From: a virus | Direction: 5' to 3' (one strand) | IMG/VR virus record: IMGVR_UViG_3300005253_000186 | Coordinates: 20,458 to 84,457 of that record | DNA: 64,000 nucleotides | Shown here: one piece after another, positions 1-64,000 of the stretch | How positions within the stretch are numbered: the first letter of the stretch is position 1 | Layout: every line of letters starts with the position of its first letter | The notes under the pieces: generated by a model | Told to the model about the DNA's origin: nothing | Databases searched by the model: none | The model's input: the letters and a program-made list of their open reading frames with translations, nothing else | Position numbers and translations under genes: made by a program

Positions 1-135
1 GGCGAACTCGTAGCGCCTCCCTTTTCTCTCGCCAGCGATCCACTCCATGAAGTGCAAGAGCGCCCTGTATTCGGTGTCCTGTTCGCTCAGCCTCGTGGCC
101 ATGGGGTACTTCTTAATGTCTCTAGCTGTCGCCAT
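1..135 (-). CDS. hypothetical protein (partial, runs off window)
   Basis: ATG at 135 preceded by AGGAG; open frame MATARDIKKYP... to window edge. Confidence 0.55.
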   Translation of the reverse strand, partial: MATARDIKKYPMATRLSEQDTEYRALLHFMEWIAGERKGRRYEFA

Positions 136-206
136 CTTTCAGCTCCTTTCTGATGAATTCCTTCAGGCCTTCGAACAACTTTACATCGCCAGTTTTCACG
201 TTTCCC

Positions 207-470
207 TCAACGATCTTTAATCAGCTCGCTCAGCAGGCCATGCTCTTTGAGCACCTCACAACTATCGCAGATCTTGTACACAAAATTACGATGGCCTTCG
301 GGCAGCGTGATGATGTGACCGTCACAGCCTTTGCAGTAGTAGTACATGGAGCTCCCGGCAGGCAACGAGCTGTTGTCTATTCGCTCCTCGTTCCGGTTGG
401 CGAGCTTCCTTCGGACAAACATGCGGCAGCATACCGCCAGATCAGGCATCTCGAATCTCCTCAAGTTCAA
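207..470 (-). CDS. small Cys-rich (Zn-finger-like) protein
   Basis: CCRMF, CKGC, CDSC motifs; in gene-dense minus-strand run. Confidence 0.55.
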   Translation of the reverse strand: MNLRRFEMPDLAVCCRMFVRRKLANRNEERIDNSSLPAGSSMYYYCKGCDGHIITLPEGHRNFVYKICDSCEVLKEHGLLSELIKDR

Positions 471-900
471 CCCTGACCTTCATCAGGATTCGGCCCAGGT
501 GGTTGTAGCCGGGGTAGTCACACGATGACGAACCACATGTACAGTTACCCCAGAAGTTGTCGTGCCACCGGTTAGTTTCAACTATCTCGGCGTCTTCGGT
601 AGCCAATAGCTTTCTCGTGAGGGATGAGTTTCCGGCGAACTTGGAGTGGACGATCCTGTCCATGATGCCGAGCTTGACCTGGTCCCAATCGTTCCGCAAG
701 GTGATCTTCTTGCCGACCTTCTTGGATGCGCCTGGCGTCAGGCATAGCTGGATCATGGTCTTCTCGTCCTTGTCATGCGTCTTGGCCGCTTGGTACGCAT
801 GCTCAGAGGTTTCCCACGTGACGCCGTCGTATTTGACCCGGTGGCCCGAGAAATTGGACAGGAAGTTGTACTTTCCCCTGAAGTTCTCAATGGTATCCAT
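442..900 (-). CDS. NADAR (YbiA-like) family protein
   Basis: FLSNFS, TSEHAYQAAK, WDQVKLGIM, DNFWG, GYNHLGRILMKVR motifs typical of NADAR. Confidence 0.9.
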   Translation of the reverse strand: MDTIENFRGKYNFLSNFSGHRVKYDGVTWETSEHAYQAAKTHDKDEKTMIQLCLTPGASKKVGKKITLRNDWDQVKLGIMDRIVHSKFAGNSSLTRKLLATEDAEIVETNRWHDNFWGNCTCGSSSCDYPGYNHLGRILMKVRVELEEIRDA

Positions 901-911
901 CTTTCTATCCC

Positions 912-1322
912 TCAGATCGTGTAGGCGGTTGAATAGAACTCCGTGGGCTTCTTGGTCTTGACTCTGATCACGTCGAAGAGCTTGCTCATGATGTTGAGCT
1001 CTGGAAGGAGATTGCTCATTTCTTCGCTGTAATAGATCTGACGTGTGATGATGATGCCTTCTTTCTCGTTTCCGTAATACTCGTCGGAATCACACGCCCA
1101 GCAGTAGTTGAAGACGACTTCTTCAATCAAGATTTGCCCTTGACAGCGTTCGGGAAGGGGGCCGCCCTTGGTATTGAAGGTTATTATCCCTTCCATCTCG
1201 CCAGGTGTGACGATGATACCAGAGGCCTTCAATTCATCTTTTACCCTAGAAATCCAGTCCTTGGCGTACTCCTCGTCGCACTGGATCTCGATGTTGAAAC
1301 AGGGCCCTATGCCCATTATCAT
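912..1322 (-). CDS. hypothetical protein
   Basis: ORF track, coupled to neighbours. Confidence 0.6.
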   Translation of the reverse strand: MIMGIGPCFNIEIQCDEEYAKDWISRVKDELKASGIIVTPGEMEGIITFNTKGGPLPERCQGQILIEEVVFNYCWACDSDEYYGNEKEGIIITRQIYYSEEMSNLLPELNIMSKLFDVIRVKTKKPTEFYSTAYTI

Positions 1323-1984
1323 ACCCTCCTTAGGTTCAGCGTCGGTCTCGAATCGTACCCCTCGATCTTCAGCTCAAGATTGGAAATTTCCTTTCCCGAC
1401 AAGAACATAGAGATGACCCTCGTGGCCTCGGCAGGGCGGCCATTAAACAAGAAACTCATGCTGACCCTGGTCTTCTCGGGTTCCATCTCGGAGGCATCGT
1501 CATTATCATCCTTCTTTGCCATCGGAAACTCCTTGTCAATCGATCTCTTCGCGCCATCCAGAGAGTCCCATGCGCGGACATTTTTGCGCGTCTTTGTCCT
1601 GAGAGAGGTCCAGTTATCCTTCTTCCCGCCGACGTTCTCCTTGGCGTAGAATTTCTTTACCTTCGCCGCTCCGCATCGCTGAATGATGAAGCGATCATCG
1701 GATCGTATCCAGGTTAGTTTTAGAAAAGCATCTTCTTTCCAGTGGTCTTCCTGTCCCATCGGAAACTCCTTGTCGATTGCCTTCATGGCGTTGTGATGGG
1801 TCATCCATCTCCGCCGGACGCCAGGCTGCCCTTTCACGTCTAGGCTTGCCATCGGAGTATTTCCCTTAATTCTCCTCCTGGCTTTAGCCACCTTTAGGTC
1901 GCCACCCGTGTCTACCCATTCGACGAAGAATTCTTTATCCTTCCTTATCCATCCGCCGATGATCGGTTTCCAGTCAGCCTTCAT
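1319..1984 (-). CDS. hypothetical protein with internal duplication
   Basis: WIRxDxxF...RxW...A(M/K)xxIDKEFPM occurs twice. Confidence 0.65.
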   Translation of the reverse strand: MKADWKPIIGGWIRKDKEFFVEWVDTGGDLKVAKARRRIKGNTPMASLDVKGQPGVRRRWMTHHNAMKAIDKEFPMGQEDHWKEDAFLKLTWIRSDDRFIIQRCGAAKVKKFYAKENVGGKKDNWTSLRTKTRKNVRAWDSLDGAKRSIDKEFPMAKKDDNDDASEMEPEKTRVSMSFLFNGRPAEATRVISMFLSGKEISNLELKIEGYDSRPTLNLRRV

Positions 1985-2349
1985 CGCGCCCTCCTAGTTT
2001 GCTCCACGAGCTCGTCTCGGCACTGCCGGCAGAGGCGCCACTCAAGAGATTGTCCGAGGTGAATGACCCAAACGTACCGGACCCTTCGGCTACAGCCATT
2101 GCACCCGCCTGCTTGAATGGCGTCGGACTCGATTGCGACCATCCGGCGCCCTTCCTCGTCTGCACCAGGACGGATTGGGCCGGCCGTCTCGTTCCATGAC
2201 TCGATCGCTCCCTCCTTGGTCTTGCGGGACGGCCCATGCGCCCAGCAATCACGGCACCACACCTGGTACTCATTCTTGCCCTCGAGGTTGGTACAGGCCA
2301 CAGATATATCTCCGCCACCAGGACAATGCGGACACAGTTCGATCTTCAT
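1981..2349 (-). CDS. Lar-like restriction alleviation Zn-finger protein
   Basis: LCPHCPGG...VWCRDCWAHGP...EGAIESWN pattern of Lar family. Confidence 0.7.
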   Translation of the reverse strand: MKIELCPHCPGGGDISVACTNLEGKNEYQVWCRDCWAHGPSRKTKEGAIESWNETAGPIRPGADEEGRRMVAIESDAIQAGGCNGCSRRVRYVWVIHLGQSLEWRLCRQCRDELVEQTRRAR

Positions 2350-2999
2350 TTCTTCCTCCTTGGAGACTTTTTGGCGGCTTTACGCAAGCTGTCAGCGTAG
2401 AGCTGGCTGTCCATCGGAATCATGGCGCCCAGTTTCAGTTCCCTCATCCTTTCATATACCTCAATAGAGTGACCATCGAGATGCTTAGGTGAGATGTGGG
2501 CGACGTAGTGAAGCTCCATCGGAGTCATGTGCGTGCAGATGCGAGAATCATCAAACAGTTCAGAGAGGAATAGAGGAAGCCACGGAGTTTCCCAGTCCAA
2601 GAATATAAGCTTTTCGTTCTCCCTTTTGGGCTGTTCGATTTTGAATATGGGATCTTCCAGCATCTTCCAACTGCCTTCATCGTACTCGTCTGAATCCGCC
2701 GGTCCGCTCCACATATGCGGCTTCTTATCTTCAAAGACCCACCGAGTCGGATCAAAGATTGTGCCCTTGTACTCGACCCAGCCATGCCGATGGAACAAGA
2801 TATTGGGGCGCTCCACGTTGGAACCGTGGTATTTGCCGTAAACGGCTCTTGCGCCATTGCCGATCATCTTCGCCATAAGTACGGATACAACGTAGCACTT
2901 TCCCATCATAGTGGCGTAGACCTGCCTCCTCTTTGGAATATTTCTCTTCTCGCAGTACTCGGTGAGCACCTCTCTAAGGGTTGGGATCTTTACTGGCAC
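2346..2999 (-). CDS. hypothetical protein, possible transglutaminase/papain-like fold
   Basis: GKCY...HGWVEY...IFDPT spacing suggests a Cys-His-Asp triad. Confidence 0.5.
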   Translation of the reverse strand: MPVKIPTLREVLTEYCEKRNIPKRRQVYATMMGKCYVVSVLMAKMIGNGARAVYGKYHGSNVERPNILFHRHGWVEYKGTIFDPTRWVFEDKKPHMWSGPADSDEYDEGSWKMLEDPIFKIEQPKRENEKLIFLDWETPWLPLFLSELFDDSRICTHMTPMELHYVAHISPKHLDGHSIEVYERMRELKLGAMIPMDSQLYADSLRKAAKKSPRRKK

Positions 3000-3186
3000 G
3001 TTCTTCCTCCCTTTTCTTCATCTCCATCTCGGCCAGAGCATTGCCGAGCGACCACGCCTGCTTGGCGATCTTCTTCTCTGGCTCTGCGTAGTTGATGTAC
3101 GGACTCTTGTCCCCCAGGGTTCCGGTGATGATTGCCTTGATGAACTCAACCCGCATCTGCCTCTTGGTCAAATCTTCGTGCGCCAT
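2974..3186 (-). CDS. hypothetical protein
   Basis: ORF with GGAG RBS. Confidence 0.55.
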   Translation of the reverse strand: MAHEDLTKRQMRVEFIKAIITGTLGDKSPYINYAEPEKKIAKQAWSLGNALAEMEMKKREEERASKDPNP

Positions 3187-3243
3187 GATCTCTCCATGTA
3201 AAAAGACGGGCCGTGATTAAGCCCGCCTAAGGAACTTGTCCGA

Positions 3244-3666
3244 TCAGCCATCCAGGACCGCAGGAGAACGTACATTCATGCCCTTCCTGCGCCTCTCCAT
3301 GTACCCATTTTGGCACGAATGGCATCTCGTTGGAAAATTCAGGAGCTTCCTGTCGAACCACTCCATATATTCTGGATATTCCGGTTCTGGCGGCAGTAGG
3401 CCCCCACATTCTTTGCAGGGCAGAGACCCGACAAATTTCGCGATCAGCTTCCTGACTCTCACCTGTAGCCTCCGGACCTTGTAATTTCCCATCCGGTATA
3501 TGGTCGAGCGGGATACCCCAATCCTCTCAGCCATGGAGATCGCGTTGACTCCACTGTCTTCCCGATACTTCTTGATCAGTTGACACAAATACCATACATG
3601 ATTCGAGACTTGCTTCTCTCCGCTTTCTTTCGCACTTCTCCTGTATCGATCATATTTCGTTTTCAT
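3244..3666 (-). CDS. HTH plus Zn-ribbon regulator
   Basis: ISMAERIGVSRSTIYRM HTH; CKEC...FPTRCHSC; start reassigned to ATG 3666 with AGGAG. Confidence 0.7.
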   Translation of the reverse strand: MKTKYDRYRRSAKESGEKQVSNHVWYLCQLIKKYREDSGVNAISMAERIGVSRSTIYRMGNYKVRRLQVRVRKLIAKFVGSLPCKECGGLLPPEPEYPEYMEWFDRKLLNFPTRCHSCQNGYMERRRKGMNVRSPAVLDG

Positions 3667-3689
3667 GATGATCTCCTGGACTATAGGAA

Positions 3690-3890
3690 CTGACAGGCGG
3701 CCGGATTCCACCACCCGGACCGAAGAGGGCTTACAGGTGCAATGGTCGACAGACCGCCCATGCCCCATCTACCAACGCCACATCCTCCACCTGGGGTGGT
3801 GTGGACTTGGGCCAGCTTTCGCTGGACGCCAGAGGTCCACCCCGTGATTCCCCATGCCCAACCTACGCGCTGCCGCGCCGCGCCTGTCAG
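3690..3890 (-). ncRNA. putative ~200-nt structured intergenic RNA
   Basis: 10-bp terminal inverted repeat CTGACAGGCG/CGCCTGTCAG closes the whole intergenic gap; internal hairpins. Confidence 0.35.
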
Positions 3891-3896
3891 TGCCTG

Positions 3897-4274
3897 TCAG
3901 TCCACTTCAATGGTGATGCTCATCCTTCCGAATGACAGTTTGAGCGGCGGAGTGGTCGAGCTGCCCGTGTCCAGACCCAGGGCCTCCTCGACCTCTCTCA
4001 TGTTGGGCAACTCCACGGGCTCCGGCGATCTTGCCTGTCGGCGGACCGGCTTCCTGGGCGCACTGCTGCCGTTGCCGCCGAGCAACTTGAGTAGCTTCTT
4101 GTGCGTCCTGTCATGGAGGCGCTTCGACTTGTTCTTTTCCAGATTGACGATGACTCCGCCAGAGATGCCCATCTTCTCTGACAGTTCATTGACGCTCATG
4201 CCCTTGTTCTCGCGGAGCTTCCTTAGGCGAACGCCTATGTCCCGAAGTTCCGACTTGACTGATGTTCCCTTCAT
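3897..4274 (-). CDS. XRE-family HTH transcriptional regulator
   Basis: IGVRLRKLRENKGMSVNELSEKMGISGGVIVNLEK. Confidence 0.85.
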   Translation of the reverse strand: MKGTSVKSELRDIGVRLRKLRENKGMSVNELSEKMGISGGVIVNLEKNKSKRLHDRTHKKLLKLLGGNGSSAPRKPVRRQARSPEPVELPNMREVEEALGLDTGSSTTPPLKLSFGRMSITIEVD

Positions 4275-4321
4275 GGTTCTTCCCTCCTGGTGGGTGAGAA
4301 ATACGAAACAACTCTAGTCTT

Positions 4322-4329
4322 CTTATACC
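4322..4329 (-). promoter_or_regulatory. GGTATAAG phage promoter-like motif (one of 16 copies)
   Basis: same octamer at 5310, 6261, 8943, 9558, 11677, 17293, 20078, 21304, 25455, 27743, 31171, 40510, 42897, 45511, 48100, all minus strand and mostly just upstream of genes. Confidence 0.7.
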
Positions 4330-4462
4330 GTAAAGCTAAAAGGGAGAGGCAGACGACCCTCTCCCCCAGCCGGCTAAGCCGACTTCTTAAAGAAGCGGGA
4401 GGGGCGTATGCACGGCTGCCGGCCCCAGGTGGTCGGCAGAAATGATCGCCTCCCCCCGCCCT

Positions 4463-5044
4463 TTACGTTCTGCGGTTAGGCGTCACGATGTGATGCTTTT
4501 TGATGGTTGCCCTTAAGGCAGACATGTGCCGATAGACGGCCAGGAAGTACAGCTTGGATTCCTGGAACGCTCTCTGCTTCACGAGCTTGGCCATCCTGTT
4601 GCCCTCGAACATCGCGGGCTTGGTCCTGCGGAGGATGGTCATGATGGCCCTGTAGTTCGACAGGCACCATCTGTAGAGTTCGTGAAACGTCGGGTTCAGC
4701 GTGTAACAGCGTTTCTCCCAAACCCAGACGATCACGAAGTTTCGATCTCGGAGATCGGCCATGGCGGGGCCATAGATCTCGTTATGGTACCCCTCCTTCT
4801 TGACGGCCCTTCTGAGATCGTCAGGATGGACGTACCGCTTCTTCCTCAGTGCTTTGAGGACAACATCACTCAGGGCCGTCTGCTGACTCCCTGGTGGCGA
4901 CGACTTCTTCCTGGCTTTCCCGGGAGTCGCCTTTTTGTTCGTTCTTACGTGCCTGAGACTCTTCCCCTTCTTTTTAGACTTCGGCGGGGTCTTCTTCGTA
5001 GTACGTGTTGACGGCCTGCTCCTTGCTGCTTTCGTCTTCGCCAA
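4463..5044 (-). CDS. basic protein, Lys/Arg-rich N-terminus, possible winged helix
   Basis: ORF track; composition. Confidence 0.6.
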   Translation of the reverse strand: MAKTKAARSRPSTRTTKKTPPKSKKKGKSLRHVRTNKKATPGKARKKSSPPGSQQTALSDVVLKALRKKRYVHPDDLRRAVKKEGYHNEIYGPAMADLRDRNFVIVWVWEKRCYTLNPTFHELYRWCLSNYRAIMTILRRTKPAMFEGNRMAKLVKQRAFQESKLYFLAVYRHMSALRATIKKHHIVTPNRRT

Positions 5045-5285
5045 TTGAAACTACCTCCTCTTTCTCGGTTCCCTGTGGATCTTCCTGGTCCACCCTGGGC
5101 GCGCCTGGCCCCTGCCTGAGATCATCGTCCTCGATGGCCCGTCTCAGCTTGGTGTTTAAGAGATCCACCATGATCCCCTGCATGCCCTTGTCCTGACACT
5201 GAGTACGGAATACAATATCATCATCGTGTTCATGTAGACGGATGCGACACTCCACGTCTCCGTTGACCTCGAACCATATACGCAT
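4974..5285 (-). CDS. hypothetical protein
   Basis: AGGAGG RBS, downstream of GGTATAAG motif. Confidence 0.65.
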   Translation of the reverse strand: MRIWFEVNGDVECRIRLHEHDDDIVFRTQCQDKGMQGIMVDLLNTKLRRAIEDDDLRQGPGAPRVDQEDPQGTEKEEVVSIGEDESSKEQAVNTYYEEDPAEV

Positions 5286-5326
5286 GCATACACCTCCTTT
5301 TCGGCTGATCTTATACCAGCTATTTT

Positions 5327-5902
5327 CTATCGGTTTCGCCTCGCAGCATTCCTGGCTTTACCGATACCTTTTCCCGTAAGGGCGTACTTCTCCCCAGACT
5401 TCTTGAGCTCCCCGCTCGCCACCATGGAATCCAGGATGAAGGCCAGATTCCCGCTCTTCTTATCCATCCACGGGTCAATGTCCATGGCAGAATCAGACCC
5501 TCGGCCGCACCAGATCCCCGCGGCGCGGATACGCCTGGCGATCTTGCGGACCCTGTCTCGCTCGTATCCAGTGAACTTCGTGATTCGGTCGGCGTTAGGG
5601 CCTACGGACATGCACGACAAAAGAACGACAGCGGACTGGAAGAAATACTGATCATCCTGAGACTTGCATTCAAGTACTTCTTCGACGATCCTTTTTACTT
5701 CTTCCAGGTCTGGATGAAGGCATGAGCTCTTCGTCGACCTCTTTGGCGAGTCTAGCCTCGTAGTAGTCTTCGGGTTCGTCGGTGTGAACCCAAGCCTCTC
5801 CCTCTGGTTCTTCCTTGGCCTGGCCGAGATCAGGCTCGTTGACCGGAATGGAATCGGAGCTGGTATCGCTGATAATGAATGCCAGTGCTGCGTCTTCGCC
5901 AT
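5327..5902 (-). CDS. hypothetical protein (start uncertain; overlaps next ORF)
   Basis: C-terminal ~130 aa look protein-like; N-terminal part overlaps 5670..6254. Confidence 0.4.
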   Translation of the reverse strand: MAKTQHWHSLSAIPAPIPFRSTSLISARPRKNQRERLGFTPTNPKTTTRLDSPKRSTKSSCLHPDLEEVKRIVEEVLECKSQDDQYFFQSAVVLLSCMSVGPNADRITKFTGYERDRVRKIARRIRAAGIWCGRGSDSAMDIDPWMDKKSGNLAFILDSMVASGELKKSGEKYALTGKGIGKARNAARRNR

Positions 5903-6254
5903 AGTTCTGCTCCACTTGTTCAGCCTGAACCACGGACCGTCGGATCGCGATCTCCTCAGGCTCCTTTGCCAATTTCCTGATCGCCCGGGCTGTCTCGTCG
6001 GACGACCGGTCTTCGCACATCATTGCACAGACCTCGAAAGCCTCTCGCAGACTCTTTCCTTCATGAATGCACGCTGCGCACACGAAGTCCGGGGCCCAGT
6101 CCACGATGCCCAGCCCTATGGCGTTTTCTACGAAGTGCCCGCACGGCAACTTCGGCCTTTCCTCCATTTCCTTCTTCAAGATGTTGCGGTCCTCCGTGGT
6201 TAAAGTAGATTTGATAAACATGAGATACTCCCTGGTGGCATGGTTTATGTTCAT
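5670..6254 (-). CDS. hypothetical protein with Cys/His motif and acidic tail
   Basis: LPCGH...CAAC; starts just after GGTATAAG motif. Confidence 0.6.
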   Translation of the reverse strand: MNINHATREYLMFIKSTLTTEDRNILKKEMEERPKLPCGHFVENAIGLGIVDWAPDFVCAACIHEGKSLREAFEVCAMMCEDRSSDETARAIRKLAKEPEEIAIRRSVVQAEQVEQNYGEDAALAFIISDTSSDSIPVNEPDLGQAKEEPEGEAWVHTDEPEDYYEARLAKEVDEELMPSSRPGRSKKDRRRST

Positions 6255-6272
6255 ATTTTTCTTATACCTGAA

Positions 6273-7142
6273 TCAATAGCCAGCGAGGAACTTCTCGAAG
6301 TTTTGCCTAAAGATCGCATCCGCCACGCAGATCACAGGGTGGAACCCGTTCCTTGTTCTGGACCATAGGTGTCTGCGACCAGCATCCCGGTAGTAGGAAT
6401 CGGTATGGCAGATGTTTAAGGTGATGCTGCCACTGTTGCCGTTAACCGAACGATTCAGGTGCAGGTGACACAGGGTGATCTTGCCTCTCTTGGTCTTTTT
6501 CGACTTCTCGATCACCACATTCCGCACAATGTATGTCCTATCAAAGCCCCCTTCCTCCGCGAGGATAATGGTTTCTCCTCTGAAGCTCCTAATGAAGTTC
6601 ACGGTCTGATTGCCGCGGAGCCTGACAAACTGCCTGCGCAGGAAGTGATACATAACCAGGTTGCTGACCATGATGGACAGATTGAACCCGCCCTGCGACT
6701 CGCATGTTCTCACGTATGCGGTTGCAAGTTTACTGGTGTCGTTGTCTAAGAACGCATCCCCCATATTGGCTTCTATGGCGAAGTACCCCGCCCTGGTTCT
6801 GTCTGAATTGGGGATGTGTGTAAATCCAGGCCTCTCCATAACCACTGAGATCTTATCCGAGACGACGCTGCAATTGGCCTTGGGGCTCACCCCGTATATT
6901 CTCGGGGTCTGCGCGTCGTTCCGGACCATGTAGTCGATCACCTCTACGAAGTTGTCGATCTCCCTGCGAACCCCCTCGACGTAGACTCTCTTCCGCATGA
7001 TTTCTTTGGTGTACTTAACCTTCGCCCTCATGATGAGGTCAGTGGCTTCCCTCTGGGTCTGCTCGATCTCCTCCTTGAGATGCCTGATCGTCTGCTTGAA
7101 ATCCGTCGCCAACGCCTTCAGGAGGCGCTTTTCTGTCCACAT
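6273..7142 (-). CDS. hypothetical protein
   Basis: long ORF; start reassigned to MWTEK with GGAAGGGG RBS. Confidence 0.65.
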   Translation of the reverse strand: MWTEKRLLKALATDFKQTIRHLKEEIEQTQREATDLIMRAKVKYTKEIMRKRVYVEGVRREIDNFVEVIDYMVRNDAQTPRIYGVSPKANCSVVSDKISVVMERPGFTHIPNSDRTRAGYFAIEANMGDAFLDNDTSKLATAYVRTCESQGGFNLSIMVSNLVMYHFLRRQFVRLRGNQTVNFIRSFRGETIILAEEGGFDRTYIVRNVVIEKSKKTKRGKITLCHLHLNRSVNGNSGSITLNICHTDSYYRDAGRRHLWSRTRNGFHPVICVADAIFRQNFEKFLAGY

Positions 7143-7164
7143 CTGTGCCCCCTTCCTTCCGGAT

Positions 7165-7527
7165 TCACGGGTAATATGGGTCTCTCTTGTAGCCGCTCTT
7201 TCGCCTCTTGACAGGTGCGCCAGAAAGACTATTTGTATGAACCCAAATGGCATACCAGCTCTGCTTATAGAATTTGTAACCGGACTTGAACGATCGCAGA
7301 TAGTTTCGAATTGTTTTTCGCTTACGGAAGTCCCTCTCGTGGGCCTCCATGATCGTATGTTCATTATTCACCGCGATTCGGCCGAGTGTCCACACTGGGC
7401 GACTTACCCCCTGACACAACGTCCAGATCCGACCTTGAAATACAACTTCATCGCCAAGGTTGTAATCAGGTATCCATCGAAGGGAGACCCACACCATGAA
7501 CAGCCACCATTTTATTTTGATCATCAT
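7165..7527 (-). CDS. hypothetical protein
   Basis: AGGAG RBS. Confidence 0.6.
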   Translation of the reverse strand: MMIKIKWWLFMVWVSLRWIPDYNLGDEVVFQGRIWTLCQGVSRPVWTLGRIAVNNEHTIMEAHERDFRKRKTIRNYLRSFKSGYKFYKQSWYAIWVHTNSLSGAPVKRRKSGYKRDPYYP

Positions 7528-7561
7528 TTCTCCTTTCGGCTAAAAAGAGCCCGAAGGCCCT

Positions 7562-7786
7562 TTATTTCCTCATCTTCCTGGCCTCGTACATGTTCTTCGG
7601 AGCCTTATCTGGATGGAAGATGTTCATGAAGGCCATGAGCTCTTTGTCCTTCCGCTCTTCCTGTTCCGGGCCGTCATACGGGTCCGGTACGCCGAATAGC
7701 TGATCCTGAAGCATAGCGACGCCACGAACCTTCTGGATCAGCTCGTCACCGTCCCGCTCCTTCCGTTTCTTCCTTTTCTTTGCCAT
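7562..7786 (-). CDS. hypothetical protein
   Basis: RBS; flanked by terminator hairpins. Confidence 0.6.
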   Translation of the reverse strand: MAKKRKKRKERDGDELIQKVRGVAMLQDQLFGVPDPYDGPEQEERKDKELMAFMNIFHPDKAPKNMYEARKMRK

Positions 7787-7832
7787 GATTTGTCTCCGGA
7801 TAAAAAAGGAGCCGAAGCTCCAATTTTGGTTG

Positions 7833-8078
7833 TTAGATTTCCAGCATTGCGTCTAAGAGAGTATCGGCGTCGTTCTTCTCTCCTTGTGTTGCCCTCTTCG
7901 CACCGCGCTGTTCGAGGTCCTCGAAGATCTCGCAGGCGATCCGCATGGACCTCAGGTTAACGCGGCGCGGGTAACACGGGTTGCCGCTGTTGCGCTTCAG
8001 GTGCTCATTAACGACTTCCCTGGCCTTCTTCGCCAACGCGATTGTGTCCGAACTGATGCGTCCGAAGAATCCGGTCAT
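7833..8078 (-). CDS. hypothetical protein
   Basis: RBS; terminator at 7801-7821. Confidence 0.6.
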   Translation of the reverse strand: MTGFFGRISSDTIALAKKAREVVNEHLKRNSGNPCYPRRVNLRSMRIACEIFEDLEQRGAKRATQGEKNDADTLLDAMLEI

Positions 8079-8094
8079 GACGCGCTCCTTTCCC

Positions 8095-8313
8095 TTAGAG
8101 ATGATTCAGGATGAAGCGGGCGTGCTCCCCGCGCCACCTGACAACCTTTTTGAGAGGGGCCATCGGGAGATTTGTGAAGTTGGTCTTGATATACTCAAGC
8201 TCATCTCCATCTGCCTGGATCTCATCGACCTGCTCCAGGTTCACACCTGGACGGCCCTCCCTCACGTGCCATTCAAAGATCTTGTCCGAGCGTATGAATT
8301 TGATACATAGCAT
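8095..8313 (-). CDS. hypothetical protein
   Basis: start reassigned to MLCIKF with AGGAGG. Confidence 0.6.
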   Translation of the reverse strand: MLCIKFIRSDKIFEWHVREGRPGVNLEQVDEIQADGDELEYIKTNFTNLPMAPLKKVVRWRGEHARFILNHL

Positions 8314-8327
8314 GGCTTTCCTCCTTC

Positions 8328-8627
8328 TCATTTGATATGGACTTGCACCTTGAGTTCGATCTCGGCTAGCGCGGTCGACCTGAATGCAACGAACTTGTTG
8401 TTGCTGTTGCTGTTGCTGTTGCCAAGAGAGAGTCTCGTGATCTCCTTCTTCCACTCTTCTTGATCCTCGGTGACGAGGTACTGGATATATGGATCGTCAT
8501 GAGCTGCGTACCCATGGCCAGGATTTTCCTTGGACCTCTCGTCAGCAGGGATGTGCCTGCTCCTGAACTTCAGGATTGCGTAGTGCGAACCCTTGGGCAT
8601 GTCTTCCGGATTCAGTACCGTTTTCAT
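8328..8627 (-). CDS. hypothetical protein
   Basis: start reassigned to MKTVLNP with AGGAGG. Confidence 0.6.
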   Translation of the reverse strand: MKTVLNPEDMPKGSHYAILKFRSRHIPADERSKENPGHGYAAHDDPYIQYLVTEDQEEWKKEITRLSLGNSNSNSNNKFVAFRSTALAEIELKVQVHIK

Positions 8628-8908
8628 GGTGCACCTCCTTTTTTCAGGTAAGCCTTCATGGTTATGGCGATGCCGGACGTGAAGCCGGCTATCCAGACAT
8701 GCGCGCCTTCTATATTGGTTTCTGGAGTCCACTCGTCCTGATCCCCTATCTTGAAGCTGTATCTGACGCCAACCTTCTTCAAGGTGATCCTAGGAAGCCT
8801 TGCTGCGACCATGACAACGTTGGCCCCAGAAATATATTCTTCCAGCGTCCTGGATTTGGGGTCTCCAGGGAACAGGGACCCGATCATCTCATCCATGAAG
8901 TCGCTCAT
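8624..8908 (-). CDS. hypothetical protein
   Basis: GGAGG RBS downstream of GGTATAAG motif at 8943. Confidence 0.6.
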   Translation of the reverse strand: MSDFMDEMIGSLFPGDPKSRTLEEYISGANVVMVAARLPRITLKKVGVRYSFKIGDQDEWTPETNIEGAHVWIAGFTSGIAITMKAYLKKGGAP

Positions 8909-9009
8909 GTGGCCTCCGATCTAAGATAATGTCTTCACTCTTCTTATACCTAAAAAAGAGGGCCGAGACCTCCGAAGAAGTCCCGGCCTGAACATAACTG
9001 TAGAAGAAA

Positions 9010-9101
9010 TGGCAGAGGACAAGAGAATCGAACTCTCAGACCGTATTTCAGGCCAATTGCTTAGCAAGCAATCCCAGCGAACCAGTATCTGGCTATCCTC
9101 T
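9010..9101 (-). tRNA. tRNA-Ser(GCT)
   Basis: cloverleaf, long variable arm, TTCGA T-loop, encoded CCA. Confidence 0.9.
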
Positions 9102-9106
9102 CTTCA

Positions 9107-9433
9107 TTATCTCCAGGTCCTGAGCGGGTAAAGCGCGTCGATCTTTTTGCGAGCTCTTCTGTGCGACTTGAAGCGTTCGACCTCGGCAGGCTTCTGGCCG
9201 TGCTGAAGGAGAAGCTTTCCCCCGCCTCTCGACATAAGACCTCCTCTCGAGTACTCAATCGGCGTCTTGGCGACCCAGTCATCCCCCTCCTTGTAGATCA
9301 GGGCGCCATCGAATCTCACATACATGTTCTTGCTGATGCGCTCCCAGTCTTTCCTGGGCTTGTGACCGACCTTCTTTTCGAGTAGAGACTTCCTACCTCC
9401 TCTTGCCCATGGCGGCATAGATAATGAAATCAT
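9107..9433 (-). CDS. hypothetical basic protein
   Basis: GGAGG RBS. Confidence 0.55.
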   Translation of the reverse strand: MISLSMPPWARGGRKSLLEKKVGHKPRKDWERISKNMYVRFDGALIYKEGDDWVAKTPIEYSRGGLMSRGGGKLLLQHGQKPAEVERFKSHRRARKKIDALYPLRTWR

Positions 9434-9434
9434 A

Positions 9435-9878
9435 TTACCTCCCTGTTGAACCGAACCCCGCGTCCCCCCTGGACTCGTTCTCGGGCTTATCTTCGACCTG
9501 TGCGAGGAAAATCTTGTCGAGCTTGAACGGCACCATCTGGGCGATCCTGTCTCCGACCTTATACCGGAAAGGCTGGGTGCCGAAGTTAAGCAGAATCACC
9601 CTGATCTCACCAGTGTAATCCTGGTCAACAGTTCCAGGCGCATTCATGACGAACACGCCTTGCTTGGCAGCAAGTCCGCTCCTGGACCTGATCTGGACCT
9701 CAAACCCAGACTCTATGCCAAGATGAATTCCGGTCGGCACAACTCCCCATGACATGGGGCCAATCGCGCCGCCTTCGCATGCGTACAGGTCAAAACCTGA
9801 ATCCGTCGGATTCGACTTGGTCGGCATCTGCGCATCCTCGTGCGCGAGGTATATCTGCAACGTTGCCGGGTGTTCCAT
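9435..9878 (-). CDS. dut: dUTP diphosphatase (trimeric dUTPase)
   Basis: motifs SGFDL, RSGLA, GTVDQDYTGE, IAQ, RGDAGFGSTG. Confidence 0.95.
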   Translation of the reverse strand: MEHPATLQIYLAHEDAQMPTKSNPTDSGFDLYACEGGAIGPMSWGVVPTGIHLGIESGFEVQIRSRSGLAAKQGVFVMNAPGTVDQDYTGEIRVILLNFGTQPFRYKVGDRIAQMVPFKLDKIFLAQVEDKPENESRGDAGFGSTGR

Positions 9879-9894
9879 CTGTTTCTCCTGAAAA

Positions 9895-9980
9895 TGGCGG
9901 AGAGCGGAAGATTCGAACTCCACCCCTCTCGGGGCCACCTGTGTTCCAAACAGGGCCAGCTCCTCGCTGGTTCACTCTCC
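9895..9980 (-). tRNA. tRNA-Ser(GGA)
   Basis: cloverleaf, long variable arm, CCA. Confidence 0.9.
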
Positions 9981-11398
9981 ATCTTTGGTGTACAAGTACA
10001 ATAGCAGTCCAGCCCCGAATGATCCAGCGCCCCACTTCTCTGAGAGTATCCGTTTTGTCTCTGACCACGCAATGATTCTAACCACGTAGTTATCTTGCGT
10101 CGTCGCCAGGCCCCAGATCGGGCGGCTGGGCTTGCCCCCGTCAGGATAATATCGGATCATGGCGCAGCCTCCACGGAGAGAAGGTTCCCCTCATAGTTCC
10201 CCTCATAGTCCCTCTCCGTGGCGTAGAAGTATACCAGGATGCCAGCGCCAACGGAACCATTGTTCCAGGCCTCCCATTTTCTCCAGGCCCATGGGTCTCG
10301 GACTGTGATTATCCCTGAAGCCTCCTTTTCTGCCTTCAAATACTGGCGCGCCTCTTTGAGCATCTTTATATCGGGCTCCCCATCGTCATCCACCACGATC
10401 ATAGGTCGCCCGTCGTAGGAAAGAGCTTCCGTTTGGACGCCATTGCAGGCAGCAAATATCGCCTCTTTGTAGTTGCCCCCGGATCCGTGGAATCCAAAGA
10501 AGACAAGCCCTGCCGTGGCTAGTTTTTCGCGATCTTCATACATCGCGTAGTTGGCCTCTTCGACCGATACCTCTATCCAGGTTTCTTCTTCCTGTTCTAC
10601 TGCATCGTACCAATCCTCACCCATGGCTGAGCAGAATTTTGGTTCATCAGACTTTCGGAATGTTATGTACAGCGAACAACGGTCTCCCATGACTAGGCCT
10701 CCTGTGCTTCATGGCTAGGAATACAGATACAACAGAAGTCCAGCTCCGAGAGATCCTTTGTTCCATCTCCGCAAAAGCTTCTTCACCAAATCTCCGTACT
10801 TCATGGACCTGGCCATCGTGAGATAGTCTGCGGTCGGTATTCTGCTCATAGCCGTTCCTCCCGACCGCAAAGGAATAACATGATCCCATCTCCTAGCGAA
10901 GATTCGTGGTTCCACCTTAGGAGAATTCTCCAGTACAAAAGATCCTGCTTTTCTATCTCGCTTATCGCCCGATACTCGTGCTCTAGCTCGGCCTGGTAGA
11001 CACGAAGCTTTTCCATTTCCTCGACTTCGTCGTAGGCGCCGTCCCACGCGGGCTTTGGCTCTTCTGGCTTACGTGGTAGATCCCAGTCTAGGTCCATCAG
11101 ATCTCACCGTACAAAAACAGAAAAATACCGGCGCCAATAGATCCGTGCCACCACCTGTTCTTCCACAAAGAGACAGTGTTCCCATAGCCGTATGCTTCAC
11201 GCCAAGCGGTGAATTCCTTGCTATCAAGATCAAGCAGCGAGTCTCTCATAGTGCCTTCCTCCAGATAAACAGAGCGATTCCGGCCCCTATAGACCTGCTG
11301 CTCCTCCAATGTTGCCGGAGCATTCTTATTTGAAGGCGAACGATAGCGTCGGCCTCTGGATCTGTCATAGAGCGGATCATGTTCATCGTAAGTTCCAT
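9972..11398 (-). CDS. array of 6 small paralogues with C-terminal W..xS[ILVF]G[AD]G[IL]xx[YF] motif (9972-10160, 10157-10690, 10715-10849, 10846-11097, 11097-11249, 11246-11398)
   Basis: WGAGSFGAGLLLYLY, WNNGSVGAGILVYFY, WNKGSLGAGLLLYLY, WNHESSLGDGIMLFL, WHGSIGAGIFLFLY, WRSSRSIGAGIALFI; mostly translationally coupled. Confidence 0.75.
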
Positions 11399-11413
11399 TG
11401 GAATCTCCGCAGA

Positions 11414-11499
11414 TGGCGGAAGCAGTGGGACTCGAACCCACAAGGCAGTTACGCCCACTTGTTTTCAAGACAAGCCCCTCGTCCAGCCGGTCTACTTCC
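11414..11499 (-). tRNA. tRNA-Ser(TGA)
   Basis: cloverleaf, long variable arm, CCA. Confidence 0.9.
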
Positions 11500-14356
11500 T
11501 AGAACTTTCCACTCAGGATATGGTACTGTCCACACTTAAGGCAGCAAGGCTTCCTGACGTTCGGAACCAGCATCATGATATTCTCGCATCTCTTGCAGAT
11601 CATAGCCACTCCTATGCCGTAAGGCGCGTCCATGTGGATGATTGGATACGGCTCATACAACCCGTCTAGGTACCTGCTTATACCGTCTCCCAGGTTCTTC
11701 ATTCTGGATCATCTCCGCTTCATCGCTGGGACCACAATAGCCAGCTTGCCGCATCCAATGCAAATAAAAGCATGCGGCCCCTTTGAATGCATCCTATGCC
11801 CATTCGGGGCGTTGCATCGTGGACACCTTTGATTCTGACCTTCGATTTCGACGTGCGGATCTTCGTCGTACATCCCCCTCAGGAATACCCAAATCCTGTA
11901 CCCAATTGTCACGTGGTTTGGCATCAGCGCCTGCCCCCCTTCAGGACGACGGTGTTTACCCCATGGCAGTGGCCGCAGTGTATTTCGGTGCAGATCTTCT
12001 CAAGCCAGGAAGTTGTATTAAGCTCTCGGCAATAGGCGCACAGCCAGTGCCTCCCGCTTGTCCAGGGATTCGTGATTTTCGCGTCAGGATTAACTGCTCG
12101 TACCGCCTCGACCACTGGCCATTCGCCCCATCTCGACAGGAATCGTGAGATTCTGCCCCCGATTGTCCATTTGTAGTCCGTGTGATCCATCAGTTCCGCT
12201 CTCTCCCGCCTATGCAGACGATGTGTCCAGCGTCGCACTCGTGACAGCTAGTGCGGTACGGGTTCGTATAGGTTACCGCGGCAAGTCCATCCATATGGAG
12301 GAACCCGCAGGATACGCAGCGCCAGGCCCTCCGGTAGTCGAAGACAGTGCGGACGACGTAGCTCTCATTAAAATCTCCTCTACGTCCGATAAAGCTCGTT
12401 ATCCTGAATCCGAGGCTCATTTGCCGTGCCTCCTCTTGCGCGGTGTCGAGATGTAGGTGAACCCGCACTCAATGTTCGAGCATGAGAGAACAAGCGGCTG
12501 CGGCCTGTGCTTGTGCTCCACTTTGATGGTCCCGCATTGTGGGCACTTGAACAGGCCCCTGTGTTCGATTATGGGACGCTGTCTGTAGGTCCCCCGGTCG
12601 CCCAGGAATAGCTTCATCTTAAGTCCGAGGCTCATCCCTTCTCCTTCAGGCGAATCAGAGAACCGCATTTATCGCACATGTAATTGCCGTCGCGGAACTT
12701 TTCATCAAAGTTGACCAAGGCGTAATCGATTAAACACCGAGGGCATGGCGGATATGCAAACACCATTCCGCTGGTCACTTCAACTATGTACTGGCCCCTC
12801 GTAAAGGCGAAGATAATCCGTCCGATATTCATTCTATCGTCTCCGCGAGTATCACCAGATAAGATTGACCGCAACCGAGACAGAAAAATTCTTTCGGAGT
12901 TTTGGCTGGGAACCTCACATAGACGCCTCCCATTCCCGTGGGACACACAATGCACTCGTATCTAACGGCTTCCAACTTCTCCCTCTTGGTGATCATTGTG
13001 TCTCTCTGCTGGATAAACGCGAACATCCTAATCCCAAGATTCATTCCGGCCTCCTGAAAATTAAAATGTACGGTTGCCAGCATCTGTCACACGCGCCTTC
13101 TGCGGTGCGGCCTCCATTCCAGTCTACATTAACTATTCCTTCTACGCATTTCGAGCATTGGTACTTGTCCTCTACAAGTCGATGCTCCTTATTGAGGATC
13201 AGCGTCTCCTTGTCCTGGAGGAATGCGTGGATCATGCCACCAACAGTCACGGGACACCTGTTACAATATGAGGTTGCCCGCATCCTCGGCAGTGAGCCCT
13301 GACTGTCTTCCCGCCTATCCCTGGCATGGTCCTTTGCCAGTCTACTCGAATCCTCCCGCCGCAATCGTCGCAGTCATAGGTTTTTATATACGGCAGTCCG
13401 ATGTTTTTGAATTTCAACACACTTGGCGTCTTCCTGAGAAGGAAAACGTAGATCATGTATCCAAGAGTCATTTACGTCTCCCTTTCCCTTATTCGGTAGA
13501 CCCGGCGACAGTAGTCGCAGGCACAGTGAATGGGGAAGATTTTGTCCCAATCTACTTCAATCCTCCCTATGGTACAAATGCGGCAAGCGTAAGATTCTCC
13601 CCGAATAAGAGGGGCTATGTGTACATACGGCAATTGTTCGTTTATGAACGCGAATATCTGGTAGCCAAGAGTAATTGGATAGCCAAGAGCCATACCTATC
13701 TCCTAGGTCTAAGGAGCTCATGTCTTCTAAACAGGTACCTTTTCCCGCACGTACATGTAGTGTAGTGCGGCATTTCCCTCTGGCGCCCAACTCTCTGGTC
13801 GCAGTAGATGCACTTGGTCCAAGAGGTAGAGGTGAACACGATGACCACGTCCTGGTCAAAGCTGTATATGTTGTACACGAGATCGAAAATCATGTGTCCG
13901 AGGGTCATTGTAATCTCCCGGAATCAAGGATGCTAAGGCGCCCCATGATGTATCTCTTTCCGCATTGGCAGGTCAGAAGGTGGGGATTGAGAAACAGGGG
14001 GCGTAGAACATGGGCGCATCTAGCGCAAACGAACTCCCAGGAGCCGGGCATAATCATGGCGTAACTGGATTCACACCTGTAGTAGATGAAATTGAAGATC
14101 GTATCTCCGAGCGTCATGCCCTGACCCCCTCTCGTGCGGTGTTCATCCATCGCCTTCTCCTGAACGCGAACCTCTTCCCGCACTCGCATGATGTGAAGTG
14201 GGGAGCGTTTTCTAGGCGTAGAATCTTTTTTCCGCATCGGGGACACGTAGTCCCATGCAGTGCCTCGCGCAGTCCGGAGTGGAATATGATGGTCAAATCT
14301 TCGTCGAAGTCGTACATGTTGTAGATGAGCTGATAGATCATCGTGCCGATGGTCAT
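11499..14356 (-). CDS. array of 13 small Zn-ribbon paralogues with N-terminal [TSN][LIV]Gxx[IM]xx[FLY] motif (11499-11702, 11709-11924, 11924-12190, 12190-12420, 12417-12635, 12632-12832, 12829-13044, 13041-13250, 13247-13471, 13472-13693, 13696-13908, 13905-14117, 14114-14356)
   Basis: each 65-90 aa with two Cys pairs; many ATGA stop/start overlaps; starts reassigned using RBS and the shared motif. Confidence 0.8.
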
Positions 14357-14372
14357 GTGAGACTCCTAAGAA

Positions 14373-14460
14373 TGGCGGGGTGTGCGAGACTCGAACTCGC
14401 AAGGCATGTTTCAGCCCACACCGTCTCGAACGGTGATCTTCATCCAGCCAGATACACCCC
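14373..14460 (-). tRNA. tRNA-Ser(CGA)
   Basis: cloverleaf, long variable arm, CCA. Confidence 0.9.
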
Positions 14461-14476
14461 TAGATGCCATCTCTAC

Positions 14477-15037
14477 TTATCCCACATATTTGCGCCATAC
14501 AGACCTGCTCTTGACCTTGATCTGGAGCATGGCCATTGGGTCAGGCCTGACTGGCTTCCTGCGCAGTTTCATGCCGGCCTCGCCTGGTGTTTGGTCGGCC
14601 TTGTCAGAATTGCATGGCGAGCAGGACGTGACACAGTTGATCCAGGAGGTCCTTCCGCCCTGGGCCTTGGGCGTCACGTGGTCGATGGTCACGCCTTCCC
14701 GCCCAGGCTGGCTGCCGCAGTACTGGCAGGTGTACTTGTCGCGCTTGAAGATTGAGTACTTGGAGAAGTTCCTGCCCATCTTGGGTATCTCCCCGTACTC
14801 CGTCAGAACGATGGCCTCGGGGACCTGAACGTCATAGCTGGTGGTCTTGACGAACGGCATGCCAGGATCGACTCCGCGCTCAACCCAGGAGCCAAACCTA
14901 TGCGTGCTGTAATCCCTGCCGTCGACGGCCACTGCCTTCCCGCAGTACATCTTCACCATCGCTTCGCTGGCCGGCTCTACGCTAACTGGCCTCCATCCTT
15001 TATTAAGAATGAGCACGGGTTCGTCCAGGGGTCTCAT
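14477..15037 (-). CDS. HNH endonuclease (McrA-like)
   Basis: VLILNKGWRP; IFKRDKYTCQYCG; TIDHVTPKAQGG; NCVTSCSPCNSDK. Confidence 0.9.
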   Translation of the reverse strand: MRPLDEPVLILNKGWRPVSVEPASEAMVKMYCGKAVAVDGRDYSTHRFGSWVERGVDPGMPFVKTTSYDVQVPEAIVLTEYGEIPKMGRNFSKYSIFKRDKYTCQYCGSQPGREGVTIDHVTPKAQGGRTSWINCVTSCSPCNSDKADQTPGEAGMKLRRKPVRPDPMAMLQIKVKSRSVWRKYVG

Positions 15038-15186
15038 CTTGCCCTCCTTTCTTCGGGTTTATATATAGAGGTCCGTCGAGCCTTTTCTCGCGTCGGCAAA
15101 GCATCGTCCGCGGTCCACGTCCCGGTTCGGGGGCTGCCTTTTTACAGGGCCCGCAGGCTACGTCTTTTTTCAGTTCCGGCCGGACC

Positions 15187-15462
15187 TCAATGTGTCGGTT
15201 CTCCTCCGCAGCCTCCGTCTCCGATGTTCTTGCGATACCACTTGGCAAATTCATCATAGTTGATCCAGTGCACATAATCATGCTTGCACTTGGGGCAGAC
15301 AGTCTGCCCGGGGCCACCTTCCGTAATGTACTCCACGGGATCAGTGTCTGGCTTTGGCAGGATCCGGTAGTCTTCCCATTTGAATTTACAGTCGTAGCAC
15401 TCGTACCAGCAAGGCGGAAATGTCTTCTGGGTCTGCTGTTTCGCCCTCTTTCTCTTAGCCAT
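15187..15462 (-). CDS. Zn-ribbon protein
   Basis: YECYDC...CPKCKH. Confidence 0.6.
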   Translation of the reverse strand: MAKRKRAKQQTQKTFPPCWYECYDCKFKWEDYRILPKPDTDPVEYITEGGPGQTVCPKCKHDYVHWINYDEFAKWYRKNIGDGGCGGEPTH

Positions 15463-15674
15463 TACTCGGCGTCGTGTATTGGTGCGCCGCCACACGCCAT
15501 GGATATTACTCGCTGGGTCATGACTTGAATATCAATCTTCTCGCTCGAATTTGTCAGATGGTGTTGCAGCAAGTCGTAGATTCTGCCGAACTCGTCTCCT
15601 GGATCATCTTTTGGGGTTCCATGGTCTTCGAATTGAAACATAGTCGTTTTTTCGACAATTACTTCGATCTTCAT
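15462..15674 (-). CDS. hypothetical protein
   Basis: start reassigned to MKIEVI with GGAG. Confidence 0.55.
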   Translation of the reverse strand: MKIEVIVEKTTMFQFEDHGTPKDDPGDEFGRIYDLLQHHLTNSSEKIDIQVMTQRVISMACGGAPIHDAE

Positions 15675-15694
15675 ATTATCTCCCTGGACGTGGT

Positions 15695-15779
15695 TGGTGA
15701 GGGCGGTGGGATTCGAACCCACAAGGCCGAAGCCAGCCGGTCTTAAACCGGCCGTGTCTGCCAATTGCACCACGCCCCC
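15695..15779 (-). tRNA. tRNA-Leu(TAA)
   Basis: cloverleaf, long variable arm, CCA. Confidence 0.92.
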
Positions 15780-15798
15780 AGCGTCTTTGCCTGTTAGA

Positions 15799-15987
15799 CT
15801 ACTGGCCCTTCTTTCCAGTGGCTTCCGTCGTGTGCGTTGTAAACAAGTGAGCCTCAACCGCCGAAATCGCTTGGTGCTGCTCCTTCATCATGTCAATGAG
15901 AGTCTCGTCTCCATCCGTAAGGCTCTCGTCCAGAGCGTTCTCGCGAGCGAGATCCAGGACGACTGCCAAAGCTTCTTCAAAGGTCAT
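15799..15987 (-). CDS. hypothetical acidic protein
   Basis: AAGGAG RBS. Confidence 0.55.
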   Translation of the reverse strand: MTFEEALAVVLDLARENALDESLTDGDETLIDMMKEQHQAISAVEAHLFTTHTTEATGKKGQ

Positions 15988-16010
15988 CGCAATCTCCTTA
16001 TGGTTAAAAA

Positions 16011-16094
16011 TGGTGGGGCGAGACGGAGTCGAACCGCCAAAGCCGAAGCGTCTCGTTTACAGCGAGGTGGGCTCTCCACATGCCCAGTCGCCCC
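16011..16094 (-). tRNA. tRNA-Tyr(GTA)
   Basis: cloverleaf, long variable arm, CCA. Confidence 0.9.
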
Positions 16095-16096
16095 AT

Positions 16097-16393
16097 GAAG
16101 CCCAGGAGGGTCGTAGCATCTACCCGGCAAGCAAGCCGGTGCACATCACCCCAATACGGGCAGACGAGCTGTAGGCTGCCCCCTGGACTTCGGTTTGGGT
16201 GGCCTCCGGGTCATAGCATCGCTTCCACTGGTTTCCCTCGCCGGGAAGAGCTTCTGCGGCTACCCTTCGGCCATAGTTAATAAGTAACAGTCTCGGGATC
16301 ATGGCATCGCGGCATTGGACCTTTCAAGGATCCAATGTTACCCTGGCTCCACGGGGTACAATTCCCGTTGCCTGGCGGCTCCCCCGAGACTGT
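16097..16393 (-). ncRNA. three tandem structured RNAs sharing an AU-bulged helix (16097-16191, 16200-16273, 16287-16393)
   Basis: each closed by a terminal stem and containing AGC-CNN paired to NNG-AT-GCY-AYGA. Confidence 0.65.
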
Positions 16394-16396
16394 ATC

Positions 16397-16475
16397 TGGT
16401 GTCCATGGAGGGAGTCGAACCCTCAAAATCTCCTGCCCCTCAAGCAGGCGGCTTTGCCAGTTTGCCCACACGGAC
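16397..16475 (-). tRNA. tRNA-Leu(GAG), short variable arm
   Basis: cloverleaf, CCA. Confidence 0.88.
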
Positions 16476-16504
16476 ATTCTTTCTCCAACTAGACGAAGTG
16501 GCTT

Positions 16505-16957
16505 TTATTCGACCGTGATTGAAAAGACACAAGGGTCGCTTTCATTCCCTTGGCTGTCTATTAAAATGACCGTGACAGAAGGGTCGGCGGCGTGTAGCCA
16601 TGGATCATAGCCATTCTGCACCCAAATTAAATCGCCAGAGTCAATATCAACAGATGGCCAGTTGTCGAACATTGGCACAGTAACGTTCACTATAAATTCA
16701 GTACCACCTTGAATATTTGTGGCCCATCCAGGAATAATATAAACTGGGCTAGTTGCGCTCTGTGCGACTGTAATATCGCCTCCGCAGGTGAATGCTGGAG
16801 TTCCTGGTTCCGGAGTTGGCTCCGGTTCGGGGGCTGGGCCTGGGGCTGAAGGTTTTTGATGTGAATGACTATCCCACGGAGGATGTGCTAAGGGATATTT
16901 CTCACAACCAGTGAGAAGCACAAATCCGATTAACATCGTTAGCGTTTTCATTCTCAT
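16505..16957 (-). CDS. putative lipoprotein
   Basis: signal peptide with LLTG|C lipobox, Pro-rich linker; visibly lower GC than flanks. Confidence 0.7.
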   Translation of the reverse strand: MRMKTLTMLIGFVLLTGCEKYPLAHPPWDSHSHQKPSAPGPAPEPEPTPEPGTPAFTCGGDITVAQSATSPVYIIPGWATNIQGGTEFIVNVTVPMFDNWPSVDIDSGDLIWVQNGYDPWLHAADPSVTVILIDSQGNESDPCVFSITVE

Positions 16958-17012
16958 CTTTTTTCCTTAGGCTGGTGGCCAGGCTAATCTAGGGACGGCT
17001 TCGCCACACCCG

Positions 17013-17273
17013 CTACTTATCGTCTTCATCGTCCAGTGCCGCAAATAGTTCTGCCCATGGACCGTCTGCCGGCAGGATCATGATTATCGGGACTTCTGAT
17101 TCACGAAGTGTGCCGTCCGGATCGATACCCTTTGCCTCCGATGTTACCATTTCTTGGGCAACGACCGTGTCTGTGTAAAGGAACTGGTCGTCTGAATCGT
17201 GCCCGCATGGCACGCTGACCTCAAGATCCTGGTCGTACTTTGACAGTAAGCTGATAAGAGCTTTGACTTTCAT
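17013..17273 (-). CDS. hypothetical protein
   Basis: MKVKALISLLSKYDQDLEV phage-type N-terminus; AGGAGG; GGTATAAG upstream. Confidence 0.65.
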   Translation of the reverse strand: MKVKALISLLSKYDQDLEVSVPCGHDSDDQFLYTDTVVAQEMVTSEAKGIDPDGTLRESEVPIIMILPADGPWAELFAALDDEDDK

Positions 17274-17307
17274 GTGAAATCCTCCTGGTGATCTTATACC
17301 AGGAACA

Positions 17308-17383
17308 TGGTCCGGCAGGGTGGAATCGAACCACCGACCTGTCGCTTATAAGACGACCGCTCTTACCCCTGAGCTACTGCCGG
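17308..17383 (-). tRNA. tRNA-Ile(TAT)
   Basis: canonical cloverleaf, loop CT-TAT-AA, discriminator A, CCA. Confidence 0.9.
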
Positions 17384-17788
17384 ATCCTTTCGAGCCCAAT
17401 GTTGCCACGCCTTGCCATTTAGATCGTCATCCTGAGATGCGATCATCAAGTATCCGACAACATAACTGATAAATGTGTCTGGTTCAATGTACGTCCCCTG
17501 GAATCTTCTTGATGGATATGGGCAGTTGCCCGCACCCACAGGGTGCCCGTCCCAGAGGATATTGGTCCCGCATTCTGGACAATATCGACTGGCGCTAGGG
17601 AGAAAAGGTGTCTTCCCATAGACCAAGTCGCCGGAAGCTCCCTCTAGGCCCCCGTTCCCATTTGGCCTAATGTCTTCAGTGACGATGCATCTTGGCCGGA
17701 GGCATTTTGGACAGAGGACGATGGACCCGGCCGGGATGGAGTTCCTTTTACCATGCTGCAAACCGGCTAGGCTAACCGTCTTGATCAC
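17363..17788 (-). CDS. Zn-finger protein, AGSI-CxxC family
   Basis: IPAGSIVLCPKC...CPEC; paralogous to 21300-21668 and 44462-44815. Confidence 0.6.
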   Translation of the reverse strand: MIKTVSLAGLQHGKRNSIPAGSIVLCPKCLRPRCIVTEDIRPNGNGGLEGASGDLVYGKTPFLPSASRYCPECGTNILWDGHPVGAGNCPYPSRRFQGTYIEPDTFISYVVGYLMIASQDDDLNGKAWQHWARKDPAVAQG

Positions 17789-18180
17789 CCCAAGTACTTC
17801 GAGTTCGAGGCAGACCAGGCTTCCTTCCAGCCCCACTGATCCTGGACATACTCGCGGAACTGGTTGTCACTGAGCTTGATCTCGTCATCCGATGACATTT
17901 TGAGCATCTGGATGATTCTTTCGTACTCCTCGGTGTGGTCCTCGGGCTCCTCGAACAGGACGTTTGTGATTGCCTGGGTGTGGCGATGGCCATGTCCACG
18001 GTCCGCCTTGACGGTAGTGAGATCGCCCTCTTTTGCGCCCGCCGCTACCTTGTCGGCTTCTTCGGCGACTTCCTTGAGCCATCCCTTGCGGGCCTTCTTG
18101 AAGTCCTCTCCGTGCTTATCGCGGTTCTCGGTCAGCTTTTCAAGAAGATCATACTTCTTGAAGTTCATTGAGAAACTCAT
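17785..18180 (-). CDS. hypothetical protein
   Basis: ORF track, coupled to neighbours. Confidence 0.65.
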   Translation of the reverse strand: MSFSMNFKKYDLLEKLTENRDKHGEDFKKARKGWLKEVAEEADKVAAGAKEGDLTTVKADRGHGHRHTQAITNVLFEEPEDHTEEYERIIQMLKMSSDDEIKLSDNQFREYVQDQWGWKEAWSASNSKYLG

Positions 18181-18377
18181 CTGCTTACTCCCTTTTGTTT
18201 GTATTGGTTTTTGCGGTGGCGCTTCCAGGAGCGATCTTCAATATCGCTGCGCCATTGATCATCCCAGGCCGTCGGTATCATCCTGGGGGTCCTCTTGCCT
18301 CGGACAGGCCAGTCCTGATTTGCCGCTCGTTCCTGATGAGTCCGAGGGTACTTCAGCATATCCTTGATTCTTCCCAT
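18177..18377 (-). CDS. small Arg/Lys/Trp-rich protein
   Basis: PTAWDD...RSWKRHRKNQYK; AGGAGG. Confidence 0.6.
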   Translation of the reverse strand: MGRIKDMLKYPRTHQERAANQDWPVRGKRTPRMIPTAWDDQWRSDIEDRSWKRHRKNQYKQKGVSR

Positions 18378-18443
18378 GGTTCATCCTCCTAGTGTGGTCA
18401 CTAGGGAGGATGGGCTGATTCAAACATCACAGTCTCCTTGAGT

Positions 18444-18520
18444 TGGTACTCCCGGCAGGATTCGAACCTGCAATTAACTGCTTTAGAAGAGCAGCGCCTT
18501 TCCTATTAGACCACGGGAGC
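18444..18520 (-). tRNA. tRNA-Arg(TCT)
   Basis: cloverleaf, CCA. Confidence 0.92.
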
Positions 18521-18533
18521 TACTATTTTTCTA

Positions 18534-18839
18534 TCACGAACAGACGAATCTTATGACCGACACGTCCTCGGGTAGTTGTGTCGTGTCGACCTCGAAACCC
18601 GTCGATTCTTTCTCGCTGTACTTCTTCAGCCATGGCGGGAGCTCTTTTTTCTCCGCACACTGCGACCAGCACCCCGCCTCCACCCCTGATTCGTCGGGTG
18701 GCTCTCTATTGAAGAACTTGTCGACTTCCTTGGGCGGCTCGATTCCGGCCTCTTCACACGAATCCCAGACGGCTTTCATCTTCTTCCACTTCTCGTTGGG
18801 TGGCTTAAACGCCTCAACATGCATCGACATTATTCCCAT
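18534..18839 (-). CDS. hypothetical protein
   Basis: GGGAG RBS, coupled to AAA gene. Confidence 0.65.
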   Translation of the reverse strand: MGIMSMHVEAFKPPNEKWKKMKAVWDSCEEAGIEPPKEVDKFFNREPPDESGVEAGCWSQCAEKKELPPWLKKYSEKESTGFEVDTTQLPEDVSVIRFVCS

Positions 18840-26722: not shown

Positions 26723-29700
26723 TTATGCTCTCTTGATTCTCTTCTCCAGATCCCTGAGGTCCTTTCTGATCTTCCGCTTCTTCTCGAACTTCTCCCAGAC
26801 AGATCCTGGAGTCTTCATCATGAGATCCTCTGCCTGATCGGCCAGATCCTGGAGCGCCCAGAACAGATCCTCCCTTACGGGAATGTGCTGGAACTCCGCG
26901 AACTCAAGGCACTCAAGGTCCTCCTCGGAGATTGTCATGTACGGATCAGCCAGTTTCGCAATTAACTTGTTCAGCGCCACGAACTTGTTGCACATGTTGA
27001 TGAGATGAATCATATTCGGCCCTCGTAGATCATGTCTCTGACCTTGCTCATTACTTCGACCATGCCGCCGAATATTTCGTAGTTGTCGAGATCCGTTACG
27101 GTGATCGTTCCGAGGCGATAGGATGCCCTGGCGATGCGGCCCAGCATAATGCCCTGTCTAGATCTGTCCACATCCGAGATCCCCGTCTTGATCAGATATT
27201 TTTCTATCGACCTGGCGAACAGGTCGTGACCTCTGCTGCTTCGATTAACGTGCAGATCATGGCAGCATCCCCGCGAAGTTGACCCTTTTATTGAAGAAAC
27301 TCTCCACGTCCCATAGATGAGCTTCTATCGCAACGAGCAAGGCAGATATGGCTGGGTCCGGATCGCTGCCACGCATAACCGCAAGGCCGTTCCCAAAGAA
27401 GGTTTCAAGGCATGTATGTTTCAGAGAATTCCCGCGGACGCCATCGATGTACGCATCGATAGCGATCCTGTATCGTTCTACGACACAGATGGCGCTCAAT
27501 AATCTGCATATCATGACTTCTCCCTAGGTATTGGTGGAGTCGAGCGGAATCGAACCGCCGTCTCTTGGCTGCCGACCAAGCGTGCTACCATTGTCACCAC
27601 GACCCCATCGCCGATATTTTTTACGCGGCTCGGCCTAGAAGGACTTTCACCTCCACGCCGCAGTATTTGGTGGACCCGGCGGGAGTCGAACCCGCGACCT
27701 CCTGCGTGCAAAGCAGGTGCTCTCCCAATTGAGCTACAGGCCCTTATACCGGATATACCTCCGCTCGAAGTGCCACTGGATCTCTTTGGCCCAGTTGTAG
27801 CACCCATGATATGTCTGAATGATTTGCTCTGAGTTGGGCAGGCCACTATTATACAGCCATCTGACCTGATGGGCGTGCAGATTACACGCCTTTTTATTGA
27901 GGGCGGAGCCGGCCATGTCAGCGCTCAAATCCATATTTGCAATCTCGTAGAGAATGTCTGAACATCTCATCAGGGCCCCAATCATGATCACACTCCCGAC
28001 TTGATCTGCGCCTCGTAGTCCTTGTCGTAGATCGTGTTCATCTGGGTCTCCTCGATCATTTTCTTCCTCTTACTGAAGTGGGTCGACAGGCGCCTCAGTA
28101 TAATAAGGCTTTCGCGAAGGTCTGACATTAGATCGGGATCTGAATGCTTCCGTTGCATCCCGCGGAGATGATAGAGATCTCTCTGCCATAAGTAAATCTC
28201 GTCGACACGGAAGCGGCAGTAGTCGAAGTCTAGACTTTCCTTGTCGAACTGTATGACCCGGTGAAGGGCGTTCGCCTCAGAGATCATGGTTCCAATCATC
28301 CGAACTTCTTCCATTGTCCCGGCCTCCATCTCCTTCTTGCCTTCCGCTCCATGATTGCGAGCCGATACATGATCGATGAGGACTCGTGGTCTCCGAGCAC
28401 AGAGAGATCCGACCCAGCCGACTCGAATACGTCCACCCTGTACGACCAGTTGTAATCACCCCTGCCGGACATGATAAAGTTGACATGGTCCAGGACGGAG
28501 ATGATCTTCAGCAGTCTCAAGATCATTGCATCATCCTCCCGAGCTCATCTTCGGCGTCGAGGTTGTGGATCGCCTGCATTGGAAGTCCAAGGGCCCTGCC
28601 CGCCGCCCTCGCTGCAACATCTCCAGACTCGCGGTCGCCAAGCATATCGAGCTCGGCTGAGATTCTCGTTAGGCTTCCGGCCATCGATCCACTGTGCCAC
28701 TTGGGCCAGGCGCTTAGGAAATTCTGGAGATCGTCCAGATGGCCTATGATTTCCAGCAATGAGCAGATCATGGCACGACCAGAACGGTCTTCAGACTGCC
28801 CAGATAGGGCACGCTGTAGACGACGTTCGGCCCCATGGTCTCCCTTCCCTTAAAAGGGAGCATGATAGACATGCTCCTTGCCCTGCCGGCGATGCTAGCG
28901 GAGTCGTAGTCTTCCCGCGCTATAAGCTCGTCTTCAACCCGGCCAAAGGCGTGGTATCTTTTCTGCGTGTTGCAGTGAGTCCAGTTGTCGATCCAGTACT
29001 GGAGTTCGTCCAGCAGCTCAATGGTCCTGAGAAGATTGCAGATCATCCTCTCGTCCTCCTCTCGTAGAGCGCCTCTCCAATGATCGACAGGCGCAGCAAG
29101 ACTATTCTCGACTCCCGATCTCCGAAGCCCCGTATCGATCGTACCATATTGGTGAGCCTATGATGCATGGTCGTGATGTATGCCTCGAATCTGTCCATGG
29201 CGAATCGGGCATCACCCCTGTACAGAAGGATCTCCAAGCGAACCGGAATGTCTTCCGAGAGTTTTTCGAGAAATCTTGCTTCGGCCATGTGTGCGCAGAT
29301 CATCGTATTGCCGCTCCTGCCTGATGAAGAATTGCTAGCGCGTGGGCGGAGACCGTCTTGCCAGACTCTTTGAATCCAGGTTTCCTTGACATTTCTTCTC
29401 CCTTCAACCACTTCGCCATGAGCGTATCTGCCGTCCACCGGGACAACCACGCCCCTTCTCTCTTCTGACAGGAGTAGGCGATGAAGTCCGCGATTATTTC
29501 CAGCTCGTTGACTTGCTCTATCTCTTCCAGTAGCGGGCAGATCATTTAGACTCCTCCTCCGACAATCTGTCCTAGTTCGCTGTACGTCGCATTCGCCTTG
29601 AGATCTCTTACGCGCCGGAAGGTCTCCAAAATGAACCTCGCCATTTCAGTGATGGCACGGTAGGAGTTTGAGTCGCATACAACCGTGCACTCGCATCGCG

Positions 29701-30695
29701 TTATTAGATCGGCCAGCGCATCTTCGGCCTCGTGGAGGTCAATGCTGCTCATATTTGGGCATTCGAGTGACAGCCGGTTCATCGCATCGCTTACTCGTTC
29801 TAGGCAGTCTGAAGTATCCAGCAGATTGACTAGGAGAATCATGTCGTGCTCCTTAACCAAGTTACCGCCATCTAGATCTCCCGATTTCTCCAAAAAATTG
29901 CGACGATGTTATCCATCGAGCTCTCGGCGCGCCTGATGAATTCTTTGGTTTCGTTAAAGACCACATAGTCTGCCCTGTCCTTGCATGTCATTCTATGTAT
30001 ACTCCAGAACGATTCATTGAAGAAGTCCCGCATTTCGTCGACCAGCCCCATGTGGCTTCTGGCGCGCCAGCGGACTATGAAGTAGCTCATCTTCGCAGTT
30101 ATGTCGTCGACGATCTCAATCGACTCAAGGATAGGGCAGATCATATGGATCCCCCTCTTGTGTCGTAGACGAAAATGATTCGATCGACACGGCACAGCCG
30201 ATCTCCTCCAGCGTCGTGCAGTCGTGCCGCGGATGCAGAAAGTGAGCCTCTTCGATCTTTCGGCTCCCGCATATCTTGAACAACCTCTGGGCGTCCTGGG
30301 TCAGGTCGAAGGCATCGTCGAAATCGTTATTCCAGACCCCCTGCGCACCAAAGCTTTGGTGTCGCTTGAAGAGTTCTGTTCTGATAGTTTTCAGATTGAT
30401 TAGGTCCCCCATTAAGAACATCTCGGTTATTCTACTGAAAATGTCGGCCGTTTCAAGCAGTAGGCGTAGTCCCATGCGCCCTCCTGACCTTGTCTCCTCC
30501 GTGGTTCATTACCGCGGCGACCAGGCGAACCGACATGGCGTAGGTCTCTATCAGCTCCCTGGTCTGGTGCTTCGATACCTGAATACCTAGGCCGGTCGAA
30601 ATAGCGCTTAAGTCGACGAAGTTTCCCATGGAAAATAGGTTGCGCATATTTTCGGTGATGGCCGCCATCCTGAGGCAGTGGCAAAAGGGTGACAT
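26723..30695 (-). CDS. array of ~14 small helical paralogues with MI[C/L]xL[LI]xxxxx[LV][DNE]x[LI] N-terminus (26723-27013, 27010-27260 frameshifted, 27257-27514, 27734-27991, 27988-28299, 28296-28526, 28523-28771, 28768-29046, 29043-29303, 29300-29545, 29546-29842, 29872-30144, 30125-30475, 30453-30695)
   Basis: MICRLLSAI, MICSLLEII, MICNLLRTI, MICAHMAEA, MICPLLEEI, MICPILESI, MILRLLKII; ATGA overlaps; two tRNA-Ala genes embedded. Confidence 0.75.
27010..27260 (-). pseudogene. frameshifted member of the MIC-leader family
   Basis: MICTLIEAAEV in one frame continues as DLFARSIEKYLIKTG...YEGRI* in another frame; both ends overlap neighbours as ATGA. Confidence 0.7.
27532..27606 (-). tRNA. tRNA-Ala(GGC)
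   Basis: cloverleaf, G3:U70, CCA. Confidence 0.9.
27668..27743 (-). tRNA. tRNA-Ala(TGC)
   Basis: cloverleaf, G3:U70, CCA. Confidence 0.95.
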
Positions 30696-30715
30696 GGTTT
30701 GCTCCTAAAAGAAAA

Positions 30716-30791
30716 TGGTGTCGGGAGCCGGCACTGCCCCGGCGACCTCCTGTGCTTCAAACAGGCGCTCTACTATCTGAGCTATCCCGAC
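30716..30791 (-). tRNA. tRNA-Phe(GAA), atypical GGCAGTG T-loop
   Basis: cloverleaf, CCA. Confidence 0.85.
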
Positions 30792-30870
30792 ACCTATAAT
30801 CGGCGTGCCGCCGGCAGGGAGTGACCGACGACACACCGTCACATTATAGGAGATTTTATCTATATTCGGT

Positions 30871-30882
30871 TGTCAAAGAGCA
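30871..30882 (-). promoter_or_regulatory. boxA-like antitermination site
   Basis: TGCTCTTTGACA versus rrn boxA TGCTCTTTAACA; similar copies at 31144, 34499, 36625. Confidence 0.65.
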
Positions 30883-30883
30883 C

Positions 30884-31039
30884 AAAAAAACCCCGCCCTG
30901 ACTGGTCTCAGGAGCGGGGTGAAGTCGAGACCAGTCGAAGTTACGCAGGCGAATTCAGGTAGGCCAACGCCCGCGAGGACGCAATTCGGCATGCGCTAAA
31001 GCGCTGATGCCGTAATTGTTTGGCTGACCTGAGTATCAC
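30884..31039 (-). promoter_or_regulatory. leader peptide (30941-31039) plus antiterminator/terminator attenuator
   Basis: 32-codon ORF with GGAG RBS; GACTGGTCTC just after the stop is complementary to GAGACCAGTC inside the terminator hairpin, which ends in a U-tract. Confidence 0.65.
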
Positions 31040-31066
31040 CGGTTTAGCTCCGACCGGAAGAGTTTT

Positions 31067-31141
31067 TGGTAGCAGGAGAGGGACTCGAACCCTCGATCTC
31101 TACGTTATGAGCGTAGCGAGATACCGCTTCTCCATCCTGCG
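31067..31141 (-). tRNA. tRNA-Met(CAT), initiator-like
   Basis: C1:U72 mismatch, CCA; lacks the three G-C anticodon-stem pairs. Confidence 0.85.
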
Positions 31142-31203
31142 ATCGTCAAAGGGCACACTACTCTATCTTTCTTATACCGTCAAGTAGGTAGTTCCGGAAT
31201 TTT

Positions 31204-31279
31204 TGGAAGCCACGGTGGGAATCGAACCCACTAGAAGGACCCTTATGAGAGGTCCCGAGGTGCCAACCTCCTCGTGGCT
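31204..31279 (-). tRNA. tRNA with CAT anticodon (Met or Ile2)
   Basis: cloverleaf, extended anticodon stem, CCA. Confidence 0.8.
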
Positions 31280-31404
31280 ATAGCCCTGTGTACTCCAGGA
31301 AGATCATGACTGCCACAAGGTAAATGGCCATTCCGATCCAGAGAATCCAGAACTTCCACCGTGGTGTGGGTTCGAAATCCTCCATGGTCACCTCAAGGTA
31401 AAAA

Positions 31405-31481
31405 TGGTCGGGGCAGTGGGCTCCGCCCCCACGACCTCCTGCTCCCAAAGCAGGCGCGCTACTAAGCTGCGCTATGCCCCG
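31405..31481 (-). tRNA. tRNA-Pro(TGG), atypical GGCGGAG T-loop
   Basis: C1-G72, cloverleaf, CCA. Confidence 0.85.
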
Positions 31482-31487
31482 ACCTTC

Positions 31488-31739
31488 CTACATGCAGTAG
31501 GGATTACACTTTGGACACGGACAAGAGATCGCGCAGGCCTTCGAGCGCTGTCCGATTGGCTTCTTCGCCTCGTTCTTGAAGAACCGATCGACCATACAGG
31601 GCATGGTCTCTCTGCTGAGAATCGGCTGGATCACCTCGTTGAGCTTTTTCCAGAAATCATCCGGGGCTGCCGAAAACGGATCGATCCGTTCGTTAAGTTG
31701 ATCTGAGTCAATCGTTTGTAGTCTTGCGCTGTCTACCAT
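31488..31739 (-). CDS. hypothetical protein with C-terminal Cys cluster
   Basis: GAGGAG RBS; CAISCPCPKC. Confidence 0.55.
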   Translation of the reverse strand: MVDSARLQTIDSDQLNERIDPFSAAPDDFWKKLNEVIQPILSRETMPCMVDRFFKNEAKKPIGQRSKACAISCPCPKCNPYCM

Positions 31740-31749
31740 TTTCCGCTCC

Positions 31750-31944
31750 TCACTCTGGGCTTCGCAGGATTTCGATCCCAACGACATTCCCGCCCTTGTC
31801 ATAGTCGATATTGATCTCGCTGTTGATCTCAATCGTCTGTTCAATATCACGATCACGGAGTCTAAGATACGCCGCGTCTGTCTTCGGGTCCACTGATAAG
31901 ATGAATATTTTCCCACCAAATCCCGGCAACTTTGTGCTAGCCAC
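31750..31944 (-). CDS. DUF2283-like protein
   Basis: DPKTDAAYLRL...INIDYDKGGNVVGIEIL. Confidence 0.75.
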   Translation of the reverse strand: MASTKLPGFGGKIFILSVDPKTDAAYLRLRDRDIEQTIEINSEINIDYDKGGNVVGIEILRSPE

Positions 31945-32185
31945 GATTGTCGTCCCTCAGCTCTTCGATGGTCCGCAGGCCCATGCGCCACATGGCGCCC
32001 TGGATGAACCCGAGCCAGCGCATGGCTTCCTCGGTCTTCCCTGACTTCATGAGATCGATCGCTTTCAGGCACGTTTTCTTGAGATGATCCGTGAAACTGC
32101 GCTCGAATGGCACGCAGTCTACCAGATTCTGGACGAGAGTGTACTCGTAATTTTCGAGGATCTCCACAAATTGGTCCTGGGTCAT
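31937..32185 (-). CDS. conserved phage hypothetical protein
   Basis: AMRWLGFIQGAMW...TIEELRDDNR. Confidence 0.65.
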   Translation of the reverse strand: MTQDQFVEILENYEYTLVQNLVDCVPFERSFTDHLKKTCLKAIDLMKSGKTEEAMRWLGFIQGAMWRMGLRTIEELRDDNRG

Positions 32186-32577
32186 AGTTCGTTCTCGATA
32201 AAGAAGGCTATATCGGTGAAGTTCTCGCCCTTGTCGTTCATCTCGATCAAAGTAGTCTCGTCGTCATGGTCTAGGCCAGACCAACTCGCCACTTCTTTTG
32301 GGGTCTCTTCACCGCTCCCCAGATAAGATAGCTCCTTGGACATGATCTTCTTGACTTTTCCTTTGCTCCCGACGAACTTGGACTTGGACTTGTAATTTCT
32401 ACTTTCCTCCCAGCCACCGCCACTGCTCTCTTCCGCATGGATGTTGCAGAGCACGCCCAGGCAGCAGAATCCGGTCCTGCCACTACTGGTGGTCTCCGCA
32501 CACAGGGTTCCCTGGATCTGGTCATACTGGCCGCTGCGGAGCGCCGTGATCCACTTCTTTTTGACCTTCTTGTTCAT
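32182..32577 (-). CDS. conserved phage hypothetical protein
   Basis: KWITALRSGQYDQ...FCCLGVLC...MND...FTDIAFFIE. Confidence 0.7.
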   Translation of the reverse strand: MNKKVKKKWITALRSGQYDQIQGTLCAETTSSGRTGFCCLGVLCNIHAEESSGGGWEESRNYKSKSKFVGSKGKVKKIMSKELSYLGSGEETPKEVASWSGLDHDDETTLIEMNDKGENFTDIAFFIENEL

Positions 32578-32590
32578 CTTCCCCTCCTTG

Positions 32591-33037
32591 CTATTCAGAT
32601 GCCATCTTATCAATGGATCCCCAGGCCACCTCATCGTCTTGAAGCGGCTCATGTTCGGCGGCCATCTTCTCGATGATAGGAATTATATCCTGCCGGTCCG
32701 AGCGGTAGGCTCGAATTACGCACGTATCAACGTCGGCCTCAATGACTTTCCAGATTGTCGTCCACTGACCGTCGATCCATGCGTCGCGTCGTTTCCGCGT
32801 GTTGTTGGTGGCGTCGAGGATGACGACCTTGTGTCCGGCGTGGAACAGGGCGCGGACCATTGTCTTTGCGATTGCCCATACATGTGGCTCGGCCTCAGGT
32901 GCGAATCTCTGTCCGTGCAGGGCCAGGCGGATTGCGTCAGGACATACGATGGGACCTCCGTGCGCCTGGGCGAACGTGGACTTTCCACTCCGCGGGAGTC
33001 CGACCGTTCCAATCAGTACCAGTTTTATGTCGTCCAT
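32591..33037 (-). CDS. P-loop kinase (AAA_33 / polynucleotide-kinase-like)
   Basis: VGLPRSGKST, DAIR, VILDATN...RR. Confidence 0.85.
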   Translation of the reverse strand: MDDIKLVLIGTVGLPRSGKSTFAQAHGGPIVCPDAIRLALHGQRFAPEAEPHVWAIAKTMVRALFHAGHKVVILDATNNTRKRRDAWIDGQWTTIWKVIEADVDTCVIRAYRSDRQDIIPIIEKMAAEHEPLQDDEVAWGSIDKMASE

Positions 33038-33127
33038 CTTTTCAACTCCGTGTCCGCCTTCAGATAGAGCGGGTGTCTGGGGTGCCCATCTTTGGTGAGG
33101 CCGAGCTGCCCGCTCCAATTCATACAA

Positions 33128-33349
33128 TCACAGTTTTTTCCCTGGAGCAATTGGCGCTCGCAGTTCAGTGCAGCCAACTTCAGCCATCGGATGCGAGTAA
33201 CTCATACCCATCGGAACACCCTTGAAGTGGAAATCCAGGCCGCAATCCGCACACTTGATCTTGATTTCTGCCATGAACTCCATCACGTCTTCGATCCTGG
33301 CGACATTAACATTCGCTTCGAAGTTGCGATGATCACATATCCCATCCAT
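33128..33349 (-). CDS. small Cys/His protein
   Basis: CDH...CADC; RBS. Confidence 0.6.
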   Translation of the reverse strand: MDGICDHRNFEANVNVARIEDVMEFMAEIKIKCADCGLDFHFKGVPMGMSYSHPMAEVGCTELRAPIAPGKKL

Positions 33350-33612
33350 CAGGCGCTCCCTCCCCCTTCTGTTTTACTGGTATGTTGTTGGTAGTCGACA
33401 AGCCTCGCGAAGACGTGGAATCCGCATTCTTCTGGGCAGACCAGGCTTGGATTTAGTGTCCCGTCGTCGGCGACGGTATGATCGAGATTGCCAAAAGCTC
33501 CGCAGTCAGGGCAGGAGACCTTCACGTACTTGCCGGCGAAGATCGTCCACGTGCCCTTCGTGGGTTTCCATCTTGATTCCCAATCTGCATACGGAATATC
33601 GTAGATTGCCAT
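33349..33612 (-). CDS. small Zn-binding protein
   Basis: CPDCG...GTLNPSLVCPEECGFH. Confidence 0.6.
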   Translation of the reverse strand: MAIYDIPYADWESRWKPTKGTWTIFAGKYVKVSCPDCGAFGNLDHTVADDGTLNPSLVCPEECGFHVFARLVDYQQHTSKTEGGGSA

Positions 33613-33711
33613 CAGCCGGTTTCCCCATTTTGTCCGGCCCGCTCTCAAAGCCAGCCTCACTCCACAACCACCTTTAGCTCGGCCCACACCTTGATGGCAA
33701 ACGTAATAAGT

Positions 33712-34071
33712 TGGTGGAGGTGCCCGGATTCGAACCGGGGTCTTGAAATGCATCCAAATGCGCGTTTACGTGCGTAGAAGGTTCTGATCGCCTTCGGCCT
33801 TTGGTCAACAGATTCCAGCAAGATCGCCTAGGCCTACACGGCGAATTATGTCTCAATCACCTGAACGCCGAACGCAGATGATCCAGTCGTAGTTCGTCCG
33901 ATCTCCAGCTACGACGACAACCTCGCCGGGATCGGGACTACCTATTCCTAGGCAGCCATGCGGTAGCCGTTGTCGGCACCTAATTTGTCATCGGATTTTT
34001 ACGTGGCCTTCCGATGAACCACGGCACGAAGCAACATTCTTCCTCATCCAATCGATTCCTATATCACCCCC
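33712..34071 (-). ncRNA. ssrA: tmRNA
   Basis: GGGGGTG...CACCTCC-ACCA acceptor with G3:U70, T-arm, tag ORF 33948-33977 ADNGYRMAA*. Confidence 0.92.
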
Positions 34072-34142
34072 ATATTCGTTGAGTGTGACTTCCTAGACTG
34101 CTCGTTCTTTCAGGTCCCCCGTGAGGTTCCCGTCCGGCACGA

Positions 34143-34430
34143 TCAGGTCTGCGCTGGCGCCTTGTACGGGATCGGTTCTTCATCGGCGAAACGCCAATAG
34201 TAACCGTGTGCTCCCGCACTGGACTTATGGCCCACAGACGACGCATGCTCAATCTGTCGTCCGCCCGAATCCCGACGATTCTTGTCAGGGGATACGAACG
34301 TCAAATTGATGCATGGGATATAGTCGCTGTCCCATTCGCCGTGGACACAATTCACCAACGCATTCAGCGGACGGCCCTTCGTATCGTGAAAGATACAGGG
34401 ATCGCCCACCTCCAGGGTACGCTTACCCAT
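34143..34430 (-). CDS. hypothetical protein
   Basis: GGAGGT RBS. Confidence 0.6.
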   Translation of the reverse strand: MGKRTLEVGDPCIFHDTKGRPLNALVNCVHGEWDSDYIPCINLTFVSPDKNRRDSGGRQIEHASSVGHKSSAGAHGYYWRFADEEPIPYKAPAQT

Positions 34431-34555
34431 CCTGCTTCACCTCCTCTCAAGAGAAAGGGTTGCAAAATAGACAGGCCCATCGCCCGTCACACTCAGATTG
34501 TCAAAGAACATAATGCGGTCGATCCCCGTAGGGACTACAGCGACCGGGGTTTTAA

Positions 34556-34630
34556 TGGAGCTACCACTCGGATTTGCACCGAGACCTCTAGGGTACAGGC
34601 CTAGCGTGCTGCTGTTATCACTATGGCAGC
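34556..34630 (-). tRNA. tRNA-Thr(TGT)
   Basis: cloverleaf, CCA. Confidence 0.88.
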
Positions 34631-35004
34631 TAGTTGAGCTTCTTTGCTCTCTGCGGCCACCAGAAGTGGCCGGCCACGAATCCCCCGACGAACACGATCA
34701 GGGGCACCCACAAGTCTATCGCCAACTCGTTGTGCAGCGCAACAAGATTCGCCGCAATTAAAACAACAGAGCTGATGATCATGGCGAGTACATTCCACTT
34801 TCCTCCATCCTTCTTATTCCAGAAAAGATGGCCCATTATGCCCCCGATACTCCAGGGGAGCAGCCAGAGCCGGTAGCTGGTATCTCTGGCAATCTCGGAG
34901 ATCGTATCTCCCCGCATATCGTTGGCGGCGACGATAATGTCCCAGATTAGCAGGATGATCCCTATCACAATCAGTATCCAGGTGGTGGTTTTTCGATTGT
35001 CCAT
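34630..35004 (-). CDS. multi-pass membrane protein (holin-like possible)
   Basis: four hydrophobic segments, repeated GHxFW/W motif. Confidence 0.7.
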   Translation of the reverse strand: MDNRKTTTWILIVIGIILLIWDIIVAANDMRGDTISEIARDTSYRLWLLPWSIGGIMGHLFWNKKDGGKWNVLAMIISSVVLIAANLVALHNELAIDLWVPLIVFVGGFVAGHFWWPQRAKKLN

Positions 35005-35032
35005 CGTTACGCCCTCCGTGAAGTTGCCGACT

Positions 35033-35061
35033 ATTGTACCAGAGGATGTTGAAAGAGTCCA
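35033..35061 (-). promoter_or_regulatory. sigma70-type promoter
   Basis: TGGACT-17-TACAAT with extended TG. Confidence 0.55.
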
Positions 35062-35128
35062 GGCGACTGGGGTCGAGGTGGTGTCCTAATTTGATTCTCG
35101 GGTTTGGTGATGGCCGCGTGGGCAGAGG

Positions 35129-35596
35129 CTATGTGCGAAAGTGCTTTAGGAGCGCGGCGAGAGCTATACTCACGTAGTAGATGATGATGGCAGATAGAGC
35201 CGCGACCTTTGCGATTTTTATTGAGTTGCGCACGAGCGCTCGCGCCTCGACCGGGTCGTAGGGCGTGATGATTGACGATAGGCGGTGGAATATCCCTCCC
35301 GACGCGCTCGAAACAAATGTCAGCAGACACCCCGCCAAAGAAATGAGAAGTATCTCATCCCAGAGCCTGCTGCCGTTGATCCGTGGCGATCCGCGACATT
35401 TGCCCTTACGCCAGTCCATCTGCGTCGGGCTTGGGGATCTGAGCACAAACGAGCGCCCCACCGAGACGCTCTTCCAACCATGCGAATAATTTTTCAGTGA
35501 CTTGTAGGACGCCTTCCACGGCGGGAAAAGGAAGAGTAGCACCACAATGCTCGCAAACACTCCTGAGATCACCCGCTGTTCCTTCTCGAATTTCAT
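35129..35596 (-). CDS. membrane protein
   Basis: three hydrophobic segments; GGAGGT RBS. Confidence 0.6.
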   Translation of the reverse strand: MKFEKEQRVISGVFASIVVLLFLFPPWKASYKSLKNYSHGWKSVSVGRSFVLRSPSPTQMDWRKGKCRGSPRINGSRLWDEILLISLAGCLLTFVSSASGGIFHRLSSIITPYDPVEARALVRNSIKIAKVAALSAIIIYYVSIALAALLKHFRT

Positions 35597-35799
35597 GGAC
35601 CTCCCCTCTCCTCATTGTAAGTGTGCTTGTGCAAATCAATCCTCTGGCCCGGGTAGTTCATCACTGCCTTTCTCCAAGCGGCGACACGACCACTAAGCAG
35701 GGGCGTTGCTGAAGTCGCCGGGTGTTTCCACGAAGTTTCCCTAGGCTCCTCCGTGGCCCGTTCACGGCATGTCCATCCACGCTGCACGCATTCTCAATG

Positions 35800-35902
35800 C
35801 TCACGACACGCGGCCGACTCGAACGGCCTGAGTGGGTCTTCCGCCCACTAGCGTTGGCGCCGACGCTTGTGCATTCCCGCGCACTTCGCACGTGCCGTAG
35901 AG
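35800..35902 (-). ncRNA. tRNA-like RNA with extended acceptor stem and non-canonical anticodon loop
   Basis: D-like, anticodon-like and long variable arms plus GGCCG-TTCGAGT-CGGCC T arm; no CCA. Confidence 0.55.
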
Positions 35903-35904
35903 TT

Positions 35905-35981
35905 TGGTGGGCCCAGCAGGACTTGAACCTGCATGACTCCTGCTTGTAAGGCAGGCGCTTGGCCAATTAAGCTATGGGCCC
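35905..35981 (-). tRNA. tRNA-Val(TAC)
   Basis: cloverleaf, CCA. Confidence 0.92.
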
Positions 35982-35984
35982 ACC

Positions 35985-36060
35985 TGGTAGGCCGCCTCGG
36001 AATCGAACCGAGATCTTCCTGATTAAGAATCAGGAGCATTCCCTGTTATGCTAACGACCC
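35985..36060 (-). tRNA. tRNA-Lys(CTT)
   Basis: cloverleaf, CCA. Confidence 0.9.
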
Positions 36061-36068
36061 ATTGGTCT

Positions 36069-36142
36069 TGGCACTCCCGACGAGGTTTGAACTCGCTCTA
36101 GCAGATCGAAAGTCTGCTGTGCTTCCATTACACTACGGGAGC
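36069..36142 (-). tRNA. tRNA-Glu(TTC)
   Basis: cloverleaf, CCA. Confidence 0.88.
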
Positions 36143-36143
36143 G

Positions 36144-36218
36144 TGGAGCTACCGGGCAGAATCGAACTGCCGTCTCATCCGTACCAGGGATGCGTGTTCC
36201 CATTAGCACCACGGTAGC
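36144..36218 (-). tRNA. tRNA-Thr(GGT)
   Basis: cloverleaf, CCA. Confidence 0.9.
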
Positions 36219-36219
36219 T

Positions 36220-36295
36220 TGGTGCAGGTGACGGGGATCGAACCCGCTAGTTCCAGCTTGGAAGGCTGGCGTCATCCCATTATGACTTCACCTGC
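36220..36295 (-). tRNA. tRNA-Gly(TCC)
   Basis: cloverleaf, CCA. Confidence 0.9.
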
Positions 36296-36351
36296 GATTC
36301 TGCGATGGCACTACTTTTCCTTCTTGGGCTCCTTCCTCTTCGCTTGGGCTA

Positions 36352-36606
36352 CTATCCGTGATGCCACCACGACAGGAACGCAGAGACCACCGTGACTCCA
36401 AGTCCCAACACGAAGAATGACCCCGAAATGAACGCTGCCCACCCAGCCATCTTGCCCCACTCGTCGTAAGCATAGGGCATCCAGAGCGGAAGGATCATAC
36501 ACATCATTAGGCCAAGGCCGATAAGCATTCCCGCTTTGTACTTCTTCCGGTCATTCAGCCTGACCCTAGTTTCCTTATCTCCTTCTCTAACGTCTGCACG
36601 TTTCAT
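36352..36606 (-). CDS. small two-TM membrane protein
   Basis: AGGGGG RBS; two hydrophobic segments. Confidence 0.55.
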   Translation of the reverse strand: MKRADVREGDKETRVRLNDRKKYKAGMLIGLGLMMCMILPLWMPYAYDEWGKMAGWAAFISGSFFVLGLGVTVVSAFLSWWHHG

Positions 36607-36636
36607 GCTTTCCCCCTATTCAGTTGTCAAAGATCT

Positions 36637-36777
36637 TGGTGTGCCTACTCGGAATTGAACCGAGATCTCCGCTTTCGGATGTTGGCTCATGCAGCCGGTC
36701 CCCCAACCAACTGTAATCCTAGCATCAACACCGCCGAGACAACCGGCGTCGGTATCCTGCCATTAGACGACAGGCCC
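36637..36777 (-). ncRNA. tRNA body with anticodon arm replaced by ~70-nt structured insert
   Basis: acceptor, D and T arms and CCA intact; insert contains GTGTTG-AT-GCT...AGC-CAACAT. Confidence 0.7.
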
Positions 36778-36783
36778 ACCATT

Positions 36784-36858
36784 TGGAGGCCCTGCTCGGA
36801 ATCGAACCGAGATCACTTCGTTACGAGCGAAGTATGTTCCCATTAGCACCACAGGGCC
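36784..36858 (-). tRNA. tRNA-Thr(CGT)
   Basis: cloverleaf, CCA. Confidence 0.9.
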
Positions 36859-36865
36859 GAATTCT

Positions 36866-36985
36866 TGGATCTCGCGCCCGGTTACGATCCGGACCTTCCA
36901 GGCAAAATAGCGGCTCCCTGGAGTCTCAGCTACTAGGGTAGTAGCATCGCTAAAGCCTGGCGTGCAGCCACTACACCACACGAGA
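36866..36985 (-). ncRNA. tRNA body with anticodon loop replaced by ~45-nt structured insert
   Basis: TCTCGTG/CGCGAGA-T-CCA acceptor, CCAGGC/GCCTGG stem enclosing GCG-AT-GCT...AGC-CGC. Confidence 0.7.
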
Positions 36986-36991
36986 TTGTAC

Positions 36992-37067
36992 TGGCGGGCC
37001 AGAAGGGATTCGAACCCTCGATCTTCGCCTCGACAGGGCGCTGCATTGGCCGCTATGCTACTGGCCC
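36992..37067 (-). tRNA. tRNA-Asp(GTC)
   Basis: cloverleaf, CCA. Confidence 0.9.
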
Positions 37068-37077
37068 AATATGCTAT

Positions 37078-37300
37078 AGCCGCTTAGGGGATCGAACCCA
37101 CACCCGTCCTGAGGAGGTAGCGAGGGCACCTAACCGAAGTTCCAGTGCGGGAGTCGAACCCGCTCCTTTCGCATCTCCAGGCAGGATGGTAGCGCCAGCT
37201 CCGGCCATTGTTTTCGGCGCCCAGGGCGGAATCGAACCTGCCATAGCCGCGGCTCAAGCTTTAGCCGTCGTAGCATCGCCGCCACACACCAGTCCGGGCA
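37078..37300 (-). ncRNA. three T-arm-containing tRNA-like mini RNAs (37078-37136, 37141-37210, 37215-37300)
   Basis: each has a GGTTCGA T-arm but no canonical anticodon arm; the third carries the AU-bulged helix; the first two share CGCTACC. Confidence 0.5.
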
Positions 37301-37303
37301 TCT

Positions 37304-37375
37304 TGGCAGGTCGTGAGAGTGCTGCCCTCTCAAGTCCGGGATTTGGAATCCCAGATCCAGGCTGCTGGACGACCT
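37304..37375 (-). tRNA. atypical tRNA-Trp(CCA)
   Basis: 7-bp acceptor plus G-CCA, 4-nt D-loop, 7-bp anticodon stem with TT-CCA-AA, 3-nt variable loop, GGCAGCA T-loop. Confidence 0.7.
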
Positions 37376-37567
37376 ATAGTCTTGACAATTCGTTCTGACG
37401 GGCCCACAGAAGACGGACTCTCTGCAAACGAGTCCTGGGCTTGAACTCTGCGTCAAGAGCAGGTTGCAGCACTTTCTTTCGCTTCTTCTTTGGCTCCCAC
37501 GGTTTCCAGTTTCTGTTCTGGTTCAGCGGGTGCGTCGGATCACAATCTATCATCGCGATCACCCCAC

Positions 37568-37706
37568 AAAAAAACCCTGCGCGCCGGTTGTCCGGCAGCA
37601 GGGTTGCTTTCGGTCAACCGCAAGGGGATTAGAGATCCCAACCCCCGACAAAACCTACTTCGGGCTTGGTCTCGGCCATCTGTGGTCGTGTCGTCTTGCG
37701 GTACAT
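37568..37706 (-). promoter_or_regulatory. leader peptide (37629-37706) plus antiterminator/terminator attenuator
   Basis: 25-codon ORF; CGGTTGACCG after the stop pairs 9/10 with CGGACAACCG inside the terminator hairpin, which ends in a U-tract. Confidence 0.65.
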
Positions 37707-37715
37707 AGTTCTAGC

Positions 37716-37745
37716 ACTGTACGACATGGCGGGAAGGGCTGTCAA
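37716..37745 (-). promoter_or_regulatory. sigma70-type promoter for tRNA cluster
   Basis: TTGACA-18-TACAGT. Confidence 0.65.
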
Positions 37746-37759
37746 GACGCAATTTGAGA

Positions 37760-38269
37760 TTAGTTCAGGCACAATCTGAAAAGATCGGCCCCGGGAAGGC
37801 TGGGCGGGCCATCCCACTGCGTATTGAACGGTTTATCCATCTTCTCGCGATCGAGTTCCCCCCTGGTGTCTGGCAGGACCATCCTTAACACGGTCCTTCC
37901 GCTCTCTTGTGCTTCTATTAGCGCAACATCCATGTTCTTAATTATATCGGAGAGCCTGTCTCCCGCCTTGAATTTCTCTCCCGATTTGATCTTCTCGATG
38001 GCGAGACCGAACAGATTGTGCGCCAAGACCGGAGGCATGGGAGCAACAATCTGAAGATCAGGATGGCCGAAACTTTCGAGGCATCCATGAGTATGATAAT
38101 TGACTCCCGTGGGCGTCTGATCGTCACCACCGCCAATCGCGTGGCAGTACCATCCGTGGTCCTCGATATTTTTCTTCTGCTTTTCCTCTATCTCCTGAAT
38201 GGACTTCTCTTTTGTTTCGTCATCGAGATTACACAGGCCGCAATTGCAACCCCTAGCGTGGACTCTCAT
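37760..38269 (-). CDS. DUF4262-like protein
   Basis: IEDHGWYCHAI...YHTHGCLESFGHPDLQI. Confidence 0.65.
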   Translation of the reverse strand: MRVHARGCNCGLCNLDDETKEKSIQEIEEKQKKNIEDHGWYCHAIGGGDDQTPTGVNYHTHGCLESFGHPDLQIVAPMPPVLAHNLFGLAIEKIKSGEKFKAGDRLSDIIKNMDVALIEAQESGRTVLRMVLPDTRGELDREKMDKPFNTQWDGPPSLPGADLFRLCLN

Positions 38270-38306
38270 GTCTGTAGCCTCCTGCGGCTCATCAATAACC
38301 GATGGC

Positions 38307-38510
38307 TCACCATGTTCTCCTATCCAGTCTGCGCTGAATCGTAATCGAAGCGTCCCGCATAGCCTTGATGCCAACCTCTATGATCGTTCTGTCGTGCGGT
38401 TCCGCTGTCTTCAATCTACGTTCTGCGTCAGCTATCTGAATATTGAGAAGCCTGATCTTCTTTTCAAGCTTATCCTCCCGGTTTTTCGATCGATGAATCG
38501 CTCGAAACAT
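38307..38510 (-). CDS. small coiled-coil protein
   Basis: ORF track. Confidence 0.5.
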   Translation of the reverse strand: MFRAIHRSKNREDKLEKKIRLLNIQIADAERRLKTAEPHDRTIIEVGIKAMRDASITIQRRLDRRTW

Positions 38511-38701
38511 TCATACCACCCCGACTTCTCAGACAAGAAGCGCTCCTTGCCATTGATAATACCGATAGACGGCCCAGGGGGAAAGGGTTTAATCGGAAGT
38601 CCGTCGGGCGAGATACCATCGTTCAGCAACTGCTCATACTTTCTCCACTTCAAGATCTCCGGGCCGTCGAAAGTTCGTTTCCTCTTTTTCTTCTTCGCCA
38701 T
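38432..38701 (-). CDS. hypothetical basic protein
   Basis: AGGAGG RBS. Confidence 0.5.
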   Translation of the reverse strand: MAKKKKRKRTFDGPEILKWRKYEQLLNDGISPDGLPIKPFPPGPSIGIINGKERFLSEKSGWYECFERFIDRKTGRISLKRRSGFSIFR

Positions 38702-38714
38702 GAAGCCTCCTGGT

Positions 38715-38765
38715 AAAAAAAGTGGGGAGGTGGAGGAACACGGCCTAGGCCGGCCCTCCCCACTT
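38715..38765 (-). terminator. intrinsic terminator ending the array/RAMP-like operon
   Basis: AAGTGGGGAGG...CCTCCCCACTT followed by U-tract. Confidence 0.7.
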
Positions 38766-38771
38766 GGTACC

Positions 38772-39413
38772 TTATGCTCGTATCTCTACGAGCTCGAAAG
38801 CTCCGAACTTGCCGCCCCTTTCGGGGCGCCACTCGCCAATGCCGACAGAGCGACCGGCCCTGTCGACTATTGATGCGAGGTCATCCGGCCGCAGAAGATC
38901 TTGGTCAATATCTGCCTTGACGACCATCTCCCAGCCTTTCGGAAAAATGGCTCTGGTCTTCTCGATCATCTTTCTTCCGCTACCGCGTGTGGCGATGTTA
39001 ACTTCCGCCGTATACGGCTTCGGAACAACCTTCGTGACTGGGATAACATCTTCGGGAACATGAACCGCTGCACGAATCAAGTCTCGAAGATCCCAGTCTT
39101 TCACCTCATGGGCCATTCTAGTGCATGCCAGCTTCACGTAGTATCCCGGCATGCCGTACTTCCCATGCTTTCTTTCACTCCACTTCTCCCGACCATCAAC
39201 AGGGCAGAGCGCCTGCTTGAACTGCTCGTCGGGAGTCATCTTCCCGAACACCTTCGGGTCGATTCGGCAGTTACGGATTTCTCCGTGTTTTGTCCGCCAG
39301 TTGCTGCACAGAAGATCTGAGATCCCTCGGATGACGATCTCGATGCTGGTCATCACCATCTTCGGGATATAGACTCTTCCGCCTTGTTGCATCGTTGCCT
39401 GTTCCATGATCAT
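38772..39413 (-). CDS. RAMP/Cas7-like protein, paralogue 2 (Vipr-like)
   Basis: IEIVIRGISDLL first strand; C-terminal G-rich loop RAGRSVGIGEWRPERGGKFGAF; collinear with 39495-40265. Confidence 0.7.
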   Translation of the reverse strand: MIMEQATMQQGGRVYIPKMVMTSIEIVIRGISDLLCSNWRTKHGEIRNCRIDPKVFGKMTPDEQFKQALCPVDGREKWSERKHGKYGMPGYYVKLACTRMAHEVKDWDLRDLIRAAVHVPEDVIPVTKVVPKPYTAEVNIATRGSGRKMIEKTRAIFPKGWEMVVKADIDQDLLRPDDLASIVDRAGRSVGIGEWRPERGGKFGAFELVEIRA

Positions 39414-39494
39414 CCCTCCAGAGAAAGCGGGAGGAGAGGATTCCCGCGGGGGCGAGTTAGTCCTCTCCTCCCAGACAGCACGGAAGAACGCCAG

Positions 39495-40265
39495 CTACTT
39501 CCGTCCGCTGCCCTTTTTGTAGATGATGGGGAAGGCCTCATTCCGGGAGAACAATCTCTTCTTGGGGGCCTTCGTATGCTTCATGGAGACGGGCTCGAAC
39601 CGGCCCATCATCCCATTGCAGGACGGCCTCCAGTCCCCGACACCGACACTCATCCCGGCGCGATATAGAAGATTGAACACCGAGATCTCGTCGATGATCG
39701 ACTTGTCGATGCTCATTACGATGTTCGCCTCCCATTCTGCGGGGAAGCACCCGCGGAAGCGAATGTCCGCGCTCTTGCTTGACGGGAGACGGACCACGTC
39801 TTGCCGATTGTAGGGCGTCATGTTCTCGATCCCCACCACATCGTCTTCCACGAAGAAGCAACCGCGAGCATACGTCATGTTGAGCCCTTCAACGTATCTG
39901 GCAGCTCCGACGCATGCCTGCTTGAAGGCGTGGCCGGCAAGACCGAACTTTCCGGGCTTGTTATCCTTCCACTTCTCCCGCCCGGGCACGACGTAGAGGG
40001 ACTCCATGTACTCCTGGATGGGTTCCCGCAATCCTCTCTTCGGACGAGAGACGTTCATCTGGTTGTCGAGGATTTTCCTTTGGGCCGCAGCCCCGAACCG
40101 ATGCGTGATCAAGGGCGACAGGCCGATGATGTGGATGATGTAGTAAACCCAATCCGGCTTGATGATCTCGATCGTCTTGTTCTCGGCATCCTTGCCGGTC
40201 TTCTTTGCGACCTTCTTGGTCGTCTTCTTTTTCGTGCTCTTCTTTCTCGCTGTCTGTACAGCCAT
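39495..40265 (-). CDS. RAMP/Cas7-like protein, paralogue 1 (Vipr-like)
   Basis: IHIIGLSPLITH, AFKQACVGAA, DVVRL...ADIRFRGCF, G-rich loop RAGMSVGVGDWRPSCNGMMGRF. Confidence 0.75.
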   Translation of the reverse strand: MAVQTARKKSTKKKTTKKVAKKTGKDAENKTIEIIKPDWVYYIIHIIGLSPLITHRFGAAAQRKILDNQMNVSRPKRGLREPIQEYMESLYVVPGREKWKDNKPGKFGLAGHAFKQACVGAARYVEGLNMTYARGCFFVEDDVVGIENMTPYNRQDVVRLPSSKSADIRFRGCFPAEWEANIVMSIDKSIIDEISVFNLLYRAGMSVGVGDWRPSCNGMMGRFEPVSMKHTKAPKKRLFSRNEAFPIIYKKGSGRK

Positions 40266-40379
40266 GTCAAAGACTCCTTCTGGGGTGTGGGACCTTTCGG
40301 CCTCCGGTGATTCATAACTTTATAGATTCTCCGAGTCCTCCGCCTCGGTAATTTGTGTTGGTGAGCAAAATGAACTGAT

Positions 40380-42147
40380 CCAGCCGTAACCTAGCATACC
40401 TGATCGCGCCAAGACGGGCGATGACCTGCCTCCCAGCCACGCCCCGCCGAAGATGGCTTTGACAGCCACCTATGTAAGAGAGGATGTGGGCCCAGAGTCC
40501 TCTGAATTTCTTATACCGTATTTCCAGCCCGGACAAAACGTGCCCTACCGTTCCACACCGCTCCGTGCCAAGCCTACCAGCCTTAACCCGCCTGAACGTG
40601 CGCGACCCTCCCCGACGAGACTTGCACTCCAGCCGTACCCTAGCCCGCCAATTCATAACGCGCAGCAACAGGCTCCGCCCAACAGCGACCTGCCTTCCAG
40701 CCATGCCCCGACGAACATAACGGATCCCCGACCCGACCTGGCGAGCCGAGCCTAGCCGTCCAGCCATACCCTGCCACAACGAAACGGACCTTTCCAGACA
40801 CCTCCGTGCCATCCAGCCGTAACCCGCCGAACCTACCCTAGCCTAACCGATCCGTGCCACAACGTGCCGAACCATACCATCCAGCCGCACCATGCAATTC
40901 CGGACCCAGCAATGCCACTCCGGGCAGAGCCGAGCCTTCCAGCCGTACCTCTACGGGACGTGCCTAGCACTGCCGATCAGCACCATCCACGCCTTCCAGC
41001 CTCAACACAACGTCCCAGGACTAACCTCGCCAAGACCAACCTTCCAGCCTCGCTTCGCTAGCCTTGACGAGCCGTACCGGTCAGCGACGAGCCCGTCCCA
41101 AACTTACCCTCCAGCCGCAACCCACAATAACAGGCCAAGGCCCGACAGGCGGCACCTGACCGCACCTACCAGCCATAACGCGCAGCGCCTAGCCCAACGG
41201 CACCCTGACGCACTTCGCCAGTCCTCCCAGCCAAACCCGAACAGAATAAAACGGATCATACAGAACACTTCCGTGCCGTGCCGTGCAGAACCTAGCCCTC
41301 CAGCCATACCGCACCGAGCCTGTCCGGGTCACGCGGGAACAAGACACACGATGCCATCCAGCCGTACAGGAACACGCCGTGCCGAGCGCGAACCAAACGC
41401 AACCTACGCGGACCAACCACCCAGCCGTAACATGACCCTCGGCAACCAACAGTGACGTGACCAACCCGAACGCACCCAACCATCCAGCCTAGACACAACC
41501 GATCTCGACTTTCCAAGCCAAGCCGAGCCTGACCCTCCAGCCACAACTAGACAAAACAATCCGCCCAAACGGCAACCCCGCCTAATCACGCCATCCAGCC
41601 ATGAGATAACGAGCGCGGCCATGCCGGAACGTGCCCGGACGAACCTAGCCCAACCGGTCCGAACCTTCCAGCCCCACATGAACCCACAGGGCCTAGCCCC
41701 GACGCGCCAGATCCAGACGAGCCTAGACACACCGACCAGCCGTAACTTACCATGCCATTGCGCGCCTAACGCAACGGGCCTCATCCTGCCATCCAGCCAC
41801 ACCCGGATAAATCCGGACAAACCTAACCCGGAGCCGCCCTTCCAACCAGCCGTACCGGGACAAAACAATCCGGGACGGGACGAGCCTTGCCTATCCACGC
41901 CCCTCCAGCCATAACCCGCTCAGACGAACCCGGACTCGCATGACCCTCCTCGCCTCTCCGTCCAGCCGTGCCAAACAACGCCGCAACACAACCCAGCACA
42001 ACACGCAAGGCCTGGCCTGGCCTACCAGCCGTAACATCCCCTCCATGACAGACGGTGACGTACCCATCCAGGGCGCACCATGCCATCTCCAGCCATACCC
42101 CGCCGTACACTGACGAACCCAAACGTTCCAGAACGTGCCAGCCAGCC
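40380..42147 (-). repeat. non-coding array of 30 GGCTGG-delimited units made of GGY-NN pentamers (candidate guide-RNA array)
   Basis: CCAGCC on + strand at 30 positions; 21 of 29 spacings are 48/53/58/63/68/73 nt (5n+3). Confidence 0.9.
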
Positions 42148-42849
42148 TTAATCGCCACCCGCTGAGTCGCGGTGACGAGAAAGATAGATCTTCCTCGGGC
42201 GCTTCTGGTGCTTCCGCTCCTTGTTGATGCCGGACAGGATCGAATCGCACTTGCCCCTGATGGTATTGCACAGCTTCGCGAGAACCTTCATGTACTGATA
42301 CTTATCGGCGATATGACGGAGATCATTCGCGGCGTTAATTAGCGCCTGCTGGCGCATGTCCGGATCAGACATGACCTCGAAGGTCGGAAAGTAACGCCGA
42401 TCCGTCTGACGATCTCCGGTCTGGATGGAGATCATAATCGGTGACTCGATCATCTGCCCTCTTGCGTCCGTGTCGATCACGATGATCGAACGGCAGAGAT
42501 ACTTGGCCTGTTCAATGCGCCACTTGTCCGCTGCGACCTTGTTGACCCAATCAAAATAAGGGTTGAGCGGAGAGGATCCTTGGGACGCCGCGCTAACGAT
42601 GTTCTCCGGCGTGCAGTCAACGCCACTGGATGCCAGGTCATACAGGGCGGCGCCATACGTCTTGGCCTCCACCTTGTTCAGGCGTGCTCCTGGACCAGGC
42701 TTGAAATCTCGATTATCAATGTGGACGGATCCGTTGACCCATACGACTTCGTGCGGACCCTTGGCCTTCGGTGGCTTTCTGGCCGATTTCCTCTTAGAGG
42801 ACTTCTTCTTGTCTTTCGCCTTCTTTACTGTCTTCTTCTTCTTTGCCAA
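42148..42849 (-). CDS. conserved phage protein co-transcribed with the array
   Basis: TPENIVSAA...SPLNPYFDW...AADKWRIEQAKYLCRSI; stop codon abuts first array unit; GGTATAAG promoter at 42897. Confidence 0.75.
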   Translation of the reverse strand: MAKKKKTVKKAKDKKKSSKRKSARKPPKAKGPHEVVWVNGSVHIDNRDFKPGPGARLNKVEAKTYGAALYDLASSGVDCTPENIVSAASQGSSPLNPYFDWVNKVAADKWRIEQAKYLCRSIIVIDTDARGQMIESPIMISIQTGDRQTDRRYFPTFEVMSDPDMRQQALINAANDLRHIADKYQYMKVLAKLCNTIRGKCDSILSGINKERKHQKRPRKIYLSRHRDSAGGD

Positions 42850-42908
42850 CTTCGGTCTCCTGTTCTGAGGGGATCAAAAGAAAACGCTACAGTCTTCTTA
42901 TACCGGAA

Positions 42909-43271
42909 TCAGGTAGCGCCAATCGCCTGCTTCATTGCGTAGGCCATTTTAATGAACACGCCCTCGAACATCTTCTCGATGATCTTGTCGGCGTGCTCAG
43001 CAACAACTTCCTTGAACAGACCAGCAGGATCTCCCCAGGTGGATCCCCAGTAATCCATATCGGAAACCTGAGTCCGGATCATCTCCTTGATGCGCTTGTC
43101 GAGCGCCTCTTTGATCCAATTCTCAAGTTCGCGTTTTCTGCTCCCGGTGACGAGCTCGTAGATCTGGCCCCGGACCATCTTGTCCCATTCTTCTTCGGGA
43201 ATTGCCTCTGTGATATAGTGGGCGACCTTCTGCGCGACGATCGCCTGGATATTCATCTCACCCGCGTCCAT
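42909..43271 (-). CDS. hypothetical helical protein
   Basis: start reassigned to MDAGEM. Confidence 0.55.
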   Translation of the reverse strand: MDAGEMNIQAIVAQKVAHYITEAIPEEEWDKMVRGQIYELVTGSRKRELENWIKEALDKRIKEMIRTQVSDMDYWGSTWGDPAGLFKEVVAEHADKIIEKMFEGVFIKMAYAMKQAIGAT

Positions 43272-43746
43272 CCTTTGCCTTTCCGATCTCCGCGTATTCG
43301 CCTGGGTACCAGGGATACTCGGTTGGATCTCTATGGTAGACGCCGCCCGTTGCCGTTTGGTCGAACATGGCATACGCCTTGAGCCTAGGAAGGGCATCTG
43401 AAGATATTTCCTCCTTGAGCTCCCGGGCTGTCACCCATCTGTATTCGGTGTGCTCGGAGTTTATCGTAACCTCTGGGTCGATGACCATCGTAGCCTTGAA
43501 AATAACGAAGACGAATGTCCCCCCGTTATCCGTCCCGTTCGAGAACACCATCGCGATCTTCGTCGGTCGGATCTCGAACCCGGTCTCCTCAAGAACCTCT
43601 CTTGCTGCTGCCTGCTCCAGGTTTTCGGGTGGTTCAACCTTGCCTCCAGGAAAGTTCCACTTCCCGTTATCCGACCTCCTGAGGACCAGGACTCTGCGAT
43701 CGCGCATTCTTTGGATTACTGTCGATACGGCTACTTTAGGCTCCAT
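43258..43746 (-). CDS. Nudix hydrolase
   Basis: Nudix box GGKVEPPENLEQAAAREVLEETG. Confidence 0.92.
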   Translation of the reverse strand: MEPKVAVSTVIQRMRDRRVLVLRRSDNGKWNFPGGKVEPPENLEQAAAREVLEETGFEIRPTKIAMVFSNGTDNGGTFVFVIFKATMVIDPEVTINSEHTEYRWVTARELKEEISSDALPRLKAYAMFDQTATGGVYHRDPTEYPWYPGEYAEIGKAKDGRG

Positions 43747-44053
43747 GTTTGGTCTTCCCTTTGCTAGTGGTCACGCGGTTGAACCTGATTGCCACTTTCG
43801 CATCGTCTGGGGAATGCACTTCGCAGTCATGAAGCTGGCACCCTATCACCTTGCCCTTATCCATAATATGGACAATGCAGTCCTCAAGATTACAGTCCTT
43901 GAGGCGCGACTTCTCCCGAACCTCGACTACGCAGTCACGGAACGAACACGACTTTACATCGCAATTGTCAAAGATCGCAATGCGTCCAGACCTGAATGCC
44001 TGCGAGAAAAGGCTTGTACGAACGTTCACTGTTGGGCGATGGCTAGGCCTCAT
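43736..44053 (-). CDS. beta-helix/pentapeptide-like repeat protein
   Basis: repeated xxC.[FL].DC.V units. Confidence 0.55.
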   Translation of the reverse strand: MRPSHRPTVNVRTSLFSQAFRSGRIAIFDNCDVKSCSFRDCVVEVREKSRLKDCNLEDCIVHIMDKGKVIGCQLHDCEVHSPDDAKVAIRFNRVTTSKGKTKHGA

Positions 44054-44462
44054 CTGTCTTCTCCTCGTCTACGGGCCGAATTTTCTCGACTTCTCTGAAT
44101 CGACCTTTCCCGAGCGCCTCCCCGATGAGCGCGCCGATGTGTTCGTCGTAATATCCGGACTCGACCTGATCCACAGCCTCTTTCCTGGTTTTGACACCTT
44201 CGACGATGAAACGGATGCCGCACTTGATTTCAACCTCGTATTTGTCTCTGTCCTGGTCCGGAACGTCTTCGGTAATATTGGCATGGATACTTGAGATCAC
44301 GTGATGCATGAGCGACGTGTGCGTCCGAAGCGAAGAGACTGCGCCACCCATGTGGTCAGGGAAATCCGCCATGTTGCTCTTCAACCTGCTCATCAATATG
44401 CCTCCGATGTTTCGGTAGGCCCTGATGAGATCGTCTATTTCTTTTGTTTCAGTTTTGTCCAT
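44043..44462 (-). CDS. hypothetical protein
   Basis: start reassigned to MDKTET with GGAG. Confidence 0.6.
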   Translation of the reverse strand: MDKTETKEIDDLIRAYRNIGGILMSRLKSNMADFPDHMGGAVSSLRTHTSLMHHVISSIHANITEDVPDQDRDKYEVEIKCGIRFIVEGVKTRKEAVDQVESGYYDEHIGALIGEALGKGRFREVEKIRPVDEEKTDEA

Positions 44463-44815
44463 CAGATTCTCCAAATAGAGTGAAGCGCCTGCATCAGGCT
44501 GATCGTCCCGGGAAACGGGACAAAGAACATTATTAGAGTGCCGTATGCAAATACTTCGTGGAAGCACTCTGGGCAAAGGTTCCTCCTGTTGTGTCGATGC
44601 AGCGGTCCGGGCGCGATAAGGCAGAATTTATCAATGCACCTTGTCCACTGAAAGTCCGGCATGAAAACTTCCATCGAGTTAAAGTTGCAAACCGAATAGT
44701 AGACGGGAGCTCTGCACATCCGGCACAAGATTATGGAATTTGCAGGGACAGGAGGCCCCTTCAGGACAATCTTTCCCATCAGGGACATTTTCGTGTCCGC
44801 CTCCAAAATGCTCAT
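44462..44815 (-). CDS. Zn-finger protein, AGSI-CxxC family
   Basis: VPANSIILCRMCRAP...CPEC. Confidence 0.6.
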   Translation of the reverse strand: MSILEADTKMSLMGKIVLKGPPVPANSIILCRMCRAPVYYSVCNFNSMEVFMPDFQWTRCIDKFCLIAPGPLHRHNRRNLCPECFHEVFAYGTLIMFFVPFPGTISLMQALHSIWRI

Positions 44816-45483
44816 TCTTCCTCCTCGTCCTCCTCGTCCTCGTCGATCTTAAGCAGGCTCTCGTCAAACGACCCGTCCTGTTCGACCTTGATGACGCCGT
44901 TCTTCCAGCCCTCGACGAGCGGGTAGAAATCCTCCTCCTTACAGATTTCAAACCCTTTCTTCTCGACTTCCTCCGCGAGCTCGCTGGTGATTTGGTAGAC
45001 GGGCTTGCCGAGAGCTCCATCAATATCGTTCACGAGGATCTTGGCAACATCTTGAAGGGATGCCTTGTTCGGCGCCGCGGGCGACGGCTGCGGTTGAGAT
45101 CCCGGTGCTGGCGCCGTCTGGGCCCCGCCTTGCTGTTGCGCCTGCTGCTGTGTCTGCTGCTGTGCGGCTTGGTTGCTCTGGACGTTTGCGACCGCCTCGT
45201 CGAGCTCTTCCTGTGTGGACCGTCCGAGATATACGTCGGCCTGGATGTTGTAGATGCTGTAGCACATCTCGAACTCGCCTTCTGTCAGGACTACTTCTCC
45301 AGATAGTTTCTGGCCGGACTTGAGAATTTCCATCGTAACGCCTGGGTACTGCTTCACGGCATAGGAGTGGCTGCTTCCGCCCTCGATGATCGTAAACGTG
45401 TCCCTGTGCAGCATCCCCTCGGACGGATGCCCGCGGTTCTCAGGTTTGTACTTTTCAGAATCGAGTTTATCGAGAAGTGACAT
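44812..45483 (-). CDS. hypothetical protein with Gln-rich linker and acidic tail
   Basis: GGAG RBS; GGTATAAG upstream; acidic tail reminiscent of SSB-like proteins (unverified). Confidence 0.65.
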   Translation of the reverse strand: MSLLDKLDSEKYKPENRGHPSEGMLHRDTFTIIEGGSSHSYAVKQYPGVTMEILKSGQKLSGEVVLTEGEFEMCYSIYNIQADVYLGRSTQEELDEAVANVQSNQAAQQQTQQQAQQQGGAQTAPAPGSQPQPSPAAPNKASLQDVAKILVNDIDGALGKPVYQITSELAEEVEKKGFEICKEEDFYPLVEGWKNGVIKVEQDGSFDESLLKIDEDEEDEEEE

Positions 45484-45519
45484 GAGTAGTCTCCACCGGT
45501 AGGTAGTTCCCTTATACCA

Positions 45520-45921
45520 TCATTGGACTGTTTCTATTTGGTCCCAATTGCCGACGATCGCTCTCGCCAGCTCTTCGTCCGCATCAAGCGCGGCAATAAT
45601 TACACAGATCGCGACGGACTCCTGCGCAACATCCATGGACAGCAACTTCGTAACGGTCACGTAGACGCCCGAGGGCAAGTAGATCCTTCTCCTCCCATAT
45701 TTATCAACGAGAATGTGGAATGTATGACCGCAACATGGGCAGATACCAGACTTCTCGATTTGATGCCTATGCTCGTTCCAATAAACCCTGGTCTTGAGAT
45801 GTTCGTGATCTTTCCACTTCTTGATGTTCAATCGATACTTGATTGCGAAGTAGATCCACGGTACAAATAGTATCACCGCGAAAACTACAACTGTTCCGTA
45901 CATAGAGTGCCTCCTTGCCAA
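45520..45921 (-). CDS. membrane-anchored hypothetical protein
   Basis: N-terminal TM segment, CPCC. Confidence 0.55.
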   Translation of the reverse strand: MARRHSMYGTVVVFAVILFVPWIYFAIKYRLNIKKWKDHEHLKTRVYWNEHRHQIEKSGICPCCGHTFHILVDKYGRRRIYLPSGVYVTVTKLLSMDVAQESVAICVIIAALDADEELARAIVGNWDQIETVQ

Positions 45922-46298
45922 GAAAACGACCAGATCCCAGAGCCAGCATAATCGACGGCTCTCAAGAGATACCCTTCGAGGTTGGGTATCGTCTGGACCT
46001 GCTACAGTCTATGCGAGATTACTTCGCCGAGATTTACGGCAATAAGGAACTGTTTTTTGACGTTGAGACCGTAGAGGACGAAACGCTGTGCGAATGGTGC
46101 TCCCGTCACACAGAATTTTACAACGAAGCATGCCGGCTTGTCAATGACTGTGCAGTCAGGGGACACTTTTTCGATCCTAGAGAGATTGCAAAGCTCAAGA
46201 ACTATCACCTGGAAAAGGCGCAGATGATTAGCGCCGTCCTAGTGGGGCGGGCAAATAGGAGGGCTAAAGGCACGGGCGCCGAAGCGCCCGTGCAATAG
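45915..46298 (+). CDS. hypothetical protein (lone + strand gene)
   Basis: protein-like ORF filling the gap; ends at a hairpin (46269-46293). Confidence 0.45.
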   Translation: MPRKRPDPRASIIDGSQEIPFEVGYRLDLLQSMRDYFAEIYGNKELFFDVETVEDETLCEWCSRHTEFYNEACRLVNDCAVRGHFFDPREIAKLKNYHLEKAQMISAVLVGRANRRAKGTGAEAPVQ

Positions 46299-46391
46299 CA
46301 GACAATCACCTATAGTCGGGCTCCGCCAGATTGCCCAACGGGCTGGGGAGGGGATGTGTGCTGTGGGGGTGACGGTCGCATGGTTTCCTTT

Positions 46392-47438
46392 CTACGGCTG
46401 GGGGGCCGCGATCAACTTCTGTACTTCCTTGGGGAGTTGTCCAGTCACCTGTGCGATCTTCGGAACACGCTCCAGGCACTTCTTGATGGACGACGGCAGG
46501 TGTTCTGACCACATGCTGTCGATCTCCTGTTCGCGCTGAAGATCAAGATCTCGAAGTAAGGTCAGCCGCTGGGCTTCGAGATTTGCTTGGGCCTCCGTGA
46601 ATCTAGCGCGCACATTGGCCTCGTGCTGCTCTTCGACTTCAACCAGCTCCTTTGTGAGGCTGGCCTCTGCGTCCTTGTGCGCCCAGTCCTCTTTGTCGAT
46701 GACCCCGACCTCGACTTTGAGATCGTTCGTTTTCTCGGAGGATTCCGCCTTGATTTTGGCGATCTTTTCGTTGGCCCTTCCCACGCTCGATTCTATCCTG
46801 GAGCTGAGGTCGACCTTCTTTCTCTCGATCGCCAACCGCTTTTCGCGGATCTCGGCCAAGCTCTCCTCGATCTCGCCCATCTTTTTTACCACGGGCCCGT
46901 TGCTGCTTTTGATGGCTTCGAGGATCTGCTGATTCAAGTGGACTTCTCCGGCCGCGAATCGCTTCTCAATGTCTCTGCGCAGGGACATGAATCTGCTATC
47001 GAGAAGCCGCTCTCCCAACTTGATTGTGTCTTTACTGTGCTTGAGATGGCCGTTGCTGTGCGGAGCCTTTACTGGTGTTCCTGGAAGCTCTGCTGGCTCG
47101 GGAAGATTGGGGGTGCCGATCTCGTGGTAATAGATCAGGATCACCTCCCAAAACATCTGCAACACATCGGGCATGGCCTTCCGCCACGTTTTGCGGAGAT
47201 CCTCAACCTTCTTCACGATAGGGTTCAACCAGGGATTCTCGCTCCGCTTTAGGCTCCAGAAGCTTCCTCGGCCACGGTACAGCTCCTGGACGGTATTTTC
47301 CTCCATGCCGTCGGATACCAAGGTGCCCCAGATTCCCTGGAGCCAATCGTAGATCTGCTGTTTTCTTCCTGTCATCTTTGCCACAGAAATATCCTCCAGG
47401 TTATCGGCTTGTGTTCGAGTTAGAAATGTCCCGGACAA
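46392..47438 (-). CDS. coiled-coil protein
   Basis: long heptad-rich region. Confidence 0.65.
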   Translation of the reverse strand: MSGTFLTRTQADNLEDISVAKMTGRKQQIYDWLQGIWGTLVSDGMEENTVQELYRGRGSFWSLKRSENPWLNPIVKKVEDLRKTWRKAMPDVLQMFWEVILIYYHEIGTPNLPEPAELPGTPVKAPHSNGHLKHSKDTIKLGERLLDSRFMSLRRDIEKRFAAGEVHLNQQILEAIKSSNGPVVKKMGEIEESLAEIREKRLAIERKKVDLSSRIESSVGRANEKIAKIKAESSEKTNDLKVEVGVIDKEDWAHKDAEASLTKELVEVEEQHEANVRARFTEAQANLEAQRLTLLRDLDLQREQEIDSMWSEHLPSSIKKCLERVPKIAQVTGQLPKEVQKLIAAPQP

Positions 47439-47478
47439 GGGGATCTCGCGAGCTGTCCTCCTTATCCGGGACGAAGAC

Positions 47479-48048
47479 TTATTGGCCTACCTCGACCGCG
47501 GCTTCGACTGGTGCTGGCTCCTCGGTCTCGTGGGGGGAAGCATCTTCTACTTTAATCCCGACACTCCGAAGCTTCTCGGCAAGTGTGCGTGTGTCGGGCA
47601 GAAGCTCTTCCTTCTCGGCCTGTTCCAGATCTTCCTCCTCTTCTTCGGGACAAAGGAAGGCATTGAGCTTCAGGGACGCGATGAGTTCTGCCCCTGACGT
47701 GAAGAGACGATCCAGGTCCTTGAACGTGGTGAGATCTTGAATCGGCCTGCCAACTAGGTTTTTATGCTCCGCCTCAAATGTCTCGGCAGCATCCTGTAGC
47801 AGTTGCAGCAAGCCAGCGTCGAAGGTCACACTCGTCATTAGGGGGGTTGGATCGAGATATTCCGGTGAGTTACCGGGATTTTTGTCTGGTGCCCTTTTTT
47901 TCTTGTTCCGCTTGTCCAGGCACTTCTGGCACCTAGCGGGCAAAAATAGACCTTTTTTAACGTACCACTGGACGTGTTCAGCCTGGATACTGAACAAGGT
48001 CTTGCAATCACGGCATTTCTTTACCGCCTCTCTCTCGCCTGCTGTCAC
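47479..48048 (-). CDS. Zn-ribbon (zf-trcl-like) protein
   Basis: CRDCKTLF...WYVKKGLFLPARCQKC; GTG start with AGGAG downstream of GGTATAAG at 48100. Confidence 0.7.
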   Translation of the reverse strand: MTAGEREAVKKCRDCKTLFSIQAEHVQWYVKKGLFLPARCQKCLDKRNKKKRAPDKNPGNSPEYLDPTPLMTSVTFDAGLLQLLQDAAETFEAEHKNLVGRPIQDLTTFKDLDRLFTSGAELIASLKLNAFLCPEEEEEDLEQAEKEELLPDTRTLAEKLRSVGIKVEDASPHETEEPAPVEAAVEVGQ

Positions 48049-48343
48049 CTTCTCTCCTTTTGGGCTTGGGCCGATATGAATAACCGTCTCTTCAATTATC
48101 TTATACCCAAAAACTTGCCCCATAATTTTCGATGATGATTCGAAATATTTGAGCATTCGGTGTTAGGGTAAAGCCATAAGTCTTGATTGGCAAAGGATTT
48201 TCCGTATCCCCTTATAGCAACTAGGGTTGCGATGGAGTAAGAAGTGTAAGTAGGGTAAATAGTGGAAGTGTCTTTACCTGCTTGTAAGTACAAATGTAGT
48301 GCACATAAATATGGTGATGGTAAGTAGTTATACAAAAAAGCCA

Positions 48344-48371
48344 TTGACCTACGCATTGTGCGTCCTATAAT
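48344..48371 (+). promoter_or_regulatory. sigma70-type promoter of virion operon with palindromic spacer
   Basis: TTGACC-16-TATAAT; ACGCA-TTG-TGCGT in spacer; AT-rich divergent intergenic region. Confidence 0.65.
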
Positions 48372-48437
48372 CGTCATCATCATGATGTGGTCTACTGGGA
48401 GTGCCGTGCTAGATGATGTGCTCCGGAGGACTCTAGG

Positions 48438-49508
48438 GTGTCAAAATTCGACGCGATAAAATATGCTGAGTGGGCCCAGGATGCGGTCTCGGATTACTTG
48501 GAGAACGGAATGTCTCTGAACGATTCCATCTCCAAGATTGCGAGCGAAAACAGCCTCACGCCCGCGCAGGTCCGCCAAGTGTGCCAGCAGGCAAATGTCG
48601 GCGCCTACGAGCACATCTTCAATCAGTCGGAAGATAAGATCGATGCAGTGTTTGATCTTGCAGACGCGAAAACCATCGCCTCCTCCATCTCTGAAAATGA
48701 GAAGGTCGCAAACGACAATCGTTCGCACTCCGACTATTTCCTTGAGCCGCCAAGGCCGAAACTCAACATCGACATTAACGCGGAGTTCGGCGTAGAGCAG
48801 ATCTCCAACGAGCATGAAGTTGCTGCGCACGTTAATGATCTCGAACAGTTCATCGAGAATGCCAAACTTGCTTGCGATGAGATCCGCGCAAAGCAGCATG
48901 ATAACCAGATGGCCATGGTCGATACGAGACGCTCATTGCAGCACGAGGTTGAGCAGGCGATCCTCGTCTCGGACAATCCAGACCGAATGGGCATGATTCG
49001 CAAAGTGGCTCACGCTGTAGGCCTGGGGGTTGAAGAGGCCAGCCAGGAAGTCGCATTCAGCGAGATCGCGAAGATCACAGAGACCCTGGTCAAGAAAGGC
49101 GTGTTTGGCGCCCTGGCCCAATTCCAGGCCGAACAAGAAGGAACCGCGCACATCCGCACGAAGATCGCAGAGTTCTCTAAGCAGGCAGAGGCGGTTCAGT
49201 CCGATCTGATCTCGGACACGCAATTGACCGGATCCGAAGGATCACTGGCAAAGGTCAAAGTCGTCAACGGGAATCATCCAATCCTCGTCAGTATAAATCA
49301 ACTTGTCGACCAGGTCTCTGAGGAAGATCGTCTTAAGAGGGGACTGCTTCTTCTCGAAGACAAGGCGAGCTATGCGATCCGGCGGATCAACGACCTGAAC
49401 ACGTCTGCCCTGACAGATAAGTACGTCCAGCAGGAAACAATGGGCAAGCAGCCGGATATTAAGCCAAACCCAGATCCGGCTCTGCGCAGGTTTGCGAATG
49501 CAGGATGA
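48438..49508 (+). CDS. virion morphogenesis (prohead core-like) protein
   Basis: first gene of structural operon; helical; several K[IVLT]A sites. Confidence 0.6.
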   Translation: MSKFDAIKYAEWAQDAVSDYLENGMSLNDSISKIASENSLTPAQVRQVCQQANVGAYEHIFNQSEDKIDAVFDLADAKTIASSISENEKVANDNRSHSDYFLEPPRPKLNIDINAEFGVEQISNEHEVAAHVNDLEQFIENAKLACDEIRAKQHDNQMAMVDTRRSLQHEVEQAILVSDNPDRMGMIRKVAHAVGLGVEEASQEVAFSEIAKITETLVKKGVFGALAQFQAEQEGTAHIRTKIAEFSKQAEAVQSDLISDTQLTGSEGSLAKVKVVNGNHPILVSINQLVDQVSEEDRLKRGLLLLEDKASYAIRRINDLNTSALTDKYVQQETMGKQPDIKPNPDPALRRFANAG

Positions 49509-49797
49509 AGGGGTCAATGTGCTCATACGCTGCTTCATCGGCGAAGGGTCCGGTGACGACCTCGAAAAGGTCGCAGTCGTTGGCTCTTTGTTCAAGTTCA
49601 TTGGAGGCAAGGCGCTCAAGTCTGGCGGCAAACTGCTGGGCTGGTCGGTAAAGAATCCAGGGAAGGCTGCCACGGGCGGCCTCTTCATGATTCCGATGGC
49701 GGGAGCGGCTTACAGCAAGGGCAGGAGCGCGGCAATAAGGCCGGCGGGATACAATCCGAGCGCCGCATATTATCTGCCTCAGTCGAGAATGGTGTAA
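49498..49797 (+). CDS. small virion protein with EKVA leader
   Basis: acidic leader DDLEKVA then basic Gly/Ala-rich body. Confidence 0.6.
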   Translation: MQDEGVNVLIRCFIGEGSGDDLEKVAVVGSLFKFIGGKALKSGGKLLGWSVKNPGKAATGGLFMIPMAGAAYSKGRSAAIRPAGYNPSAAYYLPQSRMV

Positions 49798-50024
49798 TGA
49801 ACTGGAGCCAGAGCTCATTTCGAATACAGAAATCTCCTCGGGAGATGCAGGCTGAAGCAGAAAAATATCTGCGCCGCCACCGGAACTTCGTTCCTCCGAA
49901 GATCGATTTTGGTTCCCTAGAGGCAGGCCCGGAGCCCGTGAAGATGCCTGAATTTCAGGAAGATCGTCCTTCGCACGCCCCCATTCTGCCGGAGAGCAAA
50001 GAATGCCACTCCCAGAAGAAGTAA
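49797..50024 (+). CDS. hypothetical protein
   Basis: coupled ORF. Confidence 0.5.
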   Translation: MNWSQSSFRIQKSPREMQAEAEKYLRRHRNFVPPKIDFGSLEAGPEPVKMPEFQEDRPSHAPILPESKECHSQKK

Positions 50025-50797
50025 TCGCACTCAGGGACTCTGGAGTGCTGTCGGAAGACGACATGGCGAAGATCGCAGAGATGCGCGCCAATCTCATCGA
50101 GTCTTCTTCCGAGGACATGGGCGTATTCCTAAGCTCGATCGCTGACTCATTAAGATCCGTCTCGTTTTCCCCTGAAGACTTTGAGAAGGCCGCCCTACTT
50201 CTTAATGAAGAAGACGGCGATGAATACGAGAAGCTCGCCAAGGTCGATTGGGTATCCAAGATGGGGACGCTTAGCGGCGCCATGGCAGGGTTTGGCAAAT
50301 TCATCTCGAAGCACAAGAGCAAGATAACCCCGGCGTTCCTGGTTGGAATGGGACTCGCTCTTGGCGGCGGAGAGATCGTGGCGACCAGGGCGCAGGCCAA
50401 GGCGCTGACTTCGTCCTTGGGTCAGATAAAAGAGCAGTATCCAGAACTAAAGAAAGACAAGATGACAGACCAGCATTTTGAGGCCCTGTCAGCTTTCTCG
50501 CCTACCGTGGCCAAGAATCCCGTCGTTGCATCCAGTCTGCTCCTGAAGATGAAGCAGTGGGGATCGATCGATCACAAGACGATCCAGGATCTGATCTCTA
50601 TGGAGAGAGGCTTGCGAGACATGGGTCCTCGCGGCGGCGGCGTCGGAGACCTCTTGCAGTCTGCGGCTGCCGTACAGCAGCTCGTGGCGCCTGGCGAGGG
50701 CATCTTCGGTGGCGGAAGGCCGGCAAAAGCACAGTTCAATATTGGCGACCAGATCAGGATTGAGAACGTCGAGAGTATGAGCGTTCCGGGAGCATGA
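50003..50797 (+). CDS. virion protein with acidic pro-region and hydrophobic segment
   Basis: AKIA/EKAA/EKLA sites; PAFLVGMGLALGGG. Confidence 0.6.
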   Translation: MPLPEEVIALRDSGVLSEDDMAKIAEMRANLIESSSEDMGVFLSSIADSLRSVSFSPEDFEKAALLLNEEDGDEYEKLAKVDWVSKMGTLSGAMAGFGKFISKHKSKITPAFLVGMGLALGGGEIVATRAQAKALTSSLGQIKEQYPELKKDKMTDQHFEALSAFSPTVAKNPVVASSLLLKMKQWGSIDHKTIQDLISMERGLRDMGPRGGGVGDLLQSAAAVQQLVAPGEGIFGGGRPAKAQFNIGDQIRIENVESMSVPGA

Positions 50798-51141
50798 AGC
50801 TCGCGGTCTACAGAAGTAGATCGATGGGAACTGCTGACGTAGTTGGTAACGTCGTGGTGGACAAAGAAGGGGTTAAGATAACATCGGACACCAAGGAGCT
50901 CCTGAAGATAATCAGGATTTCTCTGAAGTCTCCGGCCAAGGTCAAGAGGATAAGAGGGAGATCGGCGACGAAACGAAAGCCCAGGGATGTGGCTGAGCAC
51001 GTTTCCAATTCTCTAAGACTCAGAATCTCAAGTCCTTACTGGATTGGTCCCAGGTTCATGGAGTTGGAACAACCCAAGTACGTGGAAGTGGTAGGACCAG
51101 CGGAACTAGAATATGCCGTCAATCCTATCGAAGTTGGCTAA
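50794..51141 (+). CDS. hypothetical protein
   Basis: coupled ORF. Confidence 0.55.
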   Translation: MKLAVYRSRSMGTADVVGNVVVDKEGVKITSDTKELLKIIRISLKSPAKVKRIRGRSATKRKPRDVAEHVSNSLRLRISSPYWIGPRFMELEQPKYVEVVGPAELEYAVNPIEVG

Positions 51142-51787
51142 CTATGACGAGTTCGACACGGCGGCTGGCGGTGGAACGAAGACGTACTGGAGAGGCTTTG
51201 AAAAGATCGTGCCGGCAGGAAAAGACGACATGGTCGGCAATCCAGACGGTCTCGGAGGCAACCGCACCAGGCCGCTGCCAGGAAAGTTGCAGAAAGACTC
51301 GTTCAAGAAGAAGGGCAAGAAGACAGAGTACTCGATGAAGAAGGTGGCCATCAAATTCTCGGCAGGTACGGTCGCCGGTCCGAAGAACACGATCAAGCAG
51401 ATGGGGAAAGTCACGTCTGGGTTCCCCATGAGCAAGATCTTCAAGACGACGCAGACGAAGCCAATTTCGGGAAGCGCACAACAGATGGTCAAAACTTCTG
51501 GAGACAATCAGATGGACTCATTTCTCATCAAGGGGTTTGCCGACGAGCTTCAGAAAGAAGCTGGAATCGGCCGCATGATCAAAGGTGTCGGGAAGTTGTG
51601 GAAACGAGTCGCGAAACCCATCGCTGGCCCAGGACTCACCGGGGCAAAGACCCGGAGAGAGCTGGCCGGCGAAGCGATTAAGGGCACCGTCGGCGCAACC
51701 AAGCAGATCATCAAGAAACATCCAGGAAAAGCTGGCCTGGCCGCTGGCGCCGGTGCTGGGTACATGCTGACGGGCAACAAAGAGTAG
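51113..51787 (+). CDS. basic virion protein with KxA sites
   Basis: MPSILSKLA; GFADELQKEA; C-terminal GLAAGAGAG. Confidence 0.6.
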   Translation: MPSILSKLANYDEFDTAAGGGTKTYWRGFEKIVPAGKDDMVGNPDGLGGNRTRPLPGKLQKDSFKKKGKKTEYSMKKVAIKFSAGTVAGPKNTIKQMGKVTSGFPMSKIFKTTQTKPISGSAQQMVKTSGDNQMDSFLIKGFADELQKEAGIGRMIKGVGKLWKRVAKPIAGPGLTGAKTRRELAGEAIKGTVGATKQIIKKHPGKAGLAAGAGAGYMLTGNKE

Positions 51788-51790
51788 AGA

Positions 51791-53788
51791 ATGTCACTCA
51801 CTAAATATATCCAGATCGACAGCCATCTTCCGGACGGAACTCCGGCGATCGAGCCGTTGCATTCGAGTCGTCTCATCAAGACGGCCTCGGTGACGAACTC
51901 GTTGATAAAGCAGGCTGCCGACGCTCTTCCCCAACGGGAAGATGGAATTTGGGTGCTTCTCAACGCCCTGGGCGCAGGCGAGTACTGGGGCAGCAATTCT
52001 AATGGCGACTATTTCCCTGAGGAATCGCTCAAGTATGCCTGTGACCTGTCGTATGATTGCCCCAAAGTTTACGACTACGGATTCAAGACCTTTGAGAAAT
52101 ATGCCTTCCCATATCGCCACCACGTCAACAAGGATCCCCGGAAGAGCGTCGGGGAGCGGGTGAAGCTGGCGGTCTGGAACGAAAACATGAAGCGGGTGGA
52201 GCTGATCCACTTCCTCCGCCGCTCATCCGAATTCGACGACTTTGGCGACATTATCAAGGTTGGCGCCCCGGATCTCGTCGAGCAGATTGAGAATGGCGAA
52301 ATCTGTTCGGTTAGCATGGGCTGCAAAGTTCCGTTCGACGTATGCAGCGTCTGCGGGAACCAGGCCAAAAACATTGCATCGTATTGCGATCATCTCAAAT
52401 ATGCGATGAACCAGGTCCTCGACAACGGCATTAAAGTTGCCGCGCACAATACGAGGCCCCGGTTCTTCGACATATCGTATGTCGAGAAAGGAGCCGAGAA
52501 GACGGCCAAGGTGCTCAAGAAGCTCGCTGCGTGTAAGGAGGAGGCTCAGCGACTGGGCAACCGGACTGTTATCTGGGTTGCAGAAGGCATCACTAGGGCA
52601 GAATCGAATCAGCAGGATTACTCTCTTCCTTCAGCTTTTTATGCGGAGCTCGTGAAGTCTGCCCAGCGCAAGAAAGAAGCGCAGGAAGAGCCGAAGAAGG
52701 CGGAAGAGAAGGCTGGAACGATCTCCAAAGTAGTGCCTTCTAACGTCGGGGCGGAGAGCGCTAATGGGCTCGCCGCCATCAACAAGGAAGTGGGCGCTCC
52801 GTTACTCAAAGCTATTGAGCCGGACATGCCCGAAGCTGTGATGAAGGTTCTGTCTCGCAGCCCACTTGGGGATGTATGCTCAACGATGACTGCCATGGGC
52901 ATGGCTCTCAAGCCGCACGAGATGCGACGAATCGTCATCATGAAGATCAAGGGCGGCAAGAGTCCTGATCAAATCGGGACCCCAGAGATCTCGGTTAATC
53001 GGGTTCGCCCCTCTCTTGCACGTCTACTGCATTCCCAGTTGGAGAAAAGATCAAGCCTGAGGGAGCCGATGCGCCGCCGTGTCCTGGATCTTCTGGCCAT
53101 GTCGCCAGATCAGATCATGGATAAAATCGCCGCAAACGATGAGGCCGCAAATCAAGAAGCTCTCATGCTTCAGGAATCTTCTCTGCTGGAGAAAGCAATC
53201 CCGCTGACGGCGTTGGCCGCGGCATTGTTCGCCCTCTACCGGAAGGGTGTAAAGGGAGCGAAAGTCCCGAAGTTCATTGAGAGTGCCTTTGCTAATCACC
53301 CAGAACTCCCGGCAGCAGTCGTGGGAGCGGGTATTGGTGGAGCATTTGGTCCTCTCGGCCGGATGATGGTCCGGAGTCTCGGCCAGGAAAAAACGGCAGG
53401 GAGGGCTCGCGAAGCCGCCCTGGTCGGCGGAGCGCTGTTGGCCCCTTATCTTTACTCTGGACACATTCAGGCGAAAGCCCTGAGAGGTGAACGGGTAACG
53501 AGGGGAGAGGTTGCTGCGGCCCGTAGTCCTGGGAAGATCGGACTGACTGCCGCTGGCTTGGTTGCCTACCGTAAACGTCTCGGTTCAAAGGCAAAACAGC
53601 TTGCGAAGGGACTGTTCAAGAAAGCTGAATCCAACTCCGGGTTGGATAACTTGTTCGAGAAGAGATCAAGCGCGCCGGTTCCAATTGAGGATTTCCTTCG
53701 ATATGGTTCCGACCCCGAGTTGGTCGATCTGGCGATCGCCGAGGGACTGCGCAAGGTTTCTGCTCGGTTGGAAACACTTGTAAGCTAA
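51791..53788 (+). CDS. prohead (capsid maturation) protease with Zn finger and C-terminal extension
   Basis: SNSNGDYF, YRHHVNKD, SVSMGCKV...CSVCGN...CDHL, FFDISYV; lies upstream of capsid genes. Confidence 0.75.
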   Translation: MSLTKYIQIDSHLPDGTPAIEPLHSSRLIKTASVTNSLIKQAADALPQREDGIWVLLNALGAGEYWGSNSNGDYFPEESLKYACDLSYDCPKVYDYGFKTFEKYAFPYRHHVNKDPRKSVGERVKLAVWNENMKRVELIHFLRRSSEFDDFGDIIKVGAPDLVEQIENGEICSVSMGCKVPFDVCSVCGNQAKNIASYCDHLKYAMNQVLDNGIKVAAHNTRPRFFDISYVEKGAEKTAKVLKKLAACKEEAQRLGNRTVIWVAEGITRAESNQQDYSLPSAFYAELVKSAQRKKEAQEEPKKAEEKAGTISKVVPSNVGAESANGLAAINKEVGAPLLKAIEPDMPEAVMKVLSRSPLGDVCSTMTAMGMALKPHEMRRIVIMKIKGGKSPDQIGTPEISVNRVRPSLARLLHSQLEKRSSLREPMRRRVLDLLAMSPDQIMDKIAANDEAANQEALMLQESSLLEKAIPLTALAAALFALYRKGVKGAKVPKFIESAFANHPELPAAVVGAGIGGAFGPLGRMMVRSLGQEKTAGRAREAALVGGALLAPYLYSGHIQAKALRGERVTRGEVAAARSPGKIGLTAAGLVAYRKRLGSKAKQLAKGLFKKAESNSGLDNLFEKRSSAPVPIEDFLRYGSDPELVDLAIAEGLRKVSARLETLVS

Positions 53789-53809
53789 ACATTGTAAAGG
53801 AGAAGTCAG

Positions 53810-54445
53810 ATGCGCATGGACGAAATTCTTGCCCAATTGATGGGGGAGGATGAGACCGAAAAAAATGCCTCTGAGCAGGCCACTTCAGAAGACAGCGTGA
53901 TCGCAACGATTGCGTCGGCGCTGAGCGATGAAGAGGTTGCAGAGGTAGAGAAGATCGCGTCCAGTCTTGAGCAGGAGAAGCTTGCTGAAGATTACGTGAC
54001 GCTCGGTCGATTCCTGGCCCGTGGATTCCACGACGAGCTTGGCAAGATCGCTGGCAGCGAGAAGAATGCTGCGGGCGGAGCCGTCACGGGATTCGGTGGA
54101 ACAGCCGGCGGCCCTGATGGCATGAAGGGTATGACCGGAACGGCCTACACGTCTCCCGGCGCCCCGGGCAACAAAACGATCGCCGCGGGTGGCGACACGT
54201 CTCCGGGTGCAAATAGCGCCGAGCCTGGCCCCAAGGCACCGAATGCAGAAGGCCAGAGTTACACGACGCCACAGGACGGCTCGAACGTCCTCGCCAAGAT
54301 CAAGGCGACGGTCGATCAGGTTCACCAGCCAATGAGCGCCACCAAAAAGCAGGATGCAATGGGCATGCTGCACAAGATCGTGGATGCGGCGAAGCAACAG
54401 AAGCGCAAGCAGCATCCAGCAGAGGTCCCAAGCAACCTGACGTAG
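53810..54445 (+). CDS. scaffold-like / internal head protein
   Basis: acidic; EKNA, EKIA, EKLA; GRFLARGFHDELGKIA. Confidence 0.6.
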   Translation: MRMDEILAQLMGEDETEKNASEQATSEDSVIATIASALSDEEVAEVEKIASSLEQEKLAEDYVTLGRFLARGFHDELGKIAGSEKNAAGGAVTGFGGTAGGPDGMKGMTGTAYTSPGAPGNKTIAAGGDTSPGANSAEPGPKAPNAEGQSYTTPQDGSNVLAKIKATVDQVHQPMSATKKQDAMGMLHKIVDAAKQQKRKQHPAEVPSNLT

Positions 54446-54481
54446 TCGAGATTCAATCAGGTTCCAAATAGGAGACTAAAG

Positions 54482-54895
54482 ATGAGCCTGCAAGACATTT
54501 ACAACGCTACCTACGCGGGTGGCGAAAGCGCAAGCGGAGAGTCCGAGAAGACCGCCGACGACAAAGCGGTTGAAGAGGCTCTTGCCAAGTTCGACGAAGA
54601 CCAGTGCGCCAAGTTGGCGGCGACCGCCACCTTGATGGACACCTTCGGCATGGAGTTTAAGTCTGGCGCCGAGAAAATCGCTGCTGCCTGCAACCTCATC
54701 GATCACCTCTCAGAGGACGATGGTGAGACGGCAACGTCTGAGAAGACGGCAAGCGACGACGAGGCCCAGGCGAAAGAACTGGACGCCGCTGGCCGCATCA
54801 TGGCCCAGGGGTTCATGGCCGAGCTCGACGATGCAGAGAAGACTGCGTCTGAAAAGCCGCCTGCCGGTTCGTTCGCGACGATCTTAGGCTCGTAG
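54482..54895 (+). CDS. scaffold-like acidic protein
   Basis: EKTA x3, EKIA; GRIMAQGFMAEL. Confidence 0.6.
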   Translation: MSLQDIYNATYAGGESASGESEKTADDKAVEEALAKFDEDQCAKLAATATLMDTFGMEFKSGAEKIAAACNLIDHLSEDDGETATSEKTASDDEAQAKELDAAGRIMAQGFMAELDDAEKTASEKPPAGSFATILGS

Positions 54896-54906
54896 TTCCT
54901 GGAATC

Positions 54907-54940
54907 CGGGGAGGTGGAGTCCAAGCTCCGCCTCCCCGGG
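54907..54940 (+). terminator. stem-loop
   Basis: CCGGGGAGGTGGAG...CTCCGCCTCCCCGG. Confidence 0.5.
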
Positions 54941-54954
54941 ACGAGGAAGAAAAG

Positions 54955-55239
54955 ATGGCTATAGCGAAACTCAAAAAAGCGATTCCCTACGCAGCAGCAG
55001 TCCTCGGCGGCGCAGGGCTTGGCGGCGCCCTCGGTTACGGAAAGGGCAAGAAGAGTGGAACTAAGAGGGGACGTGAACAGGGCGCCATTGCTGCTGCTCG
55101 CCATTTTCGTAGAGGGGCGAACATCAGAAATAGGGCCTTGCAGGTATTTTCGGTTCGGAACCAGCAACTCTCCAGGCAGAACCGAGCGCTGAGGAACCGA
55201 ATCGGTGAGTTGGCCTCGGAAAGGAAACGGGCGACATGA
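54955..55239 (+). CDS. basic Gly-zipper virion protein
   Basis: AAAVLGGAGLGGALG. Confidence 0.6.
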   Translation: MAIAKLKKAIPYAAAVLGGAGLGGALGYGKGKKSGTKRGREQGAIAAARHFRRGANIRNRALQVFSVRNQQLSRQNRALRNRIGELASERKRAT

Positions 55240-55631
55240 TCAGCAAAGTCCCAACAGTTGAGCAACTTGTCCAGGCCGCAATCGGCGATGCTGACTCGTT
55301 CGAGGTTGGCGAACCGCCAGTCGAGAAAATCGCGTCTACCAAAGCGGCGGGGAACGATGACGGCCTCGATCTGTTTGAGAAGACGGCCAGAGAACTTGAG
55401 TCCTGGGCCGATCAGGCTGAGTCCAATCAAGAAGAATTCGAGAAAGTAGCTTCTGCGAAAAAGGAGCAGGACACACACGACGCCATCTTGAAGTTGGCGA
55501 TGGCGAGCACAGTGCTGCACACTCTCCACGAATTGGATGAACATGGCCAGCTAGGTCGGCTCGTGGAGAAAAATGAATGTTCGAATCAGCTAACTGGCCG
55601 TGAGCGCGTACTGCAACTTCTGGGGCAGTAG
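55236..55631 (+). CDS. acidic head protein with KxA sites
   Basis: EKIA, EKTA, EKVA, LKLA. Confidence 0.6.
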   Translation: MISKVPTVEQLVQAAIGDADSFEVGEPPVEKIASTKAAGNDDGLDLFEKTARELESWADQAESNQEEFEKVASAKKEQDTHDAILKLAMASTVLHTLHELDEHGQLGRLVEKNECSNQLTGRERVLQLLGQ

Positions 55632-55653
55632 CCGGCTAAGGAGATCGATTACG

Positions 55654-56037
55654 ATGAGCGATAAAAATAACATGGGTCCCGAGCTCGCCAGAAAGGTCTC
55701 AACTTGTTTGCGGAAATACGCTGATCTCCAGTCGGAGAACAAGCGTCTTACAGACAACCAGGAAAAGCTCGCTGGTGAGCGAGACAACGCAAGAAAGGAG
55801 GTAGAGGCGTGCATAGCGGTCCTTGATGGGATTCGGGACGGCGTCATTGACCCGGAGGACTATGAGGAGAAGGTGGCGGAACTCAAAGACCTGCCGGGCT
55901 CCTCCGTTAAGACGGCGTCTCCAACTGGACAGACGCCCGTGGTACATGCTGGAATCGGCAAGGTCCATACCAAGTTGGCTTCGAGCGAAGCCGGGGAACT
56001 GGACCCGCTTTCAGCGTTTCTACTTGGTGCTGAATAG
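55654..56037 (+). CDS. scaffolding-like coiled-coil protein
   Basis: AAGGAG RBS; C-terminal DPLSAFLLG; precedes decoration and capsid genes. Confidence 0.6.
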   Translation: MSDKNNMGPELARKVSTCLRKYADLQSENKRLTDNQEKLAGERDNARKEVEACIAVLDGIRDGVIDPEDYEEKVAELKDLPGSSVKTASPTGQTPVVHAGIGKVHTKLASSEAGELDPLSAFLLGAE

Positions 56038-56071
56038 CCGGAACGGCCGGCTGAGATAAAGGAGAATCATC

Positions 56072-56524
56072 ATGGCAAGCAGCGGAGCTCTCTTCTTGAA
56101 GACGAAGCTAGAGGGTCTCGTCCGCCTGAACCTGCCGGTCGCTGCCGGCGAAAGCATTGTTGAGGGTGAGTGGTTTACCCGCAATGCAGGTGGTGAGGCG
56201 GTCAAGACGACTGGTCCTGTGAACATCGCGTATGTGACGTTTGCTGGAACGGATCGTCCGGACTCTCGCAACACGCAGGACGACCCGATTGAGGGTCTCG
56301 GCTCTCCAGTCGAGATCTCGACCGGTGGCGTCACGGGCCTCCAGGGCGACTATCGGGCCGACGTAAGCAACGTTGGCTTCGATGACGGCCAATCCTACAC
56401 CCAGGACGATGCTCTGATGGTGACGAGCGGCAAGCTCACGCCACAGACTTCAACCAACCCGACCAAGGCTTTTGTGGAAATTGCCGTCGGGGCAGACAAC
56501 CGACTTCACTTCACCACGGCTTAG
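56072..56524 (+). CDS. head decoration / minor capsid protein
   Basis: 150-aa beta-rich protein immediately upstream of MCP. Confidence 0.6.
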   Translation: MASSGALFLKTKLEGLVRLNLPVAAGESIVEGEWFTRNAGGEAVKTTGPVNIAYVTFAGTDRPDSRNTQDDPIEGLGSPVEISTGGVTGLQGDYRADVSNVGFDDGQSYTQDDALMVTSGKLTPQTSTNPTKAFVEIAVGADNRLHFTTA

Positions 56525-56559
56525 GTCGAGGCTGAAACCAGTCAGGAAGGAGAACAGTA

Positions 56560-57468
56560 ATGTCAGATGGTGCAAATGCGATGGCTGCGAACGCCTCGAC
56601 GATTAACGCACTGTTCGGTGAAGCACTGAACGATCCCAGTGAGATCGTCAAGCTTGCCGCAGCAGGTGGTGCGTTCATTCGTGCCCGGCTCCGTGAGTTG
56701 TCGTTCCTGCGGAAGATCATCCCGCCTGTGATGGTCACCAAGCAAGACACTCAGCGCTCGACGCTGCATGACGGTCTGGTCAAGATCGTGGACATTGAGC
56801 CTGAGTCGAAGGCCATGCCCATCACGTGGCGCGGCGAGCCGGATGCCAGGTATGTTACTGGTCCTCGGTATCAAGTGAACTTCTTCAGTATTTCCAGTGA
56901 GAAGTTCGAGAAGACGGAGCAGGAGCTCCTGTCCTACGAGTCTCCGATCACGAAGATCATTGAGGAGAACTCGGTCAAGGACATTCAAGAGGAAGAGGAT
57001 CGCACCTTCCTCGCGCACGTCGATGCCGCAATTGGCATCTCGGGCAACAGCTCCGGCGTGACCGATACGCGGGTTACCCGGAACGCGCTCACCCAGCTCA
57101 TCAAGATCATCACGGGCAAAAAGCTCAAGGTTGATCTGTTCCTGATGACGCAGGAAGACTTCGCGGACGTGCTGGCCTTCGAGGCCACGGACGTTGGTGA
57201 TCGTGTCGCGTCCGAGATCACGGTCGACGGCTACAAGTACAATACCCTCCTGGGGTACAAGCTTGTGACCACGATCAAGAACGACATTGTTCTTCCCAAG
57301 AACCTCTACGGGTTCGCGGCGCCGCAGTTCCTCGGGAACTTCTTCATTTTGAATCAGACGAAGTTCTGGATCAACAAGCGTGCGAATCTGGTCGAGTGGC
57401 AGAGCTGGGAAGACATTGCTGTTGGCATCGCCAACGTCAATGGCGTGGCAAGGATCACTTTGTCGTAG
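56560..57468 (+). CDS. major capsid protein
   Basis: 302 aa, strong RBS, strongly biased codons, RLRELSFLRKIIPP, C-terminal WEDIAVGIANVNGVARI; followed by terminator. Confidence 0.8.
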   Translation: MSDGANAMAANASTINALFGEALNDPSEIVKLAAAGGAFIRARLRELSFLRKIIPPVMVTKQDTQRSTLHDGLVKIVDIEPESKAMPITWRGEPDARYVTGPRYQVNFFSISSEKFEKTEQELLSYESPITKIIEENSVKDIQEEEDRTFLAHVDAAIGISGNSSGVTDTRVTRNALTQLIKIITGKKLKVDLFLMTQEDFADVLAFEATDVGDRVASEITVDGYKYNTLLGYKLVTTIKNDIVLPKNLYGFAAPQFLGNFFILNQTKFWINKRANLVEWQSWEDIAVGIANVNGVARITLS

Positions 57469-57510
57469 TTCACCACGGTGCCACGCGGTCCCCCACGCGG
57501 ATAGGCGCCG

Positions 57511-57549
57511 GGATGGTGGGGAGGGGAGTAAAATCCTTCCCCACCTTCC
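57511..57549 (+). terminator. hairpin after MCP
   Basis: GGTGGGGAGGG...TCCTTCCCCACC. Confidence 0.55.
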
Positions 57550-57626
57550 GAACTACACGCGACTTCTGGCAATCGGGGTCTCCCGACGGTCGCTTGTAGT
57601 CCACCACGGGAAGGAGGCGAAGAAGA

Positions 57627-58316
57627 ATGGCGATTAGCGGAAGCAGGGTCAGGGTCACGAATATTTCCGATGAGCATATCGGACTATCCCGTCCATCATC
57701 AGCCTTCCTGAGAAGGAAGGGGTATAAGCCAGCCAATTTGACCTGGGCAACATTCCCGGCGGAATGGGTTGATGATGCGATGCGCGCCCTTGAAGTCCAG
57801 GGCAGGATCTTAATTCACAACCTAGATGAGAAGGGAAGGGTCGTCCGCGAGGAGAAGCCTCAGGCAGACCCGGAAGGGGACCAGGACAAGGCCCCGGAAG
57901 ACACCGTCGTTGCACTCAAGGAAAGCGAAGACGACGAGCCCGGCGACGACAATCCTGATGGGTCCGAGGTTATTGTCGAAGACGAGGCTCCGAAAGTTTC
58001 CGACAGCGCGGTCGTCAATCTAACGCCTGAGCCGAAAGATGCGACCGTCCCCACGGTATCGTCCGGTCTTGACGGCGATCCGGTGAGCGAGAATATCCCA
58101 GACGGGTCGGACGGCGACCTCCCTCCCGCAGATACAGAAAAAAGTAGCCCTGAAGACGGCGATGACGAAGCGGTAAAATACACAAAGAGCGCCCTCAGGA
58201 AGATGAACCTGCGCGGACTCCGAGAAGTCCTGGAGGACCGCGAGATCAACATCGACAGCACACGCAAGGACCCGATCATCGAGGCCATTCTGGATCACCA
58301 GAACCTGGGAGCATAG
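57627..58316 (+). CDS. acidic protein with C-terminal Rho-N/HeH-like domain
   Basis: LRKMNLRGLREVLEDREI...RKDPIIEAIL. Confidence 0.65.
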   Translation: MAISGSRVRVTNISDEHIGLSRPSSAFLRRKGYKPANLTWATFPAEWVDDAMRALEVQGRILIHNLDEKGRVVREEKPQADPEGDQDKAPEDTVVALKESEDDEPGDDNPDGSEVIVEDEAPKVSDSAVVNLTPEPKDATVPTVSSGLDGDPVSENIPDGSDGDLPPADTEKSSPEDGDDEAVKYTKSALRKMNLRGLREVLEDREINIDSTRKDPIIEAILDHQNLGA

Positions 58317-58320
58317 GTAA

Positions 58321-58836
58321 ATGCCTATCCCGCAGGAAACAGTCGGGATCAAGATCGGAGATCCCGGTAAGAACGAGAAGAAGGGTGCCGTCCTGGTCAG
58401 GAGACTCCGGGCGTACATTCGAGATGATCCGGTCATCAATGAGTTAATCGAAGGCAAGGAATCCGGGGACGGACAACTCAAAGAGGCCATCCTGGATGCG
58501 ATCGAGGATTGGAACGACACGCAGCCGCCTCTGGCGCGGATCAATATCCTGACCCATCCTTCGGATCGGCTCCTGATCCGCGGCGCCGCTATCGAGGTCC
58601 TGCACTCGGCAGGAATCTTGCAGTCCAGGAACCGGCTGGACTACAATGATGGCGGCATCGTTGTGCGGGACAAGGACAAGGCCCCGGACTACCAGGCCTG
58701 GATCAGCCATCTGGTCCGGGACTACGAGACCAAGAAGATCAACCTGAAGAAGAGCCTGAACATTTCGCTCGGATTCGGGTCAGTCCCGTCTGAGTACAGC
58801 GGGAATAACAGGAACGACGACGACAATTTCTTCTAG
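58321..58836 (+). CDS. head-tail adaptor / neck protein
   Basis: position after MCP; helical; LDYNDGGI. Confidence 0.6.
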   Translation: MPIPQETVGIKIGDPGKNEKKGAVLVRRLRAYIRDDPVINELIEGKESGDGQLKEAILDAIEDWNDTQPPLARINILTHPSDRLLIRGAAIEVLHSAGILQSRNRLDYNDGGIVVRDKDKAPDYQAWISHLVRDYETKKINLKKSLNISLGFGSVPSEYSGNNRNDDDNFF

Positions 58837-58845
58837 GAGAGATCC

Positions 58846-59115
58846 ATGAATCTGATTGAGAAACTCGCAGCGAAAAATGGTCCAGATAAGAAACTCAGCA
58901 CATACATCCGCGGCGCGCACACCGGTGTGAGTGGCGCTTATGGAGCGGCAGGCGGAGGTTTTATCGGGCATTTACTCGGCAAAGGCGCGAAAACCAAGGC
59001 CGGTCGAATCGCGGCGACAGCGGCTGGAGTCCTGGGCGGCGGTGCTGCTGGAGTAGGTCTGGCAAAATCTCACCGCCGCATTGGGCGAGCTCTATACGAG
59101 AAGCCAGGTAAGTAA
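58846..59115 (+). CDS. IEKLA-leader Gly-zipper protein
   Basis: MNLIEKLA. Confidence 0.7.
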   Translation: MNLIEKLAAKNGPDKKLSTYIRGAHTGVSGAYGAAGGGFIGHLLGKGAKTKAGRIAATAAGVLGGGAAGVGLAKSHRRIGRALYEKPGK

Positions 59116-59118
59116 CAA

Positions 59119-59916
59119 ATGGTTGCGACGGGACTACTAGAATTCGAACAGATCACGGTCAAGACGGTATCGCTTGACTTCCTGCTGGTTGAGTGGGTCG
59201 TTAAGCCGACGAACCGTCCGATCGACGACTTCGATTTCGTGGTCCTCAGAAGCCAATCTCCCAAGGGCCCATTCTCTGTGGTGTCGGAGGAGCTGGAGTC
59301 TATTTTCGCCTTTGCAGATGTTCATGCATCTCAGAAGGCAAGATGGCGCCAATGGCACTACAAAGTCCGGGTTATCGAACGGGACACGGAGAAGTTTTCC
59401 GAGTCCGAGATTGTTACAAACAGCGAAAAGCCGGACCGGATCGCTCTTGCGATCATCCGGAGAAACAATCTGCTTCTGAGGGTCAAAAACGGGATCGACG
59501 CCTTCGCCTTCATTGAGCGGACATTTGGGCAGAAGTGCACCTGCATGGACCCGGTGAAGTCAAGGAAGCGCCGCAGTGACTGTCCAATCTGTCTGGGAAC
59601 AACATTCGTCGGCGGGTTCCTCGACCCGATTCAGATCAAGATCAATGTTAGCCCGTCCCCGAAAGTCAGCCAGTTCGCAAACATGGGAGAGCTCCAGCCG
59701 AATCAGACGGCCGCATGGATGAGCAACTTCCCGGAGATCAAGCAGCGCGACGTGATCGTAGAGGCCGTCGCGAACGGAACCCGGTGGCGCGTGACCAGGA
59801 TGACCCCGACGAGGAAGAACAGGGCCCTGGTCCACCAGAACCTACTCCTGACCGAAATCAACCGGTCGGACATTGAATGGAAACTTGAGCTGCCAACTCT
59901 GGAGAAAGCATCATGA
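59119..59916 (+). CDS. head closure / neck protein with Zn finger
   Basis: GQKCTC...CPICLGTTFVGGF...RDVIVE...RWRV. Confidence 0.65.
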   Translation: MVATGLLEFEQITVKTVSLDFLLVEWVVKPTNRPIDDFDFVVLRSQSPKGPFSVVSEELESIFAFADVHASQKARWRQWHYKVRVIERDTEKFSESEIVTNSEKPDRIALAIIRRNNLLLRVKNGIDAFAFIERTFGQKCTCMDPVKSRKRRSDCPICLGTTFVGGFLDPIQIKINVSPSPKVSQFANMGELQPNQTAAWMSNFPEIKQRDVIVEAVANGTRWRVTRMTPTRKNRALVHQNLLLTEINRSDIEWKLELPTLEKAS

Positions 59917-60062
59917 AACTTATCGAAAAGATTGCCGCGGGACCCTATATGCACAAGGGCAAAGGCAAGGGAAAGTCGATGATCAAAGCCTACATGGGCA
60001 AGAAGATGGGCAAAGACTACAAGCACAAGATGAAAATGGGCAAGGGCGGGATGACCTACTAA
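59913..60062 (+). CDS. IEKIA-leader basic miniprotein (49 aa, absent from ORF track)
   Basis: MKLIEKIAAGPYMHKGKGKGK...; ATGA/TAATG coupling. Confidence 0.65.
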   Translation: MKLIEKIAAGPYMHKGKGKGKSMIKAYMGKKMGKDYKHKMKMGKGGMTY

Positions 60063-60397
60063 TGAAAACGATCGAGAAACTCGCCGTCCGCGGTGGACCG
60101 AAGCATCTCTTCGGGATGTGGAAGCGCGTCTTCAAGCCCAAGTTTAGAGTCCAGAGGACCACGGCTGCGACCGGAAAGCCGTTAGAGTCGTACATGGCAA
60201 CAGGAGTGACCGAGTCCAAAAGAAGAGCGGCCCAGAAGGCCCTTAAGGCTACCGCAAGACAAGCCAAAAGAGGAGCGAAAGCGGTTGGCAAGGCATTCCC
60301 CGCTGAAGCCATACCGGCAGCAGCCATCGGTGCCGCTGGACTTGGCGCTGGGTATGCACTCAGCAGGCGTCGCGGGAAGAAAAAAGAGCAGAAGTAG
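60062..60397 (+). CDS. IEKLA-leader Gly-zipper protein
   Basis: MKTIEKLA; AAIGAAGLGAG. Confidence 0.7.
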   Translation: MKTIEKLAVRGGPKHLFGMWKRVFKPKFRVQRTTAATGKPLESYMATGVTESKRRAAQKALKATARQAKRGAKAVGKAFPAEAIPAAAIGAAGLGAGYALSRRRGKKKEQK

Positions 60398-60643
60398 ATG
60401 ATGCTGATCGAGAAGCTCGCTGTAGGCAACCCGCAGGTCCCGAGTAAGAGAGACAAGAAGCAGAGGATTGCGCGGCGCTGGCTCACTCGCGGTGAGGATA
60501 AAGATAAGGACGTTGCCCCGGACGGACGAAGCAAGAGGCAATTCGAAGGCAAGGGTGGCGGATTCGGCGAGAGCATGGGCGAGAACACTGGCGGAATAAC
60601 ATTTTCCGGCCAGGGCGAAGGATACCGAAGGTCAGTGATGTGA
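60398..60643 (+). CDS. IEKLA-leader basic protein
   Basis: MMLIEKLA. Confidence 0.7.
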   Translation: MMLIEKLAVGNPQVPSKRDKKQRIARRWLTRGEDKDKDVAPDGRSKRQFEGKGGGFGESMGENTGGITFSGQGEGYRRSVM

Positions 60644-61026
60644 GAAAGAAGGCCTTCTACAATGAAGATGCGGCCCCGAAGGCAGACACGAAAAGCGGAT
60701 ACGGGATCTATGATCACTCTGGATTGAATCCAGGGAAAGTCCCCCTTCCGGCGACGAACGAAGAGGCAAGCACGGCATCTGCGGTCGGCAAGAAGAAGCC
60801 CAGAAAGGCGACGGATAAGATGAAAAAAGAAGCCTCTGACGGCCTGTCAAAAGGATTCTCCGAGGAGATGCAGAAGCTTGGCTTCGGAATGATGCGGGGC
60901 GTGGGCACTTCTCCAATGGCGGTACCGCCGGCGATGGGCAAAGGCGGCGTAGTGGCCTCCAAGAGCAAGAAGGGTATGGGTCCGAAGATCAAGATTGTCT
61001 CGTCCAAGTCGAGAAAGACGTACTGA
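60640..61026 (+). CDS. basic virion protein
   Basis: GFSEEMQKLG motif. Confidence 0.6.
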   Translation: MRKKAFYNEDAAPKADTKSGYGIYDHSGLNPGKVPLPATNEEASTASAVGKKKPRKATDKMKKEASDGLSKGFSEEMQKLGFGMMRGVGTSPMAVPPAMGKGGVVASKSKKGMGPKIKIVSSKSRKTY

Positions 61027-61490
61027 TGATGGTGATTGAGAAGCTAGCCGAAGCCTCGATGCACGCCCAATCATTCCTGGCCCACAACCCAGGGACGGAT
61101 GCGCATGGTCAATACGGCGTTGGCGGAGTTGTTAAAGGGCCGGTCAACGCCGTCATCGGAGAGAGAGGGCCGGAAGTAGTCGTACCGCTCAAGAAGAAGT
61201 TCATGAACAAGAAAGTCAAGGATATGGTACGATACTTCAAGGGCCAGGAACTCAAGAAGCAGGCCGTCAAGAAGAGGATGAAGATCGGAAAGATTGCCAA
61301 GAAGCCTCATCAGCACGGCGGATACGAGGAAAAGAAGGACGGGACACTGGTTCCCAACAGCGACCTTGGCAGCAGGCAAGCAACATCCGATGCAGCTCTA
61401 CATGGATCCCAGATGGGAAGCCTGTTCTCAAGCGGGTGGCTACAGAGCCAATCCGTCAGGAGTGGTGGTCAACCGAATCTTCGAGGGTAA
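61026..61490 (+). CDS. IEKLA-leader protein
   Basis: MMVIEKLA; GGVVKGP..AVIGERGPEVVVPL (motif seen in tape-measure-like proteins). Confidence 0.7.
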   Translation: MMVIEKLAEASMHAQSFLAHNPGTDAHGQYGVGGVVKGPVNAVIGERGPEVVVPLKKKFMNKKVKDMVRYFKGQELKKQAVKKRMKIGKIAKKPHQHGGYEEKKDGTLVPNSDLGSRQATSDAALHGSQMGSLFSSGWLQSQSVRSGGQPNLRG

Positions 61491-61496
61491 AGCAGC

Positions 61497-61856
61497 ATGC
61501 CAACGCTAATCGAGAAGATTGCCCAGTACGGCTCCGTCGAGGTAAAAGCCCGCCGGGCTCGGGCAGTTCGGGAAATCGTACAGGGCGCGACGACCGGGAC
61601 GTTCCTGGGCGGAGTATTCGGAAGGAGCACAAAGGCCGCCCTTATTGGATCGGGACTGGGAGCGCTGTATGGTGCCGCATCCGAGGTGATGACAAGGTCT
61701 GTCGAAGATGAGCAGAAGCGCCAGATTTCCAAATGGCAAGGGCGCTCCGACCCAAAGAGGAGTAGGATAAAGCCGTTCAAAGACGCAGAGTTCGGAAGCT
61801 CTGTTAGGGGGCATGCACGAGCCAAGGCCATGAAGATCATGAGGAGCACGGCATGA
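61497..61856 (+). CDS. IEKIA-leader Gly-zipper protein
   Basis: MPTLIEKIA; GTFLGGVFG...GSGLGALYG. Confidence 0.7.
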   Translation: MPTLIEKIAQYGSVEVKARRARAVREIVQGATTGTFLGGVFGRSTKAALIGSGLGALYGAASEVMTRSVEDEQKRQISKWQGRSDPKRSRIKPFKDAEFGSSVRGHARAKAMKIMRSTA

Positions 61857-62059
61857 GCAGAGAAGATAGACCAGATCGCAAGATGGACATTCGCGAGTAC
61901 AAGGAATACTGCAAGGGCAAGCACGGGGAGAAGTCTGTCAACGATAGCCTCCTGAAGAACATAAACCGGGCGACAGGCGGAAGAACTCTGAGTCGGTCTG
62001 AGTTCGACAAGGTCCATGCGAAGATCAAGATTGGCCAAGAGCTCAAGAAGGAACAGTAG
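61853..62059 (+). CDS. small basic protein
   Basis: coupled ORF. Confidence 0.55.
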   Translation: MSREDRPDRKMDIREYKEYCKGKHGEKSVNDSLLKNINRATGGRTLSRSEFDKVHAKIKIGQELKKEQ

Positions 62060-62061
62060 TC

Positions 62062-62406
62062 ATGATGATGATCGAGAAGGTCGCGAAGCTTTCTAAGGAG
62101 GAGCTTGACGAGCTCAATGAGTATGACCGGAAGAACGTCCCGCACTTCAGAAGAATGGCTAGTAGGCCGCAAGCAGCCCTCGGGTCTCAGCGTGCCCAGG
62201 CAGCTCTTGGGGCAATGAGCGGCGGAACACTTGCGAATCTCCTCGCTCGCGGCAGCAAGTACACAAGAAAGTACAAGGGACTGGCAACCCTGGCCGGAGT
62301 GGTTGGAGGAGCCGCGGCGGCGGGCGGAGCCGGGATGATGGCCCAAAAAAGCAAGAGGGAAGCGGCCAAGATGTTTCCCTATGAGGGAAGGAAGGCGAAG
62401 AAGTAG
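62062..62406 (+). CDS. IEKVA-leader Gly-zipper protein
   Basis: MMMIEKVA; LAGVVGGAAAAGGAG. Confidence 0.7.
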   Translation: MMMIEKVAKLSKEELDELNEYDRKNVPHFRRMASRPQAALGSQRAQAALGAMSGGTLANLLARGSKYTRKYKGLATLAGVVGGAAAAGGAGMMAQKSKREAAKMFPYEGRKAKK

Positions 62407-62880
62407 ATGCTCCGGATCTTGGACATAAACCGCAATGATGGCGAGCCAGTTCCCTTCTGGGAGATGAGCCGCGTCAAAGAGGGCGTAATCTCCTCGATCA
62501 AGGAGGTTCTGTACTCCGGCGTCATGAAGCACCCGACCGGGATCCTGGCCAATAGCATCCAGGGGTATGTGACCGGGCAGTCAATTTACATCATCTCCGA
62601 GCAGCCCCACGCCGACGCGCAGGACAAGGGGATGGCGAGCCACGTGATGTGGGCCTTGCTTGGGAAGACGATCCCGATCAGGATCTTTGAAGGAGGACAG
62701 ACGCGAGTGATCTTCAGGAAGGCTACGCTTAAGAGCTTCTTGAATGGTGGATGGGTCCATCCCGGGATCACTGCCAAGGAGTTTGTTTCCCGCGGAGTCG
62801 GTGCGGCCATGACGGGAATGTCCGGAATGAACTGGACGCTCAGGTCGCCCATGGGAGTTCCTAGGACGGCGGCGGCATGA
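62407..62880 (+). CDS. virion morphogenesis / tail-completion-like protein
   Basis: TGILANSI...WVHPG motifs (HK97 gp10-like, unverified). Confidence 0.55.
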   Translation: MLRILDINRNDGEPVPFWEMSRVKEGVISSIKEVLYSGVMKHPTGILANSIQGYVTGQSIYIISEQPHADAQDKGMASHVMWALLGKTIPIRIFEGGQTRVIFRKATLKSFLNGGWVHPGITAKEFVSRGVGAAMTGMSGMNWTLRSPMGVPRTAAA

Positions 62881-63248
62881 ACGAGAACGTGATCATAGCG
62901 TTCAGGGACGAGATAGAGAAGACTGCTCAGGTTGGGGGGATCCGGGCCGCTGGTAGGCTCTGGAAGAGCGTCTTCACCGGAGCGAAAGGCCAGAAGGCTG
63001 GCCTGGGAAAAAGGATCGGGAGCGCCATCAAGGGAACAGCGGGGGCTGCGAGGCGCGACCTGAGGACGACTGGCCTCGGCAGAACAGGCAAGATTGCTCT
63101 GACCGGCGCAGCGCTGGTTGGGGCCCCAGCTTTGGCGGCAAGCCATCTGGCTGGTAAACAGACCGCGGCCCAGAAAGCTTACACGAGAAGGTTGACCGGA
63201 AGTTACAGGCCAGGCGCCGGCATGTTGGTGCCGCCGAGATCATACTAG
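62877..63248 (+). CDS. EKTA-leader basic Gly/Ala-rich protein
   Basis: AFRDEIEKTA. Confidence 0.65.
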   Translation: MNENVIIAFRDEIEKTAQVGGIRAAGRLWKSVFTGAKGQKAGLGKRIGSAIKGTAGAARRDLRTTGLGRTGKIALTGAALVGAPALAASHLAGKQTAAQKAYTRRLTGSYRPGAGMLVPPRSY

Positions 63249-63257
63249 GGGAACAAG

Positions 63258-63635
63258 ATGAACGTAATCCCGTACACGAAACCACTGGACAGGGACCTTC
63301 TTCTGAAGAAGTTGGCGGCGATCCAGGGGGGACCGGCCCATACGCCGGCAAACCCTCCCCAGGAAGACAAAGTACAGCCGGTTGGTGCGCTGGAGAACAC
63401 ATTCCCGCACAACACGCAGGTCCCAGCAGGATTCGGAGGGAAAGGCGAGACAAACATGCGCGGCGAGGGCAACCAACTCGCTGCGATCCCGAAGGATATT
63501 ACCGCAAAGGTCGGCCCACGGTCGGTCAAGGACACGAACAATCCGACGATCAAAAAGGTCGCCAGCGCAGGCATCGAAGATGCGCTCTTGGCCGGATTCG
63601 TCGATGAGTTCAACAAGATTGCGAGGAAAGAATAA
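63258..63635 (+). CDS. virion protein with KxA sites
   Basis: LLKKLA; KKVA; GFVDEFNKIA. Confidence 0.6.
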   Translation: MNVIPYTKPLDRDLLLKKLAAIQGGPAHTPANPPQEDKVQPVGALENTFPHNTQVPAGFGGKGETNMRGEGNQLAAIPKDITAKVGPRSVKDTNNPTIKKVASAGIEDALLAGFVDEFNKIARKE

Positions 63636-64000
63636 TGGCCGTTGCAATCGTTTACTCATCGTTCAGCCTGCACGAAGCAGGGAAATCTGCCAGTGATGCT
63701 TCCCGTGATTCTGTAGTCGCAGACAATCGTGGGAGCACCAATACTGGTGTGAAGACCTTCACGGACCCCAACAGGGACTTCGACGCCGAGGGCATCGACA
63801 GCACCTTCCGGCTTGAGATCCTGGAAGGGGTGGATGCAGGGGATGTTGGCGTCGTCTCCGTGTCAACAGACACGATCACGACGGATGCGGGCAGCAACTT
63901 CACTGGATCAGACGGTGTTCTCTACCGGCTCTACAAGCCGCCGAGCGCCACCGAGATCCTCACCGATCAGACTAAGCGTGGGCGCGGGATTGCTGGATAC
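63635..64000 (+). CDS. structural protein (partial, runs off window)
   Basis: TAATG coupling; open frame MAVAIVYSS... to window edge. Confidence 0.6.
   Translation, partial: MAVAIVYSSFSLHEAGKSASDASRDSVVADNRGSTNTGVKTFTDPNRDFDAEGIDSTFRLEILEGVDAGDVGVVSVSTDTITTDAGSNFTGSDGVLYRLYKPPSATEILTDQTKRGRGIAGY

What the first reader, a model, noticed from the sequence alone, without database searches (positions are those of the whole stretch)
11499..14356. Thirteen tandem, translationally coupled Zn-ribbon miniproteins between two tRNA-Ser genes
N-termini: NLGDGISRYL, TIGYRIWVFL, TIGGRISRFL, SLGFRITSFI, SLGLKMKLFL, NIGRIIFAFT, NLGIRMFAFI, TVGGMIHAFL, TLGYMIYVFL, TLGYQIFAFI, TLGHMIFDLV, TLGDTIFNFI, TIGTMIYQLI. 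Each is followed by two Cys pairs. Nearby genes are most alike (13696 and 14114 share LxYNxYxFDxD), implying local duplication and fast divergence as in gene accordions under arms-race selection. The ORF track overextends many of the starts.
Basis: partly seen in the sequence, partly recalled or inferred. Interest (0 to 1): 0.7.

Follow-up and report, generated by a model that had tools for sequence, protein, structure and literature searches.

The report
Phage zinc-ribbon miniprotein gene array
An uncultured marine-sediment phage carries thirteen back-to-back genes for old, strongly diverged copies of one tiny zinc-binding protein that all begin with the same short helix; they are most likely a set of specific binding modules, but their targets are unknown.

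Summary
Thirteen minus-strand genes (66-88 aa) fill 11499-14356 between tRNA-Ser(cga) and tRNA-Ser(tga). All carry an N-terminal (T/S/N)(L/I/V)GxxIxxF(L/I) motif and four Cys. Nine of 12 junctions overlap (7 ATGA/GTGA, 2 TGATG).

Leave-one-out profiles recover 13 of 13, though Z11 and Z13 only weakly. No Pfam, PHROG or NCBIfam family fits. Relatives occur only in a small clade of uncultured marine-sediment phages.

Similarity falls with distance along the array, so local duplication is supported. The "gene accordion / fast arms-race divergence" reading is not:
- The copies are old.
- Each forms its own orthologue group shared with a relative that has 10 copies in another order.
- dN/dS is 0.10-0.54, close to that of neighbouring genes.

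The fold is a helix plus a beta-sheet zinc ribbon (AF2 pLDDT 75), with only weak CSL/RPB9-like matches. Twelve of 13 proteins are basic. The helix motif is conserved at the protein level and recurs at N- or C-termini of three other small-protein families in this phage. I therefore read it as a portable docking element on variable binders, which is inferred and untested.

This is a further case of a lineage-specific zinc-ribbon expansion in a large phage (Iyer 2021). The scan has noted comparable arrays, of other families, on other phage DNA.

The parts
14373..14460 (-). tRNA-Ser (anticodon cga), upstream boundary. Its encoded CCA end lies 16 nt before the Z01 start, and that spacer holds an AGGAG.
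14114..14356 (-). Z01, 80 aa, starts MTIGTMIYQLI, CxxC...CxC. Closest paralogue is Z03.
   Evidence: LOO E 1.4e-10
13905..14117 (-). Z02, 70 aa, starts MTLGDTIFNFI. ATGA overlap with Z01. The ORF listing overextends it to 165 aa.
   Evidence: LOO E 3e-9
13696..13908 (-). Z03, 70 aa, starts MTLGHMIFDLV. ATGA overlap with Z02.
   Evidence: LOO E 3.3e-9
13472..13693 (-). Z04, 73 aa. The motif is preceded by a 7-residue extension that repeats its beginning (10-nt direct repeat).
   Evidence: (LOO E 9.6e-7)
13247..13471 (-). Z05, 74 aa, starts MTLGYMIYVFL. This is the member that was folded.
   Evidence: (LOO E 1.6e-10)
13041..13250 (-). Z06, 69 aa, GTG start in a GTGA overlap. The only member with net negative charge.
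   Evidence: (LOO E 1.7e-8)
12829..13044 (-). Z07, 71 aa, starts MNLGIRMFAFI. Lies in the mosaic patch: the strain variant has a 5-aa indel.
   Evidence: (LOO E 3e-10)
12632..12832 (-). Z08, 66 aa, starts MNIGRIIFAFT.
   Evidence: (LOO E 2.3e-4)
12417..12635 (-). Z09, 72 aa, starts MSLGLKMKLFL. Second Cys pair is Cx4C. Net charge +11.
   Evidence: (LOO E 1.1e-4)
12190..12420 (-). Z10, 76 aa, starts MSLGFRITSFI.
   Evidence: LOO E 2.2e-7
11924..12190 (-). Z11, 88 aa. The motif follows an 8-residue lead (..KW-TIGGRISRFL). Weakest family link, but it has the most orthologues.
   Evidence: (LOO E 6.2e-3)
11709..11924 (-). Z12, 71 aa from the ATG. It may instead start at the GTG at 11912, directly before TIGYRIW, where the L003 orthologue has its ATG.
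   Evidence: (LOO E 4.6e-10)
11499..11702 (-). Z13, 67 aa, starts MKNLGDGISRYL. Weak family link. Its TAG stop shares its last base with nucleotide 1 of the tRNA.
   Evidence: (LOO E 1.1e-3)
11414..11499 (-). tRNA-Ser (anticodon tga), downstream boundary.
9972..11398 (-). Outside the finding: six Cys-poor small ORFs that end in W..GS[LIV]GAGI..[FY]-type versions of the same motif.
22355..24631 (-). Outside the finding: eight tandem CxxC...CPxC proteins in which the motif ([ST][LF]Gxx[IL]xN[FL][ML]) follows the second Cys pair. It is predicted helical there too.

Best explanation
The block is a lineage-specific expansion of one clade-restricted miniprotein. The protein has an N-terminal hydrophobic helix, a beta-strand linker and a four-cysteine zinc ribbon.

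The 13 genes lie in one 2.86-kb stretch bounded tightly by two tRNA-Ser genes. I found no promoter- or terminator-like excess. They are therefore probably transcribed with the tRNA operon, released by tRNA processing and translated by coupling. All of this is inferred from sequence.

The array grew by local tandem duplication long ago. It now evolves by slow gain, loss, reordering and patchy recombination, with each copy under purifying selection. This part is shown by comparison with relatives.

Mechanism I commit to (inferred): the proteins are non-enzymatic binding modules. The variable linker, the hairpin between the two Cys knuckles and the mostly basic tail give each copy its own target, either nucleic acid or protein. 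The constant terminal helix also sits on three unrelated small-protein families of this phage, at either terminus. I read it as a portable docking element that ties all of them to one common partner.
For: Family and anatomy.

No known family:
- 0 of 13 reach a Pfam cut-off.
- PHROGs gives 2 of 13 marginal hits.
- NCBIfam gives 4 single marginal hits.
- tblastn of Z07 against 50,697 phage records finds nothing.

Clade-restricted: 16 hits in the 5.8-billion-protein search. Twenty-two short full-length hits are among the 150 listed of 630 in the 1.84-billion representative library. The other 128 listed are long multi-repeat proteins that match only the Cys part; I looked at 2 of them.

Old copies under constraint.

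Local duplication. Copy number and order differ in L003.

Fold: AF2 of Z05 with 41 sequences gives pLDDT 74.7 and pTM 0.56, with helix 3-11 and five strands.

Charge: 12 of 13 proteins have net positive charge, pI 7.6-10.3.

The helix motif is a peptide, not an RNA signal. Information per codon position is 1.15, 1.05 and 0.51 bits for positions 1, 2 and 3, and all four Gly codons are used.

The motif is portable:
- Outside the array there are 12 motif hits at 3.5 bits or more, against 2.9 +/- 1.8 in 30 shuffles.
- These hits sit at the termini of other paralogue families.
- The best local profile-profile match between the Z family and the 22355-24631 family is exactly the motif (16 columns, E 8e-4), not the zinc ribbon.
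- The motif is predicted helical in both contexts.

No excess of promoter- or terminator-like sites in 9000-17000: 6 found against 5.9 expected, and 7 against 6.3.
Against: - No expression, zinc or binding data exist. No RNA run holds the stretch.
- The tools gave no coordinates or PAE, so I could not see whether the helix packs on the protein's own sheet. If it does, it may simply be the hydrophobic core. The helix is very hydrophobic (mean H 0.62) and always present.
- Motif enrichment outside the array is modest; one of 30 shuffles reached 9 hits.
- The Z-versus-Y profile match has only 25% probability.
- Z11 and Z13 are tied to the family mainly by architecture. Their hhalign probabilities are at most 21% and 7%.
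- No candidate partner was identified.
- Structural matches are below the level the tool calls meaningful (best Z 4.4).
Confidence: 0.45

Rival explanations
1. Independent small DNA- or RNA-binding regulators. The helix is only the structural core of the fold, and each copy works alone as a specific transcription factor, an RNA binder (for example for the phage's tRNAs or small RNAs) or a structural nucleic-acid-binding protein. Iyer et al. proposed this for the zinc-ribbon expansion of Bacillus phage G.
For: - 12 of 13 proteins are basic, several with Arg/Lys tails.
- The zinc-ribbon part resembles RPB9/A12.2, NrdR and TFIIS-type ribbons in fold searches, though weakly.
- There is one marginal PHROG hit to the Com RNA-binding zinc finger.
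- The array lies in a tRNA/tmRNA island.
- The Iyer 2021 passage was read.
Against: - The same motif on Cys-free and acidic families at the other terminus is hard to explain as a fold core.
- No DNA or RNA target was sought or found.
- All similarity to known nucleic-acid binders is below threshold.
Confidence: 0.25
2. Virion cargo. The terminal helix is a capsid- or scaffold-targeting peptide that loads these miniproteins into the head for co-injection. This would resemble the T4 capsid targeting sequence on the diverse, basic internal proteins, or the cargo-loading peptide of encapsulins.
For: - T4 internal proteins are diverse and basic, and share only a 10-19-residue N-terminal targeting peptide (passages read in PMC3012670 and PMC9026906).
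- The encapsulin consensus peptide DGSLGIGSLKG, with its key L-G-I, is quoted in PMC7925596. It resembles the GS[LIV]GAGI versions at 9972-11398.
- The motif is strictly terminal.
- The phage has an HK97-type major head protein hit.
Against: - The resemblance covers only a few residues.
- The motif is predicted helical here, while I recall the encapsulin peptide as bound in extended form. That point is recalled, not checked.
- There is no conserved cleavage site after the motif.
- No encapsulin-type shell (PF04454) is in the contig.
- The genes sit in the tRNA operon, not the head module.
- There is no virion proteome.
Confidence: 0.12
3. Membrane-targeting amphipathic helix. The motif anchors the miniproteins to the inner face of the host membrane.
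For: - Terminal position and helix prediction.
- Mean hydrophobic moment of 0.40 against 0.27 for other 12-mers of the same proteins.
- Very hydrophobic versions occur in the 9972-11398 family.
Against: - 6 of 13 Z helices have net charge 0 or -1.
- The invariant Gly and the fixed [ST]-[LI]-G..I..F pattern point to a defined pocket rather than a lipid surface.
- The segment is too short to span a membrane.
Confidence: 0.08
4. One reading: a gene accordion, meaning recent amplification and fast diversification under an arms race, e.g. as anti-defence proteins.
For: - Neighbours are most alike.
- Copy number differs between relatives, 13 against 10.
- A variable patch over Z05-Z08 lies between otherwise 99-100% identical strains. 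Z05 has 5 of 5 changes non-synonymous, and Z06 has pN 0.067 against pS 0.046. The patch was seen again in contigs of a second study.
Against: - The duplications predate the split of the compared phages.
- Paralogues are 14-44% identical.
- dN/dS is 0.10-0.54, like neighbouring genes.
- The patch has sharp borders and includes an indel replacement, as recombination gives.
- The counts in Z05 and Z06 are too small to show dN greater than dS.
Confidence: 0.06
5. Precursor peptides of a ribosomally made natural product, with a conserved leader and a Cys-rich core.
For: Tandem small genes with a conserved N-terminus and variable Cys-containing rest.
Against: - The fixed CxxC...CxxC spacing and a predicted folded sheet.
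- No radical-SAM gene in the 84-kb contig, which is only about 51% of the genome.
- The conserved part is 10 residues, shorter than usual leaders. That comparison is my own knowledge.
Confidence: 0.02

Closest known systems
[quoted passage not shown]
   Same: A large phage carries many diverged copies of a small zinc-ribbon protein with no assigned function. The authors suggest specific transcription factors or structural DNA-binding proteins.
   Different: - No sequence link was found: tblastn of Z07 against the phage collection gave nothing (only one member was tried).
- Here the copies lie in one coupled operon between two tRNA genes.
- They carry a conserved N-terminal helix that is shared with other families.
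- The paper's supplement (S1.4), which may describe the phage G family further, was not seen.
T4 internal proteins with a capsid targeting sequence (PMC3012670, PMC9026906; passages read)
   Same: Small, mostly basic, highly diverse proteins that share only a roughly 10-residue terminal peptide.
   Different: - In T4 the peptide is N-terminal only and is cut off by the prohead protease.
- Here the motif is also C-terminal in other families, no cleavage site is evident, and packaging is untested.
Encapsulin cargo-targeting peptides (consensus DGSLGIGSLKG; PMC7925596, passages read)
   Same: A short terminal peptide with Ser-Leu-Gly and a following hydrophobic residue, carried by unrelated cargo proteins and binding an HK97-fold shell.
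   Different: - Only a few residues match.
- The motif is predicted helical here.
- No encapsulin shell gene is present.
CSL-type zinc finger (Dph3/Kti11, Dph4) and RPB9/TFIIS-type zinc ribbons
   Same: - The five best VIA-align rows are all CSL-type proteins, Z 3.3-4.4.
- The Atlas structure search also puts Dph4 first, TM 0.57.
- Foldseek's best plausible rows are RNA polymerase I A12.2 and RPB9.
   Different: - All scores are below the level the tools call meaningful.
- No Pfam zf-CSL hit at E up to 1.
- No C-S-L signature in the second knuckle.
Small phage zinc-finger regulators and inhibitors (Lar, Ogr/Delta, Com)
   Same: Size and two Cys pairs. Sub-threshold Pfam or PHROG hits for single members.
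   Different: Every hit is far below the curated cut-off and covers only a Cys knuckle. None of these families has the N-terminal helix. That last point is my own knowledge, not tested.

Membership tests
Zinc-ribbon superfamily (generic) | Two Cys pairs (knuckles) separated by a beta-hairpin | tested here: met
   Four invariant Cys columns in 13 of 13. Spacing is CxxC plus CxxC in 9, CxC in 3 and Cx4C in 1. Strands flank both knuckles in the AF2 model.
Zinc-ribbon superfamily (generic) | Binds one zinc ion | not testable with these tools
   Needs metal analysis of purified protein.
Any curated family (Pfam, PHROGs, NCBIfam) | Score at or above the curated cut-off | tested here: not met
   Pfam: 0 of 13. 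PHROGs: 2 of 13 at E 0.002-0.004 only. NCBIfam: 4 families hit by one member each, best E 7e-5, and unrelated to each other.
Phage G zinc-ribbon expansion (Iyer 2021) | Sequence homology to the phage G family | tested here: inconclusive
   tblastn of one member (Z07) against 50,697 phage records found no match at E up to 1. The other 12 members and a profile were not tried.
Phage G zinc-ribbon expansion (Iyer 2021) | Many diverged copies of one small zinc ribbon in a large phage | tested here: met
   13 copies here. The contig is 84 kb at an estimated 51% completeness.
CSL zinc finger (PF05207) | Pfam match or C-S-L signature | tested here: not met
   No PF05207 row at E up to 1 for any of the 13. 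No CSL in the second knuckle.
CSL zinc finger (PF05207) | Same fold | tested here: inconclusive
   The top 5 VIA rows are CSL proteins, but only at Z 3.3-4.4. Atlas TM is 0.57.
Gene accordion (recent tandem amplification) | Near-identical copies that arose after the split from close relatives | tested here: not met
   Paralogues are 14-44% identical. Each groups with its own orthologues from other phages.
Gene accordion (recent tandem amplification) | Copy number varies between close relatives | tested here: met
   13 genes in the window and in L002, 10 in L003.
T4-type capsid-targeted internal proteins | Terminal targeting peptide removed by the prohead protease; protein present in virions | not testable with these tools
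   Only the analogy (shared roughly 10-residue terminal peptide on diverse basic proteins) can be seen.
Encapsulin cargo | Encapsulin (Linocin_M18) shell gene nearby | tested here: not met
   PF04454 was not found in the 84-kb contig, while the control genomes were hit. The head protein has no Pfam hit.
Translationally coupled operon | Overlapping stop and start codons with upstream Shine-Dalgarno sites | tested here: met
   9 of 12 junctions overlap. 11 of 13 starts have GGAG or GAGG upstream. The same ATGA overlaps occur in L003.
Translationally coupled operon | Downstream translation depends on upstream translation | not testable with these tools
   Needs reporter fusions with upstream stop mutations.

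The most novel reading that the evidence does not exclude
The (S/T)(L/I)GxxIxxF(L/I) helix is a phage-wide address tag. About 30 otherwise unrelated miniproteins of four families carry it at either terminus and use it to dock to one hub. The boldest version is that the hub is the inside of the HK97-type head or its scaffold. The phage would then load a diversified set of zinc-ribbon binders into the virion and inject them with the DNA. That would be a cargo-loading system analogous to the T4 capsid targeting sequence and to encapsulin targeting peptides.
Probability: 0.12. Interest if true: 0.8.

Novelty: new variant of a known kind. Interest (0 to 1): 0.48.

Why it matters
Large phages repeatedly expand families of tiny zinc-ribbon proteins, and nobody knows what any of them does. 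This array is a clean, well-bounded case:
- 13 intact old copies, each kept by selection.
- One coupled operon cut out by two tRNAs.
- Orthologues in relatives that allow comparison.

The constant terminal helix is shared with three other small-protein families of the same phage. That gives a concrete experimental handle: find what the helix binds, and the role of about 30 orphan genes may follow. If the partner is the capsid or a host hub, it would show how phages build modular repertoires of small effectors.

Tried and rejected
- **Phage collection, DNA.** Megablast of 11400-14500 against the phage collection found no match.
- **The search for related loci with the 13-way alignment.** I then used an alignment of Z11 orthologues (A2). 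It found nothing in viral contigs and nothing in genome contigs, and two loci in metagenome contigs.
- **The look-up of encoding contigs.** Closed. The 187,673-bp and 94,544-bp contigs named could therefore not be fetched, and arrays on the short contigs of other relatives could not be mapped. I only note that several hits share contig lengths.
- **Expression.** No RNA holder was listed for the stretch. All four runs laid were DNA contigs, so there is no evidence on expression.
- **Foldseek.** No match at E of 1e-3 or better against PDB or BFVD.
- **PDB sequence profile.** Only generic C4 fingers: GATA, eS27, eL43, Rpo12, L33.
- **ESM Atlas by features.** Unnamed clusters at 0.90, within the range that shuffled proteins reach.
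- **Sliding clamp as possible hub.** Neither PF00712 nor PF09116 is in the contig; L002 and L003 were not held and were not searched. This says little for a half genome.
- **Radical SAM (PF04055) and encapsulin shell (PF04454).** Absent from the contig.
- **RNA-level explanation of the motif** (a junction signal). Rejected because wobble positions vary freely.
- **Positive selection in the Z05-Z08 patch.** The counts are too small and the borders are sharp, so I read it as recombination.
- **Pfam on head-module proteins and three other small ORFs.** No hit except a sub-threshold rubredoxin-like one.
- **Literature.** Search for tandem paralogous zinc-ribbon small proteins in phages (listing only) gave nothing relevant. 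A search for jumbo-phage lineage-specific expansions gave Iyer 2021. I found no paper on this family, but only these two searches bear on that. Supplements are closed, and Iyer's Supplementary S1.4 may hold more on the phage G family.
- **Known slips in my scripts.** The regex picked the wrong segment for Y3 and Y7. The region split for Z09 is wrong because of its Cx4C. Neither changes a conclusion.
Full report
**What is there.** The window is part of an 84,457-bp IMG/VR viral contig estimated at 51% complete. It has 54% G+C. It carries 32 tRNA genes and a tmRNA on the minus strand, and a weak hit to a major head protein family.

Between tRNA-Ser(cga) at 14373-14460 and tRNA-Ser(tga) at 11414-11499 lie 13 minus-strand genes of 66-88 codons. 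I call them Z01 to Z13 in the order of transcription.
- Of the 12 junctions, seven are ATGA or GTGA overlaps, two are TGATG overlaps, and three are gaps of 0, 2 and 6 nt.
- 11 of 13 starts have GGAG or GAGG within 20 nt upstream.
- The mechanical ORF list overextends seven starts.
- The upstream tRNA ends 16 nt before the Z01 start, and that spacer holds AGGAG.
- The Z13 stop codon shares its last base with the first base of the downstream tRNA.
- A scan of 9000-17000 found no more promoter-like or terminator-like sites than shuffles give: 6 against 5.9, and 7 against 6.3.

So the block looks like a coupled polycistron cut out of a tRNA transcript. This is inferred: no RNA data exist for it.

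**Is it one family?**
- The 13-way alignment has an invariant Gly at residue 4 and four invariant Cys columns.
- A profile built from 12 members scores the thirteenth above all 300 of its shuffles in 13 of 13 cases. E-values for a 1,714-ORF database are at most 1e-6 for nine members, and 1e-4 to 6e-3 for Z09, Z08, Z13 and Z11.
- In a scan of all six frames of the contig the 13 ORFs score 48.7-76.5 bits and the next ORF 15.8 bits. This scan includes the training sequences.
- I enlarged eight subgroups with orthologues and compared them profile against profile. Ten of 28 pairs reach at least 50% probability, and they connect the groups of Z01-Z10 and Z12. The Z11 group reaches at most 21% and the Z13 group at most 7%.

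Eleven members are therefore firmly homologous. Z11 and Z13 belong by architecture, position and a weak profile signal.

**Known families.**
- None of the 13 reaches a Pfam cut-off. The sub-threshold rows are a mix of generic zinc ribbons, and 5 of 13 have no row at all at E up to 1.
- PHROGs gives two marginal single hits, one to the Com zinc finger.
- NCBIfam gives four unrelated single hits.
- A tblastn of Z07 against 50,697 phage records finds nothing.
- A PDB sequence profile search finds only generic C4 fingers.

**Relatives.**
- The 5.8-billion-protein search returned 16 proteins, all 69-95 aa.
- The exhaustive search of 1.84 billion representatives returned 630 proteins at E of 1e-3 or better. 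Among the 150 listed, 22 are short full-length members. Of the 20 I read, 18 begin with the motif; two have a longer called start.
- The other 128 listed are long proteins matched in many stretches over the Cys part only. The two I read are tandem CxxC-repeat proteins. I take these as pattern matches, not relatives.
- Ten further members are singletons on contigs of 1-5.6 kb.
- The stretch is held by marine-sediment metagenome runs of two studies.

Two loci could be fetched. L002 is a near-identical strain and has the same 13 genes. L003 comes from a 136-kb contig and has 10 genes. Both arrays are flanked by the same two tRNA-Ser genes. The L003 order is Z02-like, Z01, Z07, Z08, a Z05/Z06-like gene, Z09, Z10, Z13, Z11, Z12, again with ATGA overlaps.

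**How it evolves.**
- Local duplication is supported. Alignment score falls with distance in the array: Spearman -0.27, with 142 of 10,000 permutations as low. Adjacent pairs average 60.5 against 42.1, with 49 of 10,000 permutations as high. Eight of 13 genes have their best partner next door.
- The copies are old. In a 43-row tree (72 columns, so deep forks are unresolved) each paralogue groups with its own orthologues from other phages with strong support. Z03 branches outside the Z01 plus L003 pair, so that duplication predates the split.
- Against L003, dN/dS is 0.10-0.54 for nine pairs; two further pairs have saturated dS.
- Eleven neighbouring genes aligned over at least 75% of their length give 0.08-0.63. 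The array therefore evolves like the rest of the island.
- Against L002, nine genes differ by 0-2 nt. A patch over Z05-Z08 is diverged, with bins down to 72% identity in a 99-100% background. A second patch covers 10900-11500.
- The same variant, including a 144-nt stretch replaced by 159 nt in Z07, appears in contigs of the second study.
- The sharp borders and the indel point to recombination. The non-synonymous excess in Z05 (5 of 5) and Z06 rests on too few changes to count.

This is birth-and-death with purifying selection, not a recent accordion.

**Fold.** AlphaFold2 on Z05 with 41 family sequences gives pLDDT 74.7 and pTM 0.56. The model has a helix at residues 3-11, which is the motif, and five strands.
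- Foldseek finds nothing at E of 1e-3 or better in PDB or BFVD. The plausible weak rows are RNA polymerase A12.2/RPB9, NrdR, Lar and TFIIS-type ribbons covering about 40 residues.
- VIA-align against 48,161 chains puts five CSL-type zinc proteins (DESR1, Kti11 twice, Dph4, YBL071w-A) on top, but at Z 3.3-4.4. That is below what the tool treats as meaningful.
- The Atlas's own model also has Dph4 first, TM 0.57.

I take this as "a zinc ribbon inside a small sheet, with an extra helix" and nothing more.

Twelve of 13 proteins have net positive charge.

**The helix motif.**
- Its conservation is at the protein level. Codon positions 1 and 2 carry 1.15 and 1.05 bits and position 3 carries 0.51, and all four Gly codons occur.
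- In eight clear orthologue pairs the motif is 83% identical, against 69-74% for the other parts.
- It is not confined to this array. A motif-only profile finds 12 further hits at 3.5 bits or more in the contig, against 2.9 +/- 1.8 in shuffles (maximum 9 in 30 shuffles).

These further hits sit at protein termini in other paralogue sets:
- six Cys-poor ORFs at 9972-11398 that end in GS[LIV]GAGI-type versions;
- eight CxxC...CPxC proteins at 22355-24631, where the motif follows the second Cys pair;
- four or five plus-strand, non-zinc proteins at contig positions 663-2716, with the motif at the N-terminus or, in one, the C-terminus.

The best local profile-profile match between the Z family and the 22355-24631 family is the motif itself (16 columns, E 8e-4, probability 25%), not the zinc ribbon. 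In a model of one of those proteins (pLDDT 64.9) the motif is again a helix, residues 62-75. That family is also confined to the same phage clade.

The helix is very hydrophobic (mean 0.62) and moderately amphipathic (0.40 against 0.27 background). It carries net charge 0 or -1 in six of 13 Z proteins, which argues against a simple membrane-binding role.

**Reading.**
- Shown: one old, clade-specific paralogue family; tight operon structure; local duplication; purifying selection; variable array content; a protein-level terminal motif shared with other families.
- Inferred: co-transcription with the tRNAs, translational coupling, zinc binding, and function.

I commit to non-enzymatic binding modules, with a variable zinc-ribbon surface and basic tail for specificity and a portable terminal helix that docks to a common partner (confidence 0.45).

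The main rival is that the helix is only the fold's core and the proteins act singly as nucleic-acid binders. Iyer et al. suggested this for the roughly 35-copy zinc-ribbon expansion in Bacillus phage G (passage read).

The boldest reading is a targeting tag for the virion. It is suggested by the T4 capsid targeting sequence on diverse basic internal proteins and by the encapsulin peptide consensus DGSLGIGSLKG. It rests on analogy only, and no encapsulin shell gene is present.

**Novelty.** The kind (lineage-specific expansions of zinc-ribbon miniproteins in large phages) is in print. This scan has noted comparable arrays of other families on other phage DNA, some with constant terminal tails (unchecked notes). 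New here are the family itself, its tRNA-bounded coupled operon and the helix shared across four families.

Noticed in passing
window 9972-11398 (minus strand): Six small, Cys-poor ORFs between tRNA-Ser(gga) and tRNA-Ser(tga) end in a Trp-rich stretch followed by GS[LIV]GAGI..[FY]-type versions of the same helix motif. This version resembles the encapsulin targeting-peptide consensus quoted in PMC7925596.
   Followed up: partly
window 22355-24631 and 21300-21668 (minus strand): A second tandem family of eight CxxC...CPxC proteins, mostly acidic or neutral, carries the motif after the second Cys pair. It is predicted helical there. The family is confined to the same phage clade (12 hits).
   Followed up: partly
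G000:C1:663-2716 (plus strand, upstream of the window): Four or five paralogous non-zinc proteins of 74-170 aa carry the motif at the N-terminus (e.g. M-TLGKKIFAFLG, M-SLGEMIMDF). One carries it at the C-terminus. Several end in a similar W..K.(R)..YL tail.
   Followed up: no
window 26723-30475 (minus strand): Another run of about ten small paralogous genes starts with a different conserved N-terminal helix (MIC.LL..I..LD type). The tRNA island seems to be a nursery of miniprotein families.
   Followed up: no
window 11499-11501; L003 10463-10470: The last gene of the array overlaps the 5' end of tRNA-Ser(tga), by 1 nt in the window and by 8 nt in L003. In L002 there is a 10-nt gap. RNase P cleavage would therefore remove the stop codon, and the phage encodes its own tmRNA (33712-34071). 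Whether this matters is open.
   Followed up: partly
window 13672-13693: Z04 starts with a 7-residue extension (ALGYPI) that repeats the beginning of its own motif (TLGYQI). It was made by a 10-nt direct repeat with a 21-nt period. The orthologue P0005 lacks it.
   Followed up: partly
window 12700-13200 and 10900-11500, compared with L002: Two sharply bounded divergent patches (bins down to 72% and 57% identity) lie in a background of 99-100% identity between two strains. The first patch was seen again in contigs of a second study. The second patch includes the tRNA-Ser(tga) gene.
   Followed up: partly
window 9010-14460: Four tRNA-Ser isoacceptors (gct, gga, tga, cga) follow each other, separated only by the small-protein arrays. 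L003 lacks the gga copy.
   Followed up: no
window 15187-15495 (minus strand): A 102-aa protein with two CxxC pairs ends in W..KNIGDGG, a degenerate C-terminal copy of the motif. It is 97% identical to its L003 orthologue.
   Followed up: no

Follow-up and report, generated by a model that had tools for sequence, protein, structure and literature searches.

The window, i.e., the whole stretch of 64,000 nucleotides that was analyzed, is part of an 84.5-kb IMG/VR virus record with an estimated completeness of 51%, in which a phage major head protein is encoded. Many distant relatives of 160-195 kb can be found among metagenomes, and near-identical DNA is present in marine-sediment metagenome runs from three studies, one of them perhaps the source of the record, no RNA data set being among the sequencing runs found with such DNA. 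ARAGORN finds 32 tRNA genes and a tmRNA gene on the minus strand of the window, and the anticodons of the phage-encoded tRNAs include TAT, TAA, CCT, CCG, and ACG. Additional minus-strand tRNAs, including the tRNA-Phe at 30791-30719, are detected by Rfam alone, and small genes are interspersed throughout. The Rfam gathering score is reached in the window by tRNAs and tmRNA only. A 35-aa frame located between tRNAs at 31385-31278 has a strong Shine-Dalgarno sequence, and in a variant it shows deletions of 3 and 15 nt (18 in total) with the reading frame kept. In the closest relative with a tRNA array (G002), the array is compact and the gene order different, and it offers no help for synteny; two of its array spacers contain frames which, judged by sequence alone, resemble HNH endonucleases.

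The region considered here extends from the second tRNA-Met gene to the first gene past a predicted terminator, and its features are collected in Table 1 in the direction of transcription.

Table 1. Features on the minus strand between the putative upstream promoter motif and the gene downstream of tRNA-Phe.
Feature	Positions	Strand	Remarks
GGTATAAG, phage-specific promoter-like motif	31178-31171	-	30 nt upstream of tRNA-Met #2
Degenerate boxA-like motif TGCCCTTTGACG	31155-31144	-	directly before tRNA-Met #2; two mismatches to the 12-mer
tRNA-Met(CAT) #2	31141-31067	-	ARAGORN; Rfam tRNA 60.6 bits; first acceptor pair non-standard, flagged non-canonical
Spacer, 9 nt	31066-31058	-	between tRNA-Met and structured domain
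Y-shaped structured RNA domain, 127 nt ("rod"), predicted	31057-30931	-	P1, stacked helices, apical three-way junction
32-codon GTG frame, proposed leader peptide	31039-30941	-	wholly inside the rod; translates V/MILRSAKQLRHQRFSACRIASSRALAYLNSPA*
Competing ("antiterminator") helix, 5' strand GACUGGUCUC	30936-30927	-	overlaps the P1 3' strand by 6 nt
Unpaired, 10 nt	30930-30921	-	between domain and terminator
Intrinsic terminator, predicted	30920-30884	-	12-bp bulged G+C-rich stem (30920-30890), 6-nt loop, U7 tract
Competing helix, 3' strand GAGACCAGUC	30909-30900	-	forms loop and upper stem of the terminator
Single G	30883	-	between U tract and boxA-like motif
rrn-type boxA-like motif TGCTCTTTGACAA	30882-30870	-	12-mer TGCTCTTTGACA = 30882-30871; match to rrn-leader 14-mer
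RNA sequence considered for NusB/NusE binding			UGCUCUUUGACAA
57-nt hairpin	30850-30794	-	directly 5' of tRNA-Phe; arms carry CCTATAAT and ATTATAGG
Perfect TATAAT	30848-30843	-	22 nt after TTGACA; spacing not canonical
tRNA-Phe(GAA)	30791-30719	-	first gene past the terminator; Rfam tRNA 51.9 bits; missed by ARAGORN
Gene with good ribosome-binding site	30695-30453	-	downstream of tRNA-Phe

The structured domain behind tRNA-Met and its terminator

The rod is closed by P1, a helix of 10 bp in which 31057-31048 pairs with 30940-30931. Computed directly, as were the other structures and the motif statistics given here, the fold of the 135-nt stretch 31062-30928 reaches -62.4 kcal/mol, compared with -39.3 ± 3.7 for shuffled sequences, which corresponds to a z-score of -6.23 with 0/200 shuffles equally good. 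The fold of the whole 275-nt spacer is still more marked (z -7.86), and its minimum-energy fold and centroid fold are the same, namely the rod plus the terminator. Pair probabilities amount to 0.998 for P1 and likewise for the lower stem of the terminator, and to 0.0 for the competing helix.

The terminator with a U tract that had been proposed in the initial annotation is confirmed at 30920-30884, where, on the transcribed strand, a U tract lies immediately 3' of a G+C-rich hairpin; a U run is found 3' of this hairpin on the minus strand only. Its 35-nt stretch 30924-30890 folds at -22.8 kcal/mol, and the U7 tract covers 30890-30884, its first U (30890) also closing the terminator stem. We infer termination in vivo as well as the stability of the RNA. 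Just three minus-strand terminators of the RNA-gene region are very strong, this one among them, and it shares its ends with the one at 37.6 kb, with ACCCYGC at the start and GGGTTTTTTTGTG at the end. In the 37.6-kb element, a Y-shaped domain and a strong terminator (z -5.26) come after a sigma-70-like promoter (TTGACA-18 nt-TACAGT). Since this element is of the same build, the combination of structured RNA and terminator recurs without the need for a peptide. Of the earlier idea that two unrelated sequences follow the same attenuator logic, the recurrence of a structured RNA with a terminator is thus retained, while the peptide is not required and the two terminators resemble each other.

Homologous loci were sought at the protein, DNA and RNA structure levels. 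Neither the flanking proteins, compared with viral contigs, nor the 194-aa flank protein, compared with 5.8 billion proteins, led to a homologous locus. When the DNA of 30700-31300 was compared with that of five relatives, short tRNA-like pieces were matched and nothing else, and a blastn comparison of 30000-33000 with 50,697 phage records returned matches inside the tRNA genes 31067-31141 and 31405-31481 only. The covariance model R1, which does recover its own sources, gave 0 matches in 50 related phage records. Regarding known RNA families, no riboswitch or T-box model of Rfam was matched in 30600-31500 with E up to 10, nor was 6S or another known family apart from tRNA and tmRNA matched. 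The 10-mer pair pattern had 0 matches in viral contigs and 21 stretches in metagenome contigs, the sole related one being contig L109, which is identical across the element and which switches, in this region, between blocks of 99% and 92% in a mosaic fashion.

The boxA-like motif and promoter-like signals

A boxA had also been placed past the U tract, and TGCTCTTTGACA indeed begins one base after it (30882-30871), with a sequence of the rrn-leader type. The longer motif TGCTCTTTGACAA is identical over 13/13 bases to the first 13 of the 14-mer TGCTCTTTGACAAT, for which a scan of one genome per species gave at least 120 matching stretches. In 15 of the 120 matches listed, the 14-mer is located 137-247 nt upstream of a 16S 5'-end motif on the same strand; among the matches listed, such rrn leaders come from Pirellulales, other Planctomycetota, Acidobacteriota, Alphaproteobacteria, and Verrucomicrobiia, and SSU rRNA was confirmed with Rfam in 3/3 checked loci. 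Since TGCTCTTTGACAAT is found ahead of 16S, the phage motif is, by its sequence, a genuine rrn-leader boxA variant; this identity is directly computed, and Nus-factor binding at the site is inferred.

Compared with the E. coli rrn boxA, TGCTCTTTGACAA differs at position 9 only (A to G). In a paper on the NusB-NusE-boxA structure, this position is described as a purine without base-specific contacts, with a G in Aquifex and G being tolerated (PMC3177189). Position 9 is also where TGCTCTTTGACAA misses the consensus GYTCTTTAANA, which is given as gamma-proteobacterial in another paper (PMC5725501). Like rrn boxA, a NusB/NusE site that is also present in lambda nut sites, the phage copy is encoded on the transcribed strand and follows a tRNA and a hairpin in RNA-gene territory that is not translated; unlike in an rrn operon or a lambdoid nut site, it belongs to the tRNA/tmRNA array of a lytic-type phage. 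A literature search turned up no boxA in a phage tRNA array.

In the 84-kb record, four copies of the core TCTTTGACAA are found, all on the minus strand and none on the plus strand; reversed-pattern controls yield 0 copies, and each of four relatives has 0-1. Three of the four copies are within the tRNA/tmRNA region, with upstream copies at 34510 and 36636; the boxA-like motif is thereby found on the sense strand, ahead of a long untranslated RNA. One copy lies 18 nt before a start codon, and, by reading, none of the four has a -10 hexamer at promoter spacing.

Regarding transcription starts, GGTATAAG is present in 18 copies in the window vs. 0.52 expected, 17 of them on the minus strand, and in this phage it is often located directly 3' of hairpin-plus-T-run sequences, e.g., at 8943 and 4322. 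The copy at 31178 is likely to be the start of a short unit closed by the terminator, its role as a promoter being presumed from the sequence. Between the terminator and tRNA-Phe, no canonical promoter was found by a promoter scan with 16-18-nt spacing, so that some read-through or an unusual promoter is required for this gene. The arrangement TTGACA-22 nt-TATAAT was considered as an ordinary sigma-70 promoter and ruled out by its spacing, being absent from the 16-18-nt scan. The 92-nt stretch 30883-30792, which contains the 57-nt hairpin, folds at -34.7 kcal/mol (z -4.08), and CCTATAAT is found on both strands.

Probable default termination, possible read-through and the competing helix

The explanation to which we give somewhat more credence than doubt is that the 3' trailer of tRNA-Met is an orphan structured RNA with a default-on terminator, the 32-codon frame being incidental. 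Most likely, the terminator lies where one transcription unit gives way to another, beside a boxA of the rrn type, and the very stable trailer of tRNA-Met is most likely an orphan structured RNA. A unit would run from GGTATAAG at 31178 through tRNA-Met and the 127-nt domain and end at the terminator, and its products would be a tRNA precursor and a structured RNA of ~180 nt, or such an RNA as the stable end after tRNA processing. Termination would be the default, since P1 sequesters the 5' strand of the sole competing helix. The tRNA-Phe gene and the small genes downstream could then be reached by partial read-through, by polymerases made termination-resistant at boxA copies further upstream, or from a non-canonical promoter around the TATAAT at 30848. 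With regard to the second route, the boxA-nucleated rrn antitermination complex is described as lowering both intrinsic and Rho-dependent termination in vitro (PMC6614801), which allows a model in which polymerases modified at 36636 and 34510 would read through at 30890 and the remaining ones would stop. As the boxA-like motif is located just past an intrinsic terminator, it would be transcribed on read-through only; there, it may load Nus factors on the read-through polymerases, and the untranslated stretch would be shielded from Rho. What counts against this explanation is that a plain constitutive terminator leaves the 10-nt complement and its 6-nt overlap with P1 unexplained; the missing canonical promoter before tRNA-Phe, the negative homologue searches and the variation in run X8 described below also weigh against it.

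That complement, announced as a perfect 10-nt antiterminator after the stop codon, holds up at 30936-30927. GACUGGUCUC, which starts at the 5th base past the TAA stop of the frame, is the perfect Watson-Crick complement of GAGACCAGUC, and such a match is unlikely by chance (P = 0.0017; 20000 simulations, 70 nt upstream), the complements at the other two strong terminators of the region measuring 5-6 nt only. An intrinsic terminator is therefore combined here with a mutually exclusive upstream helix, as in an attenuator. In an RNA switch operating without a peptide, P1 would be the anti-antiterminator, 30936-30927/30909-30900 the antiterminator and 30920-30890 the terminator, and an effector (a protein, an RNA, or a 30S subunit on GGAG-GTG) occupying 31057-31048 would cause read-through to tRNA-Phe and the small-gene cluster. 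As in riboswitch and T-box platforms, the antiterminator shares bases both with the 3' strand of the closing helix, here 6 nt, and with the terminator; in prefix folds, a competing helix of 7 bp forms when the polymerase reaches 30900, and the missing canonical promoter before tRNA-Phe would also be accounted for. At equilibrium, however, the terminator state beats the antiterminator state by 11 kcal/mol (-85.5 vs. -74.4). When 31060-31025 is masked, as it would be by a 30S subunit bound at the Shine-Dalgarno sequence and start codon, the two states become isoenergetic (-58.3 for the terminator vs. -57.9 for the antiterminator) and the pair probability of the antiterminator is 0.25, but it is 0.003 when the 5' strand of P1 alone is masked. 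Unlike in riboswitches and T-boxes, the terminator is thus favored even with P1 masked, the domain is stable enough to form without a ligand, and no Rfam model of either kind is matched with E up to 10; nor were homologues found for covariation.

Sequence variation bears on the same question. In X8, another sediment run, contigs of a variant ~90% identical were found, one with 16 substitutions in 164 nt and no gaps over 30897-31060, one with 9 substitutions and one inserted base over 30796-30944, and a third covering 31027-31283. Differences were listed when shared by two overlapping contigs, the overlaps being 30897-30944 and 31027-31060 (82 nt), and the single shared change, C>U at 30914 (minus strand), keeps a G-U pair in the terminator stem. 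With one shared change in the overlaps vs. 16 across the rod, the terminator, the competing helix, the linker and P1 would be nearly unchanged, and the rod interior would seem, given this threshold, to carry most of the X8 changes. The apparent conservation of the P1, competing-helix and terminator parts hints at selection on switch-like parts and speaks for the switch. Taken with the energetic objections, the RNA switch is an unlikely explanation, though the strongest of the rivals, and conditional read-through at the RNA or Nus-factor level is a live minority possibility. If read-through into tRNA-Phe is regulated, it is more likely to be so by RNA or Nus factors than by ribosomes.

The 32-codon frame and alternatives at the ribosome and DNA levels

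The initial annotation had centered on a leader peptide rich in rare codons. The 32-codon GTG frame containing ATA, AGG, TTA, CGA, and CGG is indeed present at 31039-30941 on the minus strand, with ATA as codon 2, and a ribosome-mediated attenuator sensing the supply of tRNA for rare codons can be formulated in which the ribosome would stall at the start; covering the Shine-Dalgarno sequence and the P1 strand, it would free the antiterminator and allow read-through. Some features fit. GGAG lies 8 nt before GTG, 4 nt separate the end of the stop codon from the antiterminator strand, the phage encodes tRNAs with the above anticodons TAT, TAA, CCT, CCG, and ACG, and small coding genes do occur between tRNAs here, such as the 35-aa frame 31385-31278. 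Regarding codon usage, the claim of a rare-codon leader is partly correct, with ATA and TTA rare (relative synonymous codon usage, RSCU, in the phage of 0.37 and 0.24, respectively) and CGA moderately so (0.61), while AGG (1.56) and CGG (1.14) are common codons.

The statistics of the frame argue against its being a gene. When the 183-nt spacer was simulated 5000 times with a first-order Markov model, 25% of the sequences contained a complete frame of at least 32 codons, and an equally long one is found in 215/784 antisense windows of 183 nt (hence a chance level of 25-27%). With 62 long frames from the window as the reference (11,923 codons), the GTG frame has a codon score of -0.265 bits per codon, compared with a mean of +0.185 (sd 0.18) for real 32-codon windows, of which 2.5% of 325 score as low; for 347 mostly spurious frames of 25-45 aa on both strands, the mean is -0.128, and 81% of them equal or exceed the GTG frame, whose score is thus in the non-coding range. 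Its Shine-Dalgarno duplex energy of -5.8 kcal/mol is equaled or beaten by 22% of 1392 random start triplets, the long frames averaging -8.0 with the best start chosen, and base pairs of the rod occupy the Shine-Dalgarno sequence as well as the start codon. A phmmer search of 1.84 billion protein representatives found no relatives of the peptide. The rare codons are spread along the frame, with no cluster of cognate codons, and the codon set is not complementary to that of the 37629 leader beyond chance, contrary to what had been claimed: 7 codon types are shared vs. 9.4 expected (P for 7 or fewer = 0.16).

The geometry is equally unfavorable. The strand sequestering the antiterminator in P1 (31057-31048) is upstream of the GTG, and the terminator is kept in all folds with a 27-nt ribosome footprint at the start, at codons 8, 12, 16, 20, 24, or 28, or at the stop. 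Ribosomes stalling at rare codons within the frame can therefore not act as proposed, i.e., a stalled ribosome does not block segment 1 so as to free the antiterminator. In the masked folds described above, a ribosome held at the very start could free the antiterminator, weakly, and this is the sole fitting position. Like the trp, his, and pheL attenuators, the locus combines a short frame, three overlapping complementary segments and a terminator ahead of genes. Unlike in those attenuators, segment 1 is upstream of the start codon and not under regulatory codons, the frame lacks statistical support, relatives and a run of cognate codons, and the genes downstream encode a tRNA and small phage proteins instead of a biosynthetic operon. 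Moreover, no leader-peptide attenuator in a phage tRNA array surfaced in the literature search. A leader-peptide mechanism based on rare codons is not supported, the attenuator as a whole is very improbable, and the frame is most likely an incidental chance reading frame inside a folded RNA.

It can also be asked whether the palindromic character of the locus belongs to the DNA. The element would then be a protein-binding or recombination site, or the remnant of a small mobile palindromic element, consisting of a long imperfect palindrome or of a 10-bp inverted repeat with a 17-bp spacer, and not a functional RNA. The rod folds almost equally on the plus strand (-58.4, z -5.6), the mosaic boundary in contig L109 (99%/92% blocks) is located in this region, and the size and shape of the rod are presumably close to those of transcribed intergenic imperfect palindromes of bacteria. 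Nevertheless, the plus-strand fold is the less good one, and the better energy on the minus strand, together with the G-U pairs (4 of the 61 pairs in rod and terminator combined), favors an RNA on the transcribed strand; the placement between a tRNA and a terminator also fits a transcript feature. The rod is single-copy in the phage record, and none of 185,579 species genomes contains an exact match to its end 21-mer. A DNA-level element is accordingly a long shot, with a mobile palindromic element a weak rival. Just as improbable is a composite device gating tRNA-Phe and ~14 small genes, in which a first layer, sensing translation initiation or tRNA supply, would have a start-held ribosome (GGAG-GTG-ATA) keep P1 open so that the 10-nt antiterminator forms, and a second, host-derived layer of rrn-type boxA antitermination would make the read-through polymerases Rho-resistant across the untranslated array.

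Leader-peptide attenuation would have represented a novel type of regulation in phages, but it is not supported by the evidence gathered here. For the preferred orphan structured RNA, the nearest precedent in kind is found in T4, for which two small RNAs of unknown role are reported from the tRNA region (PMC3014915). Like these T4 RNAs, RNAC and RNAD, the present RNA, here predicted from sequence, is a structured non-tRNA RNA in or at the end of a phage tRNA cluster; no sequence similarity to them was detected, the blastn comparison with the 50,697 phage records having matched tRNA genes only. Few small RNAs are known from phage tRNA clusters, and the orphan downstream of tRNA-Met, together with its 37.6-kb counterpart, would extend their number. 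Should the boxA copies be functional, this large phage of lytic type would shield its 28-kb tRNA/tmRNA array by means of the rRNA antitermination system of its host, and Nus factors would then be used, in a way not met in the literature search, outside rRNA operons and lambdoid nut sites.

A repeated motif and a possible RNA gene

The motif GGTATAAG occurs 18 times in the window, where 0.52 copies would be expected, and 17 of these copies lie on the minus strand. It is often placed directly 3' of a sequence combining a hairpin and a T-run, ahead of genes. Two copies (27743 and 20078) lie immediately next to a tRNA 5' end, an unusual place for a promoter. GGTATAAG may act either as a promoter specific to this phage or as a signal for processing. 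The element at 37.6 kb comprises, in order, a sigma-70-like promoter (TTGACA-18 nt-TACAGT), a Y-shaped RNA of ~146 nt and a strong terminator similar to that at 30.9 kb; its fold has an energy of -64.5 kcal/mol (z -5.3). The arrangement resembles that of a small RNA gene standing on its own.

Features located in the window
Feature	Position	Strand	Location
GGTATAAG, example sites	31171-31178, 27743-27750, 20078-20085, 8943-8950, 4322-4329	minus	
GTGTGACGGG, two exact copies	34483-34492, 46102-46111	minus	
Promoter, Y-shaped RNA and terminator	37567-37745	minus	
57-nt hairpin	30794-30850	minus	directly upstream of tRNA-Phe
35-aa hydrophobic frame, strong ribosome-binding site	31278-31385	minus	between tRNA-Pro and tRNA-Met
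tRNA(CAT), first of tandem pair	31204-31279	minus	
tRNA(CAT), second of tandem pair	31067-31141	minus	

The second repeat and the hairpin before tRNA-Phe

The copies of GTGTGACGGG are found just 3' of the boxA-like copy at 34510 and just 3' of a sigma-70-like promoter at 46144, respectively, and a shorter sequence, GTGACGG, comes after the TATAAT at 30848. GTGTGACGGG may be a leader motif or a boxC-like one. Since the arms of the hairpin before tRNA-Phe carry CCTATAAT and ATTATAGG, each strand has a TATAAT, and the two point in opposite directions; the hairpin could serve for processing or be a palindrome bound by a protein.

A short frame and the tandem tRNA(CAT) genes

In a variant of the site from another marine-sediment sequencing run (~90% identity), the 35-aa frame lacks 3 nt at one place and 15 nt at another, 18 in all, and is thus kept open, which fits a real gene for a small membrane protein. 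Regarding the tandem tRNA(CAT) genes, the first falls below the Rfam tRNA gathering score and is called by ARAGORN only, and the second is flagged by Rfam for a non-standard first acceptor pair.

Array layout and mosaicism

The closest relative with an array, record G002 (L090, 12775-19495), has 33 tRNAs and a tmRNA packed in less than 7 kb, whereas the array in the window extends across 28 kb and is interspersed with small genes. Among the G002 array spacers read, two contain frames that, judged by sequence alone, look like HNH endonucleases. Compared with window positions 26691-32643, the metagenome contig SDBT01001013.1 shows 99% identity over 30444-32643 but only ~92% over 27231-30488, and additional sequence is present where the two blocks join. 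This pattern suggests that recombination has produced a mosaic where the small-gene cluster begins.

Follow-up and report, generated by a model that had tools for sequence, protein, structure and literature searches.

Attenuators of the trp/his type, as set out in the excerpted account of their theory, carry a small ORF between the promoter and an intrinsic terminator, with exclusive 1:2, 2:3 and 3:4 pairings and a stop codon just before region 2, and the smaller the share of regulatory codons, the lower their sensitivity (PMC1183508). The leader ORFs of the bmrB-bmrCD system of Bacillus subtilis (PMC4191407) and the toiL-topAI system of E. coli (PMC12121999) sense general translation stress. 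In the excerpts of these two reports the leader ORFs are free of amino-acid runs, stalls at several positions re-fold the leader, mutations of the start codon and of the RNA structure served to prove both systems, and the action of toiL involves RBS occlusion and Rho.

Another group of described systems comprises cis-acting RNA elements that lie downstream of a promoter and ahead of the first terminator in a long string of genes, as in lambda nut/N (PMC4496710) and in Tn916 canT, HK022 put and EAR (PMC11658703). According to the excerpted text of the latter source, canT is 341-452 nt long and overlaps orf5, and the overlapping ORF is irrelevant as a protein. The T4 tRNA region, as described in excerpts of the respective paper, is served by a single upstream promoter, has its terminator after the tRNA cluster and encodes, together with the tRNAs, small stable structured RNAs of obscure role (PMC2330249). 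A narrow search of the literature for a leader-peptide attenuator located before a phage tRNA cluster found none.

The locus analysed here lies in a 64,000-nt stretch (the window; positions 20,458 to 84,457) of the virus record IMGVR_UViG_3300005253_000186, a linear record of 84.5 kb with a CheckV completeness of about 51 %. The sequencing runs behind the record are of marine sediment origin, and no RNA run was found among those listed. The record encodes a major head protein (56560-57468, plus strand), and the search with this capsid protein recovered only phages 30-35 % identical and of about 180 kb, namely Salmonella phage Arash and three Vibrio phages (181-188 kb); these sizes are compatible with a genome of approximately 170 kb, about half of which is in the record. 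ARAGORN called 33 tRNA/tmRNA genes, every one on the minus strand, and Rfam added two above-threshold tRNAs to this list, also on the minus strand, at 30719-30791 (51.9 bits) and 34559-34630 (47.7 bits).

A first-pass annotation of the window had described, at the head of the main tRNA cluster, a sigma70 promoter followed by a nearly leaderless ORF of 25 codons, an antiterminator 9-18 nt past its stop, an intrinsic terminator and the tRNA genes, and had interpreted this arrangement as a leader-peptide sensor of tRNA loss. The observation proved to be largely right; the special interpretation was not supported. All parts of the element are on the minus strand. The -35-like hexamer TTGACA (37745-37740) begins 14 nt past the stop codon of an upstream DUF4262-family gene of 169 aa (37760-38269, minus strand, the true start being residue 36 of the listed ORF), and the -10-like hexamer TACAGT (37721-37716) follows after a spacer of 18 nt, within a conserved block spanning 37474-37725. 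The promoter-like site was present as annotated, as a match to the sigma70 consensus in 10 of 12 positions. In 40 kb the minus strand has 4 matches of at least 10/12, this site included. With these 4 matches set against 5 strong minus-strand terminators in the same 40 kb, a rough hand estimate put the chance of finding a 10/12 match at most 200 nt upstream of a strong terminator at about 0.1.

The 25-codon ORF (37706-37629, including the stop) starts with ATG at 37706, only 9 nt past the -10 hexamer, so that its mRNA would be nearly leaderless, and ends with TAA at 37631-37629. As claimed, the encoded peptide MYRKTTRPQMAETKPEVGFVGGWDL uses 22 distinct codons; they specify 15 distinct amino acids and no codon is used more than twice. 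Further downstream lies the intrinsic terminator (37605-37568), composed of a G+C-rich hairpin (37605-37573) with 14 pairs and a stability of -24.4 kcal/mol, and of a run of seven U (37574-37568) directly after it. In the 84-kb record it is one of the strong terminators on the minus strand.

What follows the terminator is a protein gene, not the tRNA cluster that had been expected directly behind it. A gene for a 59-aa protein (37553-37374, minus strand) has its ATG 14 nt from the end of the U-run and the RBS GGGGTGA at 37565-37559, 5 nt before the ATG. The product has a homologue (P0004) 63 % identical to it, and both proteins begin with MIDCDP. The first tRNA gene supported by the scanners (ARAGORN and Rfam), that of tRNA-Asp, was found at 37067, approximately 500 nt downstream of the terminator. 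Several T-arm-like GGTTCGA motifs are present on the minus strand between 37070 and 37375; neither the Rfam tRNA model nor ARAGORN called a tRNA there. The order of a promoter-like site, a short structured RNA, a strong terminator and genes with no recognisable promoter of their own is real; the nature of the first gene differs from the annotation.

The stretch between the promoter-like site and the terminator was predicted to fold into a three-way junction (37702-37617, minus strand) composed of a closing helix P1 of 8 bp (37702-37695 paired with 37624-37617), hairpin 1 (37693-37646) and hairpin 2 (37645-37625), with 0-1 unpaired bases in the junction. The folding energy of the 95-nt domain before the terminator is -36.7 kcal/mol, a value equalled by 2 of 200 shuffled sequences. 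Of 260 random 95-nt windows of this structure-rich genome, 2.7 % attain the corresponding z-score of about -2.9. An alternative, antiterminator-type fold may be formed by 37620-37585 (minus strand, -17.5 kcal/mol over 36 nt). In agreement with the first-pass annotation, the segment 37620-37611, located +9 to +18 after the stop codon, is complementary in 9 of 10 positions to the top of the terminator (37594-37585), and the two strands enclose an inner 4-bp hairpin. The 3' strand of P1 (37624-37617) overlaps the 5' strand of this antiterminator by 4 nt, which gives the layout of the classical 1:2, 2:3 and 3:4 pairings. A local 5-bp hairpin (37619-37602, -4.3 kcal/mol) was initially considered as the antiterminator; it is the wrong helix and was replaced by the 37620-37611/37594-37585 pairing.

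Classical attenuators make their decision kinetically. Equilibrium folding of the full-length RNA always favoured the terminator, with a probability of approximately 1.0 at every ribosome position, and a dismissal of attenuation on these grounds was abandoned, as the equilibrium test is invalid for a kinetic switch. The RNA was therefore modelled at the stage of emergence up to 37580, at which the antiterminator fold can form before the terminator's 3' arm emerges, and the ribosome was given a footprint from -12 to +15 relative to the P site. With no ribosome, P1 and the top of the terminator formed in the model. With the P site on codons 1-12 or 15 the model gave 8-9 of the 9 antiterminator pairs (7-9 of 9 when codons 24 and 25 were included), and with the ribosome on codons 13-14 or 16-23 P1 re-formed. 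An attenuation switch is therefore physically possible by way of the predicted 1:2, 2:3 and 3:4 topology.

The modelled behaviour departs in two respects from what had been proposed. A ribosome at the stop (codon 25) was supposed to mask the antiterminator; in the model it covers only 2 of the 10 antiterminator bases and 7 of the 9 pairs persist, hence fast translation would not restore termination. Earlier stalling was supposed to allow read-through, which is borne out in the model for codons 1-12 and 15, at which the antiterminator is favoured, and contradicted for codons 13-14 and 16-23, at which P1 re-forms. According to this model, sensing would be limited to the first dozen codons.

Controls were applied to the alternative pairing itself. 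Among 2000 dinucleotide shuffles, 11.5 % gave as strong a duplex between the upstream 101 nt and the first 21 nt of the terminator, as did 10 % of 3000 101-mers from the genome. When shuffled leaders were folded at the same stage of emergence, at least 6 terminator bases paired upstream in 87 % of 1000 cases, so an antiterminator-like alternative is to be expected from any G+C-rich leader. The complementarity is real, yet it is not above chance.

The small ORF was examined in the same manner. As many as 70 ORFs of at least 20 aa lie within 4 kb around the site, therefore the mere presence of a short ORF means little. At least 22 distinct codons were found in 9 % of 738 heads of ATG-initiated ORFs of the genome, in 3 of its 23 ORFs of exactly 25 codons, and in 30 % of 20,000 random ORFs of matched composition. 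The codon diversity is the null expectation and carries no signal, and the enrichment in regulatory codons expected of a leader-peptide attenuator is absent from the ORF. No Shine-Dalgarno sequence (GGAG, GAGG or AGGA) occurs in the 18 nt upstream of its start. Among long coding-strand ORFs of this genome a Shine-Dalgarno sequence precedes the first start in 52 of 98 cases, compared with 17 % for all ATG triplets, and three neighbouring genes carry AGGAGG or GGGGTGA as the RBS. Leaderless use of the ORF would need transcription to start exactly at the ATG. The ORF is probably incidental, an accident of sequence and not the sensor. The suggestion that a codon-diverse leader could sense the loss of any tRNA finds no backing here, given a diversity at chance level and stalls at codons 13-14 and 16-23 that would go unsensed in the model.

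The element resembles the trp/his-type attenuators in having a small ORF between a promoter-like site and an intrinsic terminator, in the predicted mutually exclusive pairings and in a stop codon just before region 2. It differs from those systems, as far as the excerpted account describes them (PMC1183508), in the lack of a regulatory-codon run and of a Shine-Dalgarno sequence, in an alternative pairing at chance level, in a stop-codon ribosome that would mask only a minor part of the antiterminator, and in the genes controlled, a small protein and tRNAs being encoded here in place of a biosynthetic operon. The view that runs of one amino acid mark the established attenuators was incomplete, as the excerpts on bmrB (PMC4191407) and toiL (PMC12121999) show. 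The leader proposed by the first-pass annotation would work like these two, hence it would be a new setting and not a new principle; bmrB and toiL are backed by mutants, whereas the present ORF, in front of a phage tRNA block, is a putative coding sequence.

Possible sources of transcription downstream of the element were then considered. No sigma70-like match of at least 8/12 is present between 37716 and 37014, that is, from the element to tRNA-Asp. The octamer GGTATAAG occurs 18 times in the window versus 0.5 occurrences expected, 17 times on the minus (gene) strand (e.g. at 42904-42897, 31178-31171, 27750-27743 and 20085-20078), often directly behind terminators and without a conserved -35 motif. 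Its last G is the first tRNA base at tRNA-Ala (27743) and tRNA-Leu (20078). GGTATAAG looks like a phage-specific promoter initiating at or near its own 3' end. Even with one mismatch allowed, no copy of it was found between 34820 and 40510. With no promoter match before tRNA-Asp, the region from the 59-aa gene down to at least tRNA-Asp must depend on read-through.

The terminator of the element is not the only strong stop located inside a string of co-directional genes. A second one (38767-38715, minus strand, -26.8 kcal/mol, seven U with the T-run from 38721) stands directly after a gene for a 213-aa protein, with the AGGAGG of the 89-aa gene 9 nt further on, leaving no space for a promoter between the terminator and this RBS. 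Such placement indicates that strong stops within co-directional gene strings are a habit of this phage, and terminators that are leaky or suppressed by a factor fit this habit better than a dedicated sensor. The antiterminator protein families PF03589 and PF06530 were not found in the record, which is about 51 % complete, N-like proteins having no usable model; PF04542 was likewise not found in the same incomplete record.

Another structured RNA was noted at 31066-30880 (minus strand), behind tRNA-Met. The whole stretch folds with -85.5 kcal/mol and ends in a terminator (-22.5 kcal/mol, seven U), to the inner arm of which a 7-bp alternative pairing becomes possible once the 3' arm is omitted. 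The sequence TGCTCTTTGACA stands after its U-run and resembles the rrn boxA. This RNA shares no fold with the element at 37.6 kb (8.6 bits with covariance model R1).

Relatives of the element were sought in several collections. The viral contigs yielded none with the DUF4262 protein, the DUF4262 alignment, the terminator pattern, the 89-aa protein or the 59-aa alignment; neither did the genome contigs with a 22-nt pattern or the 89-aa protein, nor the GenBank phages with DNA or the 89-aa protein. Metagenome contigs provided 14 loci, among which only L001, a contig of 47.7 kb, is close and the other 13 are distant DUF4262 loci. Eight of the distant loci (L002-L004, L006, L007, L010, L012 and L013) were scanned for a tRNA cluster and have none. 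The covariance model R1 matched none of the 13 distant loci and found no second copy in the window, and blastn and nhmmer detected no paralogue of the element in the genome. No Rfam family reached its threshold in 37540-37760 or, for the leader, in a 10-kb search. The best-scoring one, DUF2693-FD (19.5 bits against a gathering score of 44.5), covered the terminator hairpin only and was taken as chance.

L001 shares 97.8 % identity with the window over 1.9 kb and differs at no position between 37483 and 37843; its element is 100 % identical and hence uninformative. More divergent relatives came from contigs of four sequencing runs aligned at a likeness of at least 80 %. The X10 and X11 relatives keep the block 37474-37725 at approximately 96 % identity (9 differences and one gap over 252 nt in X10 record 4), with 581 nt of the DUF4262 gene replaced by 515 letters less than 80 % alike; this replacement fits the existence of a 60 %-identical protein, P0002. 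Homology in both ends at 37725, 4 nt upstream of the -10 hexamer, leaving the -35 outside the kept block. At the other end the block reaches 26 codons into the 59-aa gene. Beyond it the likeness of X11 drops to about 86 %, and the X11 indels in the 59-aa gene total 12 bases and keep the frame. A short contig of run X9 matches up to 37701, the foot of P1, just 3' of the ATG (weak, depth 2).

The variants seen in X10 and X11 are gentle to all parts of the element. A change of A to G at 37605 converts A-U to G-U both in the terminator and in the antiterminator; CU to AA at 37634/37633 falls into the loop of hairpin 2 and replaces Leu25 with Asn; one extra C after the stop lengthens the C-run beside hairpin 2 and adds a pair to it. 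The ORF stays open and in frame. Since these changes break neither the ORF nor any helix, they do not discriminate between an RNA fold and a peptide. No compensatory change was seen among the listed X10/X11 variants, which are a part of all the differences, or in L001. As the conserved block extends into the 59-aa gene, recent exchange of the segment, and not selection on an RNA, may account for it.

The reading that we favour, tentatively and at somewhat less than an even chance, is a non-coding structured leader or short RNA that runs into a terminator gate, the ORF being incidental. The stretch would encode a non-coding promoter-proximal RNA of about 140 nt, folded into a stable three-way junction with its 8-bp closing helix and followed by the strong intrinsic terminator, in front of the conserved 59-aa gene and a tRNA-rich block with no recognisable promoter. 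As a transcriptional gate, it would stop most transcripts coming from the sigma70-like site and from the 89-aa and DUF4262 genes and turn them into a short structured RNA, and the 59-aa gene, followed by the tRNA-like and tRNA genes, would be reached by read-through only, supplied either by passive leakage or by a phage-timed antitermination factor. Observed are the parts and their order, the predicted folds, the lack of a promoter match downstream and the conservation of the nucleotides in near relatives; firing of the promoter, a halt of most polymerases at the terminator and the way in which read-through is set are inferred. Support for the gate comes from the strength of the terminator, the rarity of the fold among shuffles, an ORF at chance level and with no Shine-Dalgarno sequence, the close spacing of the U-run and the 59-aa gene, the lack of a promoter or GGTATAAG downstream, and the retention of the block 37474-37725, with variants leaving the fold intact, while the DUF4262 gene was replaced. 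It is weakened by the frequency of equally stable windows in this genome, by the chance estimate for the promoter match and by the P1/antiterminator/terminator topology, which fits a conditional switch better than a plain stop.

Several other explanations have to be set against the gate. The hairpin could do nothing more than end the transcription unit of the 89-aa and DUF4262 genes, whose 3' UTR would be structured, with promoter match and ORF arising by chance. The DUF4262 stop at 37760 is followed by no other strong terminator, a promoter match of this quality has a chance of roughly 0.1 by hand estimate, and the -35 lies outside the block kept in X10/X11; yet such a 3' UTR would be better conserved than its supposed gene, and in 40 kb of the minus strand the site, with a perfect TTGACA and 10/12 overall, is one of the 4 top matches. 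We consider this explanation rather unlikely. A stand-alone gene for a trans-acting small RNA, with its own promoter and terminator and only incidentally placed before the tRNA block, would account for a stable fold of about 140 nt bounded by the promoter-like site and the terminator, and for conservation that begins 4 nt upstream of the -10. The species I and II RNAs of the T4 tRNA region, as reported in the excerpted source (PMC2330249), and the second structured RNA with a terminator at 31066-30880 offer parallels. This explanation is unlikely, as R1 revealed no paralogue or homologue in the window and the 14 loci, and transcription of the 59-aa gene 14 nt behind the U-run would be left unexplained. 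In T4 the terminator follows the tRNA cluster in the same excerpt, whereas here a strong terminator precedes it.

The remaining candidates make the terminator conditional. In a riboswitch-like or factor-binding attenuator the junction would bind a ligand, a protein or an RNA that stabilises P1, and the freed 3' strand of P1 would otherwise form the antiterminator. An overlap of the two strands, here of 4 nt, is typical of expression platforms, the order of promoter, structured domain, terminator, RBS and gene is the proper one, and relatives show conservation at the nucleotide level; on the other side, no Rfam family reached threshold (best 19.5 versus 44.5 bits), a junction with 0-1 unpaired bases has no obvious pocket, the antiterminator is at chance level and no covariation is visible, which makes this a quite improbable candidate. 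We find it very unlikely that ribosomes translating the ORF choose between the antiterminator (37620-37585) and the terminator, so that slow decoding switches on the downstream tRNA genes. The predicted topology, the modelled outcomes with the ribosome on codons 1-12 or 15 and without any ribosome, the lack of a promoter match downstream, an ORF that stays open in the X10/X11 variants despite Leu25 to Asn, and the existence of leader ORFs for general translation stress such as bmrB and toiL (excerpts in PMC4191407 and PMC12121999) speak for it. It is opposed by the missing Shine-Dalgarno sequence and the exact start that leaderless use demands, by codon diversity and antiterminator at chance level, by the 7 of 9 antiterminator pairs that survive a terminating ribosome and the re-formation of P1 on stalls at codons 13-14 and 16-23 (both in the model), by the low sensitivity expected of one codon per tRNA according to the excerpted theory (PMC1183508), and, weakly (depth 2), by the X9 match ending 3' of the ATG.

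A real conditional switch of either kind, opening the 59-aa gene and the tRNA block when translation of the phage or the host is impaired, e.g. by tRNA cleavage by a defence nuclease, with ribosomes stalled on the first dozen codons or a bound factor as the sensor, is in our judgement a long shot; if true, control of phage tRNA supply by an attenuator would be known here for the first time.

The favoured gate is closest in position to the cis-acting elements of the lambda nut/N (PMC4496710), canT, put and EAR (PMC11658703) type, which, in the excerpted descriptions, also precede the first terminator behind the promoter of a long gene string. Tn916 canT with orf5 sets the precedent for an ORF that overlaps a functional leader RNA and is not needed (excerpt of PMC11658703). 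The domain described here, at about 95 nt, is much shorter than the 341-452 nt of canT, and no antitermination protein family was found in this record of about 51 % completeness. The T4 region, in its excerpted account (PMC2330249), shares with the present locus small structured RNAs encoded alongside a phage tRNA cluster.

If the element is only a gate or the end of a small RNA, it belongs to routine phage transcription architecture, and its value would be mainly in the annotation of an uncultured, tRNA-rich phage of marine sediment. What is worth keeping is that a promoter-less 59-aa gene and the first stretch of the tRNA block are placed behind a strong terminator and depend on read-through, since the timing and conditioning of phage tRNA supply are poorly known. 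The tRNA block itself is mosaic between near-identical phages: 4968-8007 of L001 and 36586-35076 of the window differ, and in the middle of its block this 98 %-identical relative carries an extra tRNA-Glu(ctc) and tRNA-Gly(gcc) and an altered gene order.

What the first reader, a model, noticed from the sequence alone, without database searches (positions are those of the whole stretch)
38715..42904. Candidate phage RNA-guided system: partner gene + GGY-NN pentamer array + two RAMP/Cas7-like genes (VIPR-like, not CRISPR)
Seen: one minus-strand unit runs promoter (GGTATAAG, 42897) -> 233-aa gene -> 1.77-kb repeat array starting at the base after its stop -> 256-aa gene -> 213-aa paralogue -> terminator. 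Both paralogues end in a GxGxWRP..G..GxF glycine-rich loop, and the 256-aa protein starts with an I.I.G.SPL strand. Established: RAMP/Cas7 proteins have this architecture and polymerise along guide RNA at a fixed nucleotide step. Inference: each array unit is a guide RNA coated by one subunit per pentamer, with the GGY triplet bound by protein and the variable NN pairs reading a target. No cas1/cas2 or nuclease is nearby. From memory this matches recently reported VIPR systems (alternating GGY/NN guides, gapped DNA recognition); I could not verify that here.
Basis: partly seen in the sequence, partly recalled or inferred. Interest (0 to 1): 0.96.

Follow-up and report, generated by a model that had tools for sequence, protein, structure and literature searches.

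The report
Phage VIPR system with two Viprs
A marine-sediment phage carries a VIPR locus, a CRISPR-related RNA-guided DNA-binding system first described in 2026, with 28 guide RNAs and, unusually, a second, strongly diverged copy of the guide-binding protein.

Summary
On the minus strand lie a promoter-like motif, a 233-aa gene, a 1,768-nt array (42147-40380) starting at the base after its stop, a 256-aa gene (viprA), a hairpin, a 213-aa paralogue (viprB) and a terminator.

The array has a 5-nt G rhythm. It consists of 28 distinct units of 48-73 nt bounded by GGCTGG; 20 of the 28 have lengths of 5n+3.

A profile of the 256-aa protein's family matches the solved SUSP1 Vipr protein (E 8.2e-13). 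ViprA keeps the residues that hold GGY in that structure. Of 80 viral relatives, 75 carry a same-strand pentamer array next to vipr, and 57 carry a homologue of the 233-aa gene.

So this is a member of the published VIPR class (bioRxiv 10.64898/2026.04.26.720920), not a new class. This scan has noted VIPR on other DNA many times, including one other two-Vipr locus.

What is unusual:
- ViprB belongs to a small conserved clade, sister to viprA, that has lost the guanine-contacting histidine.
- The unit junction consists of two 4-nt steps.
- The array is very large.
- The accessory gene sits upstream of vipr.

Targets are unknown. One guide matches the phage's own terminase-small-subunit-like gene at 20 of 24 code letters.

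The parts
42895..42905 (-). Promoter-like motif CGGTATAAGAA, 45 nt upstream of the 233-aa gene's start
   Evidence: 7 matches (up to 1 mismatch) in the window, all on the minus strand, against 0.40 expected. GGTATAAG-A is invariant in the alignment, and two copies follow terminator-like hairpins. Promoter function is inferred.
42148..42849 (-). 233-aa accessory gene (vap-like) with a Lys-rich N-terminal tail
   Evidence: Matches phrog_15946 at 2.4e-12. A homologue lies downstream of vipr on the same strand in 57 of 80 viral relatives. No similarity to SUSP1 vap1 (hhalign probability 0.2%). No Pfam or PDB match.
40524..42147 (-). vrRNA array, part 1: 27 head-to-tail guide units of 48-73 nt, each ending in GGCTGG
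40433..40523 (-). 91-nt non-repeat spacer inside the array, carrying a second CGGTATAAGAA motif (40508-40518)
   Evidence: Its fold is not unusual (z -0.8).
40380..40432 (-). Last guide unit (53 nt), downstream of the internal promoter-like motif
40266..40379 (-). Non-repeat leader with GAAGGAG ribosome-binding site before viprA
   Evidence: No special fold (z +1.1).
39495..40265 (-). viprA: 256-aa canonical Vipr with Lys-rich N- and C-terminal extensions
   Evidence: Family profile against PDB 36pp_D SUSP1 Vipr, E 8.2e-13. Matches phrog_4652 at 1.4e-14. H55, R171, D211, W212 and R213 correspond to SUSP1 H17, R138, D177, W178 and R179.
39428..39473 (-). Intercistronic hairpin (13-bp stem plus an inner 5-bp stem) between viprA and viprB
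   Evidence: -38.5 kcal/mol, z -2.4. A role in lowering viprB expression is inferred.
38772..39413 (-). viprB: 213-aa diverged Vipr paralogue without the G1-contacting histidine
   Evidence: Matches phrog_4652 at 2.2e-10. It has its own conserved clade. That clade is sister to the viprA clade and sits on a long stem. Asn or Ser replaces His in 8 of 8 members.
38715..38765 (-). Intrinsic terminator closing the unit
   Evidence: -27.4 kcal/mol stem followed by U7.

Best explanation
This is a VIPR (Viral Interference Programmable Repeat) system on a tRNA-rich phage from marine sediment.

Proposed working, by homology with SUSP1:
- The minus-strand unit is transcribed from a phage promoter-like motif. 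A second copy of the motif lies inside the array.
- The long array transcript is cut at or near the GGCTGG junctions into 28 different vrRNAs of 48-73 nt.
- ViprA polymerises along each vrRNA, one protomer per pentamer. It buries G-G/K-Y and presents the NN dinucleotides.
- The NN dinucleotides read double-stranded DNA with one base skipped after every two. The bound filament silences transcription of rival mobile elements.
- The 233-aa protein is the accessory (vap) partner of this Vipr clade.
- ViprB is a lineage-specific duplicate under selection. It keeps the thumb arginine and the G-loop Trp-Arg but has changed the G1 histidine and a Y-pocket residue. It most likely binds the non-canonical junction step of each guide as a cap or ruler subunit.

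Shown here: homology, residue conservation, array grammar, and conserved linkage of gene and array.
Inferred: transcription, processing, filament assembly, silencing, and the role of ViprB.
For: Homology to a characterised Vipr:
- The family profile matches the solved SUSP1 Vipr (E 8.2e-13, profile positions 24-206 of 208, chain residues 6-189 of 202).
- The same profile finds the vipr gene in the SUSP1 genome (E 4e-15).

Contact residues:
- The residues named in 10.64898/2026.04.26.720927 section 5 are kept in viprA. H17, R138, W178 and R179 are invariant in 5 of 5 A-clade proteins and in at least 80 of 88 other relatives, with gaps in the rest.

Array grammar:
- 5-nt rhythm and G-K-Y-N-N composition.
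- 9-14 pentamers per unit, against 9-16 in the paper.
- Guide units are unstructured (z +0.8 and -0.2).
- The 28 units are all different.

Linkage in relatives:
- 75 of 80 viral relatives have a same-strand array of at least 8 GGY pairs beside vipr. 57 of 80 have the 233-aa homologue.

Viral context:
- 32 tRNAs and a tmRNA, a TerL gene, and the tool calls the contig 'a virus record'.

ViprB:
- The clade has 60 invariant columns across 7 sequences of 45-93% identity.
- It is sister to the viprA clade (SH-aLRT 89), with a stem of 2.54 against 0.65.
- Only 3 representative clusters score E <= 1e-30, among 2,427 Vipr-like clusters at E <= 0.001. The next hit is the viprA-clade representative.

Possible target:
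- Guide 13 matches 20 of 24 code letters in the phage's own TerS-like gene, with the skipped base at codon position 3. None of 1,000 pair shuffles reaches 20.
Against: - No RNA data: no RNA run holds the locus. Transcription, cutting at GGCTGG and guide length are therefore unproven.
- No fold was obtained.
- No convincing target was found. 19 of the 20 in-phase guides show nothing above shuffles in the phage's own contig. None stands out in a 94-kb relative or in 1.07 Mb of other viral loci. Exact and seeded scans of IMG/VR gave nothing better than chance.
- NN composition does not favour a codon position 1-2 model.
- GGY is degenerate here: 42% exact GGY and 68% GKY. 8 of 28 units are off register. 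Some units may therefore be inactive.
- The role of ViprB rests only on residue changes and the junction pattern.
- The sister grouping of the A and B clades has moderate support, and long branches are involved.
Confidence: 0.85

Rival explanations
1. ViprB is not part of the effector. It is a decoy or inhibitor: a Vipr look-alike that caps or poisons the Vipr filaments of rival phages, or protects the phage's own DNA from them (an anti-VIPR).
For: It keeps the oligomer- and RNA-facing G-loop Trp-Arg and the thumb Arg but lacks the G1 histidine. The SUSP1-family papers report VIPR-versus-VIPR conflict and guide hijacking (the latter is the abstract only). The stem branch is long, as expected after a change of function.
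Against: It is co-transcribed directly behind viprA, inside the same terminator-bounded unit. Orthologues of both A and B occur on an ENA contig of the same length, 31,836 bp, which suggests stable pairing. No test was possible.
Confidence: 0.1
2. ViprB is the processing enzyme (Cas6-like) that cuts the array transcript at GGCTGG, rather than a structural cap.
For: The array has no ribozymes or structured tails (Rfam 0 hits at E <= 1), so a protein must define the ends. The junction is the only invariant sequence. RAMPs include the Cas6 nucleases (paper).
Against: Single-Vipr relatives with tail-less GGCA-junction arrays manage without a second Vipr. ViprB has lost, not gained, a histidine at the conserved site. 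No catalytic motif was identified.
Confidence: 0.15
3. The array is not a set of guides. It is a degenerate G-rich satellite or a protein-coding repeat, and the link to the RAMP-like genes is incidental.
For: Long ORFs of up to 166 aa can be read in the array. GGY is only 42% exact. No target was found.
Against: Periodicity is 5, not 3. Unit lengths are quantised at 5n+3. 75 of 80 relatives have such an array next to vipr on the same strand. The protein family is the one shown to bind such RNA (paper).
Confidence: 0.02
4. It is a divergent CRISPR-Cas (class 1) or TIGR-Tas locus.
For: RAMP-like G-loop motif; a repeat array beside the genes.
Against: No Cas model of PADLOC matches any of the 6 proteins tested. 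No Pfam family matches, including Nop. There are no 24-47-nt direct repeats with spacers. No cas1, cas2 or nuclease is among the neighbours tested, which are DUF4262 and NUDIX.
Confidence: 0.01

Closest known systems
Type II VIPR of Escherichia phage SUSP1 (Vipr + vap1 + four vrRNAs; bioRxiv 10.64898/2026.04.26.720920 and .720927; PDB 36pp)
   Same: Homologous Vipr protein with the same GGY-contact residues. Pentamer GGY/NN guides of 9-16 repeats. Small accessory gene. Phage-borne. No cas genes.
   Different: - SUSP1 has one Vipr; here there are two.
- SUSP1 has four ~100-nt vrRNAs, each with a pseudoknotted invariant tail. Here there are 28 tail-less head-to-tail units joined by GGCTGG.
- The accessory protein is unrelated to vap1.
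- SUSP1 gene order is vipr then vap1. Here it is vap-like, array, viprA, viprB.
VIPR systems with 'staggered' tail-less vrRNA arrays (same preprint; fig. S18 legend only, figure and data tables not seen)
   Same: Head-to-tail guides in which the end of one marks the start of the next. The single-Vipr relatives fetched here show such arrays, with a 4-nt GGCA step as the junction.
   Different: - The junction here is GGCT followed by GG-A/N-N, that is two 4-nt steps, giving units of 5n+3 rather than 5n+4.
- The last pentamer before the junction is constrained to G-K-T-R-Y.
- Whether the preprint's data tables include this clade could not be checked, because supplements are closed.
Single-Vipr loci of cultured actinophages, e.g. 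Mycobacterium phage ByChance gp40/gp41 (MH399771.1)
   Same: gp40 is 33% identical to viprA (tblastn 6.7e-28). gp41 belongs to the 233-aa family (3.8e-9). A GGYNN tract lies directly upstream.
   Different: One Vipr, a ~190-nt tract, and vap downstream of vipr. All these genes are annotated as hypothetical, and an ORF is annotated over the tract.
Class 1 CRISPR effector backbones (Cas7 filament capped by Cas5)
   Same: A RAMP protein polymerises on guide RNA at a fixed step and a thumb flips bases (paper). Two diverged RAMP paralogues in one operon echo the Cas7/Cas5 division of labour.
   Different: No CRISPR repeats, no adaptation genes and no large or small subunit. Step of 5 nt with 3 buried bases instead of 6 nt with 1. 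The Cas5-like role of ViprB is a hypothesis only.

Membership tests
VIPR | Vipr protein homologous to experimentally characterised Vipr | tested here: met
   Profile A1 against PDB chain 36pp_D SUSP1 Vipr, E 8.2e-13, near full length. The same profile finds the SUSP1 vipr gene, E 4e-15. A single-sequence phmmer search gives only E 0.1.
VIPR | Minimal RAMP fold (RRM core, G-loop, thumb) | not testable with these tools
Only the G-loop motif G[VI]G[DE]WRP is visible in the sequence.
VIPR | Residues that hold G1, G2 and Y3 of the repeat (SUSP1 H17, R138, D177, W178, R179) | tested here: met
   ViprA has H, R, D, W, R. ViprB has S, R, E, W, R, so it fails at H17, as do all 8 B-clade proteins (N in 6, S in 2).
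VIPR | Tandem YNNGG (GGY/NN) pentamers adjacent to vipr, at least 4 units | tested here: met
   The triplet is degenerate: 87 of 209 pentamers are GGY and 143 of 209 are GKY.
VIPR | vrRNA of 9-16 repeats | tested here: met
   Units of 48-73 nt correspond to 9-14 pentamer steps. The RNA ends themselves have not been observed.
VIPR | Invariant structured 3' tail (type II feature) | tested here: not met
   Only a junction of about 13 nt is conserved. Units fold no better than shuffles. Rfam gives 0 hits. Tail-less staggered arrays are reported for other types (fig. S18 legend).
VIPR | Accessory vap gene in the locus | tested here: met
   The 233-aa family is linked to vipr in 57 of 80 relatives. 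It is not vap1. Which of vap2-6 it is, if any, could not be checked because supplements are closed.
VIPR | Viral or mobile context, no cas genes or CRISPR array | tested here: met
VIPR | vrRNAs expressed, processed and bound by Vipr | not testable with these tools
   No RNA holder is listed.
VIPR | Targets follow the 1-nt-skip rule | tested here: inconclusive
   One guide of the 20 tested reaches 20 of 24 in the phage's own contig under skip 1, against 16-17 under skips 0, 2 and 3. All other searches were at chance level.
CRISPR-Cas class 1 | CRISPR repeat-spacer array and cas1/cas2 | tested here: not met
   No such repeats. No Cas model hit in the 6 proteins tested. Neighbours are DUF4262 and NUDIX.
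TIGR-Tas (features recalled from memory, not from a call) | Nop-domain Tas protein next to the array | tested here: not met
   No Pfam family matches any of the three proteins at E <= 1.

The most novel reading that the evidence does not exclude
This clade has turned the one-protein VIPR effector into a two-RAMP heteromer. ViprA forms the pentamer-reading filament. ViprB has lost the G1 histidine and altered the pyrimidine pocket, and it recognises the non-canonical GGCT/GG-A-N junction once per guide. It would act as a cap, ruler or processing subunit. [quoted passage not shown] The hairpin between the genes would set a low ViprB:ViprA ratio.
Probability: 0.3. Interest if true: 0.75.

Novelty: new variant of a known kind. 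Interest (0 to 1): 0.5.

Why it matters
VIPR is presented in print as a system that needs only one small protein and one guide. Its authors propose that later duplication and specialisation of that protein gave rise to the several RAMPs of class 1 CRISPR (Discussion).

This locus shows that such duplication, followed by strong and conserved divergence at RNA-contact positions, has already happened inside a phage VIPR system. It occurs together with a changed guide junction.

If ViprB proves to be a junction-specific subunit, three things follow:
- It gives a testable model for how Cas5- or Cas6-like roles arise from a Cas7-like ancestor.
- It suggests how guide length is measured in tail-less arrays.
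- It offers a way to define guide ends in engineered VIPR arrays.

The locus is also one of the largest arrays among the relatives examined here (1,768 nt, against a median of 383 nt in 75 loci).

Tried and rejected
Array detection:
- Tandem Repeats Finder found only scraps of the array, because the pentamers are too degenerate.
- A 150-nt Fourier detector failed because the register shifts by 3 nt at each junction. I replaced it with a GGY(i)&GGY(i+5) count.

Pfam, PADLOC and Rfam:
- Pfam gave nothing for the three proteins.
- PADLOC gave only weak noise.
- Rfam gave 0 hits at E <= 1, so there are no hammerhead-interspersed units.

Function of the 233-aa protein:
- No match to SUSP1 vap1, PDB (best E 0.1) or Pfam.
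- The Atlas returns only viral hypothetical clusters.

Genomic context of the close A- and B-clade relatives:
- Scans with the viprB alignment found nothing in viral, metagenome or genome contigs.
- One 2.6-kb locus, L081, holds a viprB orthologue, but its upstream side is cut off.
- That P0004 and P0019 share a contig is inferred only from equal contig length and source.

Targets:
- Only the 20 units of length 5n+3 were used, out of 28. The 8 off-register units were left out.
- Own contig: one hit, described in the report. The other 19 guides are at shuffle level.
- Relative G001 (94 kb, no vipr, no array): nothing.
- 1.07 Mb of other loci: nothing except the seed-selected guide 28.
- IMG/VR exact scan of guide 13: 0 matches.
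- Seed of guide 28: 17 hits. Flank matches are at chance level.
- Flanks-only pattern of guide 13: 2 hits, neither better than the phage's own gene.
- None of the TerS homologues carries the peptide that the guide spells.
- The codon-phase composition test did not favour wobble skipping. It has low power.

Sequencing runs:
- No RNA holder is listed.
- In run X4, from another study, contigs cover the three genes at roughly 83-96% identity. The array is covered only in patches, with many ends that run on unlike. This fits different guides in a sister strain, but it rests on short low-depth contigs and on uncovered stretches, so I do not count it as evidence.

Other:
- Guide-to-guide duplication: the longest shared run is 14 nt, against a shuffle mean of 12.5 and maximum of 16, so there is no sign of recent duplication.
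- The supplements of the VIPR preprints (type tables, fig. S16-S22 images, data S1-S4) were not seen. They may already list this clade, its vap or two-Vipr loci. The text counts 670 Vipr proteins in 667 systems. 'paralog', 'two vipr', 'multiple vipr' and 'heteromer' do not occur in the main text.

Full report
THE LOCUS

On the minus strand of the window the elements run in this order:
- a promoter-like motif at 42905-42895
- a 233-aa ORF at 42849-42148
- a repeat array that begins at 42147, the base after the ORF's stop, and ends at 40380
- a 114-nt leader with a ribosome-binding site
- a 256-aa ORF at 40265-39495 (viprA)
- an 81-nt intergenic stretch with a strong hairpin
- a 213-aa ORF at 39413-38772 (viprB)
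- a stem plus U7 terminator

The hairpin folds at -38.5 kcal/mol (z -2.4). The terminator stem folds at -27.4 kcal/mol. The two proteins are paralogues (31% identity, E 4e-24).

THE ARRAY

GGCTGG occurs 31 times in 42150-40266 and cuts the array into 28 guide-sized units of 48-73 nt. One 91-nt stretch (40523-40433) is not repeat.

Evidence for the pentamer rhythm:
- G autocorrelation peaks at lags 5, 10 and 15 (0.28, 0.25, 0.22). It is flat in the flanking genes.
- Phased composition is G 0.81, G 0.70 or T 0.23, pyrimidine 0.78, then two near-random positions.
- In the 20 units that stay in register, 87 of 209 pentamers are GGY and 143 of 209 are G-K-Y. Base composition predicts 8% and 13%.
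- 20 of 28 unit lengths are 5n+3 (P 6e-9).

The junction logo is G-K-T-R-Y GGCTGG A-N GG (29 junctions). This means two 4-nt steps, GGCT and GG-A/N-N, interrupt the 5-nt register once per unit.

Other properties of the units:
- They fold no better than shuffles.
- Rfam finds nothing.
- No two units share more than 14 nt, which is within shuffle range.
- The GGY-pair detector flags no other place in the 84,457-bp contig.

THE PROMOTER-LIKE MOTIF

CGGTATAAGAA (up to 1 mismatch) occurs 7 times in the window, always on the minus strand, against 0.40 expected. One copy precedes the 233-aa gene. One lies in the 91-nt spacer, upstream of the last guide and the two vipr genes. Two other copies directly follow terminator-like hairpins. 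Promoter function is inferred.

WHAT THE PROTEINS ARE

Pfam finds nothing. PHROGs places both paralogues in phrog_4652 and the 233-aa protein in phrog_15946, both of unknown function.

ViprA has 17 relatives at E <= 0.001 in the word-indexed protein search. A profile of 18 sequences (A1) matches PDB chain 36pp_D, 'SUSP1 Vipr protein', at E 8.2e-13 over profile positions 24-206 of 208. It also finds the vipr gene in the SUSP1 genome at E 4e-15.

The cryo-EM preprint names H17 and D177 (G1), R138 and W178 (G2), and R179 plus helix-1 residues (Y3) as the contacts that hold GGY. In an alignment of 102 Viprs:
- ViprA and its 4 close relatives have H, R, D, W, R at these positions.
- The 88 other relatives have H (80, the rest gaps), R (87), E or D, W (88) and R (88).

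VIPR itself is documented in three preprints, found:
- 10.64898/2026.04.26.720920: I read Results, Discussion, methods sections 18 and 20, and passages.
- 10.64898/2026.04.26.720927: I read sections 5 and 6.
- 10.64898/2026.10.15.759431: I read the abstract and outline only.

CONSERVED LINKAGE IN RELATIVES

A scan of IMG/VR with A1 found 479 relatives. The best 80 were kept; all are at most 41% identical to viprA. Among those 80:
- 78 have a region that passes the GGY-pair detector.
- 75 have a same-strand array with at least 8 GGY pairs within 1 kb upstream or 2.5 kb downstream of vipr.
- 57 have a homologue of the 233-aa protein, in all 57 cases downstream of vipr on the same strand.
- None has a second vipr.

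The largest adjacent array has a median of 383 nt and a maximum of 1,867 nt. Only 1 of 75 reaches 1,500 nt. Relatives' arrays are tail-less and head-to-tail, and a 4-nt GGCA step is the commonest junction. This fits the 'staggered arrays' of the preprint (fig. S18 legend).

Among cultured phages, 34 records match viprA: 27 Mycobacterium, 5 Gordonia, 1 Pseudomonas and 1 cyanophage. All are below 60% identity and annotated as hypothetical. In Mycobacterium phage ByChance, gp40 is the Vipr, gp41 belongs to the 233-aa family, and a GGYNN tract lies under the annotated gp39.

THE ACCESSORY PROTEIN

The 233-aa family (alignment A5) shares a conserved core, roughly SPLH..FEWD..AA..R..QAR. It shows no similarity to SUSP1 vap1 (hhalign probability 0.2%), PDB or Pfam. 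The Atlas gives only viral hypothetical clusters. Its function stays unknown. I call it vap-like on linkage alone. The copy here has a Lys-rich N-terminal tail of about 40 aa that the relatives in the alignment lack.

THE SECOND VIPR

ViprB has its own orthologues (6 hits at 47-93% identity). Across 7 sequences there are 60 invariant columns, including GIGEWR and L-[LI]-C-[NS]-N-W.

In a tree of 102 Viprs rooted on SUSP1, the 8 B-type proteins form a clade (SH-aLRT 100). That clade is sister to the 5 viprA-type proteins (SH-aLRT 89). The B stem measures 2.54 substitutions per column, against 0.65 for the A stem. The tool itself warns about long branches in this tree.

A profile of the B clade, run against 1.84 billion representative proteins, gives:
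- 3 hits at E <= 1e-30
- then the viprA-clade representative at 2.2e-29
- then a large family: 414 hits at E <= 1e-10 and 2,427 at E <= 0.001

At the SUSP1 contact positions, all 8 B-type proteins have Asn (6) or Ser (2) in place of H17. They have Val, Met or Ile in place of the Phe that nearly all others have at M72. They keep R138, W178 and R179.

So ViprB is a rare, conserved, lineage-specific duplicate whose changes fall on the G1 and Y3 pockets. In this array, the only step per guide that departs from G-G-Y-N-N is the junction. I therefore think ViprB most likely binds the junction as a cap, ruler or processing subunit. The hairpin before its gene could keep its level below ViprA's. All of this is inference.

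Contigs of a sister strain from another study cover parts of both genes. Proteins P0004 (A type) and P0019 (B type) both come from an ENA contig of 31,836 bp. Both observations suggest, without proving, that the pair travels together.

CONTEXT

- The window holds 32 tRNA genes and a tmRNA gene, all on the minus strand.
- The contig encodes a GpA-type large terminase.
- The tool calls it a virus record.
- DNA runs that hold it are marine sediment metagenomes from three studies. One sample may be the source of the contig.
- A relative with 47% TerS identity is a 94-kb contig rated 52% complete by CheckV, so the genome may be well over 100 kb.
- Neighbours of the locus are DUF4262 and NUDIX proteins. 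No Cas or other defence model matches.

TARGETS

I read the NN pairs of the 20 in-register units (of 28) and searched with 0-3 skipped bases plus pair-shuffle controls.

In the phage's own contig, with the array masked, only guide 13 (window 41483-41421) stands out:
- It scores 20 of 24 under the 1-nt skip, against 16, 16 and 17 under skips 0, 2 and 3.
- 1,000 shuffles never exceed 19.
- In 1.07 Mb of unrelated viral loci, its best score is 17.

The site is at contig 15494-15528, which is outside the window. It lies in a 398-aa ORF with an N-terminal MerR/Cox-like HTH, directly upstream of the large terminase, so it is probably the small terminase subunit. The skipped bases fall on codon position 3, as the preprint reports for natural targets.

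The four mismatches are central. Two of them would change Thr to Ala and Leu to Val. This fits a guide aimed at a rival's allele of this gene, with the phage's own copy escaping. However:
- None of the five homologues found carries the spelled peptide.
- IMG/VR holds no exact match and no better partial match.
- After correcting for 20 guides, the hit is suggestive, not proven.

Everything else was at chance level.

VERDICT

This is a genuine VIPR system, so the kind is already known. This scan's own notebook lists VIPR-type notes in at least 342 genomes and one other two-Vipr locus, that one with a helicase. I did not check those notes.

What sets this locus apart from the published description and from the 80 relatives examined:
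- the conserved second Vipr with altered RNA-contact residues
- the double 4-nt junction and 5n+3 unit length
- the accessory gene upstream of vipr instead of downstream
- an internal promoter-like motif
- an array of 28 different guides

Noticed in passing
window 9010-37067, minus strand: 32 tRNA genes and one tmRNA gene (tag ADNGYRMAA), all on one strand within 28 kb. This is an unusually large translation-related block for a phage contig.
   Followed up: no
window 39495-40265 and 42148-42849; contig 11694-12254 and 24920-25501: Only 4 ORFs of at least 70 aa in the 84-kb contig have 9 or more lysines in their first 30 residues. Two of them are viprA and the 233-aa accessory protein. ViprB has no such tail. 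The close viprA orthologues share the tail, while most single-Vipr relatives lack it. Its purpose is unknown.
   Followed up: partly
G000 contig 15494-15528 (outside the window; L082): Guide 13 of the array matches 20 of 24 code letters, in codon phase, in the phage's own HTH gene directly upstream of the large terminase. This may be an escape allele of a gene that the guide targets in rival phages.
   Followed up: partly
L109 2158-2345 (Mycobacterium phage ByChance MH399771.1, about 30931-31118): A GGYNN pentamer tract lies under the annotated 'hypothetical protein' gp39 and the 5' end of gp40. It is probably a vrRNA gene mis-annotated as coding. gp40 is the Vipr and gp41 belongs to the 233-aa accessory family. 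This is a cultured relative that could be tested at the bench.
   Followed up: partly
window 4320, 6259, 8941, 11675, 31169, 40508, 42895 (minus strand): The motif GGTATAAG-A recurs 7 times on the transcribed strand, twice right after terminator-like hairpins. It is probably this phage's promoter consensus.
   Followed up: partly
window 43258-43746 and 37760-38374: A NUDIX hydrolase (6.4e-22) lies upstream of the locus and a DUF4262 protein (2.7e-14) downstream. No link to the system is evident.
   Followed up: no
L111 2402-2436 (IMGVR_UViG_3300004585_000009): An unrelated small viral contig encodes a short ORF with the same VIPT..LHRAQ peptide as the phage's TerS-like protein, and it matches guide 13 at 20 of 24. 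This may be a conserved HTH-wing motif.
   Followed up: no
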